This document shows, piece by piece, positions 1-64,000 of a DNA stretch of 64,000 bases; position 1 is the first letter of the stretch; each line of letters starts with the position of its first letter. The stretch lies in contig NZ_DATDMY010000003.1 of assembly GCF_036518555.1 (NCBI RefSeq), positions 2,626-66,625 on the forward strand. Direction: 5' to 3'. The position numbers and the translations under genes are program-made. Origin of the DNA: Dokdonella sp. Lineage in GTDB: Bacteria > Pseudomonadota > Gammaproteobacteria > Xanthomonadales > Rhodanobacteraceae. The notes below the pieces were generated by a model. That model searched no databases. It worked only from the letters and a program-made list of their open reading frames with translations, and had not been told where the DNA came from.

Positions 1-958
1 AGATGCCGAGATGGCGATCATCCGGCGTGGCGATGTCGAGGCTCAACGCGGTCGTGTTCGCGGCGCCCCTCGCGTTGTGGCAGTGGCCGCAATTGATGTC
101 GAGGTAGGCGCGTGCACGGGCGTCGAGCGGCTGCGCGGCGTCGCTCCAGACCGCGTTGCGCGGCGCCGCCGCGGGCGCGGGCGCGCCGGCGAGATAGCCG
201 ACGCGGGCGAGTTCGGCGAGCTGGTTGCGTACGCCGTCGGCGTAACGGAAATCGCGGTTGAGGTGGCGCGCCTTCGGCCCGATAGGGCCGATCTCGCGCG
301 TGATCCAGTCGCGCGCGTGGCAGCTCGCGCACTGACCCTCGTCGGGTACGACGTAGTTGAACGCCTCGCGCGCGCCGCCGGCGTCGACGAGTTCGAGCGG
401 GATGACGTCGCCCGTGCGCGCGAGGTTCGCGTCGGTCTGCGCCGCGTTCCACACGTAGGGGAATGCGACCCAGCCGTCCTCGCGACGCACGAGCAGGCGC
501 GTCTCGACGAGTCGCACGTGATCGAGGTCGACGCCGGAGGGGCCGTAGTCGTGTGCCGCGTCGTAGGTGCGCGCGACGGCGACCGCCGACCTCGCGGCGC
601 CGTCGGGCAGCGGGTAGTAGAACGTCTTGCTGATGATCGTGCCGACCGGAAAGTCGAATGCGTCGGTGGCCGAGTAGTTCGCCGACGTACCCTTGGGCAT
701 CCAGATCGTGCGCAGCTTGTGCGCGTAGTCGGTGAATAGTGGCGTGTTGAGATCGTACGGCACGACGCCGTCGTTCGGTACGAGGCGCTTCCCGGCGACG
801 TCGAGCACATGCCAGTCGCTGAGCCGTTGCGGTCGGCCGTCGGCATGGAAGGCGACCGGTGGCGGCGCGCGGTGGCATGCGCCGAGGGCGAGCAGCGCCG
901 CCGCGACGACGATCGCGCGCGCGAGCGACGAAGCCTTCGCGAAGCCGCGGCCGATCAT
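1..958 (-). CDS. SO2930/HNE_0200-family diheme c-type cytochrome lipoprotein (partial, runs off window start)
   Basis: Not in the ORF track because it has no stop in the window. Manual translation from ATG 958 gives MIGRGFAK...LLALGAC (lipobox), YDLNTPLFTDYAHKLRTIWMP, and heme motifs CASCH and CGHCH. The ATG overlaps the upstream TGA (ATGA). Confidence 0.85.
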   Translation of the reverse strand, partial: MIGRGFAKASSLARAIVVAAALLALGACHRAPPPVAFHADGRPQRLSDWHVLDVAGKRLVPNDGVVPYDLNTPLFTDYAHKLRTIWMPKGTSANYSATDAFDFPVGTIISKTFYYPLPDGAARSAVAVARTYDAAHDYGPSGVDLDHVRLVETRLLVRREDGWVAFPYVWNAAQTDANLARTGDVIPLELVDAGGAREAFNYVVPDEGQCASCHARDWITREIGPIGPKARHLNRDFRYADGVRNQLAELARVGYLAGAPAPAAAPRNAVWSDAAQPLDARARAYLDINCGHCHNARGAANTTALSLDIATPDDRHLGI

Positions 959-2190
959 GCCTTGCCCGGGAGGGCGACCGGCGGCAGCTTCTCGAGCGTG
1001 CACCGGTACGGCTTCGTGTCGGTGCTCGGGTTCTTGTAGCTGCCGGGGCCGTCCGCATTGAGCACGCCGACGTCGCCGTTCTGCACGCAGATGCGGTCGG
1101 CCGGGGGCGGCAGGCCGTCGACGAGCGCCTTGGTGTCGACGTAGCCGTCCCAGACGATGTCGGGGAAATGACCGGTCACGCCATAGACCGCGCTCTTGAG
1201 GATCTTGAGGTCCATGCCGTCGGGCGAGTCGCCACCGCCCTTGAAGCGGTTGTCGTAGATGAAGATGCCCTTCGGGTACGGGTTGTAGTTCGGGTCGACG
1301 CCCGTCTTGTTGTAATAGTTGGTCGAGAAGTAGCTCGACACGATCACGTTCGCGGTCCGGTGGTCGGCGATGTCGTTGTCGAAGATCTCGACGCGATCGT
1401 TCGAGTTGACGATCACGCCGGACCCGGCGGGCACGCTCGCGACCGCGGCGCCCTTCGCGGCGAAGTTGCCCGTGTTGTTGTCGAACACCCTGTTCTTGAA
1501 CACGCGCGCGTTGCGCCCGGCCTGCGACAGGTTCGGCATGTTGAACACGAGGATGCCGCCGGTGTTCTGCGTCGCGGTGTTCTCGTAGACGTCCGCGTCG
1601 ACCGAGTTCTCGATCTCGATGCCGGCGACGTTGCGCTCGGCGCGGTTGCGCCGCACCACGATCGTCTTCGACTGGCCGACGTAGATGCCCGCGTCGGATG
1701 CGCCGATGACCACCGAGTCCTCGATGAGCACGTTGCTGGTCTTGACCGGGTAGAGGCCGTAGGCGCCATTGGTCGTCTTCGGGCCGCCGGTCCATTCGAC
1801 GCGCACCCCGCGGATCGTGATGTTCGAGCCTTCGTTGATCTTCAGCGCATCGCCCTTGGTGTCTTCGAGTGCGAGGTTCTCGATCGTGAAGTCGCTCGCA
1901 TTGACGAGCAGTCCCTCGGGACCGACCACCTGGCCCCTGAACGAGAGCACGGTCCTGTCCATGCCGGCGCCGCGGATCGTCACGCCGTTGCTGCGCAGGC
2001 TTAGACCGCGGGTCATCGCGTAGTGGCCGGCGGGGATCTCGATCACGCTGCCCGGCCTGGCGTCGAGGAGCCTCTGTTGCAGGTCGCTCTGGAAGGCGGC
2101 ATCAGCGCCGCTCTGCGCGGGCGGCGGCGCGGTTTCGCTGCAGCCGCAGAGGGCGGCCGCGACCATGATCGTGGCAAGGCTGAGGCGCAT
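955..2190 (-). CDS. Parallel (right-handed) beta-helix repeat lipoprotein
   Basis: MRLSLATIMVAAALCGC lipobox; repeats such as GASDAGIYVGQS and NVAGIEIENS. The ORF track start at 2526 overlaps AraC, so ATG 2190 was chosen. Confidence 0.85.
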   Translation of the reverse strand: MRLSLATIMVAAALCGCSETAPPPAQSGADAAFQSDLQQRLLDARPGSVIEIPAGHYAMTRGLSLRSNGVTIRGAGMDRTVLSFRGQVVGPEGLLVNASDFTIENLALEDTKGDALKINEGSNITIRGVRVEWTGGPKTTNGAYGLYPVKTSNVLIEDSVVIGASDAGIYVGQSKTIVVRRNRAERNVAGIEIENSVDADVYENTATQNTGGILVFNMPNLSQAGRNARVFKNRVFDNNTGNFAAKGAAVASVPAGSGVIVNSNDRVEIFDNDIADHRTANVIVSSYFSTNYYNKTGVDPNYNPYPKGIFIYDNRFKGGGDSPDGMDLKILKSAVYGVTGHFPDIVWDGYVDTKALVDGLPPPADRICVQNGDVGVLNADGPGSYKNPSTDTKPYRCTLEKLPPVALPGKA

Positions 2191-2286
2191 GACGTCGGCT
2201 CCCTTGGAATCCCCGGGGTGCGGCGGCTGGAACGTCCATGCCGCGGCGTATTGCCGCACTCTCGGTGAACTCGTCGCGATCCGCGA

Positions 2287-2324
2287 GGGGGGGATTTTCC
2301 GCCAATGGGGGGTGAATCGGCCAA
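2287..2324 (-). promoter_or_regulatory. Tandem imperfect 19-bp direct repeat, candidate AraC operator
   Basis: gggggggattttccgccaa / tggggggtgaatcggccaa (13/19 identical), lying between the AraC stop and the beta-helix gene start. Confidence 0.3.
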
Positions 2325-2335
2325 CCCGTGCGTGG

Positions 2336-3406
2336 CTAGGCGATCGCCTGGCGCGCCGCTTGCGGTGGCATGCCGGTCCAGCGCTTGAACGCGCGACGGA
2401 ACTCGCGCGGATCGCTGAAGCCGAGCTCGTTGCCGATCTCCGCGACGCTGAGGGGGCCGCGTTGCAGCAGGTCGAGCGCGCGCTCGGCCCGCACGCGGTC
2501 GTGGATCTCGCGGAAGACGCAGCCACGGTCGGCGAGGCGTCGGCGTAACGAGCGTTCGCTGAGGTTCAGGGTGCGGGCGACGTCCGGCAGTCGTGGATGC
2601 TCGCGCAGGCGGTTGCGCAGCAGGTGCTCGACCGAGGTGACGAGCTCGTCGCCGTGCGTGCCCGCATTGGCGAGCTGCTGGCGGCACAGCAGCAGCGCCT
2701 GCGTCGCCGTGAGGGGGTTGTGGCTCGCGAGCGGATGCGAGAGCCAGCGCGTGTCGATGATGGCCCGGTTGCCGTTCGCGCCGAAGCGCAGTTCGCAGCC
2801 GAAGAACGACGCATAGTCGCCGCGGTACGCGGGCGCCGGATACGCCAGCTCGAGTCGCTGCACGGCGAACGACGGACCGACCAGGCCGCGCGCGACCGCG
2901 AACGAACTCGCGAACAGCTCCTCGCAGAGGAACGGCAGCAGGTCGGGATCGCGGAAGCGCGGCCAGGCCGCGAGCGCGACTTCGCGCTCGTCGATCGCTT
3001 CGAACGTGACGTCGAGCAGGCTGCCGCACACGCGATGATGTTCGATGCCCACGCGCATCGCGTCGCCGAACGTCCGTGCGGTCATCATCGCGAGGCCGAG
3101 CAGGCCGAAGCTGCCGACGGTTTCGTTGCAGCCGACGCGCAATCCGAGCGCGGGCTCGTCGAGTGCCTTGAGCGCGCGCCGGATGACGATGCTCGCCTGG
3201 CGGTACGACACGCGCAGCGCGGGATCGGTCAATTGTGCGACGCCGAGACCGAGACCGGCGAACCAGCGATCGCAGGCGATCCCACGCGCCTTGGCGAGCT
3301 CCGTGAGGTGCACGAGCACGTTCGGCGGGATGTCCGCGAGCGTGTAGCGTGCATCCGCGTTGCGTACGGCGTCCGCATTCGCGTCCGCATCGGCGTGCTG
3401 CATCAT
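2336..3406 (-). CDS. AraC-family transcriptional regulator (OruR/arabinose-binding-like N-terminal domain)
   Basis: C-terminal double HTH (LPDVARTLNLSERSLRRRL...SVAEIGNELGFSDPREFRRAFKRWTG). Confidence 0.9.
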   Translation of the reverse strand: MMQHADADANADAVRNADARYTLADIPPNVLVHLTELAKARGIACDRWFAGLGLGVAQLTDPALRVSYRQASIVIRRALKALDEPALGLRVGCNETVGSFGLLGLAMMTARTFGDAMRVGIEHHRVCGSLLDVTFEAIDEREVALAAWPRFRDPDLLPFLCEELFASSFAVARGLVGPSFAVQRLELAYPAPAYRGDYASFFGCELRFGANGNRAIIDTRWLSHPLASHNPLTATQALLLCRQQLANAGTHGDELVTSVEHLLRNRLREHPRLPDVARTLNLSERSLRRRLADRGCVFREIHDRVRAERALDLLQRGPLSVAEIGNELGFSDPREFRRAFKRWTGMPPQAARQAIA

Positions 3407-3485
3407 CGGTGGAACCCGCGCCTCGTGGCCAAGCCGCTATCTAGCACGCGCGTCGTCGCCGTGCTTCACGCAGCGCAGCATCCGC

Positions 3486-6035
3486 TCACGGCAACAGGTC
3501 CACCGCCGCGACCACGGCACGCTCGAAGCGCGCATCGAGGCTGGCGTCGCCCGGTGCGCCGCCATCGCTCCAGCGCTGCAGCAGCCGCGCGAGTTCTTCC
3601 GCGGGCCCGATCGTGGGGCCCCCGCCCATGCGCGCGGACAGGCGGCCGATCTGCACGGCGCGGCGGCGCTCGAGGTCGTGGGCCGGCGATTCGAGGCCGG
3701 CGAGCAGCTCGAGTTCGACCAGCGTGTCGCGAAGCTGTTCATCGAGATCGGCGTCGCCTCGCGGCGGCGCGCCGGACTGCGCCGCATCGAAGCGCGCTTG
3801 CAGCGCCTGCGCCGCGACGTCGGCGGGCGGGACGGGCTGCCAGCGATCGCGGGCGGTGTCGGCGGAGATCGTCGCCGTCTCGAGCGCACGGCAGGCGCGA
3901 TAATTGTCGAGCCATGCACGGAAGCGAGCGTGACGCCGGGCGCGATCCTCGCGCTGCGCCAGCTCGCGTAGCCGCTCGCGTGCCTGGGCATGCCGTTGCG
4001 CCAGCGCCTCGTCGCGCGGGCGCAACGCGTCCCATGCCGCCTGCAGGCGACCGATCGCGCCGCGATCGGGTGGCGCGCCGGCGGCAGCGAGCGCTTCCAG
4101 CTCGACGCAGATGTCTTCCGCCTGCCGCCGCGCATCGAGGTCGCGGGCGTCGCGCTCGCTGCGCTCGGCGTCGAGCTTGCCGAACACGCGATCGATCGCC
4201 GCGCGGAACGCGGTCCACTGGGCCTGGTCGCGTGCGCGACGACCCTGGCCGGCGCGTTGCCAGCGTTGCTGCAGTTCGCGCGCGGCGGCGACCGCGCCGC
4301 GCGGCAATGCGTCCGCGAGCGCCTCGGCTTCCGCGACGAGCGCCGCCTTCGTGCGCTCGACGTCGGCATCGCGACGCTCGATGCGAGCGTCGAGTGCGGC
4401 CAGCGCCGACTTGAGCGCCTGTGCGAGCGCCTTGCGTTCGCGCGGCTCGACGCGATCGAGCGCACGCAGCGCATCGATCGTCTCGCGCCGCAGAGTCGCG
4501 ACCGTGGCCGGAGCGTCGCCGTCGTCCGCCAGCGCGGCGACGCGATCGAGCACGCCACGAATGGCGACGGCCTGCGACTCGCGCAATTCGTGGCGCTTCT
4601 TGAAGTAGCCTTGCGCGGGCGCGAGCGCGGCGCGACAGCCCGCATGGAAACGGCGTGCGAGGTCGCCTGCGCGCGCGCTGCCGCCTTCGAGCGCATCGAG
4701 TCGGCTCCATGCGGCTTGCGCCTCGCGCACCTTGCTGGCGACTGCGTCCGGATGCAGTCCGCTGCCGGGCAACGCCTCGATCGCTTCGCACAGTTGCTGG
4801 CGGTGCTGGTTGTCGGCCCACCGCTGCCAGCGGCTCAGTTCGCCGTAGCGCGCCTCGATCGCGGCGAACTGCGTCGCGAGCGCCTTCGGGAGCGGCGCCT
4901 CGATGCGCCGGCGGACCTCGTCGGTGCGAGCCTTCGCCGCATGCGCCGACGCGCTTTGGCCGGCGTCGAGCGCCGCCGAGCAGTCGCGCAAGGCTGCTTC
5001 GAGTTCGCCGAGCAGCGCGCGCTGCTGTTCGGCCTGCTGCCGGCGCGCGGCTTGCGCTTCATCGAGCGAAGCCGCGAAGCGCGCCTGGGCGATCAGTGGT
5101 GCGACCACCGCATCGGCGTCGGTCGCCTCGGCCGCTCCGGCTCCGACCGGCGCCTCCGTCGGCGCGGTCGTCGTCGCGTCCGTCGTTGCCGCGTGCGTCG
5201 CTGTGGTGGCCGGTGCGCTTGCCTCGTTCACGGTCGCGGTCGCGCGCTCGCGCGACGTCGCCGGTTCGCGACTCGCCGCGAGCAGCGCACGCGCGGCCTG
5301 GAAGCGCTGCCGCAACAGCGGCGTCGCGGCCGGTTCGATCGTAGCCCACTGCTCGACCAGCTCGCGCTCGGCGTCGGCGTGGTCGGGCACGCGCAGCAGC
5401 TGTTCGGCGCGCTCGCACAGCTGGCGCACGCGCCGCTCGAGCATGGCTTCGTCGCCGCGCTCCATGCGCAGCGCCTCGATGCGCTCGCGCGCGCGACGGC
5501 TCACCTGTTTGTCGGACTTGCGCGCGCGTTCGGCGAGCCGCTCGAGCATGGCTTCGTCGGAGAGGCGATCGACGAGGGAAAGGCGGATCGCGGCATCGCG
5601 GTCGGCGAGCGCGCGTTCGAGCAGCAGCGCCGGTCGCGTGACCTGATCGAGGGCCGCGCGCCGCAGTTCGGGTTCGCGCGCGTGCGAGGCGATCCGCTCC
5701 GCGAGCTCGGGGTCCTCCTGTGCCTTGAGCAGGCGCAGGCGCTCCGCCAGTGGCGGAGCGGCTGCGTGGCTGCCCGTGAGCAGGTCCAGCCAGAGCGTGC
5801 GCGCCTCGCTGCGCACGCCGGCGTCGGCATCGTCGCGCGAGAGCCCCTGCGCGATCCCGGGATCGGCCAGGCGCTTCGCGGCGGCAATGCGCACGCCGGC
5901 ATCGGCATCCTCGCGCGCGAGGCGACCGAGGCTTGCGACGAGGTCGGCGTCATGGTCGTGCGCGACCGCGCTGCGCCGCTGCGCGGGATCCTTGGACTGC
6001 CAGCGCGGCTTGCTGAGGAATGCGGGCAATTTCAT
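3486..6035 (-). CDS. DUF349 domain-containing helical protein
   Basis: N-terminus FLSKPRWQSKDPAQRR, HEAT-like and coiled Ala/Arg/Glu-rich repeats, WQRAG...QWTAFRAAIDRVF repeat typical of DUF349. Confidence 0.75.
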   Translation of the reverse strand: MKLPAFLSKPRWQSKDPAQRRSAVAHDHDADLVASLGRLAREDADAGVRIAAAKRLADPGIAQGLSRDDADAGVRSEARTLWLDLLTGSHAAAPPLAERLRLLKAQEDPELAERIASHAREPELRRAALDQVTRPALLLERALADRDAAIRLSLVDRLSDEAMLERLAERARKSDKQVSRRARERIEALRMERGDEAMLERRVRQLCERAEQLLRVPDHADAERELVEQWATIEPAATPLLRQRFQAARALLAASREPATSRERATATVNEASAPATTATHAATTDATTTAPTEAPVGAGAAEATDADAVVAPLIAQARFAASLDEAQAARRQQAEQQRALLGELEAALRDCSAALDAGQSASAHAAKARTDEVRRRIEAPLPKALATQFAAIEARYGELSRWQRWADNQHRQQLCEAIEALPGSGLHPDAVASKVREAQAAWSRLDALEGGSARAGDLARRFHAGCRAALAPAQGYFKKRHELRESQAVAIRGVLDRVAALADDGDAPATVATLRRETIDALRALDRVEPRERKALAQALKSALAALDARIERRDADVERTKAALVAEAEALADALPRGAVAAARELQQRWQRAGQGRRARDQAQWTAFRAAIDRVFGKLDAERSERDARDLDARRQAEDICVELEALAAAGAPPDRGAIGRLQAAWDALRPRDEALAQRHAQARERLRELAQREDRARRHARFRAWLDNYRACRALETATISADTARDRWQPVPPADVAAQALQARFDAAQSGAPPRGDADLDEQLRDTLVELELLAGLESPAHDLERRRAVQIGRLSARMGGGPTIGPAEELARLLQRWSDGGAPGDASLDARFERAVVAAVDLLP

Positions 6036-6045
6036 CGGGCGTGGA

Positions 6046-7254
6046 TCACAGGAGGTTCGTGATGATGTGGAAGCCGGCGACATACTCGCCGACGATGGTG
6101 CCGAGCGTGACGAACATGAAGTTCAGCAGCGTGCGCGCGATGCGATTCTTCCACCAGCCGGTCCAGTGCGCGACATCGTCGCGCAGGCTGTCGAAGTCGG
6201 CGACGCGCGGTTTGCGCAGCCACGCCTCGACGCCGGCGCTGAAGGCCGACGCGGGCACGCCGGGCCGGAACGGCTTGAGCGGCGCGGCGATGAATGCCGC
6301 GATCACGCTGAGCGGGTGGGCCGCGGCGACGATCGCGCCGAGCGCGGCGGCGCCGCCCGTGAACAGCGTCCAGGCGAGCAGCGCGTCGGTACCCGCGCGC
6401 GCGCCGCGCGTGAATGCGAAGCCGATCGCGCCGGCGATCACCACGAACACGCCGAACGCGAGCCACTTAGGCCAGCGCGAGGGCGGCGGCACCTGCGACA
6501 GCTTCTCGACCAGCGGGCGCGGCATCTCGGTCTGGTTCGACAGCTCGCGCTGGATGCCGGCGAGGTGGCCGGCGCCGATCACGACGAGCACGCGACGCGC
6601 CTCGCCCGAAGCGGCCTGCTCGCGCAAACGTGCGGTCATGTAACGGTCGCGCTCGCCGATCAATGCGTCGTAGAGCGGCGGCGACTCGCGCGCGAACTCG
6701 CTGAACATGCTGCCGAGCAGGTCGCCGCGCTTGAGCTTCTCGATCTCGTCCTCGCTGACGTCCTCGCGCGTGAGCACGCTCGCGCCGAGCCCTCCGACGA
6801 TCGACAGGCGGTCGAGGAAGCCGACGCTGTGGTAGGCGCGCTTGAGCGTGACGCCGATTTCGCGATCGACGAGCCAGATCGGCAGCCCGCGTTCGTCGGC
6901 GCCGTCGATCGCGGCCTTCATTTCGGCGCCGGGCTCGATGCCGAACTGCTCGGCAAGCCGGCGCTGGAACGCCGACAAGGCGAGGTTCGCCGCGACGAGC
7001 CCGACCTTGCCCTGGCGAATCACCTGGAACAGGTCGAGGCGGCGGAACGCCTCGGGGTCGCGTATCGACTGGTAGCGCGGCTCGCACAGTTCGACCGCGA
7101 CGGCGTCGAAGGCTTCGCGCTGCAGGATCTCGCGCACCGCGTCGGCGCTCACGCGCGACACGTGCGCGGTGCCGAGCAGCACGTACTCGACGTCGCCACG
7201 GCGCACGCGGGCCACGGGTTGCCCGGCGAGGGCGTCGGTGGGGTGGGTGTTCAT
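6046..7254 (-). CDS. TraB/GumN-family protein (PrgY-like)
   Basis: LLGTAHVS, VAVELC, ERDRYM, VIGAGHLAGI motifs plus C-terminal transmembrane segments. Confidence 0.85.
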   Translation of the reverse strand: MNTHPTDALAGQPVARVRRGDVEYVLLGTAHVSRVSADAVREILQREAFDAVAVELCEPRYQSIRDPEAFRRLDLFQVIRQGKVGLVAANLALSAFQRRLAEQFGIEPGAEMKAAIDGADERGLPIWLVDREIGVTLKRAYHSVGFLDRLSIVGGLGASVLTREDVSEDEIEKLKRGDLLGSMFSEFARESPPLYDALIGERDRYMTARLREQAASGEARRVLVVIGAGHLAGIQRELSNQTEMPRPLVEKLSQVPPPSRWPKWLAFGVFVVIAGAIGFAFTRGARAGTDALLAWTLFTGGAAALGAIVAAAHPLSVIAAFIAAPLKPFRPGVPASAFSAGVEAWLRKPRVADFDSLRDDVAHWTGWWKNRIARTLLNFMFVTLGTIVGEYVAGFHIITNLL

Positions 7255-7280
7255 CGGCTCATGGCCCGCGGCGTCGGCGT

Positions 7281-8168
7281 TCAATCGCGATACCGTCGCG
7301 TCAGATCGGCATAGGCGTCGATGCGGCGGTCGCGCAGGAACGGCCAGATGCGCCGCACGTGCTCGCTGCGCGCGAGATCGATGTCGGCGAACAGCAGCTC
7401 GCGACCTTCGCTGCGCGCCCGCGCGAGGAACTCGCCCTGCGGTCCGGCGACGAAGCTCGAACCCCAGAAGTCGATCCCGCGCGCGCCATCCGGCGCGGGC
7501 TCGAAGCCCGTGCGATTGCAGGCGAGCAGGGGAAGGCCGTTGGCGACCGCATGGCCGCGCTGCACGGTGATCCACGCATCGCGCTGGCGGTCCTTCTCGT
7601 CCTGCGCGTCGGCCGGGTCCCAGCCGATCGCGGTCGGGTAGAGCAGGAGATCGGCGCCCGCGAGCGCCATCAGGCGCGCGCCCTCCGGATACCACTGGTC
7701 CCAGCAGACGAGCACGCCGAGCCGCCCGACCGAGGTCGATATCGGCTCGAAGCCGAGGTCGCCCGGCGTGAAGTAGAACTTCTCGTAGAATGCCGGATCG
7801 TCCGGAATGTGCATCTTGCGGTACCGGCCGGCGATCGCGCGGGCGCAATCGAACACCACGGCCGTATTGTGGTAGAGGCCGGCGGCACGGCGTTCGAATA
7901 GCGACGCGACGACGACGAGACCGAGCTCCTCGGCGAGTCCGCCGATGCGCTCGGTGCTCGGGCCCGGGATCGCTTCGGCGCGATCGAATTCGCCGACGTG
8001 CTCGTGCTGGCAGAAGTAGGGCCCGTTGTGCAGCTCCTGCAGCAGGACCAGGCGCGCACCGCCCGCGGCGGCCTCGCGCAGGCCGGCCTCGATCGCGTCG
8101 AGGTTCGCCTCGCGGCTGCCGCGATCGGTCTCCTGCAGCAGGGCGACCTTGAGGATTTTCGTGGGCAT
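7281..8168 (-). CDS. aguB: Carbon-nitrogen hydrolase, probable N-carbamoylputrescine amidase
   Basis: Nitrilase triad: QELH (Glu), YRKMHIPDDP (Lys), VCWDQWYPE (Cys); near aguA. Confidence 0.85.
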   Translation of the reverse strand: MPTKILKVALLQETDRGSREANLDAIEAGLREAAAGGARLVLLQELHNGPYFCQHEHVGEFDRAEAIPGPSTERIGGLAEELGLVVVASLFERRAAGLYHNTAVVFDCARAIAGRYRKMHIPDDPAFYEKFYFTPGDLGFEPISTSVGRLGVLVCWDQWYPEGARLMALAGADLLLYPTAIGWDPADAQDEKDRQRDAWITVQRGHAVANGLPLLACNRTGFEPAPDGARGIDFWGSSFVAGPQGEFLARARSEGRELLFADIDLARSEHVRRIWPFLRDRRIDAYADLTRRYRD

Positions 8169-8282
8169 GATCTCGGGACGGTGATCCAAACCGGGGATGT
8201 TAGCGCGGATCGCGGACGGGGGAACGAGCATGGGGGCGGTGCGCCAGTTGTGGAAGAGGTCGCGGCAGTGTAGGAAGGCGGC

Positions 8283-10322
8283 ATGAACGCACAACGCGGG
8301 GCGGATGCCGCACTCGAGGTCCTCGTCGTCGTCGGCAGCGCCGACGAAGCGGGCCTGCGCGCGCTGCTCGCCGATGCCGGCGTCGCGATCACGAGCTGCC
8401 CCGGGACGCACGAGGCGGTCGCACGCCTCGTGCACAAGTCGTTCGACGCCATCGTTCTCTACGTTGCCGGCGCGCGCCAGCTCGAATCGGTGGCCAAGTT
8501 GCGCGCGCGCGCGCCCGATGTCGCGATGGTCGCGCTGGTCGGGCGGCAGGACCGCACGCTGTGCGAGCTCGCGACCGCGCGCGGCGCGAACGACGCGCTC
8601 GAGTTGCCCGGGCTGCAGCCGCTCGTGCTGCAGTATGCGCTGCGCCTCGCCGTGCAAGGGGTGCTGCGCGAGCGCGAGCAGCGCACGCAGAGCCTCGGCC
8701 TCAGGACCGTGTTCGACCTCGACGCGCATCCGGTCTGGATCTGCGACCCGAACACGCTGCGATTCATCGGCGCGAACCGGGCGGCGGTGGAAACCTACGG
8801 CTATTCGGAGGCGGAGTTCGGCGATCTCAGCGTGCCCGATCTGCGTCCTCGCGACGGCAGTACCGGCCCCGACCTGCCGCCCGCGGGGCGCACCGCGTTA
8901 GGCCGGCACCGCACGCGCGACGGCCGCGAGCTCGAAGTGGAGTGCTTCGCCGAGCGCACCGTCCTCTCCGGGCGCGAGGTGCTGCTGCTGCGCGCGCGCG
9001 ATGTGACCGCCGAGCGGCGCGCGATGCGCGCGCTCGAGGCGAGCGAGCGGCGCTTCCGCGACTTCTTCCAGCACAGCACGGGCTTCATCTGGATCCACGA
9101 GCTCGACGGCACCCTGTTGTCGGTGAATCCGGCCGCGGCGAGCGCGCTCGGCCGCAGCGTCGCCGAGCTGCTCGGCACGCCGCTGCGCGACCTCGCGCCG
9201 CCGCACCTGCGGTTCCTCATCGACCAGTACCAGCAGCGCATCGCCCGCGCAGGCGAGGACGCGGGCTTGCTGCGCGTGCAGAACCGCGACGGCGCCGAAC
9301 TCGTCTGGCAGTACCGCAACCGCCTTTACACCGACGCCGACGGTTCTGCGTACGTGATGGGCTACGCGCAGGACATCACCGCGATGCGCGCGGTCGAGCA
9401 GGCGCTGCAGCTCAGCGAGCAGCGCCTGCGCACGGTCGCCGACACCTTGCCGGTGAAGATCGCCTACGTGGACGCGCAGCTGCGCTTCGTGTTCGCGAAC
9501 CAGGCGTTCCGTCGCGCGTATGCGGCCGACGCCGACACGATCGTCGGCGAAGACGTGCGCAGCGTGCTCGGGGAGGCGCGTTTCGCGCGACGGGAACCCT
9601 ATCTCGGCCGCGCGCTCGCCGGCGAGCGCGTCACGTTCGAGGACGAGGAGGGCGACGGCGACGACTACCAGTGCGTCGAGATCACGTTCATCCCGGAGAC
9701 GGCCGAGAAGGACGGCAGCGTGATCGGCGTGCACGCGATGGTGCAGGACATCACCTCGAAGAAGCGCGAGGAGCGGCGCCTGATCCACCTCGCGCGGATC
9801 GATCCGCTGACCGGCCTCATGAACCGCGCCGGGTTCCACGAACGGCTCGAAGCGGCGATCGCGCGCTCGCGCGAGAAGGAATGGCTGTTGTCGGTGTTCT
9901 ACCTCGACGTCGATCGCTTCAAGCAGGTCAACGACACGCACGGCCACGCGGTCGGCGACGCGCTGATCCGTGCGTTCGCGACCCGGCTCGGCGAGAACGT
10001 GCGTGCCTCGGACGCGGTGGCGCGCCTCGGCGGCGACGAGTTCATCGTCGTGATGGAAGGCATCCCCGACGTCAAGCGCGTGCGCACGATCGCGACCAAG
10101 CTCGTGATGGCAATGTCGCGTCCGTTCGAACTGCGCAGCGAGGGCCTGACCCTCGCGATCGGCACGAGCATCGGCGTGGCCGCGTGCCAGGCGTGCCCGC
10201 TGCCGCCTTCGCAGCTCGTCGCGCGCGCCGATGCGATGCTCTACGAGGCCAAACAGGCCGGTCGAGGCACTTACCGGCTCGAACTCGTCGCGCCGATCTC
10301 GCCGGACCAGGCCAACGCCTGA
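8283..10322 (+). CDS. Diguanylate cyclase: pseudo-receiver, three PAS domains, GGDEF
   Basis: DPLTGLMNR, FKQVNDTHGHAVGD, RASD I-site, intact GGDEF; PAS motifs (ANRAA, VNPAAA, ANQAF). Confidence 0.9.
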   Translation: MNAQRGADAALEVLVVVGSADEAGLRALLADAGVAITSCPGTHEAVARLVHKSFDAIVLYVAGARQLESVAKLRARAPDVAMVALVGRQDRTLCELATARGANDALELPGLQPLVLQYALRLAVQGVLREREQRTQSLGLRTVFDLDAHPVWICDPNTLRFIGANRAAVETYGYSEAEFGDLSVPDLRPRDGSTGPDLPPAGRTALGRHRTRDGRELEVECFAERTVLSGREVLLLRARDVTAERRAMRALEASERRFRDFFQHSTGFIWIHELDGTLLSVNPAAASALGRSVAELLGTPLRDLAPPHLRFLIDQYQQRIARAGEDAGLLRVQNRDGAELVWQYRNRLYTDADGSAYVMGYAQDITAMRAVEQALQLSEQRLRTVADTLPVKIAYVDAQLRFVFANQAFRRAYAADADTIVGEDVRSVLGEARFARREPYLGRALAGERVTFEDEEGDGDDYQCVEITFIPETAEKDGSVIGVHAMVQDITSKKREERRLIHLARIDPLTGLMNRAGFHERLEAAIARSREKEWLLSVFYLDVDRFKQVNDTHGHAVGDALIRAFATRLGENVRASDAVARLGGDEFIVVMEGIPDVKRVRTIATKLVMAMSRPFELRSEGLTLAIGTSIGVAACQACPLPPSQLVARADAMLYEAKQAGRGTYRLELVAPISPDQANA

Positions 10323-10335
10323 GGCGCCCTCAGGC
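10317..10335. terminator. Short hairpin formed from the two convergent stop codons
   Basis: gcctgagg-cgc-cctcaggc (8-bp stem, no U-tract) contains TGA 10320-10322 and the aguA stop 10330-10332. Confidence 0.3.
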
Positions 10336-11364
10336 CACGAGCACGCCTGCGGGCAGTTGCATCGTGAGGCAATGCACGCTGCCGTTCTGCCAGATCAGCT
10401 CGCGCGCGTCGATCGCGACGACGTCGCGACCGGGGTGGGCGGCGGCGATCACGCGCGCAGCCGCCGCATCGGACGGATCGCCGTACGCGGGCACGACGAC
10501 GCCGCCGTCGACGACGAGGTAATTCGCGTACGACGCCGCGAGGCGCCGGCCTTCGTCGACGATCGCGCGCGCCCACGGCAGCGCGTGCAGGCGATACGGC
10601 GCGCCGTCGGGCGTTCGCAGCGCGGCGATCTCCTCGTGCATGCGCGCGAGTTCGGCATGATGCGGATCGGCCGGGTCGTCGCAGGCCTGCAGCACGATCG
10701 CGTCGCCGGGCGCGAAGCGCGCGAGCGTGTCGACGTGCGCGTCGGTGTCGTCTCCCTCGAGGTAGCCGTGTTCGAGCCATAGCACGCGCTCGACCGCGAA
10801 TGCGTCGCGCAGGCGCGCGTCCATCTCGTCGCGGCTCATGTGCGGGTGACGCTGGTGCAGGCAGCGCCAGGTCGTCAGCAGGCTGCCCTTGCCGTCGACT
10901 TCGATCGCGCCGCCTTCGAGCGCCCAGTCGATGCGTCGATGGCGGGCCGCACCGAACAGCCCGCGTTCGCGCAAGGTTTCGACGAGGCGGTCGTCGCGAC
11001 CACCTTCGTACTTGCCGCCCCAGCCCGTGAAGCGGAAGTCGAGCAGCTGGAAGCCGTCGGCGCCCGCCAGCGTGAGCGGGCCCGAGTCGCGCAGCCAGGT
11101 ATCGTCGTACTCGACGTCGACGAACCGCAGCCGGTCGCGCGCGACGCCGGCTTCGACGAGCAACGCGCGCGCGCGCTCGCGCACCTTCGCGTCGGCGACG
11201 CAGACGACGAGCGGCTCGAAACGTGCGATCGCTGCGGCGAGACCGACGTAGGCGCGTTCAACACGCGCGAGGCGCGGGCCCCAGTCGGTGTCCGCGTGCG
11301 GCCACGCGATGATCACGCCGGCCTGCGGTTCCCACTCGGCAGGCAGGCGCCAACGCGAATCCAT
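10330..11364 (-). CDS. aguA: Agmatine deiminase (peptidyl-arginine deiminase family)
   Basis: LPAEWEPQ, DTWLRDSGP, LEGGAIE, DTDAHVD, GSVHCLTMQ motifs. Confidence 0.9.
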   Translation of the reverse strand: MDSRWRLPAEWEPQAGVIIAWPHADTDWGPRLARVERAYVGLAAAIARFEPLVVCVADAKVRERARALLVEAGVARDRLRFVDVEYDDTWLRDSGPLTLAGADGFQLLDFRFTGWGGKYEGGRDDRLVETLRERGLFGAARHRRIDWALEGGAIEVDGKGSLLTTWRCLHQRHPHMSRDEMDARLRDAFAVERVLWLEHGYLEGDDTDAHVDTLARFAPGDAIVLQACDDPADPHHAELARMHEEIAALRTPDGAPYRLHALPWARAIVDEGRRLAASYANYLVVDGGVVVPAYGDPSDAAAARVIAAAHPGRDVVAIDARELIWQNGSVHCLTMQLPAGVLVA

Positions 11365-11367
11365 CGA

Positions 11368-11706
11368 TCAGGACTTCGGCGCCGGCGGCGCCTCGTCGAC
11401 GACGCTGTGGAGCACGCGGTTACGCTCGAAGTAGACGGTGTAGCCGTCGTAGCGCCAGCGGTTGATCGTCGGGTGGCGCGGCGTATCGCCGCCCGCCGGG
11501 GCGAGCTTCTCCACCGGTGCCCCGAAACGCTTCTCGACCTGGCCCATCGTCATCCCGCGCGCGGGAACGTTGCCGCCCGCGTGGGTCATCGCACGGTCGT
11601 GGCGCTTCGCGGCCTTGGTGTCGAGGGTGTCGGCGTGCGCGGCCGGGGTGACCAGGGCTGCCGCTGCCAGGCCGGTCGCCGTTGCGAGAACAAGCTTTAC
11701 AAACAT
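11368..11706 (-). CDS. Small secreted conserved hypothetical protein
   Basis: Signal peptide ending AHA; PARGMTMGQVEKRFGAP...RWRYDGYTVYFE resembles small BamE/SmpA-like domains; 3 bp upstream of aguA. Confidence 0.65.
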   Translation of the reverse strand: MFVKLVLATATGLAAAALVTPAAHADTLDTKAAKRHDRAMTHAGGNVPARGMTMGQVEKRFGAPVEKLAPAGGDTPRHPTINRWRYDGYTVYFERNRVLHSVVDEAPPAPKS

Positions 11707-11836
11707 GGCTCAAATCCTTGTCGGAAAAGGAGGAACTGCCTCAGGTCCACACCCGCAGCCGCCTTTTTAGCAGAACCCTGCCGGCGGTTCCATGACCGCC
11801 CCGGCAGATGCGTGCGCGGCACGTGTCGCGCAATGA

Positions 11837-11861
11837 AAAAGGGCCGCAGAGCGGCCCTTTT
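11837..11861 (-). terminator. Rho-independent terminator downstream of rpmJ
   Basis: aaaagggccgc-aga-gcggccctttt hairpin with T-runs on both strands. Confidence 0.8.
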
Positions 11862-11887
11862 CCTCGAATCCGGGAGCGACGCTCCGC

Positions 11888-12013
11888 TCAGCGCTGACGC
11901 GCCTTGAAACGCGGGTTGCTCTTGCAGATCACGAACACCTTGCCACGACGACGCACGACCTTGCAGTCGCGATGGCGCGCCTTGGCGGACTTGAGGGACG
12001 ACAGCACTTTCAT
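11888..12013 (-). CDS. rpmJ: 50S ribosomal protein L36, type B (zinc-independent, YkgO-like)
   Basis: [41 protein letters not shown] (41 aa). Confidence 0.95.
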
Positions 12014-12182
12014 GGGAACGCCTCGCAACGGTTTCTGAACGCGGAAAGCGCGGAATTGTAAAGGGATTTTCGCGGGATTGGAAGCGGGTCCGCGGCGCGG
12101 ACGGCGCAGGCCACGAAACCGCGCGTGATCGCCCTCCCTCGTGCGCCCGATCGCGCCCGCCGCTCGCGTCGCGGCGCCCCGC

Positions 12183-12590
12183 TCAGTCGATCGAGAACGA
12201 CTGCAGGTCGACCGGGTTCGTGACGCTGATCGAGCCGACCATGCCCGACGCTTCGTGGGCTTCGCAATGGAACCCGATCGAGCCGTGCGCGGCGGCAGCG
12301 GTAATCGTGATCGTCGCATTCCACGAGGCGTTGCTGACATTGCCGTTGCCGCCGCTGCCGTCGCATCCGTTCGCGCAGCGGAACGAAAGCGGCGAGCCCG
12401 CGTCGGACGCGACGTTGTGGAAGCCACCGTCGTTGACGAACGTGACCGTATCGCCGACCAGCGCTTCGATGTTCGACGGCGTGAACACGAGGCCGGCGCC
12501 ACCGACGTGGATCGTATGGTCCATCGCGCATGCCGGACCTGCGGCGGTGGCGAGGACGGCCAGGACGAGCGACGAGAATGCGGTGCGCAT
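12183..12590 (-). CDS. Secreted plastocyanin/azurin-type blue copper protein (cupredoxin)
   Basis: Signal peptide; [15 protein letters not shown]; type-1 Cu ligands HNV and C-x2-H-x4-M (CEAHEASGM); C-terminal tail [10 protein letters not shown]. Confidence 0.85.
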
Positions 12591-12676
12591 GGGGGCAACT
12601 CCTTCAGTGAGTGGACGATGGACGGGTGTCGCGGTGCTGCGCGCGGGACCGCCGTGGCGCCGGCCCGCGGTCGCGC

Positions 12677-13372
12677 TCACGGCGCGCCGGCTTCGAGCCA
12701 GCGGCCGATCGCGTCGGCGGACGCGGCATCGAGGGTGCGCGCGATCGGAGCCATCACGTGCTGCGTGCTCGTGCGTGGCGCGGCGTCGCGGGCGAGGTCG
12801 GCCAGTCGGTTCGCGACGTACGGCGCGTGCTGGCCACGCAGCGCGGGATAGAGGCGCGCGTGCCCGTTGCGATCGACGTCGGTGCGGCCGCGCGCATCGG
12901 AGCCGTGACAACCCTGGCACGGAGGTATGCCACGCGCGGGATCGCCGTCGCGGTAGATCGTCGCGCCCGCCATCGTGGCGTCGTCCGTCGCATGCCCGGC
13001 CGCGGGCGGCAGGCTCGCGAAATAGGCCGCGAGGTCGCGCATCGCGACGTCGTCGAGGCTCGCCGCCTGCGCGGTCATCGGCGAATCGGGATCGACCCCG
13101 CGCTTGAACGCGACCAGGCGCCAATAGACGTACTGGGCGTTCTGGCCGGCGAGGTTCGGGAACGTCGGCACGAGCGCGACGCCCGCCGGGCCGTGGCAGG
13201 CGCTGCAGACGGTCGCCTTCGCCTTGCCCGCGGTCGCATCGCCGTGCACGCGCCCGACCGAACGCAGGTCGATGACGTCTCCGCTCGCGCAGGCGAGCGG
13301 GCAGCCGGCCAGCATGGCCGCGAACAGGATCCGGCGCAGGGTTTCGATCGCGGTCATGTCCGTCTCCGTCAC
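12677..13372 (-). CDS. Diheme cytochrome c4-type periplasmic cytochrome
   Basis: CSACH and CQGCH, each followed by P.L.GQ.A.Y and a distal Met. GTG 13372 overlaps the mtrB stop; alternative ATG at 13357. Confidence 0.9.
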   Translation of the reverse strand: MTETDMTAIETLRRILFAAMLAGCPLACASGDVIDLRSVGRVHGDATAGKAKATVCSACHGPAGVALVPTFPNLAGQNAQYVYWRLVAFKRGVDPDSPMTAQAASLDDVAMRDLAAYFASLPPAAGHATDDATMAGATIYRDGDPARGIPPCQGCHGSDARGRTDVDRNGHARLYPALRGQHAPYVANRLADLARDAAPRTSTQHVMAPIARTLDAASADAIGRWLEAGAP

Positions 13373-15927
13373 AGGCGGATGTCGAGCAGGATGCCGACGA
13401 GATGGGCGTCGTAGCCCTCGGGTCCGCCGTCGGTGTACACGCGGTGATCGAATGTGCGGGTCGCGCCGAAACCCAGGTAATGCCAGTCGCTGATGCGGCC
13501 GCGCTCGTACCTGTCGAATACGCGCAGCGCGATCCGCTCATGCAGCGGTACGCGCACGCCGATGCCGAGCGAATGGACCCGCCAGGTCATCGGCGGGAAC
13601 GCCCCCGAGCCTGGGCCGTCGCCGCTCACGGTGTCTGCCCAGGCGAGCGCGAGCGGCGATGCGAAGCGGTAGGCGGTCATGCCGCGCGCGTACAGGTAGT
13701 TCCAGCTCGCGTCGACTCGCACGCGGCCGAACGCATGCCCGATCATGGCGCCCGCGGTGTGGTTGCGTTGCGTGTCGTCGGCCCACCAGCGGCCGATGTC
13801 GGGGTAGGTGCCGCCGCCGAGGCGCGGGTCCGAGCCGCTGTCGAGGATCTCATTGATGTTGGCCAGGCGGAGCCGGGAGCGGTCGTAGGCGTAGTAGATG
13901 CTCGCATTGCTGCCGGGCGCGGGCTGCCATTCCCATTGCACGGTCGCCCCGAGCGTGTCGTAGCCGCGACGGCCGAGCACGGCGTCGTAGTCGTTGTCGT
14001 CGCCACGGAGCGAAGCCGTGATCGTCATGTCCTCGCGAGGCATGAAGGTCGCCATGAGGTCGAGCTTGTTCTCGCTGCGGCTCGCGACGTCGTACTTGCG
14101 CAGCGCATCGACGGTGTGGGCAGGCACGCCGTTCGGCGGAGCGATGAAGCCGGGCAGGTCGATCGAGTAGGTGAAATCGTACGGATCGTAGTCGTAGCGG
14201 TCGCCATCCTGGCGCAGCCAGGTGTAGTTCGCGCGCAAGGTCAGCCAGTCGAGCGCGCGGTTCGTCCAGGTCAGTTTCACGCTGCGGTCGTCGACGCTGC
14301 GGCGTTCGCGGTGCGTCGGTTCGTAGCGGCTGAACGCGAGCGTGGCGCCGAGCGTGTCGTGCGCGCCGGCCCTCCAGTCGGCACCGACGTTCGCCTCGGT
14401 CGTCTGCATGTCGAGCGGCAGGCTGCGCACGCGCGTGATCGCGGACGGGTCGGACGCGTCCCAGATGCCCGACTCGCCGGGCACGACGCTGCCTTGCGCA
14501 CCGTTCTCGCTGACGTAGCCGTACTGGCCGGTGAGCGGGTTGTAGGCGAGATAGACGCTGCGATAGTCCTCGCGCTCGTGGCGCACGCCGCCACGCACGG
14601 TGAGATCGGCGCCCGGCTGCAGCACCATGCGCGCGTCGAGCAGGCTCGTGTCGATGCGCATGTCGGCGGTGCGCCGCGACAGCGCCGCCGGCGTGTTCCA
14701 GTTCGCACAGTCGTACAGGAACGGGTTCTGCGGACCGGTCTGCAGGCTGCCGCCGAGGCCGATGCCGAACACGCCCTCGCATGCGATCGGGGCGATCAGC
14801 GTGTCGTCCTGCGTCATGCGGCCGCCGGAGGCGGTGAGCGAGAGTTCGCCGTTGAGCGGCAGCTTGCGCGTGAACGCGGCCTTGAGGTTGTGGTAGTCGT
14901 TGTCGGGCTCGGTCGCGAACTGGCCGGTCGTCAGCGGCGCCGATACCGCACCGGCGACGAGCGGACTCAGCGCGAACGGCATCGCGTAGGTGTAATGCGT
15001 GTAGCGGTCGCGGTAGAACGAGCCGCTGTAGCCGAAATCCATGCGCCAGACGTTGCCCGCATAACGGAAGCCGCCGTCGAGGTTGATCGTCGAATCGTCG
15101 ATCGGCTTGACCGTCTCGAGCACGCCGCCGTCGTCGGGGAACGGGAAGTTGAAGAAGAACGGGCCGCCGAACGGCCGGGCGCCGTGGCGCCGTTCGTCGG
15201 TCGCGTTCGCGTAGGCGGTCCATTGCGGCGTGAGGAAGACGCTGAAGCCGAGTCCCTGCTTCTCGCGCGTGACCCCGAGCGTGCGCGCGGGGGTCGCGGC
15301 CGACAGCGCCGAGATCGCGGCGGGCGAACTCGCGCCGGCGACGTAACCCGCGGGCAGCGTCAGGCGATCGGTACCGACGCCGTTCCAGATCGGCTTCGCC
15401 GTATTCGTGACGAGGTTCGGCATGGTGCGCAGGAATGCCTGCACCTTGTAGCTGCCGGCGCGCCCGAACACGGCCTGGTAGTACTCGTCGTCGTCGCTGA
15501 CGCGGCTCGCGCGCACGCTCGCGTAGCTGCCGTCGACGGGGCGTTCGGCATCGAACGCGAGCAGCGCGAGGACGATGCCGCTGTCCCAGTCGGCGTAGCG
15601 GTTCCACAGCGCGTTGTCGTCGTCGCCGCCCGTCGCGACGGCGCCGATGCTGAGCACGCCGGACGTTTGCCAGTTCCCGTGCGGGGTGACTGCAGGCGAC
15701 GGCGGCGGGCACGCGTAAAGGTGGCCGGTCGGGCTGCGGTGTACGCCGGCTTCCAGCCAGCTCGTGCCGCGATCGTCGCACCCGCCGATGGTCGCCCCCG
15801 CATTCGGGTCGAGTTCGTTCGCGCGCCAGGTATCGACGCCGACGCCGCTGTCGGCGTGTGCGTTGGCCGCGACGGCCGCGATCGCGACGGCGAGCGGCAG
15901 CCGGCGGAACAGGCGAGACGTGGACAT
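13369..15927 (-). CDS. mtrB: MtrB/PioB-family decaheme-associated outer-membrane beta-barrel
   Basis: 852 aa, signal peptide, alternating aromatic beta-strands, TVKPIDDST and EPDNDYH motifs; directly downstream of a decaheme cytochrome. Confidence 0.9.
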   Translation of the reverse strand: MSTSRLFRRLPLAVAIAAVAANAHADSGVGVDTWRANELDPNAGATIGGCDDRGTSWLEAGVHRSPTGHLYACPPPSPAVTPHGNWQTSGVLSIGAVATGGDDDNALWNRYADWDSGIVLALLAFDAERPVDGSYASVRASRVSDDDEYYQAVFGRAGSYKVQAFLRTMPNLVTNTAKPIWNGVGTDRLTLPAGYVAGASSPAAISALSAATPARTLGVTREKQGLGFSVFLTPQWTAYANATDERRHGARPFGGPFFFNFPFPDDGGVLETVKPIDDSTINLDGGFRYAGNVWRMDFGYSGSFYRDRYTHYTYAMPFALSPLVAGAVSAPLTTGQFATEPDNDYHNLKAAFTRKLPLNGELSLTASGGRMTQDDTLIAPIACEGVFGIGLGGSLQTGPQNPFLYDCANWNTPAALSRRTADMRIDTSLLDARMVLQPGADLTVRGGVRHEREDYRSVYLAYNPLTGQYGYVSENGAQGSVVPGESGIWDASDPSAITRVRSLPLDMQTTEANVGADWRAGAHDTLGATLAFSRYEPTHRERRSVDDRSVKLTWTNRALDWLTLRANYTWLRQDGDRYDYDPYDFTYSIDLPGFIAPPNGVPAHTVDALRKYDVASRSENKLDLMATFMPREDMTITASLRGDDNDYDAVLGRRGYDTLGATVQWEWQPAPGSNASIYYAYDRSRLRLANINEILDSGSDPRLGGGTYPDIGRWWADDTQRNHTAGAMIGHAFGRVRVDASWNYLYARGMTAYRFASPLALAWADTVSGDGPGSGAFPPMTWRVHSLGIGVRVPLHERIALRVFDRYERGRISDWHYLGFGATRTFDHRVYTDGGPEGYDAHLVGILLDIRL

Positions 15928-15939
15928 CGTTCCTCCGGC

Positions 15940-16992
15940 CTATTCGTGGAACTTCGGACCCGACGGCGCGTTCGAGCCGTGGATGTTCGCGTGGCATGTC
16001 ACGCATGCGCGCCCCATCGCGCGTTCGTCCGGATGCGCACCGTTGCCGAGCGAACCGGGCGTGTGCAGGTCGTTCGGATGGCGCAGGCCCGAATGGCATT
16101 GCTGGCACAGGAACGGCAGCGGCGTCACCAGCAACGTCTGCTGGTTGGACCCGTGCGGCGTATGGCAGTTGAGGCAGCTTTCGCGAACGGGCGCGTGCTC
16201 GAACAGGAACGGGCCGCGCTTGTCGGCGTGGCACTGGTAGCACGTCTCGTTGACGGTGTTCGTCTTGAGCAGCGGAGAGGTGATCGAGCCGTGCGGGTTG
16301 TGGCAGTCGTCGCAGCTCATCTGGCCTTCGGGCAACGGCATGTGCGAGCGCCGGTCGAACTGCAGTCGCACGTCGCGATGGCATTGGGCGCAGGTATCGT
16401 TGATCGACGCCTTCGCCATCAGGCCTTCGGCCGAGAACTTCGCCATCGGGTTGTGGCAGTCGCTGCAGGAGAGCCCGTTGCGCTGATGGACGGACCCGAG
16501 CCAGTGGTCGCGTGCGCCGCCCTCGTGGCAGGCGAGGCACGTCTTCGCCTGCGTCTCGATCGACGTGCCCGAATCCTTCGTGTAGCCGATGATGAGGCCC
16601 TTCGCGCCCGGATCCTTCGCGTGCGCCGATCCCGGGCCATGGCAGGTCTCGCAGACGGGGATCGACGCATCGGCCTTGTTCGCGGCGTGCAGGCCGAGTG
16701 CGTGGAAGGTGTGCGTGAAGTGCTCGCTCTCGAGCTGATGGCAGGCGATGCAGGTACGTTCGCCGACCGCAGTCGCCTCGTGGGCAGCGGGATTGTCCGC
16801 GACGCGTGCCTTCGCGAACCCCGGTGCGACGCCCGTCATGGCCGTGCCGGGCTGCACGTCGCTGCCGGCCAGGCCCGTCGACGGCAGCGATCTGGACAGT
16901 TCCTCGCGGGTCTGCTGCGCCAGCACCGGTGCGAGCATCGCGCACCCGAGCAGGAACGCGAGCACGGGTCGAAGCGCGTCAGTGCCTCGCAT
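15940..16992 (-). CDS. mtrA: Decaheme c-type cytochrome (DmsE/MtrA/PioA/MtoA family)
   Basis: Ten CxxCH counted: CIACH, CETCH, CLACH, CSDCH, CAQCH, CDDCH, CYQCH, CLNCH, CQQCH, CVTCH; KRGPFLFEHAPV and HGSN motifs; signal peptide. Confidence 0.95.
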   Translation of the reverse strand: MRGTDALRPVLAFLLGCAMLAPVLAQQTREELSRSLPSTGLAGSDVQPGTAMTGVAPGFAKARVADNPAAHEATAVGERTCIACHQLESEHFTHTFHALGLHAANKADASIPVCETCHGPGSAHAKDPGAKGLIIGYTKDSGTSIETQAKTCLACHEGGARDHWLGSVHQRNGLSCSDCHNPMAKFSAEGLMAKASINDTCAQCHRDVRLQFDRRSHMPLPEGQMSCDDCHNPHGSITSPLLKTNTVNETCYQCHADKRGPFLFEHAPVRESCLNCHTPHGSNQQTLLVTPLPFLCQQCHSGLRHPNDLHTPGSLGNGAHPDERAMGRACVTCHANIHGSNAPSGPKFHE

Positions 16993-18349
16993 GGGCAGGC
17001 CTCGTCGCCACGATGGTGGGGTCGCAGACTTCGTTCGTGCGCGCGAGCGTGCGTGCCGCCGCGCACGCGTCGATCGACGCGTCCGGACGGTGGCTCGTGC
17101 GGTCGAGCAAGGCGAACAGCGCCTTCGCGTCGAGTCGCGGGTCCAGTTCGAGCAGCAACGCGATCGCGCCGGTCACGTGCGCGGTCGCGAGCGAGCTGCC
17201 GGATGCGTAGTCGTAGTGCCCGCCGGGCTCGAGCGTGAGGATGTCGCGCCCGGGCGCGGCGAGCGTCGGCCGCGTCGTCGCGGGCGCATCACTGCTGCGC
17301 ACGCCGATCACCCCCGCGACGTCGACCGGGAAGCCGTCCGTGTTCCCGTCCGGAGGGACCGCGCCCACGACGATGACGCCGCGCTCCACCGCATTCGCGA
17401 GCAGCTGTTCGAGCAGCGGGTCGGACGGGCCGCCGAGGCTGAGGTTGATCACGCGGGCGCCGGAGGCGATCGCGTCGGCGAGTGCCTGCGCGAGCGTGAA
17501 CGTATCGCAGCGCGCGGCGCCGCCGTCCGCTTGCACGGGCCAGCATGCGCGCAGCGCGCGGATACGCGTGGCCGGCGCGACCCCGACGATGCCGACCCCG
17601 TTGTTCGCGACCGCGGCGATCACGCCGGCGACTTCGGTGCCATGGCGGTCGCGCGCGGCGGGCGCGGTCGCTGCGGTCGTGAAGTCGCGCTGCGCGACGA
17701 TGCGGCCGGCGAGGTCCGGGTGCGACGCGTCGATGCCGGCGTCGACGACCGCGACCTCGACCCGCGCGCCGCTCGCCCAACGCTGTGCGGCGGCGGCGCC
17801 GATACGGGAGAATCCCTGCTGCAAGCCGACATACGGATCGTTGTAACCGGACGCGTCGTGGCCCTCGGGGGCTGTGGCCGGCCCCATCGGGGCCGCTGCG
17901 TCGCCCGACTGCGCGTAGGTGCGGAATTCCTGCAGCGGCTGCGCCAGGCTCACGCGCCGGTCGCGGTGCAGGCGCGCGAGCGTGTCGTCGCGATCGATGC
18001 CTGCCGGGAGTTCGTAGAGCATGCAGCGCAGGCGAAGCGCCTGGATCGTCCACGCGGACACTTCGCGCAGCGAGTAGTCGCTCGCGATGCGACGCGCGAG
18101 CGCGCGCGTCCGTTCGCTGCCGCCCGCGTAATCGGGCAGGCCCGCGTAACCGCGCGGGGTCCCGGCGGCCTGTGCCGCGGGGTCGGCCCTGTCGGCGATC
18201 GCGACGACGATCATGCGCGGCGCGGCGGCGACGTCCGCGTCCGGCTGTTCGATCGCGCGCACCGGCGCCGGCGCGAGCGCACTCCCGCACGCGAACGCGA
18301 CGACCGCGCATCGCAGCGCATGGATCGAACCGCGGGTGCGCGCGCGCAT
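16979..18349 (-). CDS. Secreted S8 (subtilisin-family) serine peptidase
   Basis: Catalytic triad VVDAGID / HGTEVAG / SGSSLA; signal peptide; 3' end overlaps the mtrA start by 14 bp. Confidence 0.9.
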   Translation of the reverse strand: MRARTRGSIHALRCAVVAFACGSALAPAPVRAIEQPDADVAAAPRMIVVAIADRADPAAQAAGTPRGYAGLPDYAGGSERTRALARRIASDYSLREVSAWTIQALRLRCMLYELPAGIDRDDTLARLHRDRRVSLAQPLQEFRTYAQSGDAAAPMGPATAPEGHDASGYNDPYVGLQQGFSRIGAAAAQRWASGARVEVAVVDAGIDASHPDLAGRIVAQRDFTTAATAPAARDRHGTEVAGVIAAVANNGVGIVGVAPATRIRALRACWPVQADGGAARCDTFTLAQALADAIASGARVINLSLGGPSDPLLEQLLANAVERGVIVVGAVPPDGNTDGFPVDVAGVIGVRSSDAPATTRPTLAAPGRDILTLEPGGHYDYASGSSLATAHVTGAIALLLELDPRLDAKALFALLDRTSHRPDASIDACAAARTLARTNEVCDPTIVATRPAHARH

Positions 18350-18356
18350 CGTGCGG

Positions 18357-18986
18357 TCACCTGTCCGAGGCATTCGCGATCGGTTCGACGAGCAGCACTC
18401 CCGGCGCCGCGCGCAACCGTGCGACGACGTCCGGATCGGCGCGCCCCGGCGCGACCGGCGCGAGCGTGTAGATGGTGCCGCCGTCGTTCGTGCCGACGAT
18501 GCGCAGGCCCCGCTCACCGAGCAGACGCTGCAGTTGGCCGACGCTGAGTTCGGGCGACGGAACGAAGCGAAGGCTCGCGCGCGCGGGCAGCGTTTCGGGA
18601 GCGCTCAGCGTACGGTAGGCGGGTGCATCGTCGGCGCGATGGCGCTCGATCGCCCACGTCGCGAGCGCGACGAGTCCGATCGCCTGGATCGCGACCGTGG
18701 CGGCGAGTGCGCGCAGCAGGTGCCGCGGTCGCGCGGGGCCGGCGTCGATCGCCTGTTCGGCGTCGATGCGTGCGAGAAGCCGATCGAACGCGGGCCGCAC
18801 CTCGCCGACGACGCGGGTGTCGACGTCGAGTCCCGCATGCACGCGCGACTGGAACGCGTATTCGTCGCGGCAGTCCGTGCACGCGGCAAGGTGTGCTTCC
18901 GCGAGCGAGCGGTCGGCAGCGGAGGCGGTGCCGTTGATGAGCCACGGGATGAGGTCCCAGGTCCGGCGATGCTGTGGAGACGGCAT
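18357..18986 (-). CDS. Zinc-binding (zf-HC2/ZAS) transmembrane anti-sigma factor
   Basis: H...LIPWLING...HLAACTDC motif, one TM segment, small C-terminal extracytoplasmic domain; 2 bp after the sigma stop. Confidence 0.85.
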   Translation of the reverse strand: MPSPQHRRTWDLIPWLINGTASAADRSLAEAHLAACTDCRDEYAFQSRVHAGLDVDTRVVGEVRPAFDRLLARIDAEQAIDAGPARPRHLLRALAATVAIQAIGLVALATWAIERHRADDAPAYRTLSAPETLPARASLRFVPSPELSVGQLQRLLGERGLRIVGTNDGGTIYTLAPVAPGRADPDVVARLRAAPGVLLVEPIANASDR

Positions 18987-18988
18987 GG

Positions 18989-19606
18989 TCAAGCCCGTGC
19001 GATATGGGAGGGGAGTGGAGCGTCGCCGCCGAGTGCGGGCAGGGTGTTGCGCAGGCGCAGGCGCGCATGGAACATGCGCGCCTTCACCGTGCCGACCGCG
19101 CAGTTCATGATCGCGGCGATTTCCTCGCACGACTGGCCGAGGAAGTACGCGAGCTCGATCGTCATGCGTTGCTCGTCGGGGAGCAGCGCGAGGCCGTGCC
19201 GCAACCAGTCGCGCAATTCGGCCTGGCGCGCGTCGGACTCGTCGGGCGCCGGATCGTGCAGCGCCTCCTGGTCGCGCTCGCCGGCGCCGTACGTCGGCTC
19301 GAGCGGGTGATCGCGCAGATGCTTCATGAGACAGCGGTAGGCGATGCCGATGATCCACGTCCGCACCTTCGACTCGCCGCGGAAGCTGCCCGCGGTGCGC
19401 CAGACGACCCAGAGCGTCTCGTTGACCATCTCCTCGATGACGTCGCGGCGGGCGGTGAAGCGCGAGAGGAAACGCGAAAGCAGGCCGTGGTAGCGCCGAT
19501 ACAGCTGCTCGAACGCGGCGCGATCCTGGCGCGCGATCGCGCGCAGCCAATCGAGCTCCGTCGCGGAACCCGAGGCAGGGTCGTCGTCTGTCCTTGTCTG
19601 TTCCAC
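18989..19606 (-). CDS. ECF RNA polymerase sigma factor
   Basis: DRAAFEQLYRRY, VWRTAGSFRGESKVRTWI, SCEEIAAIMNCAVGTVKARMFHAR; GTG start chosen because GGAG lies upstream. Confidence 0.9.
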   Translation of the reverse strand: MEQTRTDDDPASGSATELDWLRAIARQDRAAFEQLYRRYHGLLSRFLSRFTARRDVIEEMVNETLWVVWRTAGSFRGESKVRTWIIGIAYRCLMKHLRDHPLEPTYGAGERDQEALHDPAPDESDARQAELRDWLRHGLALLPDEQRMTIELAYFLGQSCEEIAAIMNCAVGTVKARMFHARLRLRNTLPALGGDAPLPSHIARA

Positions 19607-19770
19607 GCGATCCAGGCTCCGCCGGTGGCCGTACTCGATCGTGGGTACCCGCTGCGTGCCAAAAGGTTGCGCCACGAGCCGTCCAGGTGCAATGGTGGCG
19701 GCCGCCGATGGACCACGGACGCGATCGGAGGGTTGGATCGCAGGCCGCCACTGCCCGGGAGTGACAGCGC

Positions 19771-20538
19771 TTGCGGCACTTTCGCCGAAAATCGAATGCG
19801 TTCGTGGCCCGCGCGTGCCTGGTCGCGGTGGGCGCGGTCCTGCTCGACGCGCATGCCGGCGCGCACGCGTCACCTGCGTGCGGCGGCGCCGTGGGCTTCT
19901 CCTCCGACAACGTCTATCGCGGCATCAGCCTGACCGATGGTCGCCCGTCCGCGCTCGCGGACGCCCACTGCTCCTTCGGCGACGGCTGGGTCGCCGGCGC
20001 CGGGTTCGCCTCGGTCCATCTTGCAGGCCGTTCGCGCAATGCGCAGCTCGGCGCCTACCTCGATCGACGCTGGCAGATCGACGACGACTGGAGCGCGAAG
20101 CTCGGCATCGTCCACTACGACGCCTTCCGCCACGGCCGCGAGGACGGGCTGCGCTACGACGAGGTCAACGCCGTGCTCGGCTACCGCGGCTCGTGGCGCG
20201 CGACGATCGCCTGGTCGCCCAACGCGACCGACATGTACTTCGGCGGCTCCGGGAAGACGCATCGAACCGCGTGGGCCGAGACCACGTTCCACCGCGCGCT
20301 CGTCGACCGGCTGTCGCTCGACGTCGGCCTCGGCATCGCACGGCCGGGAGGCCGCGGCGAGCGCAGCTATCGCTACGGCAGCATCGGCGCAAGTTACGGC
20401 ATCGGCGATGTCTATCTCTACGCGAGTCGCATCTGGACCGACTCGGTGGCCTGGTCGTACGCCTACCTCGGCCAGGAGTTCATCGCGACGTTGCCGTCGC
20501 AGGCGCGTTGGGTCGGCTCCGTCGTCTGGACCTTCTGA
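19771..20538 (+). CDS. TorF-family putative porin (TIGR02001-like)
   Basis: SSDNVYRGISLTDGRP motif, beta-strand pattern, C-terminal Phe; start codon uncertain. Confidence 0.7.
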   Translation: MRHFRRKSNAFVARACLVAVGAVLLDAHAGAHASPACGGAVGFSSDNVYRGISLTDGRPSALADAHCSFGDGWVAGAGFASVHLAGRSRNAQLGAYLDRRWQIDDDWSAKLGIVHYDAFRHGREDGLRYDEVNAVLGYRGSWRATIAWSPNATDMYFGGSGKTHRTAWAETTFHRALVDRLSLDVGLGIARPGGRGERSYRYGSIGASYGIGDVYLYASRIWTDSVAWSYAYLGQEFIATLPSQARWVGSVVWTF

Positions 20539-20565
20539 TCCGCCGGCGGCGTGCCCGCCGGCGGA
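20539..20565. terminator. Hairpin between convergent genes
   Basis: tccgccggcgg-cgtgc-ccgccggcgga (11-bp perfect stem) immediately after the porin stop. Confidence 0.5.
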
Positions 20566-20764
20566 AGTCGATCGCATCGACGCGGCGCAACCGCCGGGCG
20601 GGGCCAGCGGTCCACGGCGCCGACGCGGGAGCGACGCTTGCGGCCGGCGACGGTCAAGCATCCGGGCCCACGGGCCCGGCATCCACCAGGGTGGATGCTC
20701 CGGAACACGGGAACGCGCCGCGCGGTCGCCGGGAGGGCGGCCGCGCGGCGGACCGGCATGGTCT

Positions 20765-21757
20765 TCAGGACGTCGCGAAGGCGAGCAGGTCCGGGTTGAC
20801 CACCTGTGGATGCGTCGTGCACATGCCGTGCGGCAGGCCCTTGTACGTTTTCAGCGTGCCGGCCCGGAGCAGCTTGGCCGAGAGCAGGGCGGAGTCCGCG
20901 ATCGGCACGATCTGGTCGTCCTCGCCGTGCATGACGAGCGTCGGTACGGCGATCTTCTTGAGGTCCTCGGTGAAGTCGGTTTCGCTGAAGGCCTTGATGC
21001 AGTCGTAATGGGCCTTCGCACCGCCCATCATCCCCTGGCGCCACCAGTTCCAGATCACGCCCTGGTCGGCCTTCGCGCCAGCGCGGTTGTAGCCGTAGAA
21101 GGGGCCGCTCGGCACGTCGAGGTAGAACTGCGCGCGATTGGCGACGAGCGCATTGCGGAATCCGTCGAAGACCTCGAGCGGCAAGCCGCCCGGATTGGCG
21201 GCCGTCTTCAGCATGATCGGCGGCACCGCACCGATCAGGACCGCCTTGGCGACGCGACCCGGCTTCGCGCGCGCGACGTAGCGCGCGACTTCGCCACCAC
21301 CGGTCGAATGGCCGACATGGATCGCACGCTTGAGATCGAGATGATCGGCGAGCTCCTGCACGTCGGCCGCGTAGGTGTCCATTTCATTGCCGTCGTCCGT
21401 CTGCGTCGAACGGCCGTGCCCGCGACGGTCGTGCGCGATGACGCGGAAACCCTTCGACAGGAAGAACAGCATCTGGTTGTCCCAGTCGTCTGCGCTCAGC
21501 GGCCAGCCGTGGTGGAACACGATCGGCGTGGCGTCCTTCGGGCCCCAGTCCTTGTAGAAGATCTGCACGCCGCCCTTGGTCGTGATGGTCGAGTTCATCG
21601 GGAATGCTCCTGCGGGAGGGGAAGGTGAGTGCGTTCGCGGCGACGCGCTGCCGAGCAGAGGCGTCAGCGCGATGCCTGCGCCGATCGCGGCGCCGGCCGC
21701 GAGCATGCGTCGCCGCGAGGCGTCGGGCGTGCCAACATCATCGACGGGATCTTTCAT
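20765..21757 (-). CDS. cpo: Non-heme chloroperoxidase/perhydrolase (alpha/beta hydrolase) with twin-arginine-like leader
   Basis: [27 protein letters not shown] (Ser), HGEDDQIVP (Asp), HGMC (His); leader [11 protein letters not shown]; second in-frame ATG at 21598. Confidence 0.85.
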
Positions 21758-22081
21758 GCGAGGGCCTCCTCTCGACCCAGGGTGGCGGGGAATGGCGACA
21801 TCGTCTTCGCACGACAGGGTGACGCGACCGATCGACACCTCGGATCTTGCCGCACGTCCCCGATGCCTGCCGTGAGCCGCGATCGTGCCGCATGCATGAC
21901 CGCGCGCCAATCCCGATCGGGGGGTCGCCGACTTGCCCGATCGGGTAATGGTCGCGCGCACATCGCCGGCGCGGCCGCGCGACCACTGCGCGGACGCGAA
22001 TCGAGGTGCTGCCCGGCGCAAGGCGTCGACATCGGCCGCGGTCACCTCCCCGTGCGCGATGCGGGCCCAGGCCGACGGCGG

Positions 22082-22753
22082 CTAGAGCCCGACCAGCGGC
22101 TGCACCGCGCGCGCGAACCAGCCCGGGAAGCGCAGCGGCGCGTCGAGGGCGGCGACGCAGATGCACGGGCCACCCGGCGACGTGACGGGGCGATGGGTCA
22201 CGTCCGGCCCGAGGTCGGCGACATCGCCTGCACTGAAGTGCCCGAGCTCGTCCTCGTACGCGCCGCGCAGGATGTGGGTGAGTTCCGTGCTTCCGTGGCC
22301 GTGCACCGGCATGCCTTTGCCGGGACCGATCCTGAGCAGGATCAGCGTATCGCCGCTGGTCCTGGCAGCGCGAATCATCTCCACGCCCGGACCCATCCAG
22401 CGCCATTTCAGCGCGCGCCATGAGCGACCGAAGTACGCATGCAGCGGCTTTGGAAGGCCGTCGGGATCGGCGGGGAGATCGGGAGCGTCGCGCACGAATC
22501 CGCCGCGTGCCGGCGTGGCGTCGAGGCGCTCGGCCATCGCATCGCGCAGCCGCCGCTCGCGATCCACGTCCACCGGTCGCGGCTTCTGCTGCCCCAGCAG
22601 CGCGCCGCCGACGCGCTCGGCGGATGCGAGCACGGCGCGGCAATGGTGGCACAGCTCCAGGTGGGTGGCGGCTACCGCGGCCATTTCCGGAGAGAGTGCG
22701 CCCGTCGCATAGCTCACGACGGTGGCTTCATCGAGGTGGTGGCGTGGTGTCAT
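22082..22753 (-). CDS. chrR: ChrR-family anti-sigma factor (ZAS plus cupin)
   Basis: MTPRHHLDE...YATG...HLELCHHC; cupin PVHGHGSTELTHILRGAYED; ATGA overlap with rpoE. Confidence 0.9.
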   Translation of the reverse strand: MTPRHHLDEATVVSYATGALSPEMAAVAATHLELCHHCRAVLASAERVGGALLGQQKPRPVDVDRERRLRDAMAERLDATPARGGFVRDAPDLPADPDGLPKPLHAYFGRSWRALKWRWMGPGVEMIRAARTSGDTLILLRIGPGKGMPVHGHGSTELTHILRGAYEDELGHFSAGDVADLGPDVTHRPVTSPGGPCICVAALDAPLRFPGWFARAVQPLVGL

Positions 22754-23295
22754 ACCGAGTCCTGCATTCGCGACTGCAGCTTCAGGAACGCACGCCGCAG
22801 GTAGGATTTGACCGTGCCGAGCGGCATGCCGAGTTCGTCGGCGATCTCCTGATGGGATTTCGCCTCGAAGTACGACATGCGGATGAGGCGGCCCTGAACC
22901 GCCGGCAGGCTTTCGATGCGCGCACCGAGGTCGACGCAATCGGCATGGCTTTCGGCGGACGTACCATAACCTTCGCGCTCCTCCGGCTGGTCTTCCGGCA
23001 TGAGGTACCACTCCGGTTCGCGACGGATGCGATCGATGTGAAGGTTGCGCGCGATCCGGAACAGCCAGGTCGAGACGCTGCCGCGTGCCGCGTCGAAGCC
23101 GGCGGCGTTCTGCCACAGGCGAAGGAACGCTTCCTGGGTCAGCTCCTCCGCGACCGCCTCGGGCGACCCCAGCCCCTTGAGGTAGAGCCGCACCCGGGGC
23201 GCGAAGTGGTCGTAGATGCGCAGGAAGCCCTCGCGGTCGCCCGTACGCGCGACCGCCGTCATCTGCCAGGACCAATAGCGAGCATCCTCGCTCAT
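22750..23295 (-). CDS. rpoE: RpoE-type ECF sigma factor (ChrR-paired, singlet-oxygen group)
   Basis: GDREGFLRIYDHFAPRVRLYL, FDAARGSVSTWLFRIARN, SHQEIADELGMPLGTVKS. Confidence 0.9.
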   Translation of the reverse strand: MSEDARYWSWQMTAVARTGDREGFLRIYDHFAPRVRLYLKGLGSPEAVAEELTQEAFLRLWQNAAGFDAARGSVSTWLFRIARNLHIDRIRREPEWYLMPEDQPEEREGYGTSAESHADCVDLGARIESLPAVQGRLIRMSYFEAKSHQEIADELGMPLGTVKSYLRRAFLKLQSRMQDSV

Positions 23296-23404
23296 GGCGG
23301 GCTCCGGTTTCGATCGGGTCTGCGTCGGCCGAATCGGCGTCACGCGCGGCGTCATCGTCATGCTAGTGCAAAGGCGGGCCGAAGTGGGCCTCATGAGCAG
23401 CCTT

Positions 23405-23431
23405 TACGGGACGCGGTGCCGATCGGATGCA
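23405..23431 (-). promoter_or_regulatory. Predicted RpoE promoter for rpoE-chrR (autoregulation)
   Basis: Minus strand TGCATCC-N16-CGTA. Confidence 0.75.
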
Positions 23432-23482
23432 TCTGCGCGCCGGAAGGCGCCTGCGCATGTCGCGCCGGTCCGCGCGGCGTGC

Positions 23483-25006
23483 CTACAGATCCTCGAGTCG
23501 CGCGACGAGGTCGGCCGCGCGCGCGCGGATCGCAGCCATGTCGGGCTGCTTGTGGTCGAGCTGGCGGTACGTCGGCTGCAGGCGCGGATTGCCCTCGAGT
23601 GCGTCGCGATGGCGCGCGAAGAAATCCCAGTACAGCGCGTTGAAGGGGCACGCATCGACCGAGGAGTGGCTGCGCCGGTCATAGGGACACCGGCTGCAGT
23701 AGTTGCTCATCCGGTGCATGTAACCGGACGTGCTCACGTACGGCTTGGAGGCGAGCCGTCCGCCGTCCGCGTACTGGCTCAAGCCGAGCGTGTTGGGAAG
23801 TTCCACCCATTCGAACGCATCGATATAGACGCCGAGGTACCACCGGTGCAGCGCGTGCGGATCGATCCCGGCAAGCAAGGCGAAGTTGCCGATGACCATG
23901 AGTCGCTGGATGTGATGAGCATGTGCGTGGTCGAGCGACTGCCGCAGCGACGAGCGCAGGCACTCCATGCGCGTGGCGCCGGTCCAGAACCAGGCCGGCA
24001 ACGCGGCGGCGTGCCCGAACGCGTTGCGGTCCTCGTAACCGGGCATGACGCTCCAGTAGTAGCCGCGCACGTACTCGCGCCAGCCGAGGATCTGCCGCAC
24101 GAAGCCTTCGCAGGCGGCGATGTCGACGCGACCCGCGGCGAAGGCCTGCACGGCCGCATCGACGACTTCGCGTGGCGACAGCAGCTTCACGTTGAGCGCG
24201 AACGAAAGCAGGGAATGGAACAGCCGCGTCGCATCGGCGTGCATCGCGTCCTGGTACCTGCCGAAGTTCGCGAGGCGGTGGCTCACGAAATCGCGCAGGT
24301 CCGCGAGCGCCTCCTCGCGATCGAGCGGCCACGGGAACCGTGCGGCGCACGGCTCGCCGAACGTGCGCACGCCGGCCGCCTGGATCTCCTGCCACAACGC
24401 CGAGTGGTCATGGCGGGTGCGTGCGTCGGCAGGCTCGGGCGGGCTGCCCTTCCACGCCGAGCGGTTCTCGCTGTCGTAGTTCCAGCGCCCGCCGACGGGT
24501 CGCCCGTTCGCGTCGACGAGGACGCGATGGCGCACGCGCATCCAGCGGTAGAAGCGTTCGAGCAGCCAGCGTCCTTCGCCGAAGAACGTCGTCGCGTCGT
24601 CGCGGCCGCCGAGGAAATGCTCGGTATCGGCGCGATGGACCGGGATCCGCAGCGTGCCCGCGAATCGCGCGAGCTGGTCGTCGAGGCGCCATTCGTCGGG
24701 CGCCTGGTATTCGAACGCGAACGCGACGTGGAACGCGAGCAGCGCCTCGAGGTTGCCCGCCAGATCCTGCGTGTTGCGAGGATCGCCGATGCGCAGGTAG
24801 TGGACGCGATGTCCGCGCCCGCGCAAGCGGTCGGCAAACGCGCGCATCGCGGCGAACACCGCGATCACCTTCTGTGCGTGGTGCAGGACGTAGTCCGTCT
24901 CCTGCCTCATCTCGATCATCACGTAGACGACGCGATCGTCGACCGTGGAGAACCACGAGTGCCCGTCGTTGAGCTGGTCGCCGAGCAGCAGCCTGAGCGT
25001 CGTCAT
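23483..25006 (-). CDS. cryB: Cryptochrome/photolyase-related protein, Fe-S bacterial clade (CryB/PhrB type)
   Basis: LLLGDQL, HHAQKV, HAHHIQRLMV, WVELPN, SKPYVSTSGYMHRMSNYCSRC...CPFNALYWDF (4Fe-4S cysteines). Confidence 0.9.
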   Translation of the reverse strand: MTTLRLLLGDQLNDGHSWFSTVDDRVVYVMIEMRQETDYVLHHAQKVIAVFAAMRAFADRLRGRGHRVHYLRIGDPRNTQDLAGNLEALLAFHVAFAFEYQAPDEWRLDDQLARFAGTLRIPVHRADTEHFLGGRDDATTFFGEGRWLLERFYRWMRVRHRVLVDANGRPVGGRWNYDSENRSAWKGSPPEPADARTRHDHSALWQEIQAAGVRTFGEPCAARFPWPLDREEALADLRDFVSHRLANFGRYQDAMHADATRLFHSLLSFALNVKLLSPREVVDAAVQAFAAGRVDIAACEGFVRQILGWREYVRGYYWSVMPGYEDRNAFGHAAALPAWFWTGATRMECLRSSLRQSLDHAHAHHIQRLMVIGNFALLAGIDPHALHRWYLGVYIDAFEWVELPNTLGLSQYADGGRLASKPYVSTSGYMHRMSNYCSRCPYDRRSHSSVDACPFNALYWDFFARHRDALEGNPRLQPTYRQLDHKQPDMAAIRARAADLVARLEDL

Positions 25007-25050
25007 CCGCGAAGATCCTCCCGATCCGGGGCCAACCCGAGCCGGGGCTT

Positions 25051-25077
25051 TACGCGCGAGCGAGGCGACCGGATGCA
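25051..25077 (-). promoter_or_regulatory. Predicted RpoE promoter for cryB
   Basis: Minus strand TGCATCC-N16-CGTA. Confidence 0.75.
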
Positions 25078-25122
25078 GGCGAATGCGCGATCGCGTACGT
25101 CGATGGCGGCAACGCACGCATC

Positions 25123-25149
25123 TGCATCCGGACGCGTCCTTCGCGCGTA
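25123..25149 (+). promoter_or_regulatory. Predicted RpoE promoter for the DUF4397 gene
   Basis: Plus strand TGCATCC-N16-CGTA. Confidence 0.75.
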
Positions 25150-25211
25150 GAGCGTGGGCAGCCCATCGTCAAGGCAGGGTTGCTCCTGTCCCCTCGACTC
25201 CGGAGGTTTCA

Positions 25212-26063
25212 ATGAAGACCGTTCTTTCGACGGCGCTCGCCGTGGCCCTGCTCGCGGCGACGTCCGCAAGCCACGCCGATACCCGCGTACTCGCGGCACA
25301 TTTCGCGCCGTTCGCGCCGACGCTGCCCGGCACGGCCGTCTCGATCAACGTCAACGGCGGCGAAGTGCTGACTGGCGTGCAGTACAATCAGGTATCGGGA
25401 TATCTCACGCTGAGCGGGCCCGGTGTCGCGCCTGGCAGCACGCAGGTCGACGTCTACGCGCCGCCTGCGACACCGCCGCCCGCGATCTCGCTCACCGCCG
25501 ACCTCGCGGCCGATACCGACTACACCCTCGCGGCGATCGGCGACGTCGTCAACCAACCGCTCGCGTTGCTGCCGCTCGTCGACGACAACAGTGCGCCGGC
25601 CGCGGGCAACGTCAAGCTTCGCGTCGTTCATGCGGCGCCGTTCGCGGCGAGCCTCGCCGCGACCGCGGTCTCGATCCGCACCCAGGACGGCACCGTGGTG
25701 GCGGGCCTCTCGAACGTGCAGTTCGGGCAGGCGTCGAGCTACTTCGAAATTCCGGCCGGCACCGTCGATCTCGAGATCGACACGCCCGACGGCACGACGC
25801 GGCTGATCGATCCCGCGCCGGTGGCGCTTGCAGCCGGCACGGTGGCGACGTTGTTCGCCGTCGGCGATGGTTCGCAGCAGCCGCTCGGCGTCACCGCGGT
25901 GTTCGCCGACGGAACTGCCAGCTCGCTTCCGCTCCAGCCTACGGGTGGCGCGGCGCCGCATCCGGCACCGACGCTGTCGACGTGGGCAATCCTGTTGCTC
26001 GGCGCGGCGCTCGCGATGGTCGTCGCTTCGCGCATGCGTCGTATCCAGCGCGTCCGCTCGTAA
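25212..26063 (+). CDS. Secreted DUF4397-type protein with IPTL-CTERM-like C-terminal sorting signal
   Basis: Signal peptide; two repeats (RVLAAHFAP, KLRVVHAAP); tail PAPTLSTWAILLLGAALAMVVASRMRR; GGAGG RBS. Confidence 0.75.
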   Translation: MKTVLSTALAVALLAATSASHADTRVLAAHFAPFAPTLPGTAVSINVNGGEVLTGVQYNQVSGYLTLSGPGVAPGSTQVDVYAPPATPPPAISLTADLAADTDYTLAAIGDVVNQPLALLPLVDDNSAPAAGNVKLRVVHAAPFAASLAATAVSIRTQDGTVVAGLSNVQFGQASSYFEIPAGTVDLEIDTPDGTTRLIDPAPVALAAGTVATLFAVGDGSQQPLGVTAVFADGTASSLPLQPTGGAAPHPAPTLSTWAILLLGAALAMVVASRMRRIQRVRS

Positions 26064-26073
26064 GTTCATCGTT

Positions 26074-26106
26074 CGGTCGAGGTCCGCGCATCGCGGACCT
26101 CGACCG
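26074..26106. terminator. Perfect 15-bp inverted repeat between convergent genes (terminator or REP-like)
   Basis: cggtcgaggtccgcg-cat-cgcggacctcgaccg. Confidence 0.6.
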
Positions 26107-26155
26107 TTGTCGCATCAGGCCGGGCGCACGTCGCCGGCGACGCCACTGGGATACA

Positions 26156-26737
26156 TCAGTCGCCCGCCGCCGGGGCCGACGACGTCGAGACGGCCTCGGG
26201 CCACTGCTGCGGTACCCGGCGCAGTGCATCGGTCGCGTATCCGAGCGACTGCAGCTGCGAAACGAGCCGACGATAATCGGACTCCGGAATGGTCGGCGTT
26301 CGGGCCATGATCCATGCGTAGTCGCGCGCGCTGCGCGCGATGATCGTTTCGCGGTAGTCCGCATCGAGGTAGGCGACCACGTATTCCGCGCGGATCGGCC
26401 AGATGAACTGCATACCCCATACGGCGTTACCCGTGCCGGGCCGCACGTAGCCGCGCGCATGCATCGTTTCCAGCGGCGCGTCCGCGCGGCCGCTGCGATA
26501 GCGGAACGTCGTCCCGACCGTGCCGTCGTCCGCGAGGCGATAGCTCTCCACCGCATTCCACGCATTGCGCTCCGGTCGGCTCGGGATGTGCGCGATCACG
26601 TACCAGTCGCCCATGAAGCGCGACAGGTCCACGTGGCCCACTGAAGGCATCGGCGTGCCGCGACTGCAACTGGCGGCCGTGAGCGTGAACACGCTGGCGC
26701 CGGCGATGGCCGCGACGAGCAACGGGCGCATGCTCAT
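26156..26737 (-). CDS. blc: Lipocalin (Blc-like lipoprotein)
   Basis: VDLSRFMGDWYVIA, YLDADYRETII, YAWIMARTP motifs; lipobox-like TAASC. Confidence 0.9.
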   Translation of the reverse strand: MSMRPLLVAAIAGASVFTLTAASCSRGTPMPSVGHVDLSRFMGDWYVIAHIPSRPERNAWNAVESYRLADDGTVGTTFRYRSGRADAPLETMHARGYVRPGTGNAVWGMQFIWPIRAEYVVAYLDADYRETIIARSARDYAWIMARTPTIPESDYRRLVSQLQSLGYATDALRRVPQQWPEAVSTSSAPAAGD

Positions 26738-27819
26738 GCGGGCCTCCGCATGCGGTAGTGGGCGACCATCCATTCTCTGCCGCCCGCATGGCCGAACAGC
26801 TCCGCGCACGCCATCCAGAACATGCGCCAGCGCTGGGTCCAGAGCCTGGCCGCCGGACCGTAGGTCGCCTGCATCAGTGGCTCGATCTCGTCCCGGTGGT
26901 GGTCCTGGTTGGCGAGCCAGTGTTCGGCCGTGCGCTGGTAATGCCGCCCGTCGACGAGCCAGCGGCGCTCGAGCCGGAGCGCATCCTGGAACCACAGCAA
27001 GGTGTCCGCCGCCGGCATGAGGCCGCCCGTGAAGAAGTGACGGCCCATCCAGTTGTCCTCGCCCTCCGTCTCGAACGGATACATCGCCGTGCGGTGACAG
27101 AAGATGTGCACGAACAGCGCACCGCCGGGGCGCAGCCACGAAGCGATGCGCGCGAGCAGGACTTCGTAGTTGCGCATGTGTTCGAACATTTCGATCGATA
27201 CGCAACGATCGTAGGCCGACGGAGCGAGCTCGAGGCGGTTGACGTCGCAGGTGATCACGTTCACGTGGCCGAAGCCGCGTTCGCGGCACCGCTCCTCGAT
27301 CCAGGCGCGCTGGGTGCGCGAGTTGGACACCGCGGTGATGCGCGCATGCGGATAGCGCTCGGCCATCCAGAGCGTGAGCGAGCCCCAGCCGCAACCGAGT
27401 TCGAGGATGTCCTGGCCGTCCGCGAGTTCGGCGCGTTCGCCGTACAGCTCGAGCATCGCCGATTCCGCCTGGGCGAGCGTCTCGTCCCCGCGCGCGTACC
27501 AGCAGGCCGAGTACTTGAGGCGCGGGCCGAGGCAGCGCTGGAAGAACTCGGCAGGCAACTCGTAGTGTTGCCGATTGGCCGCGTCGGTATGGATCGCGAG
27601 CGGGCTGGCGCGCAGTTGCGCGATGCCCTGCTGGAACGCGTAGGCCGTCGCTTCGACACCCCGATCGCGTTCTTCCTTCAAGCGCGTCGCACACAACCGT
27701 CGGATGCCTGCGCGGATGACCGCGTCGGGCAGCAGCCCGCGCTCGGCCAGGCCGAGCAGGCCCGGTGCCGGTCGATCGGCGGGCAGTTCGAAGCCGCCGG
27801 ATAGCGCTGGTGCATTCAT
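26734..27819 (-). CDS. SAM-dependent methyltransferase, CFA-synthase-like (second copy)
   Basis: ANRQHYELP, KYSACWY, ILELGCGWGSL, VSIEMFEHMRNY, FFTGGLMP. Confidence 0.85.
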   Translation of the reverse strand: MNAPALSGGFELPADRPAPGLLGLAERGLLPDAVIRAGIRRLCATRLKEERDRGVEATAYAFQQGIAQLRASPLAIHTDAANRQHYELPAEFFQRCLGPRLKYSACWYARGDETLAQAESAMLELYGERAELADGQDILELGCGWGSLTLWMAERYPHARITAVSNSRTQRAWIEERCRERGFGHVNVITCDVNRLELAPSAYDRCVSIEMFEHMRNYEVLLARIASWLRPGGALFVHIFCHRTAMYPFETEGEDNWMGRHFFTGGLMPAADTLLWFQDALRLERRWLVDGRHYQRTAEHWLANQDHHRDEIEPLMQATYGPAARLWTQRWRMFWMACAELFGHAGGREWMVAHYRMRRPA

Positions 27820-28595
27820 CGTTCTCTCCTCGGAAACCACGGGAACAGCATCGGCGTGCTGCGTTGATAGGCTCGGTAGTCCTCGCCGCGCGTGCGCAGC
27901 GCCTGCGCTTCGGTAAACGGAATGCCGCTCAGCCAGCGCAGGAACACGTACATGAGCAGCGGACCCGACCACGCCATCCACGCGAGCGGGGAACCGACGG
28001 CGAGGAAGACGTACGCGAACCACTGCAGCCACTCGAAGAAGTAGTTCGGATGGCGCGAGTAGCGCCACAGGCCCACGCGGCATGTCCTGCCGCGGTTCGC
28101 AGGGTCGGCGCGAAAGCGCGCGAGCTGCGCGTCGGCGATCCACTCGCCGAGCGTCGCGACGAGCCACGTGCCGACGCCGGCGGCGATCCAGCCGGGGACC
28201 GTGCGCGCGTTGGCTGCGACCGCCGCGAACGGCAGCGCGAACAACGCGACGAGGAACGCCTGGAACTGGAAGAACGCGAACCACCGTCGCTGGTCGTCGC
28301 CCCAGCGGCCCCTGAGGTACGCGTAACGACCGTCTTCGCCCTCGTGCCGCACGCGCGACCACAGGTGCAGCGCGAGGCGCGCTCCCCATGCCGCGCCGAG
28401 CACGGCGAGCGCGATGCGCGGCGCGATCGCCCCGGGGCCGAGGGCCGCGATCACGACGCTTGCGGCACCAAGGCCTGCAGCCCAGGTCACGTCGACGATG
28501 CCTGCGTTGCGATGGCTGCGCTGCCACCACCACGCCGCGGTCTGCGCGATCGCCGCCAACGACCACACGATCGCGAGCGAAGCGAGCGCGCTCAT
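27816..28595 (-). CDS. DUF1295 / steroid 5-alpha-reductase-like membrane protein
   Basis: NAGIVDVTW, EDGRY, GLWRYSRHPNYFFEW, YQRSTPMLFPW. Confidence 0.85.
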   Translation of the reverse strand: MSALASLAIVWSLAAIAQTAAWWWQRSHRNAGIVDVTWAAGLGAASVVIAALGPGAIAPRIALAVLGAAWGARLALHLWSRVRHEGEDGRYAYLRGRWGDDQRRWFAFFQFQAFLVALFALPFAAVAANARTVPGWIAAGVGTWLVATLGEWIADAQLARFRADPANRGRTCRVGLWRYSRHPNYFFEWLQWFAYVFLAVGSPLAWMAWSGPLLMYVFLRWLSGIPFTEAQALRTRGEDYRAYQRSTPMLFPWFPRRER

Positions 28596-29107
28596 GCCGC
28601 GCGCTCCCGTACGGCGCGGCGATCGCGCGCGCACGTCGCGAGCAGGGGCATCGCGAGCGTCCACGCGAACGCGACCGCGATGAGCCCCGGGCGCTCGAAT
28701 GCGACGGCGCCGAGACGCGCGGCCCCGAGGTAGGCGAGCGGACCGCCCGCGGCGCCGGCGACCGCCGCGAGCCACGGCCGCCGCTGGAGGAACGCGAGCG
28801 AATGCGCGAGCGTGAGTCCGAAGGCGACCCAGATCGAGAGGATCCACACCGGCGCCGCGAGCGCCGGGCCGGGCGAGGCGTATCGCACGATGCCGCCGAG
28901 CGCCATCGTCCCGTCGACGACGACGCCGACCGCGAGGCACGTCGCGATCAGCTTGGCGTCGAGACGCAGGTGCGGCGATCGCCGCAGCTCGATCGCCGCG
29001 AACACCGCGGCTGCCGCAGGGCCGGCCCAGGCGAGGCCGCATGAGGCGCCGAGCACGGCGGCGAACCATACGCACTGGTAACCGATGATGTTGGCGAGGT
29101 TGCCCAT
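28592..29107 (-). CDS. DUF2878 membrane protein
   Basis: NIIGYQCVWF, PVWILSIWVAF, GGPLAYLGAARLGAV; operon context. Confidence 0.8.
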   Translation of the reverse strand: MGNLANIIGYQCVWFAAVLGASCGLAWAGPAAAAVFAAIELRRSPHLRLDAKLIATCLAVGVVVDGTMALGGIVRYASPGPALAAPVWILSIWVAFGLTLAHSLAFLQRRPWLAAVAGAAGGPLAYLGAARLGAVAFERPGLIAVAFAWTLAMPLLATCARDRRAVRERAA

Positions 29108-30382
29108 TCACGCCTCGACGCGATCGAGGCCCGCGAAGTAGCCGACGTCGCGGCACCCCGGCTTGGCGAGCAGCAGTTGGGAGACGCCGATCGAACGTTC
29201 GCGGAAGCCGCCTTCGCAGTAGGCGAGGTAGAACTCCCACAGGCGAATGAAGCGCTCGTCATAGCCGAGCGCTCGCACGTCGCCGAGGCGCGCGAGGAAG
29301 CGGCGTCGCCAGGCCTCGAGCGTGGCCGCGTACGAGGCACCGAAATCCTCGAGGTGGGTCAGCGCGAGGTCGCACGCGCGCGCCTTGGCGGCGACGAGCG
29401 CCGCGATCGAGGGAATGAACGAGCCCGGAAACACGTGCCGCTTGATGAAATCGACCGAGTGCAGCGCCTGTTCGTAGCGATGGTCTTCGATCGTGATCGC
29501 CTGGACGACGCCGAGCCCGTGCGCGGCGAGCAGGTTGCCGAGGGTGCGGAAATAGGTGTCGAGCCAGCGGGCGCCGATCGCCTCGACCATCTCGATCGAG
29601 ACGAGCTTGTCGTAGCGCCCGCGCAGGTCGCGATAATCCTCGAACAGGACGGTCACGCGGTCGCCGAGGCCCGCGCGCGCGACGCGCTCGCGCGCGAGAT
29701 CGTACTGCTCGCGCGATATCGTCGTCGTCGTCACATGGCAACCGTGGCGCGCGGCCGCGTGCAGCGCGAAGCCGCCCCAGCCGGAGCCGATCTCCACGAC
29801 GCGGTCGCCCGGGGCAAGGCGCAGCTTGTCGCAGATGCGGTCGAGCTTGCGTCTCGAGGCGAGTTCCAGGGCTTCGTCGGCGCGCGCGAACAAGGCCGAC
29901 GAGTACATGAGGTCGTCGGACAGGAACAGGCTGAAGAACGGATTACCGAGGTCGTAATGCGCCGCGATGTTGCGCCGCGCGCCGCGACGCGTGTTGTCGC
30001 GCAGCCGGTGCATCGCGCGCATGGCCCATCCGCCGATACGCGCGGCGCCGCCGTCGACGCCGTCGAGCAGCGCGCGATTGCGCAGCAGCAGCCGCACGAG
30101 CCCGACGAGATCACTGCAGCGCCAATGGCCGTCCATGTACGCTTCGGCCGCGCCGACCGTGCCGTTCGCGGCAACGGCGCGATAGAACGCGGGGTCGTCG
30201 ACGTGCACCTCGACGACGCCGAAACCGCCGTCGGCGCTGCCGAGGTCGACGTCGCCGCAGGCATCGCGGATCGCGAGCACGCCGTGGCGGAGCGCTGCCA
30301 GGCGCGCGAGCAGCCGCTCGCGCAGGAAGCGATCGAATGCGCCCCAGTCGGCGCGCGTGACGGGGTGGGTCGCTTCGCTCAT
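29108..30382 (-). CDS. cfa: Cyclopropane-fatty-acyl-phospholipid synthase-like methylase (UfaM-like)
   Basis: GAAEAYMDG, NIAAHYDLGN, MYSSA, EIGSGWGG, SIEMVEAIG, FIKRHVFPG, WEFYLAYCEGGF. Confidence 0.9.
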   Translation of the reverse strand: MSEATHPVTRADWGAFDRFLRERLLARLAALRHGVLAIRDACGDVDLGSADGGFGVVEVHVDDPAFYRAVAANGTVGAAEAYMDGHWRCSDLVGLVRLLLRNRALLDGVDGGAARIGGWAMRAMHRLRDNTRRGARRNIAAHYDLGNPFFSLFLSDDLMYSSALFARADEALELASRRKLDRICDKLRLAPGDRVVEIGSGWGGFALHAAARHGCHVTTTTISREQYDLARERVARAGLGDRVTVLFEDYRDLRGRYDKLVSIEMVEAIGARWLDTYFRTLGNLLAAHGLGVVQAITIEDHRYEQALHSVDFIKRHVFPGSFIPSIAALVAAKARACDLALTHLEDFGASYAATLEAWRRRFLARLGDVRALGYDERFIRLWEFYLAYCEGGFRERSIGVSQLLLAKPGCRDVGYFAGLDRVEA

Positions 30383-31152
30383 GATGCTCCTCGAGACTGC
30401 GTCGGATGGTCGTAGACCGGATTGCGCTTGAGCCAGAGGCGCAACGCGTGCCAGTGGATCGCGCCGAGCACCTGGACCGTCATCGCCGGGTAGCGCACGA
30501 GCACGCGCGCGAGCGAGCGCCCGTCGAGCGACCTGCGTCGAAGCGCCAGATCGGCGTCGAACTCGCGCTGGCCGTCGCGCACGACGTCCATGCGCACGCG
30601 CAGGTCCGCGTCCGGCGGCGTGAACGTCCAGTGATAGCGGCGGTCGAGCGGCAGGAACGGCGAAACGTGGAAGCGCTTGTCGAACTCCCAGCGCAGCGCG
30701 CGGCCGCGGCGCTCGGCGTCGGCGACGGGGAGCACGTAGGCGTGCCGCTCGCGCCACGGCGTGTTGGTGATCTCCGCGAGCACGACCTCGAGCGCACCGG
30801 CGTCGTCGTGGCAGTAGTAGAGGCTCACGGGGTTGAAGACGTGGCCGAAGTAGCGCAGGTGGGTGAGCACGCGGATTGCACCCTGCGGCGGCGCGAAGCC
30901 GTGCGCCGCGATGCGCCGGCGCACCGCTTCCGCGAGCGGGATGTCCGTCGGCGCGAGGTAGTCGCTGCGTCGGAACTGCGCCAGATTGGCGTGCCGCGTG
31001 GACCAGAACCAGCGATCGTCGAATACGCGGTCGAGCTCGTCGAGGTCGAGGAAGAGCTGGGCCATTCGATGGCGGAACGCGTACGGCGAGGGCGCGTGCC
31101 GGCGATGGCGCACGACGCCTTCGTAGACGCAGCTCGCGAGCGCCGCGCTCAC
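30379..31152 (-). CDS. DUF1365 protein (UfaO-like)
   Basis: YEGVVRHRR, LTHLRYFGHVFNPVSLYYC, EITNTPWRERHAY, KRFHVSPF, IHWHALRLWLK; GTG overlaps the upstream TGA. Confidence 0.9.
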   Translation of the reverse strand: MSAALASCVYEGVVRHRRHAPSPYAFRHRMAQLFLDLDELDRVFDDRWFWSTRHANLAQFRRSDYLAPTDIPLAEAVRRRIAAHGFAPPQGAIRVLTHLRYFGHVFNPVSLYYCHDDAGALEVVLAEITNTPWRERHAYVLPVADAERRGRALRWEFDKRFHVSPFLPLDRRYHWTFTPPDADLRVRMDVVRDGQREFDADLALRRRSLDGRSLARVLVRYPAMTVQVLGAIHWHALRLWLKRNPVYDHPTQSRGAS

Positions 31153-32456
31153 GTCGGCACGCTGCCCGCGTGCGCGAACGCCGCCGGCGCATTCGCGGCC
31201 GCGCGCGAACCGACTCCCCAGCGCACGCCGAGTGCGTCGGCGACCTCGACCGCGCTGCGCATGCCGTCTTCGTGGAAGCCCCAGCCCCAGTACGCGCCCG
31301 CGAACCAGGTGCGCCGCTGGCCCTGGATCTCCGCCTTGCGCCTCTGCGCCGCGACCGCGGCATGCGTGAACACCGGATGGTGGTAGCGCATGCGCCTGAG
31401 CACCCGCGCCGGATCGATCTCGGCGGCACGGTTGAGGCTCACGACCAGCGGCATCGGCGCATCGATCCGCTGCAGCAGGTTCATGCAGTAGCTCACCGTG
31501 CACGGCGCGCGTTCCTCGGGCCGCACCTGCGCGTTCCAAGCCGCCCAGGCCTTGCGGTTGCGCGGCAGCAGGCGCGCGTCGGTGTGCAGCACGACGTCGT
31601 TGGGCTGGTAGCGGATCGAATCGAGGATGTCGCGCTCGCGTTCGCTGGCGTCGTCGAGCAGGCCGAGCGCCTGGTCGCTGTGGCACGCGAGGACGAGCGC
31701 GTCGTGATGCTGCCGCTCCCCGTGCAGGCGCAGTTCGACGCCGGCGTCGTGGCGGCGGACGCCTTGCACGGGCGCACCGGTGCGCACGCTCACGCGCCAG
31801 CGCGCGGACATCGCGTCGATGTAGCTGCGCGATCCGCCGCACACGACCCGCCATTCGGGCCTGTTGGACAGTTCGAACATCGCGTGATTGGCCATGAACT
31901 CGGCCAGGTGGCGGGCCGGGAACGCGAGTGCGTGAGCCGCCGGGGCCGACCAGAGCGCCGACGTCATCGGCAGGATGTGGTCGTCGCGGAACGCGCTGCC
32001 GAAGCGGTGCCGGCGCAGGAATTCCTCGAGCGTCGGACCCTCGGCCTCGTCGGCGAGCAGCTGCGGCGCGAGGCGATAGAAGCGGACGAGGTCGCGCAGC
32101 ATGCCGAGGAAGCGCGGCGAAACGAGGTTGCGCCGCTGGCAGAACAACGTGTCGAAGCTCGCCGGGTTGTACTCGAGTCCGCTGCGCTCGTTGCGAACCG
32201 AGAAGCTCATCGTCGTCGGCTGGGTGGCCACGCCGAGCTCGGCGAACAACTGCGTGAGCAGCGGGTAGTTGGCGCGGTTGTGCACGATGAAGCCGGTATC
32301 GACGCGGTAGTGGCGCCCGCCGACGCCGACGTCGTGCGTGTGCGTATGGCCGCCGAGGCGCGTGTCCGCTTCGTACAGAACGACGTCGTGCTCGCGCGAG
32401 AGCAGCCATGCCGACGCGAGGCCCGAGATGCCCGATCCGACGACGGCGATGCGCAC
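31149..32456 (-). CDS. FAD-dependent oxidoreductase, amine-oxidase family (UfaD-like)
   Basis: RIAVVGSGISGL, GGHTHT, VDTGFIVHN..NYP, YHHPVF, WFAGAYWGWGFHEDG. Confidence 0.9.
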   Translation of the reverse strand: MRIAVVGSGISGLASAWLLSREHDVVLYEADTRLGGHTHTHDVGVGGRHYRVDTGFIVHNRANYPLLTQLFAELGVATQPTTMSFSVRNERSGLEYNPASFDTLFCQRRNLVSPRFLGMLRDLVRFYRLAPQLLADEAEGPTLEEFLRRHRFGSAFRDDHILPMTSALWSAPAAHALAFPARHLAEFMANHAMFELSNRPEWRVVCGGSRSYIDAMSARWRVSVRTGAPVQGVRRHDAGVELRLHGERQHHDALVLACHSDQALGLLDDASERERDILDSIRYQPNDVVLHTDARLLPRNRKAWAAWNAQVRPEERAPCTVSYCMNLLQRIDAPMPLVVSLNRAAEIDPARVLRRMRYHHPVFTHAAVAAQRRKAEIQGQRRTWFAGAYWGWGFHEDGMRSAVEVADALGVRWGVGSRAAANAPAAFAHAGSVPT

Positions 32457-32457
32457 G

Positions 32458-33405
32458 TCAGCGCTCCGCCCGCGCGAGCACCCATGCGGGCACGGGCTTG
32501 AGGTCGTGCACGAGGCCGAGTGCGGCGAGGAGGCGCAGGCCGTACCACGTCAGGTCGATCTCCCACCAGCGGAAACCCTGGCGCGCCGAGCCGGGGAAGA
32601 AATGATGGTTGTTGTGCCAGCCCTCGCCGAAGGTGAGCAGCGCGAGCCACGCGTTGTTGCGCGAATCGTCGCGGGTCGCGTACCGGCGCGTGCCGAAGCG
32701 GTGCGCGAGCGAGTTGATCGTCACGGTCGCATGGAACAGCACGGTGGTCGAGACGAAGAAGCCCCAGACGAGCATCTGCGCACCGCTGGTGCCCGAAGCC
32801 GGCGCGAATGCGTGCAGCAGGGCACCGGCGACGTACAGGCACAGCGCGAGCAGCGCCGGCGCCACGACGTCGTAGCGGTCGAGCCAGCGCAGTTCGGGAA
32901 AGCGGCCGAAGTCGCCGATGCGCGCGAAGTCGGTGCGGAACGCCTTCGGCGTGAGGAACCAGCCCATGTGGCTCCAGAGGAAGCCACGCAGGCCGGGGGA
33001 GTGCGGATCGAGCGCCGTATCGGCGTGCCGATGATGGTCGCGGTGGTGCGCGGCCCACCACAGCGGACCGCGCTGCGCGCTCGACGCGCCGAGCAGCGCG
33101 AATCCGAACTGGACCGCGCGCGACGCCCGGAACGTCCGATGCGCGAAGTAGCGGTGATAGAACGCGGTGATCGCGAACATGCGCACCACGTACAGCGCGA
33201 GCGCAGTCCACAGCGCGACCGGGGAGACGCCGACGAAGAGGACGCCGATGCATGCGGCGTGCATGGCAAGGAAGGGAACGGCGCGGACCCAGTCGACCCG
33301 GCCCTCGTCCGCGCCCGGCTCGAGCGGCCGGCTGCCGGAATCCACCCACGCGCGCACGGAGCGAATCTTAGGAGTATTCGGGATGCGCGCTTCGGTGTCG
33401 CTCAT
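32458..33405 (-). CDS. Delta-9 acyl-CoA/lipid desaturase
   Basis: His boxes YHRYFAHR, WAAHHRDHH, SLAH, GEGWHNNHH; EIDLTWY. Confidence 0.9.
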   Translation of the reverse strand: MSDTEARIPNTPKIRSVRAWVDSGSRPLEPGADEGRVDWVRAVPFLAMHAACIGVLFVGVSPVALWTALALYVVRMFAITAFYHRYFAHRTFRASRAVQFGFALLGASSAQRGPLWWAAHHRDHHRHADTALDPHSPGLRGFLWSHMGWFLTPKAFRTDFARIGDFGRFPELRWLDRYDVVAPALLALCLYVAGALLHAFAPASGTSGAQMLVWGFFVSTTVLFHATVTINSLAHRFGTRRYATRDDSRNNAWLALLTFGEGWHNNHHFFPGSARQGFRWWEIDLTWYGLRLLAALGLVHDLKPVPAWVLARAER

Positions 33406-33436
33406 GGATCGACGATCTTGCATTGGATGCCTTCAG

Positions 33437-33463
33437 TACGCGCGATGGCGTCCGCTGGATGCA
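33437..33463 (-). promoter_or_regulatory. Predicted RpoE promoter for the desaturase-to-blc operon
   Basis: Minus strand TGCATCC-N16-CGTA. Confidence 0.75.
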
Positions 33464-33479
33464 ACGCGACCGAACCGTG

Positions 33480-34247
33480 TCACAGCCGGCAGGTGCCGTC
33501 GAGCGGCGCGCGTTCGGCGGCTTCGACCTCGTCGCGGCTCGCCGGCTGCAACAGGGGATCGGCGGGGAACCGTATGACGACGCCGAGGTTGCGCCCGTGG
33601 CGGTCGCGGACAGGGCCGATGCCGCGGAACTCGCGCAGCGTCCGCTGGGCGTCGTAGACGAGCGACAGCGCGGGCAGCGCGAAGGCGTACCACGCATCGA
33701 GCTGGACGCTCATGCGGCGCAGGTCCATGCGCCGATCGGACGGGCTCGTGACGTCCGAGATGCGCACGCCGATTGTCCCCAGGCGGCTCGGCAGCAGCAG
33801 TCGGGCCGACAGCGGCGCGCCGGCCGCAAGGGCGTCCCAGTGCGCGCGGACATAGGCGTCGAAACCCGCGTCGATCACGGTATCCGGCGCGACGGACAGC
33901 GGCCGTTCGGCGCGGTCGGTGCCCTCCCGGTCCTGCCAGTAGACGTCGCGCCGCCCGGCCATCGACCGAACACCCTCGCGGTGTCCGTCGCGTGCGTCCG
34001 TGAACTCGAAATCGGGCGCGTGCGCGACACCGATTTCGGTGACCCGCTTGCGCGCGAACGGCGTTCCGTCAGGGCATCGATAAAGGACCAGCCGTTCAGG
34101 CTCCTCGTCCGCGTAGATCCAGTGCGTCTCGCGGTAGAGCAGGCGGGTGCCGTCGGGCGTGTACGCGTACCCTTCATAGCGTTCGACGGCGAACGCGGGG
34201 TTCGCAACGGCCAAGGCGACCAGCAGTACGCATCGACGGACGTTCAA
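33480..34247 (-). CDS. Secreted conserved hypothetical protein
   Basis: Signal peptide ending PAFA; YEGYAY...LYRETH, PDFEFTDARDG, VIDAGFDAYVRAHW; TTG start after GGAG chosen. Confidence 0.7.
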   Translation of the reverse strand: MNVRRCVLLVALAVANPAFAVERYEGYAYTPDGTRLLYRETHWIYADEEPERLVLYRCPDGTPFARKRVTEIGVAHAPDFEFTDARDGHREGVRSMAGRRDVYWQDREGTDRAERPLSVAPDTVIDAGFDAYVRAHWDALAAGAPLSARLLLPSRLGTIGVRISDVTSPSDRRMDLRRMSVQLDAWYAFALPALSLVYDAQRTLREFRGIGPVRDRHGRNLGVVIRFPADPLLQPASRDEVEAAERAPLDGTCRL

Positions 34248-34279
34248 TGGCAGGGGCTCCGGGCATCCACGACGATGCT

Positions 34280-34306
34280 TACGCGGGTCGGCGCCGGACG
34301 GATGCG
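34280..34306 (-). promoter_or_regulatory. Predicted RpoE promoter for the hypothetical gene
   Basis: Minus strand CGCATCC-N16-CGTA. Confidence 0.7.
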
Positions 34307-34411
34307 GTCGGTTGTGCGGGCATCGCGCGCGTCGCGCCGCGAGCGAAGGAATGGCGCCGAACCGTCGGCCGACAAGCCGTGCAGGTAGAGGGTCGCCTGC
34401 GCGATGCCGGA

Positions 34412-34849
34412 TCAGCGATACACGAGCACCGGCACGGTACCGTGCGCGAGAACCTTCTGCGTCTCGCTGCCCAGCAGCAGTCCGCGCAACCCGCGGCGAC
34501 CGTGCGACGCCATCAACACGAGATCGCAATGCTTGCGCTTGGCCGTGCGCAGGATGGCGAGGTAGGGATGGTCGCTCGACACGTAGACTTCGTCGCAGTC
34601 GACGCCGGCGAGTCGCGCGTCGGCGGCCACGTCGCCGAGCAGCTTGCGCGCTCGCACGATGCACGCGGCGCGATAGCTTCTCGCCGTGTCCGCAAGCATC
34701 GGCGCCTCGAACGCGAACGTGCGGAATGTCGGCGCGGCATGGAAGGCGACGAGGCGGGCACCGGTTTCGGCCGCCAGTCCGATCGCCGCCCGCGCCGCTT
34801 TCGTCGACAGCGGCGAACCGTCTACGGGCACAAGGATGCGCTTGAACAC
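34412..34849 (-). CDS. Universal stress protein (UspA family)
   Basis: FKRILVPVDGS, DLVLMASHGRRG...LGSETQKVL. Confidence 0.9.
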   Translation of the reverse strand: MFKRILVPVDGSPLSTKAARAAIGLAAETGARLVAFHAAPTFRTFAFEAPMLADTARSYRAACIVRARKLLGDVAADARLAGVDCDEVYVSSDHPYLAILRTAKRKHCDLVLMASHGRRGLRGLLLGSETQKVLAHGTVPVLVYR

Positions 34850-34919
34850 GGGGATGTCTCCATATCGCGGCCTGCGGCGGGGCGCCTGTCGCCGGATGGG
34901 CGCCCCGTCGTGCGTGGCG

Positions 34920-35366
34920 TCAGCTGATCGCGATCTTGCGGCTCTGGCCGTTCGCCTTCTTCGGCAGCGTGATCGACAGCACGCCCTTGTCGTAGCGCGC
35001 TTCGGCCTTCGATCCGTCCACCTCGCCTGGCAGCGAGAACATGCGGCGCGCCTTGCCGTAGTAGCGCTCCGCGTACAGTTCCGTCTCGCCGTCCTTGCGT
35101 TCCACGTCGCGCTTGATCTCGGCGCCGATCGTCACCTGGTTGCCGTCGATCGACAGCTCGATGTCGTTCTTGTCGACGCCGGGCATCTCCGCTTTCACGC
35201 GATAGCTGCCCGTATCCTCGCTGACGTCGATGCGGATGTCGGGCTGCAGCTCGAAGTCGCGCCACGCGGACCGAAGCGGAAAGGCACGGAACAGGTCGTC
35301 GAACTCGCTCGGCGCGTCGAAGCGCGCCAGCGGCTTGAAGGGATTCCAGCGTGTCAGTGAACTCAT
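34920..35366 (-). CDS. Small heat-shock protein (Hsp20/alpha-crystallin)
   Basis: DIRIDVSE, AEMPGVDK, ERYYGK..R...LP, ARYDKGVLSITLPK. Confidence 0.9.
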   Translation of the reverse strand: MSSLTRWNPFKPLARFDAPSEFDDLFRAFPLRSAWRDFELQPDIRIDVSEDTGSYRVKAEMPGVDKNDIELSIDGNQVTIGAEIKRDVERKDGETELYAERYYGKARRMFSLPGEVDGSKAEARYDKGVLSITLPKKANGQSRKIAIS

Positions 35367-35441
35367 GATGGGTCTCCTCGCATCCGGGATGATCAACCCC
35401 CACGGGGGCAATTCACGATACGCGCGAAGGCCCATGATGCA

Positions 35442-35455
35442 TTGATGCAGATCAA
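35442..35455. promoter_or_regulatory. FNR/Anr/FixK-type box upstream of hsp20-usp
   Basis: TTGATgcagATCAA, perfect match to TTGAT-N4-ATCAA. Confidence 0.8.
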
Positions 35456-35499
35456 TCCTCGCGCGAACGCGTCTGCGCCCGCGTCGGAGCGCGCGCCCC

Positions 35500-38139
35500 T
35501 CAGGCCGGCATCGGATCCGGGAAATGCGCGAGGAGCCGCTTGGCCCCCTCGACCAGTCCGAGGTAGGTCGCGGTGGCGCCGGCGAGGAACGCGTAGTACG
35601 CCGCCGGCAGGGGCACGAAGCCGAGGTCGTCGGCGAGCGGGGAGAGCGGCAACAGCAGCGCGACGGCGACGACCGCGAACGCGGCGGCGGCGAGCGGCAG
35701 GCTCGGGAGGCTGCGCAGCGGATTGCGCTGGGTGCGGATCACGAACAGCACGAAGGTCTGCGTCGCCAGCGATTCGACGAACCAGCCGGTATGGAACAGG
35801 GCCTCGCCCGCGTGGAGCCAGTGCAGGAGCGCGAAGAAGGTCAGGAAGTCGTACAGCGTGCTCACCGGGCCGATGACGAACATGAACCGGCGTATCGCGG
35901 CGACGTTCCAGCGTCGCGGTCTGCGGATCTGGTCCGCATCGACGTGGTCGCTCGGGATCATCGTCTGCGACAGGTCGTAGAGCAGGTTGTTGAGCAGGAT
36001 CTGCGTCGGCAGCATCGGCAGGAACGGCAGGAACGCCGCGGCCGCCGCCATGCTGAGCATGTTGCCGAAGTTCGAGCTCGTTTCCATCATGAGGTACTTC
36101 ATGACGTTGGCGAATGCTTGCCGCCCCTGCAGGACGCCCTCGTGCAGCAGCGCGAGGTCGCGGCTGCCGAGCACGATGTCGGCCGCATCGCGTGCGACGT
36201 CGACGGCGTTCATGACCGAGATGCCGACGTCGGCCGCGTGCAGCGAAGGCGCGTCGTTGACGCCGTCGCCGAGGAATCCGACGACGTGCCCGCGGGCCTT
36301 CAATGCGAGCACGATGCGCAGCTTCTGCGCCGGCGACACGCGCGTGAACAGGTTGGCATGCTCCGCGAGGGGGCCGAGTGCGACGTCGCTGGTATCGTCG
36401 AGGGCGTCGCCGCTGGCTGCGCTGGCGACGTCGATGCCCGCCTGCGTGCAGACGCTGCGGGCGACGCTCGCGTTGTCGCCGGTGAGGATCTTCACCACGA
36501 CGCCGTCCGCGGCGAGCGAACGCAGCGATTCCGCCACGCCTTCGACGAGCGGGTCGGCGAACGCGACGAATCCGACGAGGACGAGCCCGGTTTCATCGGC
36601 GGGCGAATAGCGCTCCTGCACCTCCACCCGTCGACGCGCGACGGCCAGCACGCGCTCGCCGCGCTCGCCGAAGGATTCGTAGGCGCGCGTGCAGCGCGCG
36701 CGCGATTCGTCGTCGAGCGCGCGATCGCGCGCATCGTCGTCGATGCGGCTGCATTGGAGCACGACCGCCTCCGGCGCGCCCTTGACGACGATGACGCGTT
36801 CGCCGGCCGATTCGACGATGACGCTCGAGCGGCGGCGCTCGAAGTCGAACGGAACTTCGTCGACCTTGCGATGCCCGGCTGGCGCACAGCGCGGATCGCG
36901 CAAGAGCGCCGCATCGAGCGCGCTGCGGATCCCGGTTTCGAACAGGCTGTTGACCGCGGCGAGGCGTATCGTCGCGTCCGAAGCCCGCCCGAACGGATCG
37001 GTGCTCGCCACCACCGACATCTCGCCGGTCGTGAGCGTGCCGGTCTTGTCGCTGAGCAGCACCGTCATGCTGCCGAAGTCCTCGATCGCAGCGAGGTGCT
37101 TGACGATCACGTTGCGCGAGGCCATGCGTACGGCGCCCCGCGCGAGCGTCACGGTCGTGATCACGGGCATGAACTCCGGCGTGAGGCCGACCGCGAGCGC
37201 GAGCGCGAACATCAGCGACTGCAGCGGCGGCCGCCCCAGCGCGAGCGTGACGAGCAGCACGAACAGCAGCAGGAACAACACGGTCTGCATGATCATGCGC
37301 GCAAAGGCCGCCAGCCCGAGTTCGAACTCGGTCGGTGGCGGCCGTTGCGTGAGCGCGTCGGCGACGTCGCCGAATGCGGTGGCGCGACCGGTGGCGAAGA
37401 CGAGCGCCTCCGCCGAGCCGGCGACGACCGACGTGCCGAGGAACACGAGTTGCGGCGCGTTCGCGTCGTGCGTGCAGCCGGATGCTCCATCGACGGCGCG
37501 TTTTTCCGCCGGCATCGACTCGCCGGTGAGCGCGGCCTGCTGGACGTGCACGCGGCCCGACACGATGCGGGCGTCAGCCGGCACGCGGTCGCCGGCGCAC
37601 AGGCGGATCGTGTCGCCGGGTACGAGCGAGGAGCGCGGCACGTCGATCCAGGCGCCGTCGCGCAACGCGGTGGCCGACGGCGTCACCCGTTCGCGCAGTC
37701 GCGCGGCGGCGCGCTGCGAGCGGGCGCCGATCGCCGTGTTGAGCAGGATGCCGAGCGCGACCATCAGTGCGATCAAGGATGCCCCGACGAGGTCGCGCAG
37801 GTAACCGGAGACGGCCGCGGCAGCGAGCAGGATGAGCACGAGCGGGTTGCTCGCCTGCGCGATCAGCGACGACCACACGCCGTCGCGCGAGGTCGACACC
37901 GGCTCGTTCGGGCCGTAGCGTCCGCCGCGCCTCGCGGCTTCCGCGGCGGACAGTCCGCCCGCATCCGCTTCGAGGCGGCGACGCAGTTCGTCCGCCGTCG
38001 ACTGCGCGGCCCGCCGCGCCGCGATTTGCGGCGCCCGCTGCGCCGTGCGGGCGCGATCCAGCCAGCCCAGTGGACTGCGCGCGTTCCGCGCCGCCGTCGT
38101 GCTCGTGCGACCGCCGGGCCGCGTTCCGCGAAACGCCAT
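35500..38139 (-). CDS. mgtA: Magnesium-translocating P-type ATPase
   Basis: LTGES, AVGLTPEFMP, DKTGTLT, TGDN, GDGVNDAP; MgtA-type C-terminus (NLLYD, WFVESLATQ). Confidence 0.9.
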   Translation of the reverse strand: MAFRGTRPGGRTSTTAARNARSPLGWLDRARTAQRAPQIAARRAAQSTADELRRRLEADAGGLSAAEAARRGGRYGPNEPVSTSRDGVWSSLIAQASNPLVLILLAAAAVSGYLRDLVGASLIALMVALGILLNTAIGARSQRAAARLRERVTPSATALRDGAWIDVPRSSLVPGDTIRLCAGDRVPADARIVSGRVHVQQAALTGESMPAEKRAVDGASGCTHDANAPQLVFLGTSVVAGSAEALVFATGRATAFGDVADALTQRPPPTEFELGLAAFARMIMQTVLFLLLFVLLVTLALGRPPLQSLMFALALAVGLTPEFMPVITTVTLARGAVRMASRNVIVKHLAAIEDFGSMTVLLSDKTGTLTTGEMSVVASTDPFGRASDATIRLAAVNSLFETGIRSALDAALLRDPRCAPAGHRKVDEVPFDFERRRSSVIVESAGERVIVVKGAPEAVVLQCSRIDDDARDRALDDESRARCTRAYESFGERGERVLAVARRRVEVQERYSPADETGLVLVGFVAFADPLVEGVAESLRSLAADGVVVKILTGDNASVARSVCTQAGIDVASAASGDALDDTSDVALGPLAEHANLFTRVSPAQKLRIVLALKARGHVVGFLGDGVNDAPSLHAADVGISVMNAVDVARDAADIVLGSRDLALLHEGVLQGRQAFANVMKYLMMETSSNFGNMLSMAAAAAFLPFLPMLPTQILLNNLLYDLSQTMIPSDHVDADQIRRPRRWNVAAIRRFMFVIGPVSTLYDFLTFFALLHWLHAGEALFHTGWFVESLATQTFVLFVIRTQRNPLRSLPSLPLAAAAFAVVAVALLLPLSPLADDLGFVPLPAAYYAFLAGATATYLGLVEGAKRLLAHFPDPMPA

Positions 38140-38195
38140 GGCCGATCCCTTGCATCGCCGGTGCCGCCACGCTAGCGCCGGCATCGGCAAGGCGA

Positions 38196-38251
38196 TTGAC
38201 CCACGTCAACCGGGCCTCGCTTCACGACGGAAGCGAATTGACATCGATCAA
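38196..38251. promoter_or_regulatory. Two FNR-type boxes in the divergent mgtA/phasin intergenic region
   Basis: TTGACccacGTCAA (38196-38209) and TTGACatcgATCAA (38238-38251). Confidence 0.75.
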
Positions 38252-38309
38252 TGCGTGTTGCCGGACCCGCGACTAGCCTCGTGCACGCATTCCATCGGGC
38301 CCGAGCGCC

Positions 38310-38606
38310 ATGACAGACCCATCCGACGCCGCGGCGGCGGCGATGCAGACGCCCTTCGACCTCTGGTCGGCGTGGTACGTCAACGCGACCGGCATGCAGG
38401 CCGAGTGGCTGCGTTTCGCCACTTCGGTCTGGCTCAAGGACGCGCGCGCGGTCGCGCGCCTGGCGACGTGCGCGACGCCGATCGAACTCGCGTCCGCGCA
38501 GGCCGCGCTCGCGCAGGAGGCGCTCGCCGACTGGTTCGAACTCCAGCGCAAGGTGTTCGGCGAGTTCGACCCGGACATCGCGGGGAGCGCGCTCGCGGTC
38601 GCCTGA
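38310..38606 (+). CDS. Phasin-family small protein
   Basis: Helical 98 aa with [14 protein letters not shown], typical of phasin-like (Phasin_2) proteins. Confidence 0.55.
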
Positions 38607-38632
38607 TCGCCGCCCACCAGCAGGAGGATGCC

Positions 38633-38839
38633 ATGAGCAACGTGGCGAAGGTCATCGAGATCAACGCGGGTTCGAAGAAGAGCTTCGACGACGCGGTGCG
38701 CACCGGTCTGTCGAAGGTCGCCGAAACGATCGGCAATGTCCGTGGCGCCTGGATCAGCGACACCAAGGTGGTCACGACGCCCGACGGCGACATCGAGGAA
38801 TGGCGCGTCTGCATGCGCGTGACGTTCGTGGTCGAGTAG
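38633..38839 (+). CDS. Dodecin-family flavin-binding protein
   Basis: [22 protein letters not shown]...[12 protein letters not shown]; AGGAGG RBS. Confidence 0.9.
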
Positions 38840-38844
38840 CGGCC

Positions 38845-39714
38845 GTGCCGTCGCGCGTACTGTTCCACCTCGCCGCACGCGAGAAGATCCTGCGCGGGAC
38901 CAGCCAGCTCGCCGACGCGGTTCGGGTCACCCTCGGGCCGAAGTCGAAGTCGGTGCTGATCCAGCAGAAATGGGGCGCGCCGATCGTCTGCAACGACGGC
39001 GTCACGATCGCGCGCGAACTCGACCTTGCCGATGCCGAGGAGCGCCTCGGCGCGCAGATGCTCAGGCAGGCGGCGGAGAAGACCGGCGAATCGGTCGGCG
39101 ACGGTACCAGCACGTCCACCTTGCTCGCCCATGCGATCTTCGCGGACGGCCTGCGCAACGTGGTCGCCGGCGCGGCCGCAGTCGACATCAAGCGTGGCCT
39201 CGACCGGGCGACCGCCGCAGCGGTGGTCGCACTGAAGGCGATGGCGCGACCGGTGGGGACGCGCAAGGCGAGGGCGCAGGTCGCGTCGATGTCCGCGCAC
39301 AACGACGCGGCCATCGGCGAACTCGTCGCCGCCGCGATGGAGCGGATCGGCGACTCCGGCGTCATCACGGTCGAGGAATCGAAGACGACCGATACCGTGC
39401 TGGACGTCGTGGAGGGGTTGCAGTTCGACCGCGGCTACACGTCGCCGTACTTCGTGACCCATCCGGACAAGATGGAGGCCGTGCTCGAGGACGCGCTCGT
39501 GCTCCTGTGCGACCAGCGCATCGGCGCGCTCCACGACATCGTGCCGATCCTCGAGCAGGCGGCGAAGTCGGGCCATCCGATCCTCATCGTGGCCGAGGAC
39601 GTCGAAGGCGAGGCGCTCGCGACCCTGATCGTCAACCACCTGCGCGGCGTGCTCAAGAGCATCGCGGTGAAGTCGCCCGCATTCGGCGATCGGCGCAAGG
39701 CGATGCTCGAGGAC
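38845..39714 (+). pseudogene. groL: Chaperonin GroEL, 5' half only (290 codons)
   Basis: [47 protein letters not shown]; homology then stops abruptly and no groES is present. Confidence 0.85.
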
Positions 39715-39841
39715 CGTTCGTGCGCTCCATCACCACGAGCATGCCGACGTGGCGGCGACGCATCTCGCGTGCGGCTTCGCGCACCGAGACGTCCTCGAAC
39801 ACGCAGATCGCGTCGCTCGTGCACAGGTCCCGAACTCGCAT
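39713..39841 (-). pseudogene. CBS-domain protein, 5' fragment
   Basis: GGAGG RBS then [43 protein letters not shown]; the frame then runs into antisense groEL and stops at 39653. Confidence 0.75.
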
Positions 39842-39857
39842 GTCGCCTCCGGAGGGC

Positions 39858-41705
39858 TCAGGTTTCGACGGGCAAGGCCGCCGCCGGCTGCGCCCGCGCG
39901 GCGAGCATGTCGACGAGCTCGTCGCCCGATAGGGTTTCGCGTTCGAGCAGGGCCGCGGCCGCGCGGTCGAGTACCGCCCGCTCGGCGGCCAGGATCGCTC
40001 GCGCGCGCTCGAACGCAGCGTCGAGCAGCTCGCGCACCGCGTCGTCGACGGTCGTCGCCGTCGCTTCGCCGTACAGGCGCGGTCGCCATGCGTCGGCCGG
40101 CTGGTCGAGCAGCGGGCTCGCGGTCGGCTCGTAGCTCACGTGGCCGATCTGCGGCACCATGCCGTAGCGCAGGACCATGCTGCGGGCGATGCCGGTTGCC
40201 TTCGCGAGGTCGTCGGCGGCGCCGGTCGAGGTGTCGCCGAAGACGAGCGATTCCGCCGCGCGCCCCCCGAACAGGACGGCGAGGCGGTCGCCGAGTTCGC
40301 GGCACGACATCAGGAAGCGGTCTTCGGTCGGGCGCTGGATCGTGTAACCGAGCGCCGCGATGCCGCGCGGGATGATCGAGACTTTTTGCACGCGGTCGGA
40401 GCCGGGCAGCGCGAGGGCCACGAGCGCATGGCCGATCTCGTGATACGCGATCGTGCGCCGCTCGCTCGCGGACAGGATGCGCGTCTTCTTCTCGAGCCCG
40501 GCGACGATGCGTTCGATCGCCTCGGCCAGGTCCCTCTGCTCCACTGCGACCGCATGGCGGCGCGTCGCGAGCAGCGCCGCCTCGTTGACGAGATTGGCGA
40601 GGTCGGCGCCGGTGAAGCCGGTCGTGAGCGCGGCGACGTCTTCCAGCGAGACGTCGCCGCCGAGCACGACCTTGCGTGCGTGCACGTGCAGGATCGCGAG
40701 GCGGCCCGTCTTGTCCGGTCGGTCGACGAGGATCTGGCGATCGAAGCGGCCGGCCCGCAGCAGCGCCGGATCGAGGATCTCCGGACGGTTCGTCGCCGCG
40801 AGGAGCACGACACCGCTGCGCGTGTCGAACCCGTCGAGCTCGGAAAGCAACTGGTTGAGCGTCTGCTCCTTCTCGTCCTGGCCGCCACTGATCGGCATGG
40901 CGCCGCGGGCGCGGCCGAGCGCGTCGAGTTCGTCGATGAAGATGATGCACGGGGCCTGCTCCCTCGCGCGCTCGAACAGGTCGCGTACGCGCGAGGCGCC
41001 GACGCCGACGAACAGTTCGACGAACTCCGAACCGTTGATCGAGAGGAACGGCACGCCGGCTTCGCCCGCGACCGCGCGCGCGAGCAGCGTCTTGCCCGTA
41101 CCCGGAGGCCCGACGAGCAACACGCCCTTGGGCACGTGCGCGCCGAGGCGCCCGTGGCCCTCGGGGTCGCGCAGGAACGCGATGACTTCCTGCAGTTCGA
41201 CCTTCGCCTCGTCGACGCCGGCGACGTCGGCGAACGTCGTCGGGATCGACTTCTCGACGTAGACCTTCGCGTTGCTCTTGCCGATCGTCATGAGTCCGGA
41301 ACCGCGCCCGCTTCCGAGCCGACTCGCGAGCAGCAGCCAGATGCCGACGAACACCAGCGGTGGCAGCAGCCAGCCGACGATGCCTTCGAGCCAGCCGGAG
41401 GACGCCTGTCCGCCGTAGCTGACGCCGGCCGCGGCGAGCTGCGCGGCGACGGCCGGGTCGACGCGGACGGTTTCGAAGCGACGCGGCCGCGCCGAGGCAT
41501 CCTTCGCCTTGAAGGTGCCGTGGATCGCGTCGTCGCCGACGACGACGTCTTCGATCTCGCCGGCCTTCAGCGCGGTTTCGAAGCGGCTGTAGGGAATCGT
41601 CTCGACGTCGACGAGCGATACCGCGTAACGCTCCACCGCGACGAGCACGGCCAATGCGAAGACGCCATACCAGATCGAGAATCGGAGCGGTCGCTTCATG
41701 CGCAT
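39858..41705 (-). CDS. ftsH: ATP-dependent zinc metalloprotease FtsH (accessory paralogue)
   Basis: [47 protein letters not shown]; two N-terminal TMs. Confidence 0.95.
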
Positions 41706-41760
41706 CCGGGACGCGTACGGTGGCCTCGACGGAGCATCCCGCAATCCCGTTCGCGCCGGA

Positions 41761-41859
41761 TTGATCTGCGTCATCCGCACGATCGATTCGAAGCCGGCAT
41801 GCATCACGCCACGTGCGACGCACGTGCTGCGCGCGGTCGGGTCAATTGACGTGCATCAA
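41761..41859. promoter_or_regulatory. FNR-type boxes between ftsH and a divergent hypothetical gene
   Basis: TTGACgtgcATCAA (41846-41859) and weaker TTGATctgcGTCAT (41761-41774). Confidence 0.7.
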
Positions 41860-41910
41860 GGCGCGGTCGAGCGTCGCGCGTAGAGTCGACTTGCCGGCCC
41901 GGAGACGTGC

Positions 41911-42360
41911 ATGAAGGCGACAGGTTCGATGCAGCTCGCATTCGCGCTCGCGTCCTGCGCGCCGATGACGGCGCATTGCGCCGATCTCGGTTGCCACCTC
42001 AGCTTCACGACCACGGCATGGTCCGCGCTGTACTCGAGCGCGCAGGGCGAAGGCATCGTGTTCTGCGACGACGGCTCGGCGATGCGCGTGGACATCGTCG
42101 AGGGCGGGCTCGGCCTCGCGGCCGGACGGTGGGCGATCACGGATGGGAGGGGTGCCTTCTCCGGCGTCCAAGGCATCGACGAAGTCGTCGGCGAATACGT
42201 CGCGGTGAGTGCGAACGTCGGCCTGATCAAGGCCGCCACCGTGCATGTTTTGGCCAAGGGCGGGATCTCGCTCGCGCTTGCCGGGCAGGGCGCGGGCTTC
42301 GACATCGGCCTGTGCATCGGCCGCTTCGAAGTCCGCAAGTCGGCCCAAGGGCGGAGGTAG
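41911..42360 (+). CDS. Small secreted conserved hypothetical protein (Gly-rich beta protein, two or more Cys)
   Basis: GGAG RBS; CHLSF...W...Y...G.G...C.DG pattern; C-terminal ISLALAG.GAGFDIG. Confidence 0.6.
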   Translation: MKATGSMQLAFALASCAPMTAHCADLGCHLSFTTTAWSALYSSAQGEGIVFCDDGSAMRVDIVEGGLGLAAGRWAITDGRGAFSGVQGIDEVVGEYVAVSANVGLIKAATVHVLAKGGISLALAGQGAGFDIGLCIGRFEVRKSAQGRR

Positions 42361-42423
42361 CACATGCCGCCCGATCTCACCGCGCCCGAGCACGAACGAG
42401 CGTGCGCCGCTGTCGCGGTTGCG

Positions 42424-42765
42424 TCAGGTGCAATCGCGCCCACCGCCGCAGTAGATGTCGTGCAGCACGCGCACGATGCGTTTCGCCGGGCCGGGCGCGA
42501 GAGCGTAGTAGATCGTCTGCGCATCGCGCCGCGTGACGACGAGTTCCTCCTCGCGCAGCACCGCGAGATGTTGCGACAGCGCGGGCTGGCTGAGGTCGAG
42601 GTTCGCATTGATCTGCGACACGGAACGTTCCCCGCCGGCGAGCAGGCAAAGGATCATCAGGCGGCTCTCGTTGCCGAGCGCCCTGAGCAGCCGGCTGGCG
42701 TCACCGGCGTGGGCGCGCATGCGTTCAGGGTCGAGCACGGATCTCGGCGTTCGTGGGCGGCTCAT
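42424..42765 (-). CDS. ArsR-family persulfide-sensing repressor (SqrR/BigR type)
   Basis: LRALGNESRLMILCLL, SQPALSQHLAVLR, RRDAQTIYY, IYC; both sensing-position Cys present. Confidence 0.85.
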   Translation of the reverse strand: MSRPRTPRSVLDPERMRAHAGDASRLLRALGNESRLMILCLLAGGERSVSQINANLDLSQPALSQHLAVLREEELVVTRRDAQTIYYALAPGPAKRIVRVLHDIYCGGGRDCT

Positions 42766-42843
42766 CGAAATCTCCTTGCACCAAAGCGTGGGTACCGATG
42801 CGGCAGGCCGGCGGCGTGCGTCCGCCGATGCGCACCCGCGCTA

Positions 42844-42885
42844 CAATATAAGTTGACGTGCATATAAAGAACACCTAATATATTG
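42844..42885 (+). promoter_or_regulatory. Sigma70-type promoter of sqr inside an AT-rich inverted repeat (candidate operator)
   Basis: TTGACG (42853-42858), N17, TAATAT (42876-42881); flanked by CAATATA (42844) and TATATTG (42879-42885). Confidence 0.65.
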
Positions 42886-42909
42886 CCACGAAAGCGGGTG
42901 AGGTGGAAC

Positions 42910-44196
42910 ATGGCCAGGATCATCGTCGTCGGCGCGGGTTTGGCGGGCATGAGCGCCGCCTACGAACTGCGCGAGGTGCTCGGGTCCTCGCACGAGGTCA
43001 CGCTCGTCGGGCAAGGAGACACCTTCGCGTTCACGCCGTCCAACCCGTGGCTGGCGATCGGCTGGCGCAGGCCGGAGGACATCACGCTCCCGGTCGCACC
43101 GCACGTCGCGCGGCGCGGCATCGCGTTCCGCGGCGACGGCGTCGCACGGATCCTCGCGCAGGAGCACGTCGTCGTGACCGGCGACGGGACGCGCCTTCCG
43201 TACGACTACCTCGTCCTGTGCACCGGGCCTCAGCTCGCGTTCGACGAGATACCGGGCCTCGGCCCCGACGGGCGGACGCAGTCGGTCTGCACGGCCGCGC
43301 ACGCGCAAGGGGCCTGGCAAGCCTATGAGGCCTTCCTCGCCGATCCCGGGCCGGTGGTCGTCGGCGCCGCGCAGGGCGCGAGCTGCTTCGGCCCCGCCTA
43401 CGAGTTCGCGATGATCCTCGATGCGGACCTGCGCAAGCGCCGCCTGCGCGACCGCGTCCCGATGACGTTCGTGACCTCCGAGCCCTACCTCGGCCATCTC
43501 GGCCTCGGCGGCGTCGGCGACTCCAAGTCGCTGATGGAATCGGAGTTCCGCAAGCGCCACATCAAATGGATCGAGAACGCGCGCATCACGGGCGCCCGCG
43601 AAGCAGGGCTCGACGTCGAGCAGCTCGACGCGCACGGGCGCGTCGCGGCGACGACCGTGCTGCCGTTCCGCTATGCGATGGTGCTGCCGTCGTTCCGCGG
43701 CGTACCCGCGGTCGCGGCCGTGGAATCGCTGTGCAACCCGCGCGGCTTCGTCATCGTCGATGCACACCAGCGCAGCCCGGCCTATCCGCGCATCTTCGCC
43801 GCGGGCGTCTGCGTCGCCATACCGCCCGTGGAGGCGACCGCGGTGCCGACCGGCGCGCCGAAGACGGGCTTCATGATCGAATCGATGGTCAGCACGATCG
43901 TGCGCAACATCGATGCCGAGCTCAAGGGCGAGGCGCCCGAATACGAGGGCACGTGGAACGCCGTCTGCCTCGCCGACATGGGCGACACCGGCGTCGCGTT
44001 CGTCGCGCTGCCGCAGATCCCGCCGCGCAACGTGACCTGGACGGCGAGCGGCAAGTGGGTGCACCTGGCCAAGGTCGGCTTCGAGAAGTACTTCCTGCAC
44101 AAGATGCGCAGCGGCGTCTCCGAGCCGATCTACGAGAAGTACATCCTCTCCGCGCTCGGCATCGAGCGCCTGAAGGAGCGCCGCGCTCACGAGTAG
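42910..44196 (+). CDS. sqr: Sulfide:quinone oxidoreductase, type I (SqrA-like)
   Basis: GAGLAG FAD motif, FTPSNPW, QSVCT, GASCFGPAYEF, PKTGFMIESM, WNAVCLADMG, KVGFEKYFL. Confidence 0.9.
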   Translation: MARIIVVGAGLAGMSAAYELREVLGSSHEVTLVGQGDTFAFTPSNPWLAIGWRRPEDITLPVAPHVARRGIAFRGDGVARILAQEHVVVTGDGTRLPYDYLVLCTGPQLAFDEIPGLGPDGRTQSVCTAAHAQGAWQAYEAFLADPGPVVVGAAQGASCFGPAYEFAMILDADLRKRRLRDRVPMTFVTSEPYLGHLGLGGVGDSKSLMESEFRKRHIKWIENARITGAREAGLDVEQLDAHGRVAATTVLPFRYAMVLPSFRGVPAVAAVESLCNPRGFVIVDAHQRSPAYPRIFAAGVCVAIPPVEATAVPTGAPKTGFMIESMVSTIVRNIDAELKGEAPEYEGTWNAVCLADMGDTGVAFVALPQIPPRNVTWTASGKWVHLAKVGFEKYFLHKMRSGVSEPIYEKYILSALGIERLKERRAHE

Positions 44197-44262
44197 GCGT
44201 CGAACGTCCCGCGCCGGCGGCGCGGGGCGCGGATTTTCCCCTCTTTCGAAGGAGTCTTCACC

Positions 44263-44469
44263 ATGAACCTCGACCGTGCGGTGATGGCATTCGCGGGCGT
44301 GATGGTCCTCGTCAGCGTGCTGCTTGCGTATTACGTCTCCCCCTGGTGGCTGCTGCTGACGGTGTTCGTCGGGCTCAACCTCATCCAGGCGAGCATCACG
44401 GGCTTCTGCCCGGCCGCGATCGTGTTCCGGAAATTCGGCGTGCGCGGAGGCGGTTGTGCGTTCAAGTAG
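44263..44469 (+). CDS. DUF2892 (YgaP-like) small membrane protein
   Basis: FVGLNLIQASITGFCPAA motif, two TMs. Confidence 0.85.
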   Translation: MNLDRAVMAFAGVMVLVSVLLAYYVSPWWLLLTVFVGLNLIQASITGFCPAAIVFRKFGVRGGGCAFK

Positions 44470-45547
44470 TCGATGGCTGCCGCTCGCGGCCGCGGCGGCA
44501 CTCGCCGCGTGCAGCGGCGAGCGGGCGACCAGTCAGCTGCCGCCGTTGCCCGATCTGCCGATCCTCGAAGTGACGCCTGCGGGCGCTTCGCGGGGGCAGG
44601 GCTGGGATGGCGTCGTCGAAGCGATGCGGCGCGCCGACCTCAGCGCGCAGACCGCCGGCACCGTCGACGCGGTCGAGGTCGACGTGAACGATCGCGTCGA
44701 CGCCGCAGCGGTGCTGGTGCGCATCAGCGCAGTCGAGCAGGATGCCGTCGCGAACACGGCGCGCGCGCAGCTGCGCGCGGCCGAAGCGTCGGCCGTCGTG
44801 GCCGAGCAGAACTTTCGCCGCTTCTCGACGCTGTCCGATGCCCGGTACGGGTCGCGCGCGCAACTCGACCAGGCCCGCGCCGAGCGCGACGCCGCGGTCG
44901 CCGCGCGCGACGCGGCACGCGCACGCCTGGCGCAGGCGGCGCAGCAGGCCGGGTACACCGTCGTGCGCGCGCCGTTCGCGGGCGTGGTCGCGCGCCGCGA
45001 CGTCGAGCCCGGTGAAACGGTGGCGCCCGGTCAGCCGCTGCTCTCGGTCTACGCACCGCACGATCTCCGCATCGAGGTGTCGGTGCCGCAGACGCGCGCG
45101 GAGGCGATCCGGCGCGATCCGCGCGCGCGCGTTCGATTGCCCGACGGGCGCGAACTGGCGCCGACGCAGGTCGTCGTGTTCCCGGCCGCCGACGACCTCA
45201 GCCATAGCGTGGTCGTGCGACTCGCGTTGCCCGCGACGGCGGCGCCGCCTGCACCCGGCACGACCGCCAAGGTCGTGTTCGATGCCGCGGCCCCGGAAGG
45301 TGAAGCGGAGGCGCAGCCGGTGAGCATTCCGCGTGCGTCCGTCGCCCAGCGCGGAGAGCTCAGCGCTGTCTACGTCAGGCAGGGCGATCGGATCCTGCTT
45401 CGCCAGGTGCGCCTCGGAGCGCACCACGGCGACGACGTCGACGTGATCAGCGGGTTGCGCGCGGGCGACGCGATCGTGCGCGATCCCGTCGCTGCCGTGC
45501 AGGCCCTCGCTGCCCAGCGACGCGCGGTGGGTGCGGCGCATGAGTGA
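44456..45547 (+). CDS. RND efflux periplasmic adaptor (lipoprotein)
   Basis: Lipobox LAAC; LSAQTAGTV..V.VDVNDRV; VVRAPFAGVV; VISGLRAGD. Confidence 0.9.
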   Translation: MRSSSRWLPLAAAAALAACSGERATSQLPPLPDLPILEVTPAGASRGQGWDGVVEAMRRADLSAQTAGTVDAVEVDVNDRVDAAAVLVRISAVEQDAVANTARAQLRAAEASAVVAEQNFRRFSTLSDARYGSRAQLDQARAERDAAVAARDAARARLAQAAQQAGYTVVRAPFAGVVARRDVEPGETVAPGQPLLSVYAPHDLRIEVSVPQTRAEAIRRDPRARVRLPDGRELAPTQVVVFPAADDLSHSVVVRLALPATAAPPAPGTTAKVVFDAAAPEGEAEAQPVSIPRASVAQRGELSAVYVRQGDRILLRQVRLGAHHGDDVDVISGLRAGDAIVRDPVAAVQALAAQRRAVGAAHE

Positions 45548-48500
45548 GGTCGTGCATACGCGCTTCGGCCTCGCGGGCCGGCTCGCCGCGGCATTCCAGT
45601 CCAATCCGCTCACGCCGATCCTCGCGATCACGGGGCTCCTGCTCGGCCTGCTCGCGGTCGCGATCACGCCGCGGGAGGAAGAGCCGCAGATCGACGTGAC
45701 GATGGCGAACGTGATCGTGCCGTTCGAGGGCGCGGCGTCGCGCGACGTCGAACAACTGGTGTCGACGCCGCTGGAGCAGAAGCTGTCGGAGATCGAGGGC
45801 GTCAAGCACGTCTACTCGATCAGCCGCCCGGGCGCGGCGGTGGTGACGGTCGAGTTCGAAGTCGGCGTGGATCGCCAGGCGGCGCTCGTGCGCCTGTACA
45901 ACCAGGTGTTCTCGAACCAGGACGGGTTGCCGCGCGATGCCGGCGTCGGCACGCCGCTGGTCAAGCCGAAAGGCATCGACGACGTGCCGATCATGGCGCT
46001 CACGCTGTGGAGCGACGATGCGTCGACGGACGCGGGCCGGCTCGCGGACGTCGCGCATACGCTCGAAGCGGAACTCAAGCGCGTCCCGGGCACGCGCGAC
46101 GTGTACACGATCGGCGCGCCGGACCGCACCGTGCTCGTGACCCTCGACGTCGCGAAGCTCGCCGCGTATCGCCTCGCGCCGGGCGACCTGGTGGCGGCTC
46201 TGCAAGCCGCGAATGTCGTGCACCAGCCCGGCGAACGCGTCGACGCGGCGGGCGCGGTGCCGGTGACGGCCGGCCGTTTCCTCGCCTCGTACGACGACGT
46301 CGCATCGCTCGTGATCGGTAGCGCGGGCGGCAAGCCGCTGCTGCTTTCGGACGTCGCGACCGTGGAAGCGAAGGGCGACCTGCCCACGCGTTACGCGTGG
46401 TACGGCGCGCCGCCCGGGCGAGCCGGTCCGGCGGCGGGCATCGCGCCGGCCGTGACCATCGCCGTGGCGAAGAAGCCCGGCAGCAACGCGTCCGACATCA
46501 CGACCGCGATCGCCGCGCGCATCGGTGAACTCCGCGGCGAGATGATCCCGGACGGCGTCCATGTCGCGGTGACGCGCGACTACGGGCGCACCGCCGCGGA
46601 CAAGGCGCGGAAGCTGATCCAGAAGCTGCTCTTCGCGACCGCGTCGGTGGTCGCGCTGATCCTGTTCTCCCTCGGCTGGCGCGAAGCGATCGTCGTCGGC
46701 AGCGCCGTGGTGCTGACGCTCGCAGTCACGTTGTTCGCCTCGCATGCGATGGGCTTCACGCTCAACCGCGTGTCGCTGTTCGCGCTGATCTTTTCGATCG
46801 GCATCCTCGTCGACGACGCCGTCGTCGTCGTCGAGAACATCCATCGGCATCTCGCCATGCCGGGTGACGACGGGCGACCTCGCCGGCTCCTCGACGTGAT
46901 TCCGCGGGCCGTCGACGAGGTCGGCGGACCGACCATCCTGGCGACGTTCACCGTGATCGCGGCGTTGATGCCGATGGCGTTCGTCTCCGGGCTGATGGGG
47001 CCGTACATGCGGCCGATCCCGGTCAATGCATCCGCGGGCATGCTGCTGTCGCTCGCGATCGCATTGACGGTCACGCCGTGGCTGTCGCTGAAGCTGCTGC
47101 GGCGCCACGGCGATGCCGACACGGAGTGGCCCGACGATGCGCCGCGGCGGGGGAGGCTGCATCGGGTGTTCTCGCGCGTGATGCTGCCGTTCCTCGCCGG
47201 AGAGCATGCCGGTCGCAAGCGCGTCGCGCTGCTCGGCTCGATGGTCGCTCTCGTGGTGCTGGCGGCATCGCTCGTCGCGGTCGAGTGGGTCGTGCTGAAG
47301 ATGCTTCCGTTCGACAACAAGTCGGAAGTGCAGGTCGTCGTCGACATGCCCGAGGGGAGCTCGCTCGAACGAACCGATGCGCTGCTGAAGGAACTCGCCG
47401 CCGAGGTCGACACGATCCCGGAAGTGCTCGACTACCAGGGCTACGCGGGCACCGCGGCGCCGATCAACTTCAACGGACTCGTGCGGCAGTATTACCTGCG
47501 CAGCGGCAGCAACGTCGGGGACCTGCAGGTCGACCTCGTCGACAAGCACCTTCGGTCGCGCCAGAGCCACGCGATCGCGCGCGCAATGCGTCCCGCGCTC
47601 GCCGCGATCGGCGAGCGCTACGGCGCGTCGGTGAAGGTGGTCGAGGTGCCGCCGGGCCCGCCGGTGCTCGCGCCGCTGGTCGCCGAAGTGTACGGGCCGG
47701 ACTACGCCGGCCAGCGGCGCATCGCGCGCGCGCTCGCGTCGGAACGGTTCGCACGCACCGAAGGCCTCGTCGACATCGACACGAGCGTCGAGAGCGACGC
47801 GCCGCGCGAGGTCTACGTGCTCGACCGCGAACGGGCCGCGCGCCTCGGCGTGACGCAAGCGGCCGCGTCGGACGCGCTCGCGCTCGCGGTCGCGGGCAAG
47901 GATGCGACGTTCATCCAGGACGGCCGGTCGAAGTACCCGCGCCCTGTCCGCCTGCGTCTGCCGGCCAGCGAACAATCCGCTTCATCGTCGCTGCTCGCGA
48001 CGCGCGTCCGCGGCGAGGACGGTCGGCTCGTGCCTCTGTCGGAACTCGTGACCGTGCATCGCGACGCGTGGGATGGCGCGATCCACCACAAGGACGGCCT
48101 TGCGGTCGCGTACGTCACCGGCGACGAGGCCGGCAGACTCGACAGCCCGCTGTACGGGATGTTCGCCGTGGTCGGCGATCTGCGCCGTGCGCCGGTCGAC
48201 GGCCAGCTGCTCGAGCAGACCTTCATCACCCAGCCCGACGACGCGAGCCGGTACGCGATCAAATGGGACGGCGAATGGCAGATCACGTACGAAACGTTCC
48301 GCGACATGGGCATCGCCTATGCCGCGGGCATGGTGCTCATCTACCTGCTCGTGGTCGCGCAGTTCCGCAGCTACGTCGTGCCGCTCGTGATCATGGCACC
48401 GATCCCGCTCACGGTCGTGGGCGTCCTGCCGGGGCACGCGTTGCTCGGTGCGCAGTTCACCGCGACGAGCATGATCGGCATGATCGCGCTCGCGGGCATC

Positions 48501-48803
48501 ATCGTGCGCAACTCGATCCTGCTGGTGGATTTCATCGACCACGAAGTCGGCCGCGGAGTGGCGCTGCAGGACGCGGTGATCGACGCCTGCGCGGTGCGCG
48601 CCAAGCCGATCGTGCTCACCGGCGTCGCGGCGATGCTGGGCGCGTTCTTCATCCTCGACGACCCGATATTCAACGGCCTCGCGATCTCGCTCGTGTTCGG
48701 CATTCTCGTCAGCACGATCCTGACGCTGGTCGTGATTCCGGTGCTGTACTACGCGATCAGGCGCCGCAGAGCGCACGGTGGCGCGCTGCAGGCGGGCGCA
48801 TAG
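45540..48803 (+). CDS. RND efflux permease (AcrB/AcrD/AcrF family)
   Basis: PREEEPQI, GILVDDAVVVVENI, GIIVRNSILLVDF, RAKPIVLT; 1087 aa. Confidence 0.9.
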   Translation: MSEVVHTRFGLAGRLAAAFQSNPLTPILAITGLLLGLLAVAITPREEEPQIDVTMANVIVPFEGAASRDVEQLVSTPLEQKLSEIEGVKHVYSISRPGAAVVTVEFEVGVDRQAALVRLYNQVFSNQDGLPRDAGVGTPLVKPKGIDDVPIMALTLWSDDASTDAGRLADVAHTLEAELKRVPGTRDVYTIGAPDRTVLVTLDVAKLAAYRLAPGDLVAALQAANVVHQPGERVDAAGAVPVTAGRFLASYDDVASLVIGSAGGKPLLLSDVATVEAKGDLPTRYAWYGAPPGRAGPAAGIAPAVTIAVAKKPGSNASDITTAIAARIGELRGEMIPDGVHVAVTRDYGRTAADKARKLIQKLLFATASVVALILFSLGWREAIVVGSAVVLTLAVTLFASHAMGFTLNRVSLFALIFSIGILVDDAVVVVENIHRHLAMPGDDGRPRRLLDVIPRAVDEVGGPTILATFTVIAALMPMAFVSGLMGPYMRPIPVNASAGMLLSLAIALTVTPWLSLKLLRRHGDADTEWPDDAPRRGRLHRVFSRVMLPFLAGEHAGRKRVALLGSMVALVVLAASLVAVEWVVLKMLPFDNKSEVQVVVDMPEGSSLERTDALLKELAAEVDTIPEVLDYQGYAGTAAPINFNGLVRQYYLRSGSNVGDLQVDLVDKHLRSRQSHAIARAMRPALAAIGERYGASVKVVEVPPGPPVLAPLVAEVYGPDYAGQRRIARALASERFARTEGLVDIDTSVESDAPREVYVLDRERAARLGVTQAAASDALALAVAGKDATFIQDGRSKYPRPVRLRLPASEQSASSSLLATRVRGEDGRLVPLSELVTVHRDAWDGAIHHKDGLAVAYVTGDEAGRLDSPLYGMFAVVGDLRRAPVDGQLLEQTFITQPDDASRYAIKWDGEWQITYETFRDMGIAYAAGMVLIYLLVVAQFRSYVVPLVIMAPIPLTVVGVLPGHALLGAQFTATSMIGMIALAGIIVRNSILLVDFIDHEVGRGVALQDAVIDACAVRAKPIVLTGVAAMLGAFFILDDPIFNGLAISLVFGILVSTILTLVVIPVLYYAIRRRRAHGGALQAGA

Positions 48804-48829
48804 GCGCACGCGCTTCGAGGAGCAGCGAC

Positions 48830-49975
48830 ATGACCAACCCCAGGACGAACGCGAGGATCACCGTGGTCGGCGCCGGCTTCGCCGGCCTCACCGCGCTGCG
48901 CACCGTGCGGGCGTCGGCGCCCGAGGCCGAGCTCACGCTGGTCGCGCCCGCGGCGGAGCTGCATTACCTGCCCGGGACGATCTGGCTCCCGTCGGGCAAG
49001 CGCACGCGCGAACAACTCGTCGTCCCGCTCGGCAATTTCCTGCGGCGCCAGCGCGTGCGATTCCACGGCGCGCGGGCGATCGGCCTTTCGCCGGACGCAC
49101 GCACGCTGCACACGAGTGCGGGCGACGTCGCGAACGACGGCCTCGTCATCGCGACCGGTGCGCGTTTCGGCCGCGGCGTAGCCGGTCTCGAGCATGTGAT
49201 CGTACCGTGCGAGGGGATCGCGGCCGCCGAGGCGATCCGTGAGCGGCTCGCGGCGATCGCGCAGGGAACGATCTGCTTCGGCTTCGGATCCAATCCCGCC
49301 GAACCGGTCGCGATGCGCGGGGGGCCGATCTTCGAGTTCGCGCTCGGCATCGACGCGCTCCTGCGCAGGCAACGCCGTCGCGATCGCTTCCGCCTCGTGT
49401 TCTTCAGCGCGTCGGAGCGGCCGGGGCAGCGCCTCGGGCAACATGCCGTGGACCGTCTCTTGCGCGAGATGCGCGCGCGCGGCATCGAGGCCATCCTCGG
49501 CGAGAAGCCGTTGCGCTTCGAGGCGGACGCGGTGCAGCTCGAACGCACGCGCATCGCCAGCGACATGACCCTCTTCATGCCGGGCCTGACCGGGGCGGCG
49601 TGGCTCGACGGGGCGTCGCTGCCGCGCTCCCCCGGCGGCTTCGTCGAGGGCGACGCCGGCTGCCGCGTCGCTGGCGTGTCGCGCACCTACGTCGCCGGCG
49701 ACGGCGGCAGCTATCCGGGACCGGAGTGGTTGCCGAAACAGGCGCACCAGGCCGACCTGCAGGCGACTGTCGCCGCGCGCAACCTCGTGCGCGAGCTCCG
49801 CGGCGATGCGCCCGACGAAACGTTCCGCAGCGAACTCGTCTGCATCATCGACGCGCTCGATCGCGGACTGCTCGTCACGCGCGGCGAGCGCGGCGGATTC
49901 TCGCTGCCGCCGCTGCGTGCGATGCACTGGGCCAAGGCCGCGTTCGAGCGCGCCTACCTGCGGCGGTACCGCTGA
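48830..49975 (+). CDS. Second SQR-family flavoprotein, probably type VI (SqrF-like)
   Basis: GAGFAG, YLPGTIW, PCEGI, AMRGGPIFEF (no Cys at the SCFGP position), KQAHQADLQA, LVCIID, KAAFERAYL. Confidence 0.75.
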   Translation: MTNPRTNARITVVGAGFAGLTALRTVRASAPEAELTLVAPAAELHYLPGTIWLPSGKRTREQLVVPLGNFLRRQRVRFHGARAIGLSPDARTLHTSAGDVANDGLVIATGARFGRGVAGLEHVIVPCEGIAAAEAIRERLAAIAQGTICFGFGSNPAEPVAMRGGPIFEFALGIDALLRRQRRRDRFRLVFFSASERPGQRLGQHAVDRLLREMRARGIEAILGEKPLRFEADAVQLERTRIASDMTLFMPGLTGAAWLDGASLPRSPGGFVEGDAGCRVAGVSRTYVAGDGGSYPGPEWLPKQAHQADLQATVAARNLVRELRGDAPDETFRSELVCIIDALDRGLLVTRGERGGFSLPPLRAMHWAKAAFERAYLRRYR

Positions 49976-49996
49976 TCGCGACGCTTCGTCGGCCCG

Positions 49997-50464
49997 CTAG
50001 GCGAGGACCGAGCGCGGTACGCTCGGCTCGAGCAGGTGCACGACGCGTTCGTGGATGCCGGTCGCCGTCAGTGCGGTGAGGTCGCGATGGATCTCCGCCA
50101 CGATGCTGTCGCTCAGCGGCTTGCCGCATTGACCGTGCAGGAGCCCGACGAACCTGGCCGGCGCGCACACGACGAGCCGTTCGAAACGCTGCTGGGTGCG
50201 GCCGTGCTCGAGCGCGGCGGCCAGCGTCTTCGCGAAGCGCGTGGCCTGCTTGGTCCGTAGCGTCGTGTGCGGCTCGATCGAATGGCGGGCGAAGCCCATG
50301 CTTTCGTTCACGGTCGGCGCATGGTCGGTGGTGAAGGCCTGCCCGCTCTCGCGCGCGTCGGGATTGGCGAAGCTCTCGATCTGCCGCAACGGCTCGTCGC
50401 GGCGAGTGCTCTCGAACACGCGCGCGCGTGCGCTGTCGGCTACGAGGATCCAGGTGACCGCCAT
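49997..50464 (-). CDS. Host-attachment-family (release-factor-like) protein
   Basis: TWILVADSARARVF, FAKTLA..LE, RLVVCAPARFVG.L, DLT. Confidence 0.8.
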   Translation of the reverse strand: MAVTWILVADSARARVFESTRRDEPLRQIESFANPDARESGQAFTTDHAPTVNESMGFARHSIEPHTTLRTKQATRFAKTLAAALEHGRTQQRFERLVVCAPARFVGLLHGQCGKPLSDSIVAEIHRDLTALTATGIHERVVHLLEPSVPRSVLA

Positions 50465-50521
50465 GGCATGCTCCTTCGGGGATCGGTGAAGCCATGGTCC
50501 CGCGCGCCCCGGGCGGCGGCA

Positions 50522-50572
50522 TTGACGTGGATCAAATGCGTTGGGGGCGAACGGAGCATTGACCTGCATCAA
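50522..50572. promoter_or_regulatory. Two FNR-type boxes in a divergent intergenic region
   Basis: TTGACgtggATCAA (50522-50535) and TTGACctgcATCAA (50559-50572). Confidence 0.8.
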
Positions 50573-50629
50573 CTCGCCGGCCCGCGTGCGCGCCTATGTT
50601 CGCCTTGCGTGACCAACCCGGAGGCAAGC

Positions 50630-51283
50630 ATGAAAACCGATCGGCAATTGCAGCAGGACGTGATCGAGGAATTGCGCTGGGACGCGTCGATACAGTCGGC
50701 GCACATCGGCGTCGAGGTTCGCGACGGCGTAGTCACGCTGTCCGGCCAGGTCGACAGCTACGCGGAGAAGTTCGCCGCGGCCGACGCGGCGAAGCGGGTC
50801 GCCGGCGTCAAGGGCGTCGCGATGGACCTCGAAGTAAGGCTGCCGGGCAGCAGCAAGCGCACGGACTCGGACATCGCGAAAGCCGCCGTCACCGCGCTCG
50901 AGTGGAACGTGTCGGTACCGATGGGCGCGGTGCAAGTGAAGGTGGACGACGGCTTCGTGACGTTGACCGGCGAAGTCGACTGGGAATACCAGCGCGATGC
51001 AGCGGCGTCGTCGGTGCGCCCGCTGCTCGGCGTCAAGGGCGTGAACAACGCGTTGACATTGCGTCCGCACGCCGCGGTCAAGGACGTCAAGGGCAAGATC
51101 GAGGCGGCGCTGCAGCGACTCGCGCACGAGGACACGAAGGACGTGACGGTCGCCGTCAAGGACGGCACCGTCACGCTGAGCGGAACGGCCCATTCCTACC
51201 TCGAACGCGACACGATCGAGGCGGCGGCATGGAACGCGCCGGGCGTGCACCAAGTGGTCGACCGCATCATCGTCGCGCCGTGA
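50630..51283 (+). CDS. Triple BON-domain protein (OsmY-like)
   Basis: Three GVVTLSG/GFVTLTG/GTVTLSG repeats; no signal peptide. Confidence 0.9.
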   Translation: MKTDRQLQQDVIEELRWDASIQSAHIGVEVRDGVVTLSGQVDSYAEKFAAADAAKRVAGVKGVAMDLEVRLPGSSKRTDSDIAKAAVTALEWNVSVPMGAVQVKVDDGFVTLTGEVDWEYQRDAAASSVRPLLGVKGVNNALTLRPHAAVKDVKGKIEAALQRLAHEDTKDVTVAVKDGTVTLSGTAHSYLERDTIEAAAWNAPGVHQVVDRIIVAP

Positions 51284-51347
51284 GGAACGCGCCGCCGCGC
51301 GTGCGCAGGAGCGAGCCCGCCGGCACGCCCGGCGGGCCCGGGAACGC

Positions 51348-52316
51348 GTGATGGCCGGCAGCTGGGCTGCGGCCGCGTTCGCCGCCGTTGTCGCCGTGCG
51401 GGTCGCGACGGGCGTCGACGACGCGACGTCGCACCCGAATGCCTCGTGGCACCCGCAGGCGGCGCCGGACGGCCCGGTCGTGATCGTCGTGAGCCTCGTC
51501 GAACAACGCGCCTACGTCTACCGCAACGGCATCGCGATCGGCACCAGCGCGATCAGCTCGGGCAAGCGCGGGCATTCGACGCCGGCCGGCGTGTTCACGA
51601 TCCTGCAGAAGGAGCGCGAACACCGTTCCAATCTCTACGACGACGCGCCGATGCCGTTCATGGAACGGCTGACGTGGGACGGGATCGCGATCCACGCGGG
51701 TTCCCTGCCGGGATATCCCGCGTCGCACGGATGCATCCGTCTGCCGCATGCGTTCGCCGAGCGCCTGTTCGAGGTGACGCATGGCGGCGACACCGTCGTC
51801 GTGTCCGACCAGGATGCGGTCGATCCGCGGATCGTCCATCCGTCCGTGCTCGCACCCGTGACACCGGGCGGGGTCGCGAGCGGGACGACGACGCTCGAAG
51901 GCGCCTCGTCGTCCTGGTGGGACGACGAAGCTACCGCGGACGGACCCGTGAGCATCCTCGTGAGCCTCGCCGATCGCCGCGCCTACGTGATGCGCAATGG
52001 AGTGCGCATCGGTGCAGGCGCGATCGACGTCGCCGAAGGGTTCGATGGTCGCGGTGCCGTCGTCTACGTCGCGCAGGAGGAGGAAGGGAGGGGCGCCGGT
52101 CGCCCGCGACGATGGCTCGCTTATCCGCTCGGCGGCGAGCTCGGACGCCTGTCGATGGATGAACTCGCGCGCAACCTGCACGTGTCCGACGACTTCGCGG
52201 CCCGCGTGCGCGCCGTGGTCGCCGCGGGCACGAGCGTGCTCGTGACCGATCAACCCGCGCAGGGCGGCGAAGCCCGAGAATCGATCCTGCGCTCGGATCC
52301 GGGGCGCGGGCCGTGA
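51348..52316 (+). CDS. L,D-transpeptidase (YkuD family)
   Basis: SSGKRGHSTPAG, HAGSLPGYPASHGCIRL catalytic motif. Confidence 0.9.
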   Translation: MMAGSWAAAAFAAVVAVRVATGVDDATSHPNASWHPQAAPDGPVVIVVSLVEQRAYVYRNGIAIGTSAISSGKRGHSTPAGVFTILQKEREHRSNLYDDAPMPFMERLTWDGIAIHAGSLPGYPASHGCIRLPHAFAERLFEVTHGGDTVVVSDQDAVDPRIVHPSVLAPVTPGGVASGTTTLEGASSSWWDDEATADGPVSILVSLADRRAYVMRNGVRIGAGAIDVAEGFDGRGAVVYVAQEEEGRGAGRPRRWLAYPLGGELGRLSMDELARNLHVSDDFAARVRAVVAAGTSVLVTDQPAQGGEARESILRSDPGRGP

Positions 52317-52368
52317 ACCCGGATCGCCGCGTGCAGGGCGCGGTGCGCTGCGGACGGCGGCGGCGCGC

Positions 52369-53193
52369 ATGAAGTTGGCCCGCCTGCACGTGAGTGGACG
52401 CGTCGTCGCGATGTTGTACCTGTGCGTCGCCGTGATCGCGCCGTCGCTGGTCGGCGTCGCCGTCATGCGCGATGCAGCGGTGCGCGACGAGGCGGAAGGC
52501 GATACCTCGCGCATGCTCTTCGCGCAGGCGGTCGCGAGCGGCATGGCCCGCTCGGCCGCCTCGACCGAGGCCGTTCTCGCGATGCTCGCGGTGGACGACG
52601 CGACGATCGAAGCGCTCGGCGGCGGCGACTACGCCGGCCTGCACGCGCGCTTCGAGGGCGCAATGGAGGCGGCCGGCATCCAGCGGCTCGCGTTGCACGA
52701 CGTCGCGGGCCACGAGGTCCTCGGCATCGCGAAGGACGGCGCGGCGTCGAAGCCGGGCGGCGGGGCGACCGTGCGCTTCCACCGCGCCGTGATGCGCGGA
52801 GGCGTCGCGATCGGCGAGCTCGAGGCGTCGATGCCGATCTCCGCGCTCGCCGACGCGACGTCCTACCCGGGAGCGGGACGCGTGGTGCTGAGCTCGCTCT
52901 CGGGCCGTCTGCTCGCCGACGCGGAAGCGGGCGAGGGCGGCGAGATCGTCGACGTTCCGCAAGGCGTGGCGGGCGCCGCGCGTGTCCCCGTCGAGGCTGG
53001 CGTGAGCGGGTCGAACGCGGGCCACCCGATCGCGTTCGCAGTGCCCGCCGGCCTGCCGATCATCGTCACGGTGACCGCGTACGAGGCGGCGGCCACGGCC
53101 TGGCCTTGGTGGGACCTCGTCGTGCTCGACGTACTCCTGCTCGCAGTCGGTTGGCTCGTGGTCGCGCATGCGGCGCGCGACGACGTCCGCTGA
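52369..53193 (+). CDS. Two-TM membrane protein with a Cache-like extracytoplasmic region and no output domain
   Basis: N-terminal TM, about 200-aa region with ALHDVAG and LSSLSGRLL motifs, C-terminal TM, only about 8 residues after it. Confidence 0.45.
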   Translation: MKLARLHVSGRVVAMLYLCVAVIAPSLVGVAVMRDAAVRDEAEGDTSRMLFAQAVASGMARSAASTEAVLAMLAVDDATIEALGGGDYAGLHARFEGAMEAAGIQRLALHDVAGHEVLGIAKDGAASKPGGGATVRFHRAVMRGGVAIGELEASMPISALADATSYPGAGRVVLSSLSGRLLADAEAGEGGEIVDVPQGVAGAARVPVEAGVSGSNAGHPIAFAVPAGLPIIVTVTAYEAAATAWPWWDLVVLDVLLLAVGWLVVAHAARDDVR

Positions 53194-53202
53194 CGAGCCG
53201 GA

Positions 53203-54027
53203 TCAGTGCCGCAGGAACACCGGGATGCGCGCTTCGGCGAGCACGTGCCGCGTCGCGCCACCGAAGATCCACTCGCTGAAGCGCGTGCGGCCGTACGCAC
53301 CCATCACGAGCAGGTCGGCGCGACACTCCGCGGCGGCTTCGAGCAGCGAGGCGCCGGCCTGTTCGTCGCTCGCGTCGAGTTCGCGATCCTCGACGGTGAG
53401 CCCGTGCCCGCGCAGGTAGGTGCCGAGATCGAACTCGGGCTTCCAGCCGGTCGTGAGGGGTTGCTCGCGACGCTTGCCCGAGAGGACGACGATGCGTCCG
53501 GCCGCGGCGAGGATCGGAAGCGCCGCATGGACCGCACGGATCGCCTCCGGCGAATGGTTCCAGCCGATCGCCACGCACTGCGCGCGTGCGGTCGAGCATG
53601 CAGGCGGAGTCACGATGCAGGGCAGGTGGCTGCGCAGCACGAGGCCGCCCAGCGCTTGCGGTGCGCCCCAGTTGCTCCGGGCGTCGCGACCGAGCACGAC
53701 GACGTCGTGCCAGTTGCCCATCTGCGCGAGCACCTCGGGGACTTCGCCTTCGGCGACCTGCCAAAGCGCGGAATGCGTGCCGAGTTCGCGCGCGCGCGTC
53801 TCGAACGCGCTGCGCCGGGCGCAGGCTTCATCCTTGATCTGGCGCAGGTCTTCGACGATCCGCGACAGCAGCAGCGGCGCATCGTAGGGCGACACCATCA
53901 TGTACGGCGAGGCGACCACGTGCACGCCCGTGAGGTGTCCGGAGAAAGCGGCCGCCATGCTCGCGGCGTACTCCATGCTCGGGGTCCAGGACGAGTAGTT
54001 GTCGGCGTAGGCCAGGATGTCTTTCAC
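53203..54027 (-). CDS. Tandem universal stress protein
   Basis: MKDIL...; WNHSPEAIRAV; DLLVMGAYGRTRFSEWIFGGATRHVL. Confidence 0.9.
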   Translation of the reverse strand: MKDILAYADNYSSWTPSMEYAASMAAAFSGHLTGVHVVASPYMMVSPYDAPLLLSRIVEDLRQIKDEACARRSAFETRARELGTHSALWQVAEGEVPEVLAQMGNWHDVVVLGRDARSNWGAPQALGGLVLRSHLPCIVTPPACSTARAQCVAIGWNHSPEAIRAVHAALPILAAAGRIVVLSGKRREQPLTTGWKPEFDLGTYLRGHGLTVEDRELDASDEQAGASLLEAAAECRADLLVMGAYGRTRFSEWIFGGATRHVLAEARIPVFLRH

Positions 54028-54082
54028 GACGATGCTCCGCGGATGTCGGGGTGCACACTACCGCCGGGAATGCTTGCGGGTG

Positions 54083-54096
54083 CTGATCTGGATCAA
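54083..54096. promoter_or_regulatory. FNR-type box upstream of tandem USP
   Basis: CTGATctggATCAA (one mismatch). Confidence 0.6.
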
Positions 54097-54113
54097 GCGC
54101 GAGCCGGCGCCGG

Positions 54114-55124
54114 TCATCCGGGCACGATCACCGCTGCTCCGTGCAATCCGCCGTCCCTGAGTGCCTGCAGTGCGCGGTTGGCGTCCTGCAGCGCGAACGT
54201 TCGCACGCACGTCTCGATGCGATCGCCGCCGGCGTCGAAGTACGTGCGCGCATCCTCGCGCGTGAGGTTCGCGACCGACACGACGTCGCGTTCGCCCCAA
54301 AGCCGCTCGTAGGCGAACGACGGGATGTCGCTCATGTGGATGCCCGCGCAGACGACGCGACCGCCCTTGCGTACGCGACCGAGCGCGACGGGTACGAGAG
54401 CACCGTCGGGTGCGAACAGGATCGCCGCGTCGAGCGGGCGCGGCGGCGCCTGGTCGGATCCGCCGGCCCAGCACGCGCCGAGCGAGCGCGCGAACGCCTG
54501 CGTGGGCACGTCGTTCGGGCGCGTGAACGCATGCACCGCCACGCCGCGTGCCACTGCCATCGGGCAAAGGATGTGCGCTGCGGCACCGAAGCCGTACAGG
54601 CCGAGCTGCCGGCATGGTCCTGCCGCGCGCAACGCGCGCCAGCCAATGAGCCCGGCGCACAGCAACGGCGCCAGCGACGCGGGCTCGGCGCGCAAGCCTT
54701 CCAGCCGGATGCACCAGGCGGCATGCGCGAGCATGTGGGTCGCGAATCCGCCGTCCATCGTGCAGCCCACGAACTCCGGCGCATCGCAGAGATTCTCCCG
54801 TCCGGCGCGGCAGAAATCGCAGTGGCCGCACGATCGACCGAGCCACGGAACGCCGACGCGTTCGCCGACGGCCGGCGCCTGCACGTTCGCGCCGAGCGCG
54901 TCGACGACGCCGACCACTTCGTGCCCGGGGACGATCGGGTAGTGCGCCTGCGGCAGGTCGCCGTCGGCGACGTGGAGGTCGGTGCGACAGACGCCGCACG
55001 CCTCGACGCGGACGCGCACCTGGCCCTCGGCGGGGCACGGCAGCGGCCGCAGCGCCGCCACCAGTGGCGTACGCGGCGCGGCGAACTGCATCACGCGGCA
55101 CGCGTCGTCCATCGCCGCGCCCAT
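54114..55124 (-). CDS. Zinc-binding alcohol dehydrogenase family protein
   Basis: CGVCRTDLH, GHEVVG, structural Zn CGHCDFC...ENLC, LLCAGLIG, GLYGFGAAA. Confidence 0.9.
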   Translation of the reverse strand: MGAAMDDACRVMQFAAPRTPLVAALRPLPCPAEGQVRVRVEACGVCRTDLHVADGDLPQAHYPIVPGHEVVGVVDALGANVQAPAVGERVGVPWLGRSCGHCDFCRAGRENLCDAPEFVGCTMDGGFATHMLAHAAWCIRLEGLRAEPASLAPLLCAGLIGWRALRAAGPCRQLGLYGFGAAAHILCPMAVARGVAVHAFTRPNDVPTQAFARSLGACWAGGSDQAPPRPLDAAILFAPDGALVPVALGRVRKGGRVVCAGIHMSDIPSFAYERLWGERDVVSVANLTREDARTYFDAGGDRIETCVRTFALQDANRALQALRDGGLHGAAVIVPG

Positions 55125-55127
55125 CGT

Positions 55128-56366
55128 TCAGACGCCGAACGGATACGTGTCCGGCGGTTCGTGGCGCACCCAGTGCTCGCCGACGTCGATCGGTTCGACC
55201 GCGCTGGTTTCCTCGAGATGGAACACCGCATCGAACTGCGCGCCGAGCAGCGCGGAGAAATAGTGGCTCTCGAGTTCGGTTTCCGGCCGGTAGACCACGC
55301 CGATCGCGCGCTCGAGCGCGGGGCTGTCGATCGTGGCGACGACGTCGTCGCGCAAGGGCAGGAAGAAGCGATCGAGGTTCGTCGCGTAGAACGCATGCTC
55401 GTAGCTGTCGCGGCGAGCCGGACGCACCCAGCGCCGTTCGGCGGGCTGGTCCCAGTCGCGCGCGGCGGTGACATGGCCGGTGTAGGTCGTGAAGCCGACG
55501 AGCAGCGCGTTCTCGCGACCGACCTCCTCGCGCACGAGCTGGCCGACGTTCCACTCGCCGCGCTTGCTCATGGCCGTCGCGCGCGCGTCGCCCATATGGG
55601 AGTTGTGCGCCCACACGACGATGCGCCCATTGCGTCCGTTGTCGCGCACGTGGCGGCGCAGTGCGAGCAGGGTGTTCACCATGTGGGCGTCGCGCAGGTT
55701 CCAGGTGTTGGCCCGGCCGGCGAACATCGCGCGGTAGTAGTGTTCGGCATTCAGCACGACGTATGCGTTGCGTTCGGCGACGAACTGCTCGTCCGACTTC
55801 GCGCGGCCGTCGTCGGCGCGATACTCGGGCGCCTTGCGCACGAGGTCGACGAGGAGCCTCGCCGCGGCATCGCGGCACGGTGGGCGCAGCCCGGCCGCGG
55901 CCGCGTAGCCGTAATCCTGCGGATCGCGCACGTGGTCGAGGCAGGCGTAGAGGCGCTTCGCTGCTTCCACCTGGCCGGGGTCGACCTGTTCGAGGTAGGC
56001 GATCACGGCCTCGGCGGACCGATAGAGGCTGTAGAGGTCGAGTCCATGGATGCCGATCCTCGCGGCCTCCGGCAGTGCGGCGTTGTGGGCGTGCAGCCAT
56101 TGCATGAAATCGCGGACGACGCGGTTGCGCCACATCCAGGTCGGGAATCGCCGGAACTCGTCGAATGCCGCATCGAGCGTCACCGAGCCGCCGTTGCACG
56201 CGTAGCGGTTCAGGCGAAGCGTGTCGGGCCAGTCGCCCTCGATCGCGATGGCATCGAAGCCATGCTCCTCGATCAGGCGTCGCGTGATGCGCGCGCGCAT
56301 CTCGTAGAACTCGTGGATGCCGTGGCTCGCCTCGCCCAGCAACACGAACGCACGCTCGCCGACCAA
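55128..56366 (-). pseudogene. Erythromycin-esterase-family protein lacking its 5' end
   Basis: VLLGEASHG, EGDWPD, FPTWMWRN, WNLRDAHM, VWAHNSH, ERAIGVVY, TYPFGV; no start or RBS and no N-terminal leader before LVGERAFVLLGEASHG. Confidence 0.7.
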
Positions 56367-57962
56367 GACCGGTGGGCTCGCCGACGTCTGCGGCGCGCTG
56401 CCGAAGGCGCTCGTCGCGGCCGGTGCCGACGTGCGCGTGATCATGCCCGCATATCCGTCGACGCTCGATGGCGTGGCCGATCTTCGACTCGAGGTCGAGT
56501 TCGGCGAGGTGCTCGGCGCGCATCCGGTGCGCCTCCTGCGCGCGACCCTGCACGGCTCCGGGATCGTGGTCTGGCTGGTCGACTGCCCGACGCTGTACCA
56601 GCGACCCGGCACGCCCTACCTCGATGCGAACGGCGACGAGTGGCCGGACAACGCGATCCGCTACGGCGTGCTCTGCCACGTCGCGAGCCGCGTCGCGCTC
56701 GGCTGCACGGGCAGCGCGTGGACCCCGGACGTCGTGCATTGCCATGACTGGCACACGGGTCTCGTGCCGCTCCTGCTTCGGCGCGCGCACGCGCGTCCGC
56801 GCAGCGTGTTCACGGTGCACAATGCGGCATTCCAGGGCAATTTCCCGTTGGCGACGGCCGCGCTGCTCGAGTTGCCGCGCGACGGCGCCGCGTTCGAGGG
56901 TTTCGAGTTCTACGGCCAGCTCTCGTTCCTCAAGTGCGGCCTCGCCTTCGCCGACAAGGTGACCACGGTCAGCCCCACCTATGCCCGCGAGCTCGCCACG
57001 GCGGAATTCGGCTGCGGACTCGAAGGCCTGTTCGCGAGTCGTGGCGCCGATTTCGTCGGCATCATGAACGGCATCGACACCGAGGTCTGGAATCCGGCCA
57101 CCGATCCGTTCCTCGTCGACCGCTACTCCGCCGGCGACCCTTCCGGCAAGTTCGCGTGCAAGGCCGCGCTGCAGGACGAACTCGGCTTGCGCAGGGACGC
57201 CGAGGCCCCCGTCGCGATCTTCGCGAGTCGCGTGACGACGCAGAAGATGGCGGACGTGCTGCTCGGCAGGTTGCCCGTGCTCATGGAGCGCAACCCCCGC
57301 TTGCAGTTCGCAATGCTCGGCCACGGCGACCGCTCGCTCGAATCCGCCTATGCGGAGTTCGCGCGCGCGCACGCGGGGCGCGCCGCGGTGGACATCGGCT
57401 ACCGGGAATCGAGCGCGCACCGCCTGCATGCGGGGGCCGATTTCCTGCTGCACGGCTCGCGCTTCGAACCGTGCGGACTCGCCCAGCTCTATGCGATGCG
57501 CTACGGCGCGATCCGATCGTGCGTCGCGTCGGCGGGCTTGCCGACAGCGTCGTCGACGCCGGCAGCGGGAGCGGAGGCCGGGCGACCGGTTTCGTGTTCG
57601 AAGCGGCGACCGGCGACGCGCTCGAGGACGCCGTGCAGCGCTGCCTCGATCTGTACGCGACGCGTGGCGAAGCGTGGCGCGCGATGCGCCTGCGCGCGAT
57701 GGCTTCGGACTTCGGCTGGACGCGATCCGCGCAAGCGTACCTCGACCTGTACGCGCAGGCGCTGCAGGCCTGCGCGCCCGTGTCGGACGGCCGCGCGGCG
57801 GCGGAGCGGGGCACTCGCGCGCACCTTCGCGACGGCGCCCGGTCGCTCGTCCACGGCCGCAGCGCTTACGAATGGAGTCGGCGCCTTCCGTCCCCCATCC
57901 AACGCGCCAGCGCGCACGCCGGAGGTTCCCATGAAACTCACGCTCAGCGTGATCAAGGCTGA
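56365..57962 (+). pseudogene. glgA: Glycogen synthase, 5'-truncated and frameshifted
   Basis: Begins at KTGGLADV with no upstream Met; HCHDWH, TVHNAAFQG, TTVSPTYA, SRFEPCGLAQLYAMRYG; 1-nt loss near 57514, after which IVRRVGGLADSV continues in another frame. Confidence 0.85.
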
Positions 57963-59067
57963 CATCGGTTCGGTCGGCGGCCACATCCGCCCGTCCGCGG
58001 CACTGCTCGATCGCGTGCGCGAGCGCATCGAGCGCTGGCGTGGCCGACTCCTGATCGATGCGCGCGTGAGCGCGACCGGCGACGACATCGCGATCCTCAT
58101 GACGCACCGGCAGGGCATCGGCGCCGAAGCCATCCATCGGCTCGCCTGGGACGCGTTCGTCGCCGGCACCGAAACCGCGCGCAAGCAGGGGCTCTACGGC
58201 GCCGGCCAGGATCTGCTCAAGGACGCGTTCTCGGGCAACGTGCGCGGCATGGGACCGGCCGCCGCCGAGATGGAGATCGAGGAGCGGCCTGCGGAGCCGT
58301 TCCTGTTCTTCGCCGCCGACAAGACCGACCCCGGCGCGTTCAATCTGCCGCTCTACCTCGCGTTCGCCGACCCGATGAACACGCCGGGCTTGCTGCTTTC
58401 GCCGGAACTGGCGAAAGGCTTCCGGTTCGTGATCATGGACGTCGGACACAGCGAGGGCGACCGCGTGATCGAACTGGAGGCGCCGGCGGACCTTTACGCG
58501 ATCGCCGCGCTGCTGCGGGACACGGAGCGGTACGTGGTCGAATCGGTGTACTCGCGCGCGAGCGGCGAGCAGGCGGTCGCGGCGTGCACGACGCGACTGC
58601 ACAACATCGCGGGCAAGTACACCGGCAAGGACGATCCGGTGATGCTCGTGCGCGTGCAGAAGGATTTCCCGGCGACCGGCGAAGTCGTGGCTCCGTTCGC
58701 GATGGACCCGCTCGTCGCCGGCGGCATGCGCGGCTCGCACAACATGCCGCTGATGCCGGTGCCGCTCGAGAGCGGGATCAGCTACTTCGACGGCCCGCCG
58801 ATCATCACGTGTGCGGCGTACTGCGTGCACGACGGCTCGCTCACCGAAGCCGAGGACGTGTTCGCCCACCCGTTCTGGCAGCGGGTGCGCCACCATGCGG
58901 CCGACAAGGCGATCGAGCTGCGCCGCCAGGGATTTTTCGGCGCAGCGATGCTGCCGATGAACGAGCTCGAATACACCGGCATCACGAGCATGCTCGCCGC
59001 GCTGGAACCGCGCTTTCGCGTGCGCGCGACGGATTCGGCAGCCGTACCGAAGTCTGCCGCGCACTAG
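57931..59067 (+). CDS. fbp: Fructose-1,6-bisphosphate aldolase/phosphatase (class V, archaeal-type)
   Basis: SVIKADIGSVGGH, GDDIAILMTH, LYGAGQDLLKDAFSGNVRGMGP, DKTDPGAFN, KYTGKDDP, GGMRGSHNMPLMP; GGAGG RBS. Confidence 0.9.
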   Translation: MKLTLSVIKADIGSVGGHIRPSAALLDRVRERIERWRGRLLIDARVSATGDDIAILMTHRQGIGAEAIHRLAWDAFVAGTETARKQGLYGAGQDLLKDAFSGNVRGMGPAAAEMEIEERPAEPFLFFAADKTDPGAFNLPLYLAFADPMNTPGLLLSPELAKGFRFVIMDVGHSEGDRVIELEAPADLYAIAALLRDTERYVVESVYSRASGEQAVAACTTRLHNIAGKYTGKDDPVMLVRVQKDFPATGEVVAPFAMDPLVAGGMRGSHNMPLMPVPLESGISYFDGPPIITCAAYCVHDGSLTEAEDVFAHPFWQRVRHHAADKAIELRRQGFFGAAMLPMNELEYTGITSMLAALEPRFRVRATDSAAVPKSAAH

Positions 59068-59161
59068 TCACGCCGGATTCCACGGCTTCGCTGGAGTCCA
59101 TGCCGGATGCGCGCGCCCACCCGCAGCACCGTCGCCGCCGCGGAACCGCGGGCGCGCAGCA

Positions 59162-59860
59162 TCACGATTCGGCCCGGACCTCGTCCGCGCGCTTGTCCCC
59201 GGTGATCATCGCCCGCACGAGGTTCTCCCGGTGCGCGACGCTCGCGACGATGACGCCGGCGATGTGCAGCGCGACGAGCACGAGCACGATGTTCGCGAGG
59301 ATCTCGTGGAGTTCCTCCATCGAACTTTCGCGGTGTTCGCCGGTTGCGCTCGCCGGGGCGGGCCGCGCACGGTCCTCGTCGTCGTCGCCGTCGCGGTGCT
59401 CCGCCATCGCCGACGCCGATGTGCCGCCGAAGAAGGGCGCCAGCGGACCCTGGTTCTCTTCCGTCGCGAGCGTCACCAGGCCGGTCAGCACCGTTGCGGT
59501 GAGCGCCGCCAGCAGCAGGTAGACCATCCAGGCACCCGCCGGGCTGTGGCCGAGATGGCGTTTCGATCGGCCGCGCACGAGGTTGCCGAGGTAGGCCAGG
59601 GCGCGGAATGGGCCGAACGCGAAGTCGCTGAAGCGCGCGTGCCGGGAGCCGATGAAGCCCCAGATCACGCGCAGGACGATCAGCCCGCCGACGAAATATC
59701 CGGCCCAGACGTGCACCGACAGCGTGGCATCTTCGGGTTCGGTGAAATACGCGACGAAGAAGGCGATCACGAGCGACCAATGGAACAGTCGAACGAATCC
59801 GTCCCAGACCCTGACCTCAAGCACCGACATGGGCATCACCTCGTTGGGAACCTCGTGCAT
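59162..59860 (-). CDS. Membrane diheme cytochrome b (Ni/Fe-hydrogenase-b/b561 type)
   Basis: VWDGFVRLFHW, HVWAGY, HSPAG, ELHE, LHIAGV, ENLVRAMITG; TGATG coupling to ccp. Confidence 0.85.
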   Translation of the reverse strand: MHEVPNEVMPMSVLEVRVWDGFVRLFHWSLVIAFFVAYFTEPEDATLSVHVWAGYFVGGLIVLRVIWGFIGSRHARFSDFAFGPFRALAYLGNLVRGRSKRHLGHSPAGAWMVYLLLAALTATVLTGLVTLATEENQGPLAPFFGGTSASAMAEHRDGDDDEDRARPAPASATGEHRESSMEELHEILANIVLVLVALHIAGVIVASVAHRENLVRAMITGDKRADEVRAES

Positions 59861-60900
59861 CACTCGAGCATGTCGCCCGGCGTCGGCGGCAGGCGCGGCA
59901 TCGTCTGCTGCGGGAACTCGCCGCTCAAGGCGTCGAGGAACGCGACGATGTCCGCGACGTCGGCGTCCGTCGGCGACTTGTCCAACTGCGTCTTCGCCAT
60001 CACGCGCACGGCCTCGGGCAGGGACTTGACCAGGCCGTTGTGGAAGTACGGCGCGGTGAAGGCGAGATTGCGCAGGGTCGGCACGCGCCAGAGGTTCTGG
60101 TCCTCGCTCTTGCCCGTCTGCACGGCCTTGCCGCCGTCGTCGAGCAGGTGGTAGCGCGCGACATAGGGATTGTCGAGATACGTCGGGAACTTCATGAAGA
60201 ATCCGGTGCCCGGCGGGAGGGCGGGGCCGCTGAAGTTCGCGCCGGAGTGACACGCCGTACAGCCGATCGAGGCGAAGGCCTGCATCCCGCGTTGCTGCTG
60301 CGCGGTCAGCGCGGCCTTGTCGCCCTTGACGAAGCGGTCGTACGGGCTGTTCGGCGTGATCAGCGTGCGTTCGTACGCGGCAATCGCCTTCGCGATCGAG
60401 TCCTCGTCGATCTTCACCCCCTTGCCGAACGCACGCTCGAAGGCGGGCGCGTACCCGGAGATCCGCCGGATACGGTCGACGGCGAGATCGAGTTTCGGCA
60501 TGCCCATCTCGATCGGGTTCACGATCGGTCCCTTCGCCTGCGCCTCGAGACTCGGTGCACGGCCGTCCCAGAACTGCACGGAATGGAACGCCGCGTTCCA
60601 TACCGTCGGCGAGTTGCGGCCGCCGAGCTGGCCGTGCACGCCGATCGAGGTCGGCCGATGATCGTCGCCGCCTTCCATCACGTTGTGGCACGAGAAGCAC
60701 GACACCGTGCCGGTCGACGACAGGCGCGGATCGAAGTACAGCATCTTGCCGAGCTCGATCTTCGCCGGCGTCGTCGGATTGTCCGCGGGCGCCGGTGCTT
60801 GGTTCGGCAATGCCTGCCAGTCGGCAGCCGTCGCGCCGGTCGGCGCGAGCGATGCGATGAGCGCGAGCGCGACGAGCAGCCAATGCGTGGGCGAAGTCAT
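59860..60900 (-). CDS. ccp: Diheme cytochrome c peroxidase (CCP/MauG family)
   Basis: LGKMLYFDPRLS, CFSCH, RNSPTVWN, QFWDGRA, CTACH, VPTLRN...APYFHNG; signal peptide. Confidence 0.9.
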   Translation of the reverse strand: MTSPTHWLLVALALIASLAPTGATAADWQALPNQAPAPADNPTTPAKIELGKMLYFDPRLSSTGTVSCFSCHNVMEGGDDHRPTSIGVHGQLGGRNSPTVWNAAFHSVQFWDGRAPSLEAQAKGPIVNPIEMGMPKLDLAVDRIRRISGYAPAFERAFGKGVKIDEDSIAKAIAAYERTLITPNSPYDRFVKGDKAALTAQQQRGMQAFASIGCTACHSGANFSGPALPPGTGFFMKFPTYLDNPYVARYHLLDDGGKAVQTGKSEDQNLWRVPTLRNLAFTAPYFHNGLVKSLPEAVRVMAKTQLDKSPTDADVADIVAFLDALSGEFPQQTMPRLPPTPGDMLE

Positions 60901-60972
60901 GATCGATCTCCTCTGGGACGCCGTAGGTACGACCACCGCAGCGGAATTCTCGCCCTGACGACGCGGGGCCAA

Positions 60973-60986
60973 TTGATGTCGATCAA
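60973..60986. promoter_or_regulatory. FNR-type box between ccp and the AI-2E transporter
   Basis: TTGATgtcgATCAA, perfect consensus. Confidence 0.8.
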
Positions 60987-61066
60987 TTGGGCATGGCACG
61001 CCGGCCGGCTACGATCCGCGCGGAGGTCGTCGAGACGCGATGCGACCCGTGTAATCCGCGCCCGCC

Positions 61067-62161
61067 ATGCCGATGGGTCCGACCATGCAGTCCCCGCTGC
61101 CGCCAAGCCGGATCATCCTGCGCACGACGTTCGCCTTGCTGCTCGTGTACGGTTGCTGGCTCGTGCTGGCACCGTTCGCACCGGCGATCTTCTTCGCGAT
61201 CGCGATCGTCGTCTCCACCTGGCCCGTGCACGCGTGGCTGCTGTCGCGGATAGGGCAACGGCGCACGATCGGCAGCCTCCTGTCCTGCAGCCTCGTCGCG
61301 ATCGCGGTCATCGTCCCGATCGGGATGCTGTTCGTCGCGTTCCGCGACGCTGCCGCATGGCTGCTCGCATGGTTGGACGAGTGGAATGCAGGTTCACACG
61401 CGCGCTGGCCGGCCTGGCTGCAGGCCATTCCCTGGATCGGCGGCCACCTCGAGTCGTGGGGCAATGCTTCCTCCGCCGGCCTCGCCGCGTGGGTGACGTC
61501 GTTCGGCGACGGGACACGCAGGATCCTCGTGGCAACCGTGAGGGCGTTCGGGAGCGGGATCGGGCAGATCGCGCTGGCCGCGCTGCTCCTGTTCGCATTG
61601 TACAAGGACGGAGATCGCGTCGGCCGGCGACTCGCCGCGTTCGTCGCCGACGTCGGCGGCGAGTGGGGGCGCGAATCCCTGCAGACCGTGCACCGCACGA
61701 TCGTCGCCGTGATGCTCGGCGTGCTCGGTACCGCGTTGGCGCAGGCGGTCGTCGCAATCGGCGGCTTCGCGCTCGCGGGCGTGCCCAATGCCTTCCTTCT
61801 CGGCGCACTCACGTTCGTGCTTTCGATGGCACCGGTCGGTCCACCCCTCGTCTGGGGCGGCGCCGCGCTCTGGCTGATGCGGGAAGGACAGCCAGGGTGG
61901 TCGATCTTCATGTTGGCCTACGGCGTGCTCGGGATCAGCCTCATCGACAACGTCATCAAGCCGCTGCTGATCAGCCGATCGAGCCGGCTTCCATTCGCGA
62001 TGACCCTCATGGGCGTCGTCGGCGGAATGCTCGCGTTCGGGGTCGCGGGCATCTTCATCGGACCCGCGCTGCTCGCGGTCGCGATCGATCTCGGCCGGCA
62101 GTGGGCGCACGCGGGGGGCGACGTCACCGCGGATTCGCCTCCACGCGAGCCCCTTCGCTGA
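61067..62161 (+). CDS. AI-2E (UPF0118/PerM) family transporter
   Basis: Multiple TMs; DNVIKPLLI, GGMLAFGVAGIFIGP motifs; start may be a downstream Met. Confidence 0.9.
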   Translation: MPMGPTMQSPLPPSRIILRTTFALLLVYGCWLVLAPFAPAIFFAIAIVVSTWPVHAWLLSRIGQRRTIGSLLSCSLVAIAVIVPIGMLFVAFRDAAAWLLAWLDEWNAGSHARWPAWLQAIPWIGGHLESWGNASSAGLAAWVTSFGDGTRRILVATVRAFGSGIGQIALAALLLFALYKDGDRVGRRLAAFVADVGGEWGRESLQTVHRTIVAVMLGVLGTALAQAVVAIGGFALAGVPNAFLLGALTFVLSMAPVGPPLVWGGAALWLMREGQPGWSIFMLAYGVLGISLIDNVIKPLLISRSSRLPFAMTLMGVVGGMLAFGVAGIFIGPALLAVAIDLGRQWAHAGGDVTADSPPREPLR

Positions 62162-63329
62162 GGTTCGAGCCCGGATACACGACGACGAGCTCGCCTTCCC
62201 GCAGGCCGCTTCCGACCAGCGCATCCTGCGACCCTCGCGCTTCCAACTCCACCGCGCGTTTGCGCGCCCGGCCGTCGGTCGCGACGAACGTCGTCCATTG
62301 CGATCCTTCCCGGAACAGGGCGCTGACGGGTACCGTCAGCACGCCCTTGCGCTCGTCGACGATGATGCGGGCATCCACCCGGTAGCCGTCGCCGACCGCG
62401 CGCCATCGCTCGCCGACGGACGTGGGATCGATCACGACGTTGACGCGCTGCTCCTCGACGCCCAGCGCCGAAATCTTCGTGAACGCCGACGGCTCGACGC
62501 GTCGGACCCGACCTTCCGCCGTGCCGTCCTCGCCCCAGTGCTCGAACTGCACGCGGTCGCCCGGCTGGATCGACACCGCGTCGGAACTCAGGACATCCAC
62601 GATCACCTCGAGATCGGCGGGATCGCCGAGCTCGAGCAACGGCGTACCCGTGAGTACGCCACGCTCGCTTTCCTGCAGCACGCGGAGCACGACGCCGGCA
62701 GCGGGCGCCTTGACCGGCCAGGGCTTCGCCGCCGCGCCCTTCGCGCCCGACATCGCCTGCGACAGCGCGGCGCGCGCCGCGTCGAGTGCATGGGACGCCG
62801 CATGACGCGCCTCGCGCGCCGCCTCGAGTTCCTTTTCGCGAGCGCTCAGCAGCAAGGTCGCGCTGTCGCGTTCGGCGGCGGTGACGAAGCCCTTCGCGGC
62901 GAGGTTGCCGATGCGGGTCGCGTCCGCGCGGGCCAGATCGACCGCCGCCTCCGCGCGTCCGATGTTCGCCGCGGCACTGAGGACCTCGGCGTCGGCCGCT
63001 TCCAGGCGTGCGGTCAGTTCCCGTTCGGTGCGCGCATCGAGCAAGGCCGGAATCGCGGGCACGATGTTCGCGAGTACGTCGCCGGGAGCGACGCGATCGC
63101 CTTCCCTGAGAACGATGCGTTCCAGCGTCCCGGCAAGCGGGGACGAAATCGTGAATCGGTTGCGCACGCGCGTCTTGCCGTCCTCTTCGACGGTGCGCTG
63201 GAACGTACCGCGCGCGACGCGCGCGGTGTCGACCCGGACGGCCGCGAGCATGAATGCCCAGGCCAGCAGGCCGGCCGCAGCGGCGACGAACGCGCCGGCG
63301 ATGGCGAGGCGCTTCAGGGACATGCTCAT
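62124..63329 (-). CDS. HlyD/MFP-family periplasmic adaptor of an ABC exporter
   Basis: VEEDGKTRVR, SSPLAG.LERI, VEPSAFTKISALGVEEQRV; ATGA overlap with the permease. Confidence 0.85.
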   Translation of the reverse strand: MSMSLKRLAIAGAFVAAAAGLLAWAFMLAAVRVDTARVARGTFQRTVEEDGKTRVRNRFTISSPLAGTLERIVLREGDRVAPGDVLANIVPAIPALLDARTERELTARLEAADAEVLSAAANIGRAEAAVDLARADATRIGNLAAKGFVTAAERDSATLLLSAREKELEAAREARHAASHALDAARAALSQAMSGAKGAAAKPWPVKAPAAGVVLRVLQESERGVLTGTPLLELGDPADLEVIVDVLSSDAVSIQPGDRVQFEHWGEDGTAEGRVRRVEPSAFTKISALGVEEQRVNVVIDPTSVGERWRAVGDGYRVDARIIVDERKGVLTVPVSALFREGSQWTTFVATDGRARKRAVELEARGSQDALVGSGLREGELVVVYPGSNLSEGARVEANPR

Positions 63330-64000
63330 TCCCTCGTCTTCAGTACGCCCACGAGATCGAGTCGCTCGACGCGCCGTCGCACGATCGACGCGCTCGCGAC
63401 ACCGGCCGCGACGACCGCGACGGCCGCGAACGCGTACGTGCGCGCCGACACGATCACGGGGATTTCGATCAGATCGGAATGGGTCAGCTGGACCACGAGC
63501 CAGGACAGACCGTAGCCGAGCGTGCAGCCCACGGGAAGGGCGAGTGCAAGCTCGATCGCGAGTTCCCACAGCAGCAATCCCGACACCTCCATGCTCGTGA
63601 AGCCGAGCACGCGCAGGCTCGCGAGTTCCCACGCGCGTTCGGCCAGCGCGATGCGCGCGCTGTTGTAGACGACGCCGAGGGCGATGACGAGCGCGAATGC
63701 GGTGAGGATTCCCGTGAACACGAGCACGTTACGCGCCATGGTTGCGCGGAAGTTGTCGAGCATGGAGCGCTTGCTCGCTGCCGTAGCCACCCGCGGCAAG
63801 CCCCTCAAGGCGGCGAAGAACGCGTCCGCACGGGCCCGGTCGACGCTGACCGAGGCGAGGTTGGACGAATCGCCCTCGCGCAGGAGGCGGTTCAATGCGC
63901 CGACGTTCATGTAGGCGGACATGCCGATGGGGTCCTGCACGGTGCCGGCCACCTGGACCTGGCGCATCGCGCGATCGCCCTCGAGCAGCTCGACGACGAC
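63326..64000 (-). CDS. ABC transporter permease, FtsX/MacB-like (partial, 3' end only)
   Basis: GVVYNSARIALAERAWELASLRVLGF, VRRRVERLDLVGVLKTRE. Confidence 0.85.
   Translation of the reverse strand, partial: VVVELLEGDRAMRQVQVAGTVQDPIGMSAYMNVGALNRLLREGDSSNLASVSVDRARADAFFAALRGLPRVATAASKRSMLDNFRATMARNVLVFTGILTAFALVIALGVVYNSARIALAERAWELASLRVLGFTSMEVSGLLLWELAIELALALPVGCTLGYGLSWLVVQLTHSDLIEIPVIVSARTYAFAAVAVVAAGVASASIVRRRVERLDLVGVLKTRE

Follow-up and report, generated by a model that had tools for sequence, protein, structure and literature searches.

The mtrA-mtrB-c4-cupredoxin locus and its putative operon

The window, i.e. the whole stretch of 64,000 nucleotides of the soil bacterium Dokdonella sp. 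that was analysed, carries four co-directional genes on the minus strand, encoding a decaheme cytochrome (MtrA), an outer-membrane barrel (MtrB), a diheme cytochrome c4 and a type-1 cupredoxin, at the coordinates already assigned to them in the first-pass annotation. Together with the upstream features, they are as follows, in the order of transcription:

19642..19670, minus strand: ECF-type promoter motif ahead of the sigma gene, GCAACCTTT-N12-GGGTAC, based on recurrence of the motif at the loci of relatives
18989..19606, minus strand: ECF sigma factor, 205 aa, with Sigma70_r2, Sigma70_r4_2 and Sigma70_ECF domains
18357..18986, minus strand: zinc-binding anti-sigma factor (ZAS), membrane-spanning, 209 aa, with a zf-HC2 domain
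16979..18349, minus strand: secreted S8 subtilase, Peptidase_S8 at 109.8 bits, signal peptide
15940..16992, minus strand: periplasmic decaheme cytochrome of the MtrA/MtoA type, 350 aa, signal peptide, 10 CxxCH, TIGR03508
13369..15927, minus strand: outer-membrane barrel of the MtrB/PioB type, 852 aa, PF11854
12677..13372, minus strand: diheme cytochrome c4, 2 CxxCH, probable start at ATG 13357
12183..12590, minus strand: type-1 cupredoxin, plastocyanin-like, 135 aa, PF00127

The 12-bp gap between mtrA and mtrB and the 86-bp gap between c4 and the cupredoxin gene, both reported previously, are correct. The reported 4-bp overlap between mtrB and c4 requires a GTG start at 13372; the ATG at 13357 is more likely, since it has a GGAG ribosome-binding site and agrees with the starts of the orthologues, and it leaves an 11-bp gap instead. 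Further upstream, the stop of the S8 subtilase gene and the start of mtrA overlap by 14 bp. The four-gene arrangement of the first-pass annotation is right as far as it goes, being the distal part of a putative seven-gene operon (ECF sigma, ZAS anti-sigma, S8 protease, mtrA, mtrB, c4, cupredoxin) of which the ECF sigma factor at the head had been overlooked. A scan of the operon for sigma-70 promoters and terminators gave nothing informative, and no terminator was predicted in the 86-bp gap between c4 and the cupredoxin gene.

The sigma factor scores 80.8 bits against TIGR02937 (cut-off 42.9). The anti-sigma factor contains an H-x3-C-x2-C sequence and crosses the membrane once, with about 95 aa forming its periplasmic domain. 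The GCAACCTTT-N12-GGGTAC motif is also present upstream of the sigma orthologues in four related loci (L014, L055, L059 and L081), and in two of these, L055 and L059, where the cassette lies downstream of the module, the same motif precedes mtrA. In total, the sigma/anti-sigma/S8 cassette is linked to the module, either upstream or downstream, in 12 loci. ECF control is not universal, since LysR or TetR regulators accompany the module instead in other clades. Regulation by an ECF sigma and a ZAS anti-sigma factor is commoner in stress responses than in core energy metabolism. Neighbours of the zinc-limitation-regulon type were also seen: related loci contain FolE2, and Dokdonella sp. has a Cys-less paralogue of L36.

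The identities previously given to the four distal genes are borne out by profile matches and by structurally solved relatives. With its 10 CxxCH motifs, the decaheme scores 252 bits against TIGR03508 (DmsE family, cut-off 192), so that the profile placement proposed in the first-pass annotation assigns it, at family level, to the DmsE/MtrA family. It is about 40% identical to MtrA of S. baltica (6r2q_A), with seven non-motif histidines being invariant. The barrel, encoded directly beside mtrA, matches 6r2q_B and reaches 293.6 bits against PF11854 (MtrB_PioB, cut-off 23); against the stricter NCBIfam model TIGR03509 it scores 216.9 bits, slightly below the cut-off of 240.05. Other MtrAB clusters occur within the order, their decahemes being 36-41% identical to the MtrA described here; one of them (L024) is mto-like, consisting of a cymA-like gene, a one-haem gene, mtrA and mtrB. 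Since MtoA and PioA do not group by function in trees (PMC8805035), decaheme phylogeny was dropped as a guide to which way the electrons flow.

For the c4, the best solved relatives are the Pseudomonas cytochromes c4 6q2u (E 2e-28) and 1etp (E 2e-24), and the search of solved structures returned c4/c55x-type chains only. All 11 aligned sequences share the haem-binding residues, C56/C59/H60 with M99 for one haem and C152/C155/H156 with M207 for the other, and the Dokdonella sp. copy carries a lipobox (LAGC). Membership of the PdsA family (NF049874) was considered and rejected, at 24.2 bits against a cut-off of 330.

In the cupredoxin, His58, Cys109, His112 and Met117 align with the copper ligands of plastocyanin, as expected of a type-1 copper site. 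Its AlphaFold2 model (pLDDT 88.8) superimposes on plastocyanins with Foldseek TM scores of 0.74-0.81. The comparison with rusticyanin made in the first-pass annotation does not hold, the protein being plastocyanin/pseudoazurin-like with a C-x2-H-x4-M spacing. It stays below the equivalog cut-offs for both plastocyanin (TIGR02656, 41 bits against 87.85) and pseudoazurin (TIGR02375, 34 against 109.85), and represents a distinct, lineage-restricted subfamily. A C-terminal tail, (D/E)LQSFx(I/V)(D/E), which is unstructured in the model, forms the end of 85 of the 120 cupredoxin homologues. The gene has a ribosome-binding site of its own, GAAGGAG. Five cupredoxin paralogues are encoded elsewhere in the genome, none of them on a NirK contig, and cupredoxin paralogues are fused to larger secreted domains.

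Conservation of the module and its carriers

A synteny search, proposed at the outset for the whole four-gene arrangement, revealed that mtrA-mtrB-c4 is conserved over about 50 loci while the cupredoxin varies. Since it recurs in about 50 independent loci, the arrangement is not due to chance. Carriers were found in Dokdonella, Rhodanobacter, Frateuria, Dyella, Stenotrophomonas, Pseudoxanthomonas, Luteimonas and Steroidobacteraceae. Instead of being peculiar to this organism, the system is a conserved module present in approximately 22% of the genera sampled in the order.

Counting only loci with enough upstream DNA, all c4 orthologues of at least about 40% identity lie directly after mtrA-mtrB (about 50 loci). 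Cytochromes c4 of 36-39% identity, from Pseudomonas and others, are not located behind mtrA-mtrB, and the linked c4s form a single clade apart from the unlinked ones (SH-aLRT 99). At L023 and L079, tandem duplications have copied mtrA, mtrB and c4 together. Because it always follows mtrA-mtrB, falls in one clade and is duplicated along with both genes, the linked c4 is, as judged from sequence, the predicted dedicated partner of MtrAB.

The cupredoxin is an accessory and not, as the first-pass annotation had it, a core part, since most loci have none after c4. A plastocyanin-like cupredoxin follows c4 in 11 named loci and in loci of the genus, this form being the one of the Dokdonella clade. 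In seven loci of a Stenotrophomonas/Pseudoxanthomonas clade, the slot after c4 is filled by an unrelated azurin, and at L066 the cupredoxin is flanked by mtrB and c4. Two cupredoxin families have been recruited independently into the slot after c4. No further small redox gene was consistently found beside the module in the Rhodanobacter/Frateuria clade.

Part of this distribution has been noted before. MtoAB-like genes were reported in Rhodanobacter from Fe(II)-oxidising enrichments, and it was proposed that this genus, which has MtoAB-like proteins, oxidises Fe(II) mixotrophically (PMC11366258, PMC12622760), so the statement that such a phenotype is uncharacterised in Xanthomonadales needs amending. 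An isolated Rhodanobacter of culture KS was reportedly unable to oxidise Fe(II) alone (PMC11366258). A literature search combining Dokdonella and MtoA retrieved no paper linking the two. The genus has, to our knowledge, no reported Fe(II)-oxidising phenotype.

Redox partners in the genome and direction of electron flow

Profile searches extend the earlier observation that the window holds neither MtrC nor CymA to the whole, 98% complete genome. No protein scored above the cut-off of TIGR03507 (MtrC/OmcA) in Dokdonella sp. or in 40 relatives, and no MtrC-sized multihaem gene adjoins mtrAB in 14 loci. With the NapC/NirT profile PF03264, the sole match in the genome is MtrA itself, whereas control genomes including E. 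coli do match; an open reading frame with four CxxCH motifs is absent from the genome as well. MenD and MqnA of the menaquinone pathway were not found in the genome, nor was RuBisCO, the latter in agreement with the apparently heterotrophic lifestyle suggested earlier. Hence, none of the hallmarks of the MtrCAB metal-reducing pathway (an outer decaheme MtrC/OmcA, a CymA/NapC-type quinol dehydrogenase and menaquinone) is present. What is present is the gene content of MtoAB/PioAB systems, MtrAB without MtrC and with a small periplasmic carrier. The carrier itself differs in kind, being a c4 with an optional cupredoxin. The earlier comparison with MtoAB/PioAB and high-potential carriers is therefore apt.

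As electron sinks, the genome encodes an aa3-type oxidase, two cbb3 oxidases and NirK. It also encodes a separate Cyc2-like fused cytochrome-porin followed by a Cyc1-like c4, whose best solved match is the A. ferrooxidans c4 1H1O; this pair repeats the design of an outer-membrane conduit with a c4. A secreted nine-haem protein with a Big_9 domain, encoded on another contig, was considered as an MtrC analogue and rejected. It is isolated, and it does not co-occur with the module, since only 2 of 40 relatives have a full-length copy and MtrB was found in 20 of the 24 genomes of the genus Dokdonella.

Class I haems with His/Met ligation are of the high-potential type, and both the c4 and the cupredoxin are probably high-potential carriers. 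The best reading of the locus, which we hold with slightly more confidence than doubt, is an MtoAB/PioAB-like conduit for inward electron uptake that feeds high-potential carriers. The inward direction is favoured because of the dedicated c4 clade, the two independent cupredoxin recruitments, the lack of menaquinone and the His/Met haem ligation; we infer the direction, the donors and the acceptors alike from gene content. Extracellular reductants such as Fe(II), Fe(II) minerals, reduced humic substances or a cathode would be oxidised at the cell surface, and MtrA threaded through the MtrB barrel would act as an MtrC-less electron wire over the outer membrane. On the periplasmic side, MtrA would pass the electrons to its dedicated His/Met diheme c4, with the plastocyanin-like blue copper protein as an additional carrier in the Dokdonella lineage. 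The c4 and the cupredoxin would in turn deliver them to a terminal oxidase, cbb3 or aa3, or else to NirK. For a heterotroph, the benefit might be extra proton-motive force (lithoheterotrophy), the confinement of Fe(II) oxidation to the outside of the cell, or both.

The same proteins could also run outward, from the bc1 complex through c4 and cupredoxin to MtrAB and on to high-potential extracellular acceptors such as Mn(III/IV) oxides, chelated Fe(III), or oxidised phenazines or humics, as an overflow when O2 is limiting. Conduits of the MtrCAB and MtrAB types can conduct both ways (PMC8805035), Aeromonas uses a c4-like diheme shuttle for outward transfer (although the PdsA match here is weak, at 24 bits), a heterotroph has reducing power to shed and a secreted nine-haem protein is encoded elsewhere in the genome. 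However, this protein is full length in just 2 of the 40 relatives, MtrC/OmcA, a CymA/NapC-type quinol dehydrogenase and menaquinone are all missing, and electrons would have to travel uphill from a His/Met c4 and a type-1 copper protein to the bis-His haems of MtrA, which makes outward flow rather unlikely. The operon might instead be an envelope-stress or detoxification device, in which the ECF sigma factor responds to a redox or metal signal and the conduit, possibly still working inward, oxidises harmful Fe(II) extracellularly or balances the periplasmic redox state with no growth benefit. The ECF sigma, membrane ZAS anti-sigma and S8 protease at the operon head point this way, as do the ECF-type promoter motif before mtrA in L055 and L059 and the neighbours of the zinc-limitation type (FolE2 in related loci and the Cys-less L36 paralogue here). 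Given that the module is paired with LysR or TetR in other clades, and that delivery to proton-pumping oxidases conserves energy regardless of the trigger, we regard such a device as improbable.

Two further alternatives concern the cupredoxin. With c4 as the true partner of MtrAB, the cupredoxin could be a mere neighbour serving other enzymes, e.g. NirK, the classical partner of pseudoazurin-type proteins. Its absence after c4 in most loci, the 86-bp gap, its own ribosome-binding site and the coexistence of five paralogues with NirK in the genome are consistent with this. We nevertheless give it only a small share of our confidence, for two unrelated families hold the same position in two clades, L066 has the order mtrB, cupredoxin, c4, no terminator is predicted in the gap and no paralogue lies on a NirK contig. 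Alternatively, the cupredoxin might sit at the cell surface as a copper-based stand-in for MtrC on the outer side of MtrAB, its conserved tail serving as a sorting or docking signal. The tail does end 85 of the 120 homologues and is unstructured in the model, and paralogues are fused to larger secreted domains. But the slot in the sister clade is taken by azurin, a classical periplasmic protein lacking the tail, tails of this kind have no known secretion pathway and a periplasmic role is more economical, so a surface location is very improbable.

Inward uptake thus being the preferred reading, a broader proposal can be put forward more tentatively, and with rather less than even confidence. 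The mtrA-mtrB-c4 genes, joined on at least two independent occasions by a blue copper protein, may constitute a widespread uptake module, ECF-driven in the Dokdonella-type lineage. By means of it, ordinary soil and water heterotrophs, aerobic or denitrifying (among them Dokdonella, Rhodanobacter, Stenotrophomonas and Luteimonas), might harvest electrons from Fe(II) minerals and reduced humics straight to their cbb3/aa3 oxidases. If the flow is inward, the ability to oxidise extracellular Fe(II), humics or cathodes would have been overlooked in about one fifth of the genera of a very common soil order. This would matter for the cycling of iron, for consortia performing nitrate-dependent Fe(II) oxidation and for biocathodes. 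Such uptake would also be a form of lithoheterotrophy so far undemonstrated in the order, with c4 as the defined periplasmic link between conduit and oxidase. Since the module occurs in culturable organisms, some of them fast-growing (Stenotrophomonas, Rhodanobacter, Dokdonella), the question can be tested by ordinary genetics and electrochemistry.

Comparison with known systems

With Shewanella MtrCAB/CymA, the locus shares an MtrA of about 40% identity and the same MtrB family. Unlike Shewanella, Dokdonella has no MtrC/OmcA, CymA or menaquinone, and its carriers are of the high-potential type, whereas those of Shewanella (STC and FccA) are low-potential. The PdsA/NetBCD-MtrCAB system of Aeromonas hydrophila likewise pairs a periplasmic diheme c-type shuttle with an Mtr conduit, but it includes MtrC and runs outward from a quinol dehydrogenase that is absent from the Dokdonella genome.

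The rus operon of Acidithiobacillus ferrooxidans (Cyc2, the c4 Cyc1, rusticyanin and an aa3 oxidase) has the same succession of outer-membrane entry, diheme c4 and cupredoxin leading to an oxidase. In Dokdonella, however, the outer-membrane part is MtrAB rather than Cyc2, the cupredoxin has plastocyanin-type and not rusticyanin-type spacing, the cluster contains no oxidase genes and it belongs to a neutrophilic heterotroph. PioABC of Rhodopseudomonas palustris TIE-1, for which inward electron flow has been demonstrated genetically, also combines an MtrC-less conduit with a small high-potential periplasmic carrier encoded by the last gene of the operon (PMC6831781; PMC5566968). Its carrier PioC is, unlike c4 or the cupredoxin, a HiPIP iron-sulfur protein feeding the photosynthetic reaction centre, and PioA has a long N-terminal extension, whereas the Dokdonella decaheme is MtrA-sized (350 aa).

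MtoAB with MtoD, known from Sideroxydans lithotrophicus ES-1 and as mtoABD from Thiomonas FB-6 and FB-Cd, shares the MtrC-less decaheme and MtrB-type barrel together with a periplasmic class I cytochrome; like PioABC, it is a precedent for the arrangement described here, and the three-gene Thiomonas cluster and that of Dokdonella are both without an inner-membrane redox gene (PMC5566968). The Dokdonella carrier is a diheme His/Met c4, in contrast to the monohaem MtoD, and the cupredoxin, the ECF sigma regulation and a heterotrophic host without RuBisCO are additional differences. According to a 2026 preprint, the periplasmic chain of neutrophilic Fe(II) oxidation is unknown (10.64898/2026.01.22.701106). 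For this acknowledged gap, the route from an MtoA-type conduit to a terminal oxidase, the module offers a candidate carrier in the form of a c4 subfamily occurring only after mtrAB, with an optional cupredoxin.

The mtr operon and its predicted control

The source genome (draft of 4.04 Mb, 98% complete, in which the window is C3:2626-66625 with a G+C content of ~70%) is near D. fugitiva, with 88% identity in MtrA and a neighbourhood that is fully syntenic in NZ_SLWQ01000005. The four genes reported in the first-pass annotation (decaheme cytochrome, barrel, cytochrome c4 and blue copper protein) are all present, but the operon is larger, with three further genes directly upstream on the same strand.

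Features of the operon, with window coordinates and strand
19642-19670 (-): ECF-type promoter motif GCAACCTTT-N12/13-G(G/C)(G/C)(T/C)AC, 5' of the sigma gene
18989-19606 (-): ECF sigma factor, upstream of the module
18357-18986 (-): ZAS anti-sigma factor, membrane-spanning, with an H-x3-C-x2-C motif and one transmembrane segment
16979-18349 (-): secreted S8 subtilase, its stop overlapping the mtrA start
15940-16992 (-): MtrA-type decaheme cytochrome, 350 aa, with signal peptide and 10 CxxCH (TIGR03508 DmsE family, 252 bits)
13369-15927 (-): MtrB/PioB barrel, 852 aa (PF11854, 293.6 bits)
12677-13372 (-): diheme cytochrome c4, solved relatives being c4 structures
12183-12590 (-): cupredoxin, 135 aa, solved relatives being plastocyanins and pseudoazurins

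No terminator is predicted inside this seven-gene string. The solved relatives of the conduit are S. baltica MtrA and MtrB (6r2q), those of c4 are the Pseudomonas c4 (6q2u, 1etp) and the A. ferrooxidans c4 (1h1o). The spacings given earlier (12-bp gap, 4-bp overlap and 86-bp gap) hold, except that translation of c4 more probably begins at ATG 13357 than at the overlapping GTG, since this ATG has a GGAG ribosome-binding site and agrees with the orthologue start. A lipobox (LAGC) in the c4 signal peptide (window 13300-13372, -) is present here and in some orthologues and absent from others, so membrane anchoring of c4 varies.

The ECF-type motif also precedes the sigma gene in four orthologous loci. 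In two loci of other genomes, L055 and L059, the cassette of sigma factor, anti-sigma factor and protease lies downstream of the module, and the motif is found ahead of mtrA too, with a second copy in opposite orientation (motif positions 2213 and 7560 in L055, 1969 and 7815 in L059). A motif common to the sigma gene and mtrA suggests that the ECF sigma factor controls mtrAB-c4 directly.

The cupredoxin gene is followed by a Cys-less (YkgO-type) L36 paralogue (window 11888-12013, -), and in the related loci L069, L077, L078, L082 and L083 a FolE2 gene separates the S8 protease gene from mtrA. The two are characteristic members of the zinc-limitation (Zur) regulon. Their position near a zinc-binding anti-sigma factor may be a coincidence or a link to zinc.

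Conservation of the module and its cupredoxins

MtrB was found in 20 of the 24 genus genomes, with c4 directly 3' of mtrA-mtrB at every genus locus examined. Using an alignment of c4 as query and one genome per species, 79 loci were retrieved. All c4s at or above ~40% identity whose loci extend far enough upstream (~50) directly follow mtrA-mtrB; those of 36-39% identity (Pseudomonas and others) do not. The linked c4s form a single clade (support 99), outside which fall the unlinked ones, including the housekeeping c4 and the Cyc1-like c4 of the Dokdonella genome. Two haem motifs and two axial Met are invariant in the c4 alignment, and tandem duplication of mtrA-mtrB-c4 as one unit is seen in two loci, L023 and L079. 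A genuine functional unit of mtrA-mtrB-c4 is well supported and very probable.

Carriers include D. fugitiva, D. ginsengisoli, Rhodanobacter soli, R. glycinis, R. panaciterrae, Frateuria, Dyella koreensis, Stenotrophomonas capsici, S. acidaminiphila, S. nitritireducens, Pseudoxanthomonas, Luteimonas and Rudaea, as well as metagenome-assembled genomes of Steroidobacteraceae and Chromatiaceae. Across an even sampling of the order, 30/296 high-quality genomes and 18/83 genera have an MtrB of this clade. The two adjacent module copies in L023 (G003:C57) and L079 have diverged, their MtrB copies being 59% and 45% identical to the window protein.

The cupredoxin has its four copper ligands (H58, C109, H112, M117) all aligned with those of solved relatives, and its AlphaFold2 model (pLDDT 88.8) superposes on plastocyanins with a TM of 0.74-0.81. 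A plastocyanin-like gene follows c4 in 11 named loci and several genus loci, all of them placed by the MtrB tree in its Dokdonella-type clade; in one locus, L066, the cupredoxin gene lies between mtrB and c4. Stenotrophomonas, Pseudoxanthomonas and Lysobacter contribute seven loci in which c4 is followed instead by a true azurin (155 bits to 1aiz). At the S. capsici locus (L035, 3-10602), the whole set tetR-mtrA-mtrB-c4-azurin interrupts the cytochrome c maturation operon, inserted after ccmB and before ccmC. The Rhodanobacter/Frateuria/Dyella clade has a divergent LysR regulator and no adjacent cupredoxin. The cupredoxin is accessory to the module, yet not accidental: two unrelated families in the same slot in two clades argue for a probable functional link, and it is unlikely to be a mere neighbour.

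The Dokdonella cupredoxin subfamily is narrow (148 matches in the homologue search), scores under the cut-offs of both the curated plastocyanin and pseudoazurin models, and is marked by a conserved F-R-C-A-N-G-C-D-G loop (CxxxC). The conserved tail (D/E)LQSFx(I/V)(D/E) (window 12183-12215, -), unstructured in the model, is found at the very C-terminus of 85 of 120 homologues and of a paralogue on contig C93. Five paralogues of the plastocyanin-like cupredoxin are encoded in the genome (contigs C285, C92, C63, C93 and C132), three of them fused to larger C-terminal domains. Several secreted proteins (C77, C285, C245 and the repeat protein C77:14089-16467) have ...(I/L)F(A/E)NGFDG(A) as their C-terminal end or close to it, which may be a lineage-specific C-terminal motif.

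Electron flow and comparison with known systems

MtrC/OmcA (TIGR03507) was found neither in the Dokdonella genome nor in 40 relatives. The NapC/NirT (CymA-like) search, with E. coli among the matching controls, matched only MtrA itself in the genome, which has no open reading frame with four CxxCH motifs, no menaquinone pathway (MenD, MqnA) and no RuBisCO. It encodes one aa3-type and two cbb3 terminal oxidases as well as NirK. A nine-haem protein that is secreted and carries an Ig-like (Big_9/cadherin-like) domain (C77:18587-20551, +) was rejected as an obligate partner because it is full-length in only 2/40 relatives. Two paralogous five-haem proteins of ~630-680 aa (C111:2268-4340, -; C245:33132-35828, +) have no Pfam or NCBIfam match.

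Outside the window, a cyc2-cyc1-like pair was identified:
C209:637-3222 (-): Cyc2-like fused monohaem cytochrome-porin (464 aa), then a diheme c4

The Cyc2-like protein has a signal peptide and one CVACH motif, after which comes PEL; its barrel is modelled with 16 strands, and it belongs to no Pfam or NCBIfam family. The best solved match of the c4 immediately after it is the A. ferrooxidans c4 1H1O. This pair is a second 'outer-membrane conduit plus c4' unit in the genome; a Cyc2-type unit is an accepted marker of Fe(II) oxidation.

Inward flow, as proposed in the first-pass annotation, here with the oxidases or NirK as the destination, is favoured at slightly better than even chances, because of the carriers, the bis-His MtrA, the missing outward parts and the closest architectures. 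A high potential is the rule for carriers such as a His/Met c4 and a type-1 copper protein. The haems of MtrA have bis-His ligation (7 further His residues are invariant), and outward respiration would lack a quinol dehydrogenase, a low-potential quinone and MtrC. A surface-exposed cupredoxin could take the place of the missing MtrC, which we consider very improbable. The conduit is reversible and function-specific clades do not exist (PMC8805035), which counts against the inferred direction; one Rhodanobacter isolated from the Fe(II)-oxidising culture KS reportedly did not oxidise Fe(II) alone (PMC11366258), also counter-evidence to inward flow. Outward flow to high-potential acceptors seems doubtful, and an ECF-controlled role in stress or detoxification somewhat more so. 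All these readings, inward flow and those on the cupredoxin included, overlap and are not mutually exclusive.

In the literature, no prior description was found of a dedicated c4 subfamily, repeated cupredoxin recruitment or a shared ECF-type promoter, nor anything on such a system in Dokdonella. Extracellular electron-transfer genes were previously noted in non-autotrophic Xanthomonadaceae (PMC7767972), and earlier work on culture KS connects the MtoAB-like and Cyc2-like genes of Rhodanobacter with mixotrophic Fe(II) oxidation (PMC11366258, PMC12622760). The closest architectures to the mtrA-mtrB-c4 module are Thiomonas mtoABD and PioABC, both electron-uptake systems (PMC5566968).

Follow-up and report, generated by a model that had tools for sequence, protein, structure and literature searches.

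A candidate ECF regulator of an MtrAB-type conduit in Dokdonella: a sigma factor, anti-sigma factor and subtilase cassette

On balance, a minus-strand gene cluster in the window (the whole 64-kb stretch of Dokdonella sp. DNA analysed here) is best explained as an autoregulated ECF sigma factor, anti-sigma factor and subtilase cassette, downstream of which mtrA, mtrB, a cytochrome c4 gene and a cupredoxin gene were captured in this Dokdonella lineage. Judging from promoter motifs and gene junctions, expression of mtrAB is very probably ECF-dependent, and a single transcript of seven genes is likely. The distribution of the motif indicates that the sigma factor would switch on the conduit together with its copper-protein partners.

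Layout of the locus and family membership

Read 5' to 3' on the minus strand, the cluster begins with genes for an ECF sigma factor (18989..19606), a zinc-finger anti-sigma factor (18357..18986) and a secreted S8 protease (16979..18349), separated by gaps of 2 bp and 7 bp. Direct reading places the sigma GTG at 19606 and its TGA at 18991-18989, followed after 2 nt (cc) by the anti-sigma ATG at 18986; the anti-sigma TGA lies at 18359-18357, 7 nt (ccgcacg) before the protease ATG at 18349. The protease TGA is at 16981-16979 and the mtrA ATG at 16992, so 14 nt (16979..16992) are common to both genes, and a GAGG sequence stands about 8 nt 5' of the mtrA ATG. The two gaps and the overlap agree with the original prediction, which erred in describing the cassette as joined head-on to mtrAB: the genes are co-directional and run head to tail. 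Further downstream, mtrA (15940..16992) and mtrB (13369..15927) are separated by 12 nt, mtrB overlaps the c4 gene (12677..13372) by 4 nt, and 86 nt separate the c4 gene from the cupredoxin gene (12183..12590), all on the minus strand. No terminator-like signal above chance level was found between the genes of this putative operon.

The domain assignments proposed earlier for the sigma factor, anti-sigma factor, protease, MtrA and MtrB hold against Pfam and TIGR/NCBIfam scores. The product of the first gene (205 aa; Pfam Sigma70_r2, Sigma70_r4_2 and Sigma70_ECF) is an ECF (group 4) sigma-70 factor, of about 200 aa and with regions sigma-2 and sigma-4 only. It scores 36.5 bits against Sigma70_r2, 47.7 bits against Sigma70_r4_2 and 80.8 against TIGR02937 (cut-off 42.9), and stays under cut-off with all named NCBIfam sigma models, the best being PRK12515 (106 vs 236). 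Peptides from the Xanthomonas orthologue of this sigma factor do not occur among the 86 sigmas in the library of Rhodius et al. (2013), which takes in ECF18 and ECF22 proteins of Xanthomonas.

The anti-sigma factor (209 aa) has an N-terminal HxxxCxxC domain, which places it among the ZAS (zinc-binding) anti-sigma factors (zf-HC2, 27.2 bits, cut-off 22.2), and a single transmembrane helix at about residues 89-112. The motif reads HLAACTDC here, and HxxxCxxC is found in the homologues compared. As in RpoE-ChrR, RsrA and RslA, the N-terminal H-x3-C-x2-C zinc motif is accompanied by an upstream His. Unlike ChrR, which is soluble and has a C-terminal cupin, this protein spans the membrane and carries a small periplasmic beta-alpha-beta-beta-alpha-beta domain; the ChrR-family model TIGR02451 matches it weakly (16.9 bits). 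Such a ChrR-like zinc-finger protein would tether the sigma factor at the membrane. The window does contain a genuine RpoE-ChrR pair at another place, about 22082-23394.

The protease (456 aa) consists of a signal peptide, a prodomain (about residues 45-145) and a catalytic domain, and is a Peptidase S8 family member, or subtilase (PF00082, 109.8 bits), with the Asp-His-Ser triad in order and the oxyanion Asn. Across 76 homologues D203, H236 and N302 do not vary, and S386 is present in 75, the remaining one having a gap. The prodomain has an invariant Cys.

MtrA (350 aa) belongs to the MtrA/DmsE family of periplasmic decahaem cytochromes, with ten CXXCH motifs across residues 81-330 and 252 bits against TIGR03508 (cut-off 192). 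MtrB (852 aa) belongs to the MtrB/PioB outer-membrane barrels (PF11854, 293.6 bits, cut-off 23; TIGR03509, 216.9, slightly under the cut-off of 240); its gene adjoins that of the decahaem partner and is the sole copy in the genome. The two remaining products are a dihaem cytochrome c4-like protein (Cytochrom_C and Cytochrome_CBB3 domains, two CXXCH) and, from the final gene, a type-1 cupredoxin of 135 aa (Copper-bind domain) with the strong ribosome-binding site GAAGGAG. MtrC/OmcA (TIGR03507) has no match in the cluster or elsewhere in the 98%-complete genome, and the conduit is therefore of the MtoAB/PioAB type and not a Shewanella-type MtrCAB. Divergent from the sigma gene, on the plus strand, lies a gene for a TorF-family small outer-membrane barrel (19771..20538; TIGR02001, 43.6 bits, just under the cut-off of 47.15). 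Though a conserved neighbour, found close to the cassette at 52 of 69 loci, the TorF gene is not downstream of an ECF-type motif.

The promoter motif and its targets

An ECF-type promoter, GCGCAACCTTTTGGCACGCAGCGGGTACCCACGA, is located at 19639..19672 on the minus strand and ends about 33 nt 5' of the sigma GTG, with a -35-like element CAACCTTTT at 19669-19661 and a -10-like element GGTACCCA at 19649-19642. The motif (consensus GCAACCTTT-N13-GG(T/C)AC) is conserved before the sigma gene at 54 of 70 loci, across families. At 32.2 bits, the sigma promoter is the top PWM match of the 4.04-Mb genome (about 8.1 Mb over both strands), and the matches ranked second to fourth (27.9, 19.2 and 19.0 bits) each precede, by 28-34 nt, the gene of a secreted cupredoxin paralog. 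A second copy scoring at least 8 bits is absent from the 64-kb window; neither mtrA nor the cupredoxin gene of the cluster therefore has a separate ECF promoter. Transcription would start at the one promoter before the sigma gene (GCAACCTTT-N13-GGTACCCA, 19672-19639) and read through all seven genes.

In relatives, the motif is also found directly before mtrA. At Rhodanobacter-type loci, where the gene order is mtrA-mtrB-c4-torF-sigma-anti-S8, it scores 23.4 (L047), 27.4 (L095), 31.3 (L103) and 26.7 bits (L104); where the cassette is unlinked or distant, it scores 31.0 bits in Pseudolysobacter antarcticus (L100) and 23.3 bits in a congeneric Dokdonella (L082). Whole genomes of relatives were scanned with the exact pattern, the reversed pattern serving as control. 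A congeneric genome (G070) gave three exact matches, before the sigma gene, mtrA and the gene for a cupredoxin-like protein, vs none for the reversed pattern, and P. antarcticus has exact matches at, among others, the sigma gene, a cupredoxin gene and mtrA. Sigma control of mtrAB, as read from these motifs, is well supported: the motif stands before mtrA in relatives whose mtrAB genes are unlinked to the cassette or lie upstream of it. Such control would be frequent but not universal, since in a sample of 20 mtrAB-c4 loci without fusion, 19 of them in the same family and one in a neighbouring family, nine lack the motif and three more have a weak motif only.

The claim that the sigma factor switches on the conduit is supported by comparison with respect to ECF control of mtrAB, but not with respect to exclusivity: cupredoxins are the commonest local targets of the cassette, with cytochrome b561 and an FdtA-like cupin in other lineages. 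The sigma regulon would comprise envelope electron-transfer proteins, namely cupredoxins, the MtrC-less MtrAB with its c4 partner and, elsewhere, cytochrome b561.

It is distinctly improbable that mtrAB is transcribed mainly from a promoter of its own in the 3' part of the protease gene, with the tight junction reflecting compact packing and no coupling. Promoters inside coding sequence are common, but a consensus scan of the protease gene, a weak test in a genome of 70% G+C, found no sigma-70-like site. The overlap or a 2-5-nt junction also persists down to about 55% protease identity, and in several relatives with mtrAB apart from the cassette it is an ECF-type motif that precedes mtrA.

Distribution of the cassette and its linkage to mtrAB

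By a count of genome loci that encode relatives of this protease, at least 555 species genomes possess the cassette, among them Xanthomonas, Rhodanobacter, Steroidobacteraceae and Burkholderiales; the best 80 loci were analysed in detail. At 70 of the 74 related loci with enough flank, the S8 gene is immediately preceded by the sigma and anti-sigma genes, an arrangement that, on gene order, is not due to chance. A role as a dedicated mtr regulator did not hold up, the cassette being a widespread module and most of the best 80 loci having no mtrAB nearby. Adjacency to mtrAB, which the original prediction had singled out, does recur in relatives, but with mtrAB within 10 kb in 11 of these 80.

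Nine fused loci with a readable junction (a count that leaves out the fused loci L012 and L040) have the S8 stop -14 to about +5 nt from the mtrA start, and Dokdonella fugitiva, Tahibacter and several MAGs retain the tight junction. Mapped onto the S8 tree, fusion takes at least two changes and the mtr-upstream state falls in a different major clade; the mtrAB link therefore arose or was kept repeatedly.

These distributions bear on another proposed role for the protease, maturation of MtrA or MtrB. That it is an enzyme dedicated to this task, by analogy with PioA processing, or to the maturation of cupredoxin-domain proteins is highly improbable, even though its gene adjoins mtrA here and maturation subtilases (mycosin and QhpE) are among its nearest NCBIfam models, all under cut-off. 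The role does not fit because cassettes without nearby mtrAB keep the protease, as in Xanthomonas, Steroidobacteraceae and Burkholderiales, where neither mtrAB nor a cupredoxin gene is nearby, and because MtrA has an unremarkable length, its first haem lying about 55 residues after the signal peptide, and no long PioA-like extension.

The conduit itself resembles MtoAB of Sideroxydans and PioAB of Rhodopseudomonas in combining a decahaem MtrA homologue and an MtrB/PioB barrel, without MtrC, followed by small soluble carriers. The carriers differ, being a dihaem c4 and a cupredoxin here vs MtoD/CymA or the HiPIP PioC. The pioABC genes are under FixK control and the Shewanella mtr genes under CRP; the comparative papers searched make no mention of an ECF sigma link to MtoAB/PioAB-type conduits. 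An outer-membrane haem conduit, a dihaem c4 and a type-1 copper protein are likewise encoded in a single operon, the rus operon, in Acidithiobacillus ferrooxidans (Cyc2, Cyc1 c4 and rusticyanin). There the conduit is the fused porin-cytochrome Cyc2, whereas here it is MtrAB, and in contrast to the A. ferrooxidans setting the host is a neutrophilic Xanthomonadales heterotroph in which Fe(II) oxidation is putative. Electron uptake, such as Fe(II) oxidation, would be the apparent purpose of the chain, a direction of electron flow that we infer.

The protease and the periplasmic domain of the anti-sigma factor

The periplasmic C-terminal domain of the anti-sigma factor (residues 124-209; 18360..18617, minus strand) is predicted to adopt a subtilisin-propeptide-like beta-alpha-beta-beta-alpha-beta fold (AF2 model, pLDDT 82.6), the topology also modelled by AF2 for the protease prodomain. 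Its top PDB match in Foldseek is the prosubtilisin propeptide 3cnq_P (E 0.023), with many other ferredoxin-like folds scoring close to it, as this fold class is very common. Aligned by hhalign with the prodomain of the cognate S8 protease, the domain scores 30.0 (E 1e-4), the maximum of 200 shuffles being 23.9, and the two have a similar terminal strand (LAEP / LAQP). Pfam I9 (Inhibitor_I9) does not match the domain even at E <=10, a Fervidolysin_NPro-like match is weak (E 0.18) and found in one homologue, and a sequence-profile search of the PDB with the domain returned nothing relevant. The propeptide likeness is modest.

Compared with subtilisin propeptides and I9 inhibitors (PDB 3cnq, 1scj), its best structural match, the modelled domain has the same topology, and its C-terminal strand and short tail could fit the substrate cleft. 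It differs from them in lacking a Pfam I9 match and in forming the C-terminus of a separate membrane-anchored protein, and inhibition by it is putative. The resemblance of the domain to subtilisin propeptides, and to the prodomain of the S8 protease itself, suggests that this protease binds or cleaves the anti-sigma factor; direct contact between the two falls a little short of an even chance.

Most likely, the secreted protease would dock on this putative propeptide mimic, kin to its own prodomain, and in response to a periplasmic cue degrade this domain, which would be the site-1 cut. RseP-type site-2 cleavage would follow and free the sigma factor, a sequence of events in which we infer both the proteolytic activation and the signal; a gene for an RseP-type (M50) site-2 protease is present in the genome.

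The protease may instead be an output of the regulon, acting in envelope quality control or feedback outside signal transduction, while the anti-sigma domain senses something else. Proteases encoded in ECF operons are well known as effectors or negative regulators, as with MucD/HtrA in algU-mucABCD and in Xanthomonas rpoE-rseA-mucD, and the propeptide similarity is moderate. This account is nevertheless unlikely, as the protease gene stays beside the anti-sigma gene in 70 of 74 loci while other regulon genes vary, and the periplasmic domain is specifically like the prodomain of its cognate protease.

The preferred reading, in which the protease acts on the anti-sigma factor, has parallels in RpoE-RseA-DegS-RseP of E. 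coli and AlgU-MucA-AlgW: an ECF sigma factor held by a single-pass anti-sigma factor with a periplasmic domain, an autoregulated sigma promoter, an RseP homologue and a periplasmic serine protease as the proposed site-1 enzyme. Unlike in those systems, the protease is an S8 subtilase with a prodomain, encoded in the sigma operon, and not an HtrA/PDZ protein; the anti-sigma factor is of the ZAS type, its periplasmic domain looks propeptide-like and not RseB-binding, and its cleavage is putative. A fuller joint reading is possible but tentative. The cassette would represent an undescribed ECF class in which the anti-sigma sensor mimics the propeptide of the co-encoded subtilase, and the subtilase is held or inhibited by the anti-sigma factor and then destroys it on a periplasmic redox or metal cue; the invariant prodomain Cys may be relevant here. 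In aerobic Xanthomonadales of soil and water, the module would act as master switch for an electron-uptake chain that leads from MtrAB through c4 to the cupredoxin.

MtoAB/PioAB-type conduits are candidate Fe(II)-oxidation or electron-uptake systems, and to our knowledge little is known of how such MtrC-less porin-cytochrome conduits are regulated in neutrophilic bacteria. The literature searched holds no description of the sigma/anti-sigma/S8 cassette, which represents a novel form of ECF signalling and, for these conduits, would be a regulator of a new type. The analysis names a specific regulator, defines a promoter motif and predicts a regulon, each of them testable in cultured Dokdonella fugitiva, Tahibacter aquaticus, Pseudolysobacter antarcticus and Rhodanobacter. 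The reach of the cassette extends to plant-pathogenic Xanthomonas among its many host species, and if the propeptide-mimic idea is true, it would represent a new mode of linking protease and anti-sigma factor.

Gene organization and predicted transcription of the mtrAB cluster

The ORF list, searches against Pfam and NCBIfam, and direct reading define seven co-directional minus-strand genes: an ECF sigma factor (18989–19606), a zinc-finger anti-sigma factor (18357–18986), an S8 subtilase with a signal peptide (16979–18349), MtrA with 10 CXXCH motifs (15940–16992), MtrB/PioB (13369–15927), a dihaem c4-like cytochrome (12677–13372), and a type-1 cupredoxin (12183–12590). A gene for a small outer-membrane barrel of the TorF family (19771–20538, plus strand) diverges from these seven. 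From sigma to cupredoxin, the junctions measure +2, +7, −14, +12, −4, and +86 nt. Direct minus-strand reading confirms the gene spacing of the original prediction exactly, while its description of the cassette as joined "head-on" to mtrAB is wrong: the genes run head-to-tail. The window has a G+C content of 70%, and its proteins find their best matches in Dokdonella, the protease reaching 84% identity. The genome holds a single mtrB copy and no MtrC/OmcA homologue, and the conduit is therefore of the MtoAB/PioAB type. The electron-transfer part of the cluster resembles MtoAB/PioAB, and its c4 and cupredoxin carriers resemble the Acidithiobacillus rus chain.

A short rpmJ-like gene for ribosomal protein L36 (~11888–12013, minus strand), preceded by a TTTACA-like element, lies directly downstream of the cupredoxin gene and is followed by an agmatine deiminase-like gene (10330–11364). 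About 2.5 kb from the cassette, a separate pair encodes a ChrR-type (cupin) anti-sigma factor and an RpoE-like sigma factor (~22082–23394, minus strand), so the window contains two different ZAS/ECF systems.

Regions 5′ of the sigma genes share the sequence GCAACCTTT-N13-GG(T/C)AC(T/C)(C/T)A, from which a weight matrix for the ECF-type motif was made using 54 instances. The window copy (19672–19639) scores 32.2 bits and ends ~33 nt 5′ of the sigma GTG; a weight-matrix scan finds no second copy of at least 8 bits elsewhere within the 64 kb. Transcription from this putative promoter would be expected to start ~7 nt 3′ of GGTACCCA.

These features lead us to infer that the seven genes are co-transcribed, because the cluster has only one ECF-type promoter, its junctions are very short or overlapping, and the in-cluster cupredoxin gene lacks the motif carried by its paralogs. 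Co-transcription is also favored by the sigma-70 scan, which found no promoter-like site, and by the terminator scan, which returned two terminator-like sites, both at chance level, although both scans are weak tests in a genome of 70% G+C. The 86-nt spacer between the c4 and cupredoxin genes (12591–12676) contains a G+C-rich hairpin (CGCGGGCCGGCGCCACGGCGGTCCCGCG) followed by a strong RBS (GAAGGAG). This hairpin could modulate transcription rather than end it, and may act as an intercistronic stabilizer or attenuator.

The protease and the anti-sigma factor

The anti-sigma factor has an H-x3-C-x2-C zinc motif, one transmembrane helix, and an 86-residue periplasmic domain that is kept throughout the family. 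An AlphaFold2 model (pLDDT 82.6) gives this domain a beta-alpha-beta-beta-alpha-beta topology, which recurs in the N-terminal domain of the protease. The PDB chain that the periplasmic domain matches best is a propeptide from a prosubtilisin complex (3cnq_P; E 0.023, probability 0.99), and the same list includes several more subtilisin and furin prodomains, but also many unrelated ferredoxin-like folds. Profile–profile comparison of the periplasmic domain with the protease N-terminal domain gives an E-value of 1e-4 and a score of 30.0, whereas column and block shuffles (100 of each) reach at most 19.1 and 23.9, respectively. The alignment runs from helix 1 through the final strand, whose last residues are LAEP in the anti-sigma factor and LAQP in the prodomain. 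The propeptide likeness is a signal from fold and profile–profile comparison only; the domain has no Pfam I9 match and no PDB sequence-profile match.

Of the catalytic residues of the protease, D203, H236, and N302 are kept by all 76 homologues and S386 by 75. Cys109, which lies in a prodomain strand, Cys269, and Cys281 are likewise invariant, and a fourth cysteine, Cys429, occurs in 51 of the 76. The odd count of invariant cysteines, with one in the prodomain, could constitute a redox- or metal-sensitive latch. The genome also encodes an RseP-type protease.

MucD is an envelope effector in other rpoE operons, and it is credible that the subtilase is likewise a mere effector. A direct interaction between protease and anti-sigma factor is favored with moderate confidence on the basis of the fold, the profile similarity, the conserved residues, and the RseP-type protease. 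Under direct interaction, the periplasmic domain would be a tethered propeptide mimic bound by the protease, which, on a cue, would degrade it. The logic is like that of RpoE–RseA–DegS–RseP, whereas the cassette differs in its protease class, its operon-encoded protease, its ZAS anti-sigma factor, and its propeptide-like sensor domain.

Distribution of the cassette and its link to mtrAB

Relatives of the protease number in the thousands. Scanning the protease alignment against the genome collection gave at least 555 loci, the best 80 of which were compared with all window proteins by tblastn. Sigma and anti-sigma genes lie immediately 5′ of the protease gene in 70 of the 74 loci with sufficient flank, and a TorF gene, divergent in some cases and immediately upstream in others, is found near the cassette in 52 of 69. 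Hosts include Dokdonella, Pseudolysobacter, Tahibacter, Rhodanobacter, Dyella, Frateuria, Xanthomonas, Nevskia, and Steroidobacteraceae, together with the Burkholderiales genera Rhizobacter, Roseateles, Ideonella, Acidovorax, and Paraburkholderia.

Three independent architectures place mtrAB behind the motif. In the first, as in the window, mtrAB is fused 3′ of the protease gene; this layout is seen in D. fugitiva (L002, L003), Tahibacter (L012–L015), Rhodanobacteraceae and Lysobacterales MAGs (L017–L019, L040), and genome G012 (L086). In the nine fused loci with a readable junction, S8 and mtrA are separated by −14 to about +5 nt, and no motif lies near that junction in fused loci. In the second, found in Rhodanobacter-type genomes, the order is mtrA-mtrB-c4-torF-sigma-anti-S8, with a separate motif copy 5′ of mtrA (L047, 23.4 bits; L095, 27.4; L103, 31.3; L104, 26.7; L098, 16.4). 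In the third, mtrAB is distant from the cassette or unlinked and carries its own motif copy, as in Pseudolysobacter antarcticus (L100, 31.0 bits) and a congeneric Dokdonella (L082, 23.3 bits), where the cassette lies 19 kb from mtrAB. An exact-pattern scan (CAACCTT-N13-GGYAC) of the congeneric Dokdonella genome G070 finds three matches genome-wide, 5′ of the sigma gene, mtrA, and a gene for a cupredoxin-like protein, against none for the reversed-pattern control.

Five to six strong matches in ~9 kb of mtrA upstream sequence are far beyond chance, since the window's own genome has only four matches of at least 19 bits in ~8.1 Mb, all accounted for. In a maximum-likelihood protease tree, at least two changes are required to account for the fused state, and the Rhodanobacter arrangement falls in a different major clade. 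The association of the motif with mtrAB is not universal: among 20 non-fused mtrAB–c4 loci, the motif is absent from nine and only weak in three. MtrB itself is present in 114 of 301 genomes of the order. Downstream of the mtr cluster in one Lysobacterales MAG (L019:14552–14647), TCAGAACCGCAGGTTCTGATCACTCTGAACGCCCAA occurs twice, as identical 36-nt copies 60 nt apart that may form a small palindromic repeat element.

Linkage of cassette and mtrAB recurs in relatives, with mtrAB within 10 kb of the cassette in only 11 of the 80 best loci. This makes the cassette both older and more widespread than its mtrAB link. On this count, neither a regulator dedicated to mtr nor a protease that matures MtrA or MtrB, both put forward in the original prediction, is upheld. 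Its central proposal, that the cassette switches on the electron conduit, largely stands, given the motif 5′ of mtrA in relatives.

Precedents and other motif targets

Sigma or ECF regulation goes unmentioned in the comparative papers on Mtr and Fe(II) oxidation that were searched, and the literature search returned nothing relevant on ECF control of Mto/Mtr and no account of an ECF cassette paired with a subtilase or subtilisin-type site-1 protease. Casas-Pastor 2021 makes no reference in its main text to peptidase, subtilisin, or TorF contexts; the ECF Hub supplements may contain a note on context. The Rhodius 2013 library lacks the Xanthomonas orthologue of this sigma factor, and its Xanthomonas ECF22 and ECF18 are different proteins.

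Beyond the window, the next three best motif matches in the 4.04-Mb genome (27.9, 19.2, and 19.0 bits) each lie 28–34 nt 5′ of a gene whose secreted product has a cupredoxin domain and is paralogous to the in-cluster cupredoxin (262, 254, and 413 aa; contigs C63:2591–2624, C285:6460–6493, and C92:8187–8220). All three paralogs share an FRCA(N/Q)GCDG motif. A second ECF sigma/anti-sigma pair follows the C285 paralog. Cupredoxins also stand behind the motif in Pseudolysobacter, Tahibacter, and MAGs.

In Xanthomonas, Rhodanobacter, and Dyella, the motif lies 5′ of a divergent pair encoding cytochrome b561 and an FdtA/WxcM-like cupin. In Xanthomonas and Rhodanobacter, this pair is ~3.5 kb upstream of the cassette, and two back-to-back promoter copies, at ~4.7–5.1 kb in each locus (L035, L036, L048–L053, L060, L062, L074, L077, L079), are predicted to drive the cupin (145 aa) and cytochrome b561 genes. 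TorF was rejected as a regulon member: its gene either diverges or is separated from the sigma gene by the motif. Occasional targets in other loci include a CPBP-type protease, a PEP-CTERM protein, and a secreted protein without assignment. Envelope redox proteins are the theme that recurs among the motif targets.

What the first reader, a model, noticed from the sequence alone, without database searches (positions are those of the whole stretch)
23405..34306. Five copies of GCATCC-N16-CGTA define an RpoE regulon with a shifted -35 element
Seen: identical core and spacing at 23405-23431(-), 25051-25077(-), 25123-25149(+), 33437-33463(-) and 34280-34306(-), each upstream of and oriented towards a gene or operon, including rpoE itself. 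Established: RpoE-ChrR promoters in Rhodobacter and relatives are TGATCC at -35 with CGTA at -10. Here -35 is (T/C)GCATCC. The sigma region 4.2 reads GTVKSYLRRA, whereas I recall GTIKSRIRLA for R. sphaeroides. Inference: the Arg-to-Tyr change in the recognition helix co-evolved with the altered -35 element.
Basis: partly seen in the sequence, partly recalled or inferred. Interest (0 to 1): 0.65.

Follow-up and report, generated by a model that had tools for sequence, protein, structure and literature searches.

The report
RpoE-ChrR stress regulon, variant -35 box

Summary
GCATCC-N16-CGTA occurs five times in the window (0.11 expected). A weight matrix trained only on promoters from other genomes ranks these five as the top five sites of the whole 4.04 Mb genome. 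They precede rpoE-chrR, a photolyase-related gene, a DUF4397 gene, and two entry points of a fatty-acid-modifying operon. That operon's Stenotrophomonas maltophilia orthologue is induced 165-700-fold in a chrR mutant in an rpoEc-dependent way (published 2025).

The -35 GCATCC is not peculiar to this genome: 82 of 87 related rpoE-chrR loci carry it, while ChrR-paired sigmas elsewhere use TGATCC (51 of 55 promoters found). The Tyr is not the determinant. That position is hypervariable (H, S, T, G, C, Y) under an invariant GCATCC, and four sigmas that lack the Arg there but keep Leu three residues on still use TGATCC.

The change that tracks the promoter is Leu-to-Arg at window residue 168, equivalent to E. 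coli sigma-E R176, which reads the upstream G in the crystal structure. All 4-5 independent lineage contrasts agree, but they are too few for significance. No transcription start data could be obtained. This is a clade-level variant of a known system and is moderately interesting.

The parts
23405..23431 (-). Autoregulatory promoter of rpoE-chrR: tGCATCC-N16-CGTA
   Evidence: Exact match. Top PWM score in the genome, 28.6 bits. The same motif lies 140-160 nt upstream of rpoE in 78 of 80 Xanthomonadales loci.
22750..23295 (-). rpoE, ECF sigma factor, 181 aa; recognition helix G160-TVKSYLRRA-169
   Evidence: Pfam Sigma70_r2 and Sigma70_r4_2. Best solved relative is R. sphaeroides RpoE 2Q1Z, E 3e-30. 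Ungapped alignment to E. coli sigma-E gives window residue n = sigma-E n+8.
22082..22753 (-). chrR, zinc anti-sigma factor with C-terminal cupin, 223 aa; start overlaps the rpoE stop (ATGA)
   Evidence: TIGR02451 157.2 bits (cut-off 124.5) and NF051881. Pfam Cupin_7. H-x3-C-x2-C read in the translation.
25051..25077 (-). Promoter of the photolyase-related gene: tGCATCC-N16-CGTA
   Evidence: 27.6 bits. It lies back to back with the next promoter, with the two hexamers 47 nt apart.
23483..25006 (-). Deoxyribodipyrimidine photolyase-related protein (DPRP/CryB-like), 507 aa
   Evidence: Pfam PF04244, 230 bits. The Shewanella homologue SO_4169 is a published RpoE2 target (PMC4336711).
25123..25149 (+). 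Promoter of the DUF4397 gene: tGCATCC-N16-CGTA
   Evidence: 22.3 bits.
25212..26063 (+). Secreted DUF4397 protein with IPTL-CTERM tail, 283 aa
   Evidence: Pfam PF14344, and PF18203 below its cut-off; TIGR04174.
34280..34306 (-). Promoter of the smlt2375-like gene, the first entry point of the lipid operon: cGCATCC-N16-CGTA
   Evidence: 21.2 bits. The S. maltophilia loci have the equivalent site, divergent from rpoEc.
33480..34247 (-). Secreted protein of unknown function, 255 aa, orthologue of S. maltophilia Smlt2375
   Evidence: tblastn gives 38-39% identity to the gene divergent from rpoEc in L072 and L081. Smlt2375 is induced 697-fold in a chrR mutant (PMC11832516). No Pfam or NCBIfam hit.
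33437..33463 (-). Second promoter, directly before the desaturase: tGCATCC-N16-CGTA
   Evidence: 20.3 bits. A site at the same position is conserved in three S. maltophilia loci.
26156..33423 (-). Lipid-modification operon: desaturase 32458-33423, FAD amine-oxidase-type oxidoreductase 31149-32456, DUF1365 30379-31152, CFA-synthase-type methylase 29108-30382, unscanned 171-aa ORF 28592-29107, DUF1295 27816-28595, second methylase 26734-27819, Blc lipocalin 26156-26737
   Evidence: Pfam and NCBIfam hits and coordinates. The second methylase (26734-27819) was named from its translation only and was not scanned. Gene order matches smlt2374-2367, which is induced 165-507-fold in a chrR mutant and reverts in the chrR rpoEc double mutant. 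The desaturase is 70% identical to the S. maltophilia one.

Best explanation
The five sites are promoters read by RNA polymerase carrying the ECF11 sigma factor RpoE (22750-23295). The zinc anti-sigma factor ChrR (22082-22753) holds RpoE inactive until an oxidative or photo-oxidative signal releases it. Released RpoE then amplifies its own operon and switches on a photolyase-related protein, a secreted DUF4397 protein and a furan/cyclopropane-type fatty-acid-modifying operon, which it enters at two promoters. The -10 (CGTA), the core of the -35 (ATCC) and the 16-nt spacer are those of all RpoE-ChrR systems. The two upstream bases of the -35 read GC (7-mer TGCATCC) instead of TG (7-mer GTGATCC).

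This spelling is an inherited trait of the Xanthomonadales RpoE-ChrR branch. It tracks a recognition-helix signature KS-x-[LIV]-R-R-A, against K-S-R-x-R-L-A elsewhere. Within that signature the informative change is Leu to Arg at window residue 168, the position of E. coli sigma-E R176, which hydrogen-bonds the upstream G of the -35 element. Tyr165 sits at a freely varying position.

Shown: motif statistics, gene identities, clade-wide conservation and the association with the helix type. Taken from the literature: sigma dependence of the orthologous S. maltophilia operon and of a 356-bp rpoEc upstream fragment; the motif lies about 150 nt upstream of rpoEc in three other S. maltophilia strains. 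Inferred: that R168 contacts the G, and the inducing signal in this organism.
For: Motif: 5 hits against 0.11 expected, and the top 5 PWM hits of the genome with a matrix trained on foreign genomes. Gene identities. No other sigma factor in the genome has a similar recognition helix. Literature on TGATCC-N16-CGTA and mapped start sites: Shewanella (PMC4336711) and P. syringae ChIP-seq (PMC5507510). S. maltophilia chrR and rpoEc mutants: PMC11832516. Three S. maltophilia loci each carry three GCATCC-N16-CGTA sites at the equivalent places.

Helix against -35, ChrR-linked loci:
- KSRxRLA: TG at hexamer positions 1-2 in 51 (TGATCC 38, TGATCT 9, TGATCG 3, TGAACC 1), other in 4, none found in 9.
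- KSxxRRA: GCATCC 82, GCCTCC 1, GAATCC 1, GGATCC 1, TG 0.

Natural intermediates:
- Non-Arg165 with Leu168: TGATCC in 4 of 4.
- Loss of Arg168 inside the clade (P0150, KSILRTA): ACATCC.
- Independent gain of the signature (P0148, KSHIRRA): GCATCC.
- RskA-linked sigmas with xxRR (L251, L006): GCATCC, while their KSWIRNG relatives mostly have TCATCC.

Tree: the non-Arg165 sigmas form one clade (SH-aLRT 99), with the Leu168 forms basal and the Arg168 forms nested. All 3-4 independent contrasts go the same way. Structure: sigma-E R176 makes two hydrogen bonds to -35G (PMC1540707). The register was checked by ungapped alignment.
Against: The helix signature and the GC dinucleotide are almost fully confounded with one large clade, and the independent contrasts are too few for significance (sign test p 0.25). 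Three sigmas with Arg at both positions (KSRxRR[SG]: P0184, P0228, P0255) still use TGATCC, so Arg168 alone is not sufficient and the rule needs Arg165 to be absent. Five other sigma-4 positions changed on the same branch (A126R, Q136R, x139R, I157M, R174Q) and could carry the specificity instead. The P0148 site has CGTC, not CGTA, at -10 and is a single locus. The change at the second base (G to C) has no structural explanation, because Ser164 (= sigma-E S172) is unchanged. The P. syringae TGATCC-type sigma also activates a gcATCC promoter about 7-fold, so the two upstream bases may be only weakly discriminating. In S. maltophilia the system did not protect against singlet oxygen, so the signal here is uncertain.
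Confidence: 0.8

Rival explanations
1. One reading: replacement of the recognition-helix Arg by Tyr165 is the change that co-evolved with, and reads, the altered -35.
For: Window GTVKSYLRRA against R. sphaeroides GTIKSRIRLA. All GCATCC-type sigmas lack Arg at this position.
Against: The position is H43/S28/T5/Y4/G4/C3 among sigmas with the same GCATCC promoter. Four sigmas without Arg here but with Leu168 use TGATCC. In E. coli sigma-E the equivalent R173 is not among the base-contacting residues listed (0 mentions).
Confidence: 0.05
2. There is no change of specificity. The two upstream bases of the -35 are weakly read, and GC against TG is neutral drift fixed once in the Xanthomonadales ancestor and inherited along with unrelated helix substitutions.
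For: One main evolutionary event. The P. syringae TGATCC-type sigma drives aGATCC (14-fold) and gcATCC (7-fold) promoters. Basal clade members show GAATCC and GGATCC.
Against: GC is kept in 82 of 85 promoters found across many genera, and in all five independent promoters of this window and three per S. maltophilia genome. TG is kept in 51 of 55 elsewhere. That argues for selection at these bases in both groups. Three further lineage changes (P0148, P0150, L251/L006) go the predicted way.
Confidence: 0.25
3. The sites are read by a different regulator, for example another ECF sigma (RskA-linked ECF18/19 sigmas use xCATCC-N16-CGTA) or a DNA-binding repressor or activator.
For: RskA-linked sigmas from soil metagenomes, and one from a genome of the same genus, have near-identical promoters.
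Against: The window's genome encodes no sigma with a KS-x-x-R-[RN] helix other than this RpoE (one search finds one match only). The motif is asymmetric, oriented towards genes and sits before rpoE itself. The orthologous S. maltophilia cluster needs rpoEc.
Confidence: 0.03

Closest known systems
Stenotrophomonas maltophilia sigma-Ec/ChrR/ChrA with the smlt2375-2367 cluster (Ku et al. 2025, PMC11832516)
   Same: The sigma is 61-62% identical. The helix type is the same (KSHLRRA). The same GCATCC-N16-CGTA lies before rpoEc, before the divergent smlt2375 and before the desaturase. The gene order of the lipid cluster is the same, and its induction in a chrR mutant is rpoEc-dependent.
   Different: No chrA-type oxidoreductase was identified after chrR here. 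Here the lipid operon lies about 10 kb from rpoE rather than divergent from it, and two further units (the photolyase-related gene and DUF4397) carry the promoter. The paper shows a MEME 'box' only as a figure. Its text does not spell out the sequence and does not contain the string TGATCC (it was absent from the hits).
Rhodobacter sphaeroides sigma-E/ChrR (ECF11; PDB 2Q1Z; review PMC6852236)
   Same: Two-domain ECF sigma, zinc/cupin anti-sigma factor, autoregulation, a core regulon of fatty-acid-modifying genes, -10 CGTA and a 16-nt spacer.
   Different: The -35 is TGATCC and the helix is KSRIRLA. Here they are GCATCC and KSYLRRA.
Shewanella oneidensis RpoE2-ChrR and Pseudomonas syringae PSPTO_1043/1042
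   Same: Gammaproteobacterial ChrR-paired sigmas whose targets include a photolyase-related protein and cfa-type genes. Start sites are mapped just downstream of CGTA(A/T)T.
   Different: Both use TGATCC. P. syringae tolerates aGATCC and gcATCC at some targets.
E. coli sigma-E region 4 bound to its -35 element (Lane and Darst 2006, PMC1540707; PDB 2H27)
   Same: The recognition helix aligns without gaps. Window K163, S164, R167 and R168 correspond to sigma-E R171, S172, F175 and R176. R176 reads the upstream G of the element.
   Different: A different ECF group and a different -35 core (GGAAC against GCATC). Contacts for the ChrR-type sigma are inferred, not solved.
RskA-linked ECF18/ECF19 sigmas (SigK type)
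   Same: Sister families with the helix KSWIRNG or KSSIRRA and promoters xCATCC-N16-CGTA. Arg at the 168-equivalent position again goes with G at the first base.
   Different: Their anti-sigma factor is a membrane RskA type, not ChrR. None is present in this genome.

Membership tests
ECF11 RpoE-ChrR system | Group IV sigma with regions 2 and 4 only, closest to R. sphaeroides RpoE | tested here: met
   PF04542 and PF08281. 2Q1Z is the best PDB hit, E 3e-30 over residues 4-177.
ECF11 RpoE-ChrR system | Adjacent ChrR anti-sigma factor: N-terminal zinc anti-sigma domain (H-x3-C-x2-C) plus C-terminal cupin | tested here: met
   TIGR02451 157.2 bits against a cut-off of 124.5. PF12973 Cupin_7. THLELCHHC and HGHGSTE read in the translation. 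The start overlaps the rpoE stop.
ECF11 RpoE-ChrR system | Autoregulatory promoter with an ATCC-core -35, a 16-nt spacer and a CGTA -10 | tested here: met
   23405-23430(-). The same architecture is found in 78 of 80 related loci.
ECF11 RpoE-ChrR system | Canonical -35 hexamer TGATCC | tested here: not met
   All five sites read GCATCC. There is no enrichment of TGATCC-N16-CGTA in the genome: 4 hits, which is background.
ECF11 RpoE-ChrR system | Core regulon of fatty-acid-modifying genes (CFA-synthase-type methylase, FAD oxidoreductase, DUF1365, DUF1295) under the same promoter | tested here: met
   Pfam hits. Promoters at 34280-34305 and 33437-33462. The orthologous cluster is rpoEc-dependent in S. 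maltophilia.
ECF11 RpoE-ChrR system | Activation by singlet oxygen, organic peroxide or chrR loss; start sites just downstream of CGTA | not testable with these tools
Only the S. maltophilia orthologue has been tested, by others. It responds to chrR loss but gave no singlet-oxygen phenotype.
ECF18/ECF19 (RskA-linked) sigma | Cognate membrane anti-sigma factor of RskA type | tested here: not met
   The downstream gene is ChrR. RskA-type partners were seen only in L006, L187-L251 and similar loci.

The most novel reading that the evidence does not exclude
A small switch in the sigma-4 recognition helix re-specifies the two upstream bases of the -35 element from (G)TG to (T)GC. The switch is loss of Arg at the sigma-E-173 position plus gain of Arg at the sigma-E-176 position. 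It has arisen repeatedly: in the Xanthomonadales ECF11 branch, in the P0148 lineage and in RskA-linked sigmas. It reverts when the Arg is lost (P0150). If so, this is a natural, readable residue-to-base code that insulates this ECF11 branch from TGATCC-type relatives and could be used to design orthogonal ECF sigma/promoter pairs.
Probability: 0.4. Interest if true: 0.55.

Novelty: new variant of a known kind. Interest (0 to 1): 0.4.

Why it matters
The regulon itself is ordinary and adds only two lineage-specific members, a photolyase-related protein and a secreted DUF4397 protein. The useful result is comparative. Across about 240 loci, the first base of the -35 element of ChrR- and RskA-linked ECF sigmas follows the residue at the position that reads that base in the only comparable crystal structure. 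This gives a concrete four-mutant by four-promoter experiment on how ECF sigma specificity drifts. It also means motif scans for RpoE-ChrR regulons in Xanthomonadales, including the opportunistic pathogen S. maltophilia, should use TGCATCC and not the textbook TGATCC.

Tried and rejected
- Dufour et al. 2008, the original cross-species regulon paper, is not held. The ECF classification paper gives no promoter sequences for ECF11/18/19 in its text. Whether the ECF Hub already lists a GCATCC subgroup motif could not be checked.
- Full-text searches: GCATCC with ECF and sigma found only one weak P. syringae site and unrelated papers.
- A metagenome scan for close relatives of the independent x/R sigma P0148 found nothing closer than 47% identity. 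It instead returned a large RskA-linked family, which was used as an outgroup.
- The contigs for P0142 (x/R) and P0132 (x/L) were too short or gave no convincing promoter. P0142 has only a weak TGAGCC-N15-CGTA candidate.
- L006, a sigma from the same genus with GCATCC upstream, turned out to be RskA-linked, not ChrR-linked, and was removed from the ChrR tallies.
- Fourteen ChrR-family hits had no adjacent sigma, and one (L166) has a split sigma gene.
- Conservation of the photolyase-related promoter: none of 29 homologues in other Xanthomonadales genomes has a motif just upstream; one has a site about 1.4 kb upstream on the same strand. That regulon member is therefore lineage-specific.
- Caveat on method: the promoter finder required exact CGTA, spacing of 15-17 nt and at least 3 of 4 matches to ATCC. 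The two upstream bases were left free, so the association is not built in, but the 'none found' cases could hide other variants.
- No structure prediction was run, because a sigma model without DNA would not test the contact.


Full report
**Observation.** Chance expectation is 0.11, and none of 100 shuffles reaches five. The preceding base is T in four sites and C in one.

In the whole 4.04 Mb assembly there are 14 exact hits, against 3-10 for the same words at other spacings. Of the nine outside the window, most lie in stretches with strong codon-phase GC bias, so they are intragenic.

As an independent test I built a weight matrix from 73 distinct autoregulatory promoters of other genomes and scanned this genome. 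The five window sites are ranks 1-5 (20.3-28.6 bits), and the next best site scores 17.8.

**What the sites precede.**
- Site 1 lies 110 nt before a 181-aa ECF sigma factor (22750-23295, minus strand). It has Pfam regions 2 and 4, and its best solved relative is R. sphaeroides RpoE (2Q1Z, E 3e-30).
- The sigma stop codon overlaps the start of a 223-aa ChrR. This scores 157 bits on TIGR02451 (cut-off 124.5) and has a Cupin_7 domain and a zinc motif H-x3-C-x2-C.
- Sites 2 and 3 lie back to back. They drive a photolyase-related protein (PF04244) and a secreted DUF4397 protein with an IPTL-CTERM tail.
- Site 5 precedes a secreted protein with no family hit.
- Site 4, 843 nt downstream on the same strand, precedes a desaturase. 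After it come an FAD oxidoreductase, DUF1365, a CFA-synthase-type methylase, a 171-aa ORF I did not scan, DUF1295, a second methylase and a Blc lipocalin.

The organism is a Dokdonella-like member of the Xanthomonadales. The closest sigma in public genomes, 91% identical, is from a Dokdonella MAG.

**Link to experiment.** The S. maltophilia orthologue (sigma 61-62% identical) was studied in 2025.
- Deleting chrR raises smlt2375-2367 by 165-697-fold and rpoEc-chrR-chrA by 19-45-fold. All revert in the chrR rpoEc double mutant (PMC11832516).
- The cluster comprises a periplasmic hypothetical protein, a desaturase, an FAD oxidoreductase, a hypothetical protein, CfaS2, two membrane proteins, CfaS1 and a lipocalin.
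- A 356-bp rpoEc upstream fragment shows the same dependence.
- The window's unknown secreted protein is 38-39% identical to the gene divergent from rpoEc in other S. maltophilia strains, taken here as the Smlt2375 orthologue, and its desaturase is about 70% identical to the one in those loci, taken as Smlt2374.
- Three S. maltophilia loci each carry GCATCC-N16-CGTA at the three equivalent places: before rpoEc, before smlt2375 and before the desaturase.

So sigma dependence of this promoter type is supported by others' genetics in a close relative, though not in this organism. No other sigma in this genome has a similar recognition helix.

**Is the -35 really different?** Published RpoE-ChrR promoters are TGATCC-N16-CGTA. 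Start sites are mapped in Shewanella (PMC4336711), and there are ChIP-seq and reporter data in P. syringae (PMC5507510).

I collected ChrR-family loci from 401 genomes across the phylum and 80 sigma loci from Xanthomonadales genomes. For each I located the adjacent sigma and searched upstream, requiring only the ATCC core (at least 3 of 4), a spacing of 15-17 nt and exact CGTA. The two upstream bases were left free.

| Recognition helix | -35 hexamers found |
|---|---|
| K-S-R-x-R-L-A | TG at positions 1-2 in 51 (TGATCC 38, TGATCT 9, TGATCG 3, TGAACC 1); other 4; none found 9 |
| K-S-x-x-R-R-A | GCATCC 82, GCCTCC 1, GAATCC 1, GGATCC 1; none found 2; TG 0 |

The base before the hexamer also differs. 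It is mostly G in the first group (33 of 55) and T in the second (70 of 85). The 7-mers are therefore GTGATCC and TGCATCC. The variant is real, but it belongs to the whole Xanthomonadales branch: Dokdonella, Rhodanobacter, Dyella, Thermomonas, Pseudoxanthomonas, Lysobacter, Luteimonas and Stenotrophomonas.

The ungapped alignment to E. coli sigma-E, together with the contact residues named by Lane and Darst, gives window residue n = sigma-E n+8. Thus K163 = R171, S164 = S172, Y165 = R173, R167 = F175 and R168 = R176.
- Position 165 is H43, S28, T5, Y4, G4, C3 among sigmas that all use GCATCC. Among the 120 closest database homologues it also takes N, A, F and I.
- Four ChrR-paired sigmas have a non-Arg at 165 but Leu at 168 (L111 KSNLRLA; P0122 and P0126 KSSLRLA; P0131 KSNIRLA). 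All four have TGATCC.

Tyr165, and more generally loss of that Arg, is therefore not what changes the promoter.

**Evidence for residue 168.**
- On the tree, all non-Arg165 sigmas form one clade (SH-aLRT 99). The Leu168 forms are a basal grade and the Arg168 forms are nested within them (SH-aLRT 93). The promoter change coincides with Leu168 to Arg.
- P0150 sits inside the Arg168 clade but has Thr there (KSILRTA). Its promoter is ACATCC: the G is lost and the C is kept.
- P0148 (KSHIRRA) arose separately inside the TGATCC clade and has GCATCC, although with CGTC at -10.
- Among RskA-linked sigmas recovered from soil metagenomes, the KSWIRNG helix goes with TCATCC (44 exact, plus TCATCT 3), ACATCC 6, GCATCC or GCATCT 5 and CCATCC 1. 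The two with Arg at the 168-equivalent (L251 KSSIRRA, L006 KSWIRRS) have GCATCC.

**Limits of this reading.**
- Three sigmas with Arg at both positions (KSRxRRS or KSRxRRG) still use TGATCC. Arg168 therefore acts only where Arg165 is absent, or other residues matter.
- Five further sigma-4 substitutions map to the same branch: A126R, Q136R, x139R, I157M and R174Q.
- Phylogenetically independent contrasts number only 3-4 in the formal test. All are concordant, but the sign test gives p 0.25. P0150 adds one more contrast.
- The G-to-C change at the second base is unexplained, because Ser164 is conserved.
- The P. syringae sigma tolerates aGATCC and gcATCC promoters, so discrimination may be quantitative rather than absolute.

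**Regulon breadth.** The core (rpoE-chrR plus the lipid operon) matches the published core ECF11 regulon (PMC6852236). The photolyase-related gene is a known RpoE2 target in Shewanella. In Xanthomonadales its promoter is not conserved: none of 29 homologues in other genomes has a motif just upstream, and one has a site about 1.4 kb upstream on the same strand. This gene, and presumably DUF4397, are lineage-specific recruits. The sigma itself is patchy within the genus, with 5 of 25 genomes matching at E <= 1e-20 (one of these, L006, is an RskA-linked sigma).

**Verdict.** The five sites are almost certainly RpoE-dependent promoters of an ordinary ECF11 regulon. The altered -35 is a genuine clade-wide variant. 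I did not find it described in words in the literature I could search, though a 2025 figure probably shows it.

Noticed in passing
L187-L250, L252-L259 (soil metagenome contigs); L006 (same genus, G010:C477): A large family of RskA-linked (ECF18/19-like) sigmas with the helix GTVKSWIRNG has autoregulatory promoters TCATCC-N16-CGTA about 110-135 nt upstream. The architecture is almost the same as for ChrR-linked sigmas, which suggests the two families share an ancestral promoter grammar and could cross-talk where they co-occur.
   Followed up: partly
L008 / L002 (G005, closest genome with the sigma, 70% identity): Here rpoE-chrR sits directly after the lipocalin gene at the end of the lipid operon and has no promoter motif of its own in the 330 nt upstream. 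Autoregulation there would have to run through the operon promoter.
   Followed up: partly
window 23295-23405: The rpoE leader is about 100 nt long. The promoter lies 140-160 nt upstream of the conserved sigma region in nearly all Xanthomonadales loci. An in-frame ATG at 23394 lies only 10 nt after CGTA, so a leaderless, N-terminally extended isoform (214 aa) cannot be excluded. Public annotations of homologues vary between 188 and 212 aa.
   Followed up: no
genome contig C73:1112-1137 (+): This is the only exact GCATCC-N16-CGTA outside the window whose surroundings lack codon-phase GC bias, so it looks intergenic. It lies 43 nt before a secreted protein beginning MNPIRFRT...SSHREAP (DUF4331-like, from memory). 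It scores below 14 bits on the PWM, so it is a weak candidate for a sixth target.
   Followed up: partly
L183 (P0163, JGI soil metagenome): A ChrR-paired sigma with Ala instead of the conserved Ser (helix KARLRRA) has TCATCC-N16-CGTA. This is a single case in which loss of the Ser (= sigma-E S172, which reads the second base) goes with G to C at that base.
   Followed up: no
window 21757-22082: There is a 325-nt gap after chrR and no chrA-type oxidoreductase, unlike the S. maltophilia rpoEc-chrR-chrA operon. The next gene is an alpha/beta hydrolase with a twin-arginine leader (20765-21757).
   Followed up: no
L017 (Rhodanobacter glycinis), L034, L052: Back-to-back divergent pairs of GCATCC-N16-CGTA promoters recur in several genera, as at 25051/25124 in the window. 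R. glycinis has two same-strand sites upstream of rpoE (1790 and 2358).
   Followed up: no
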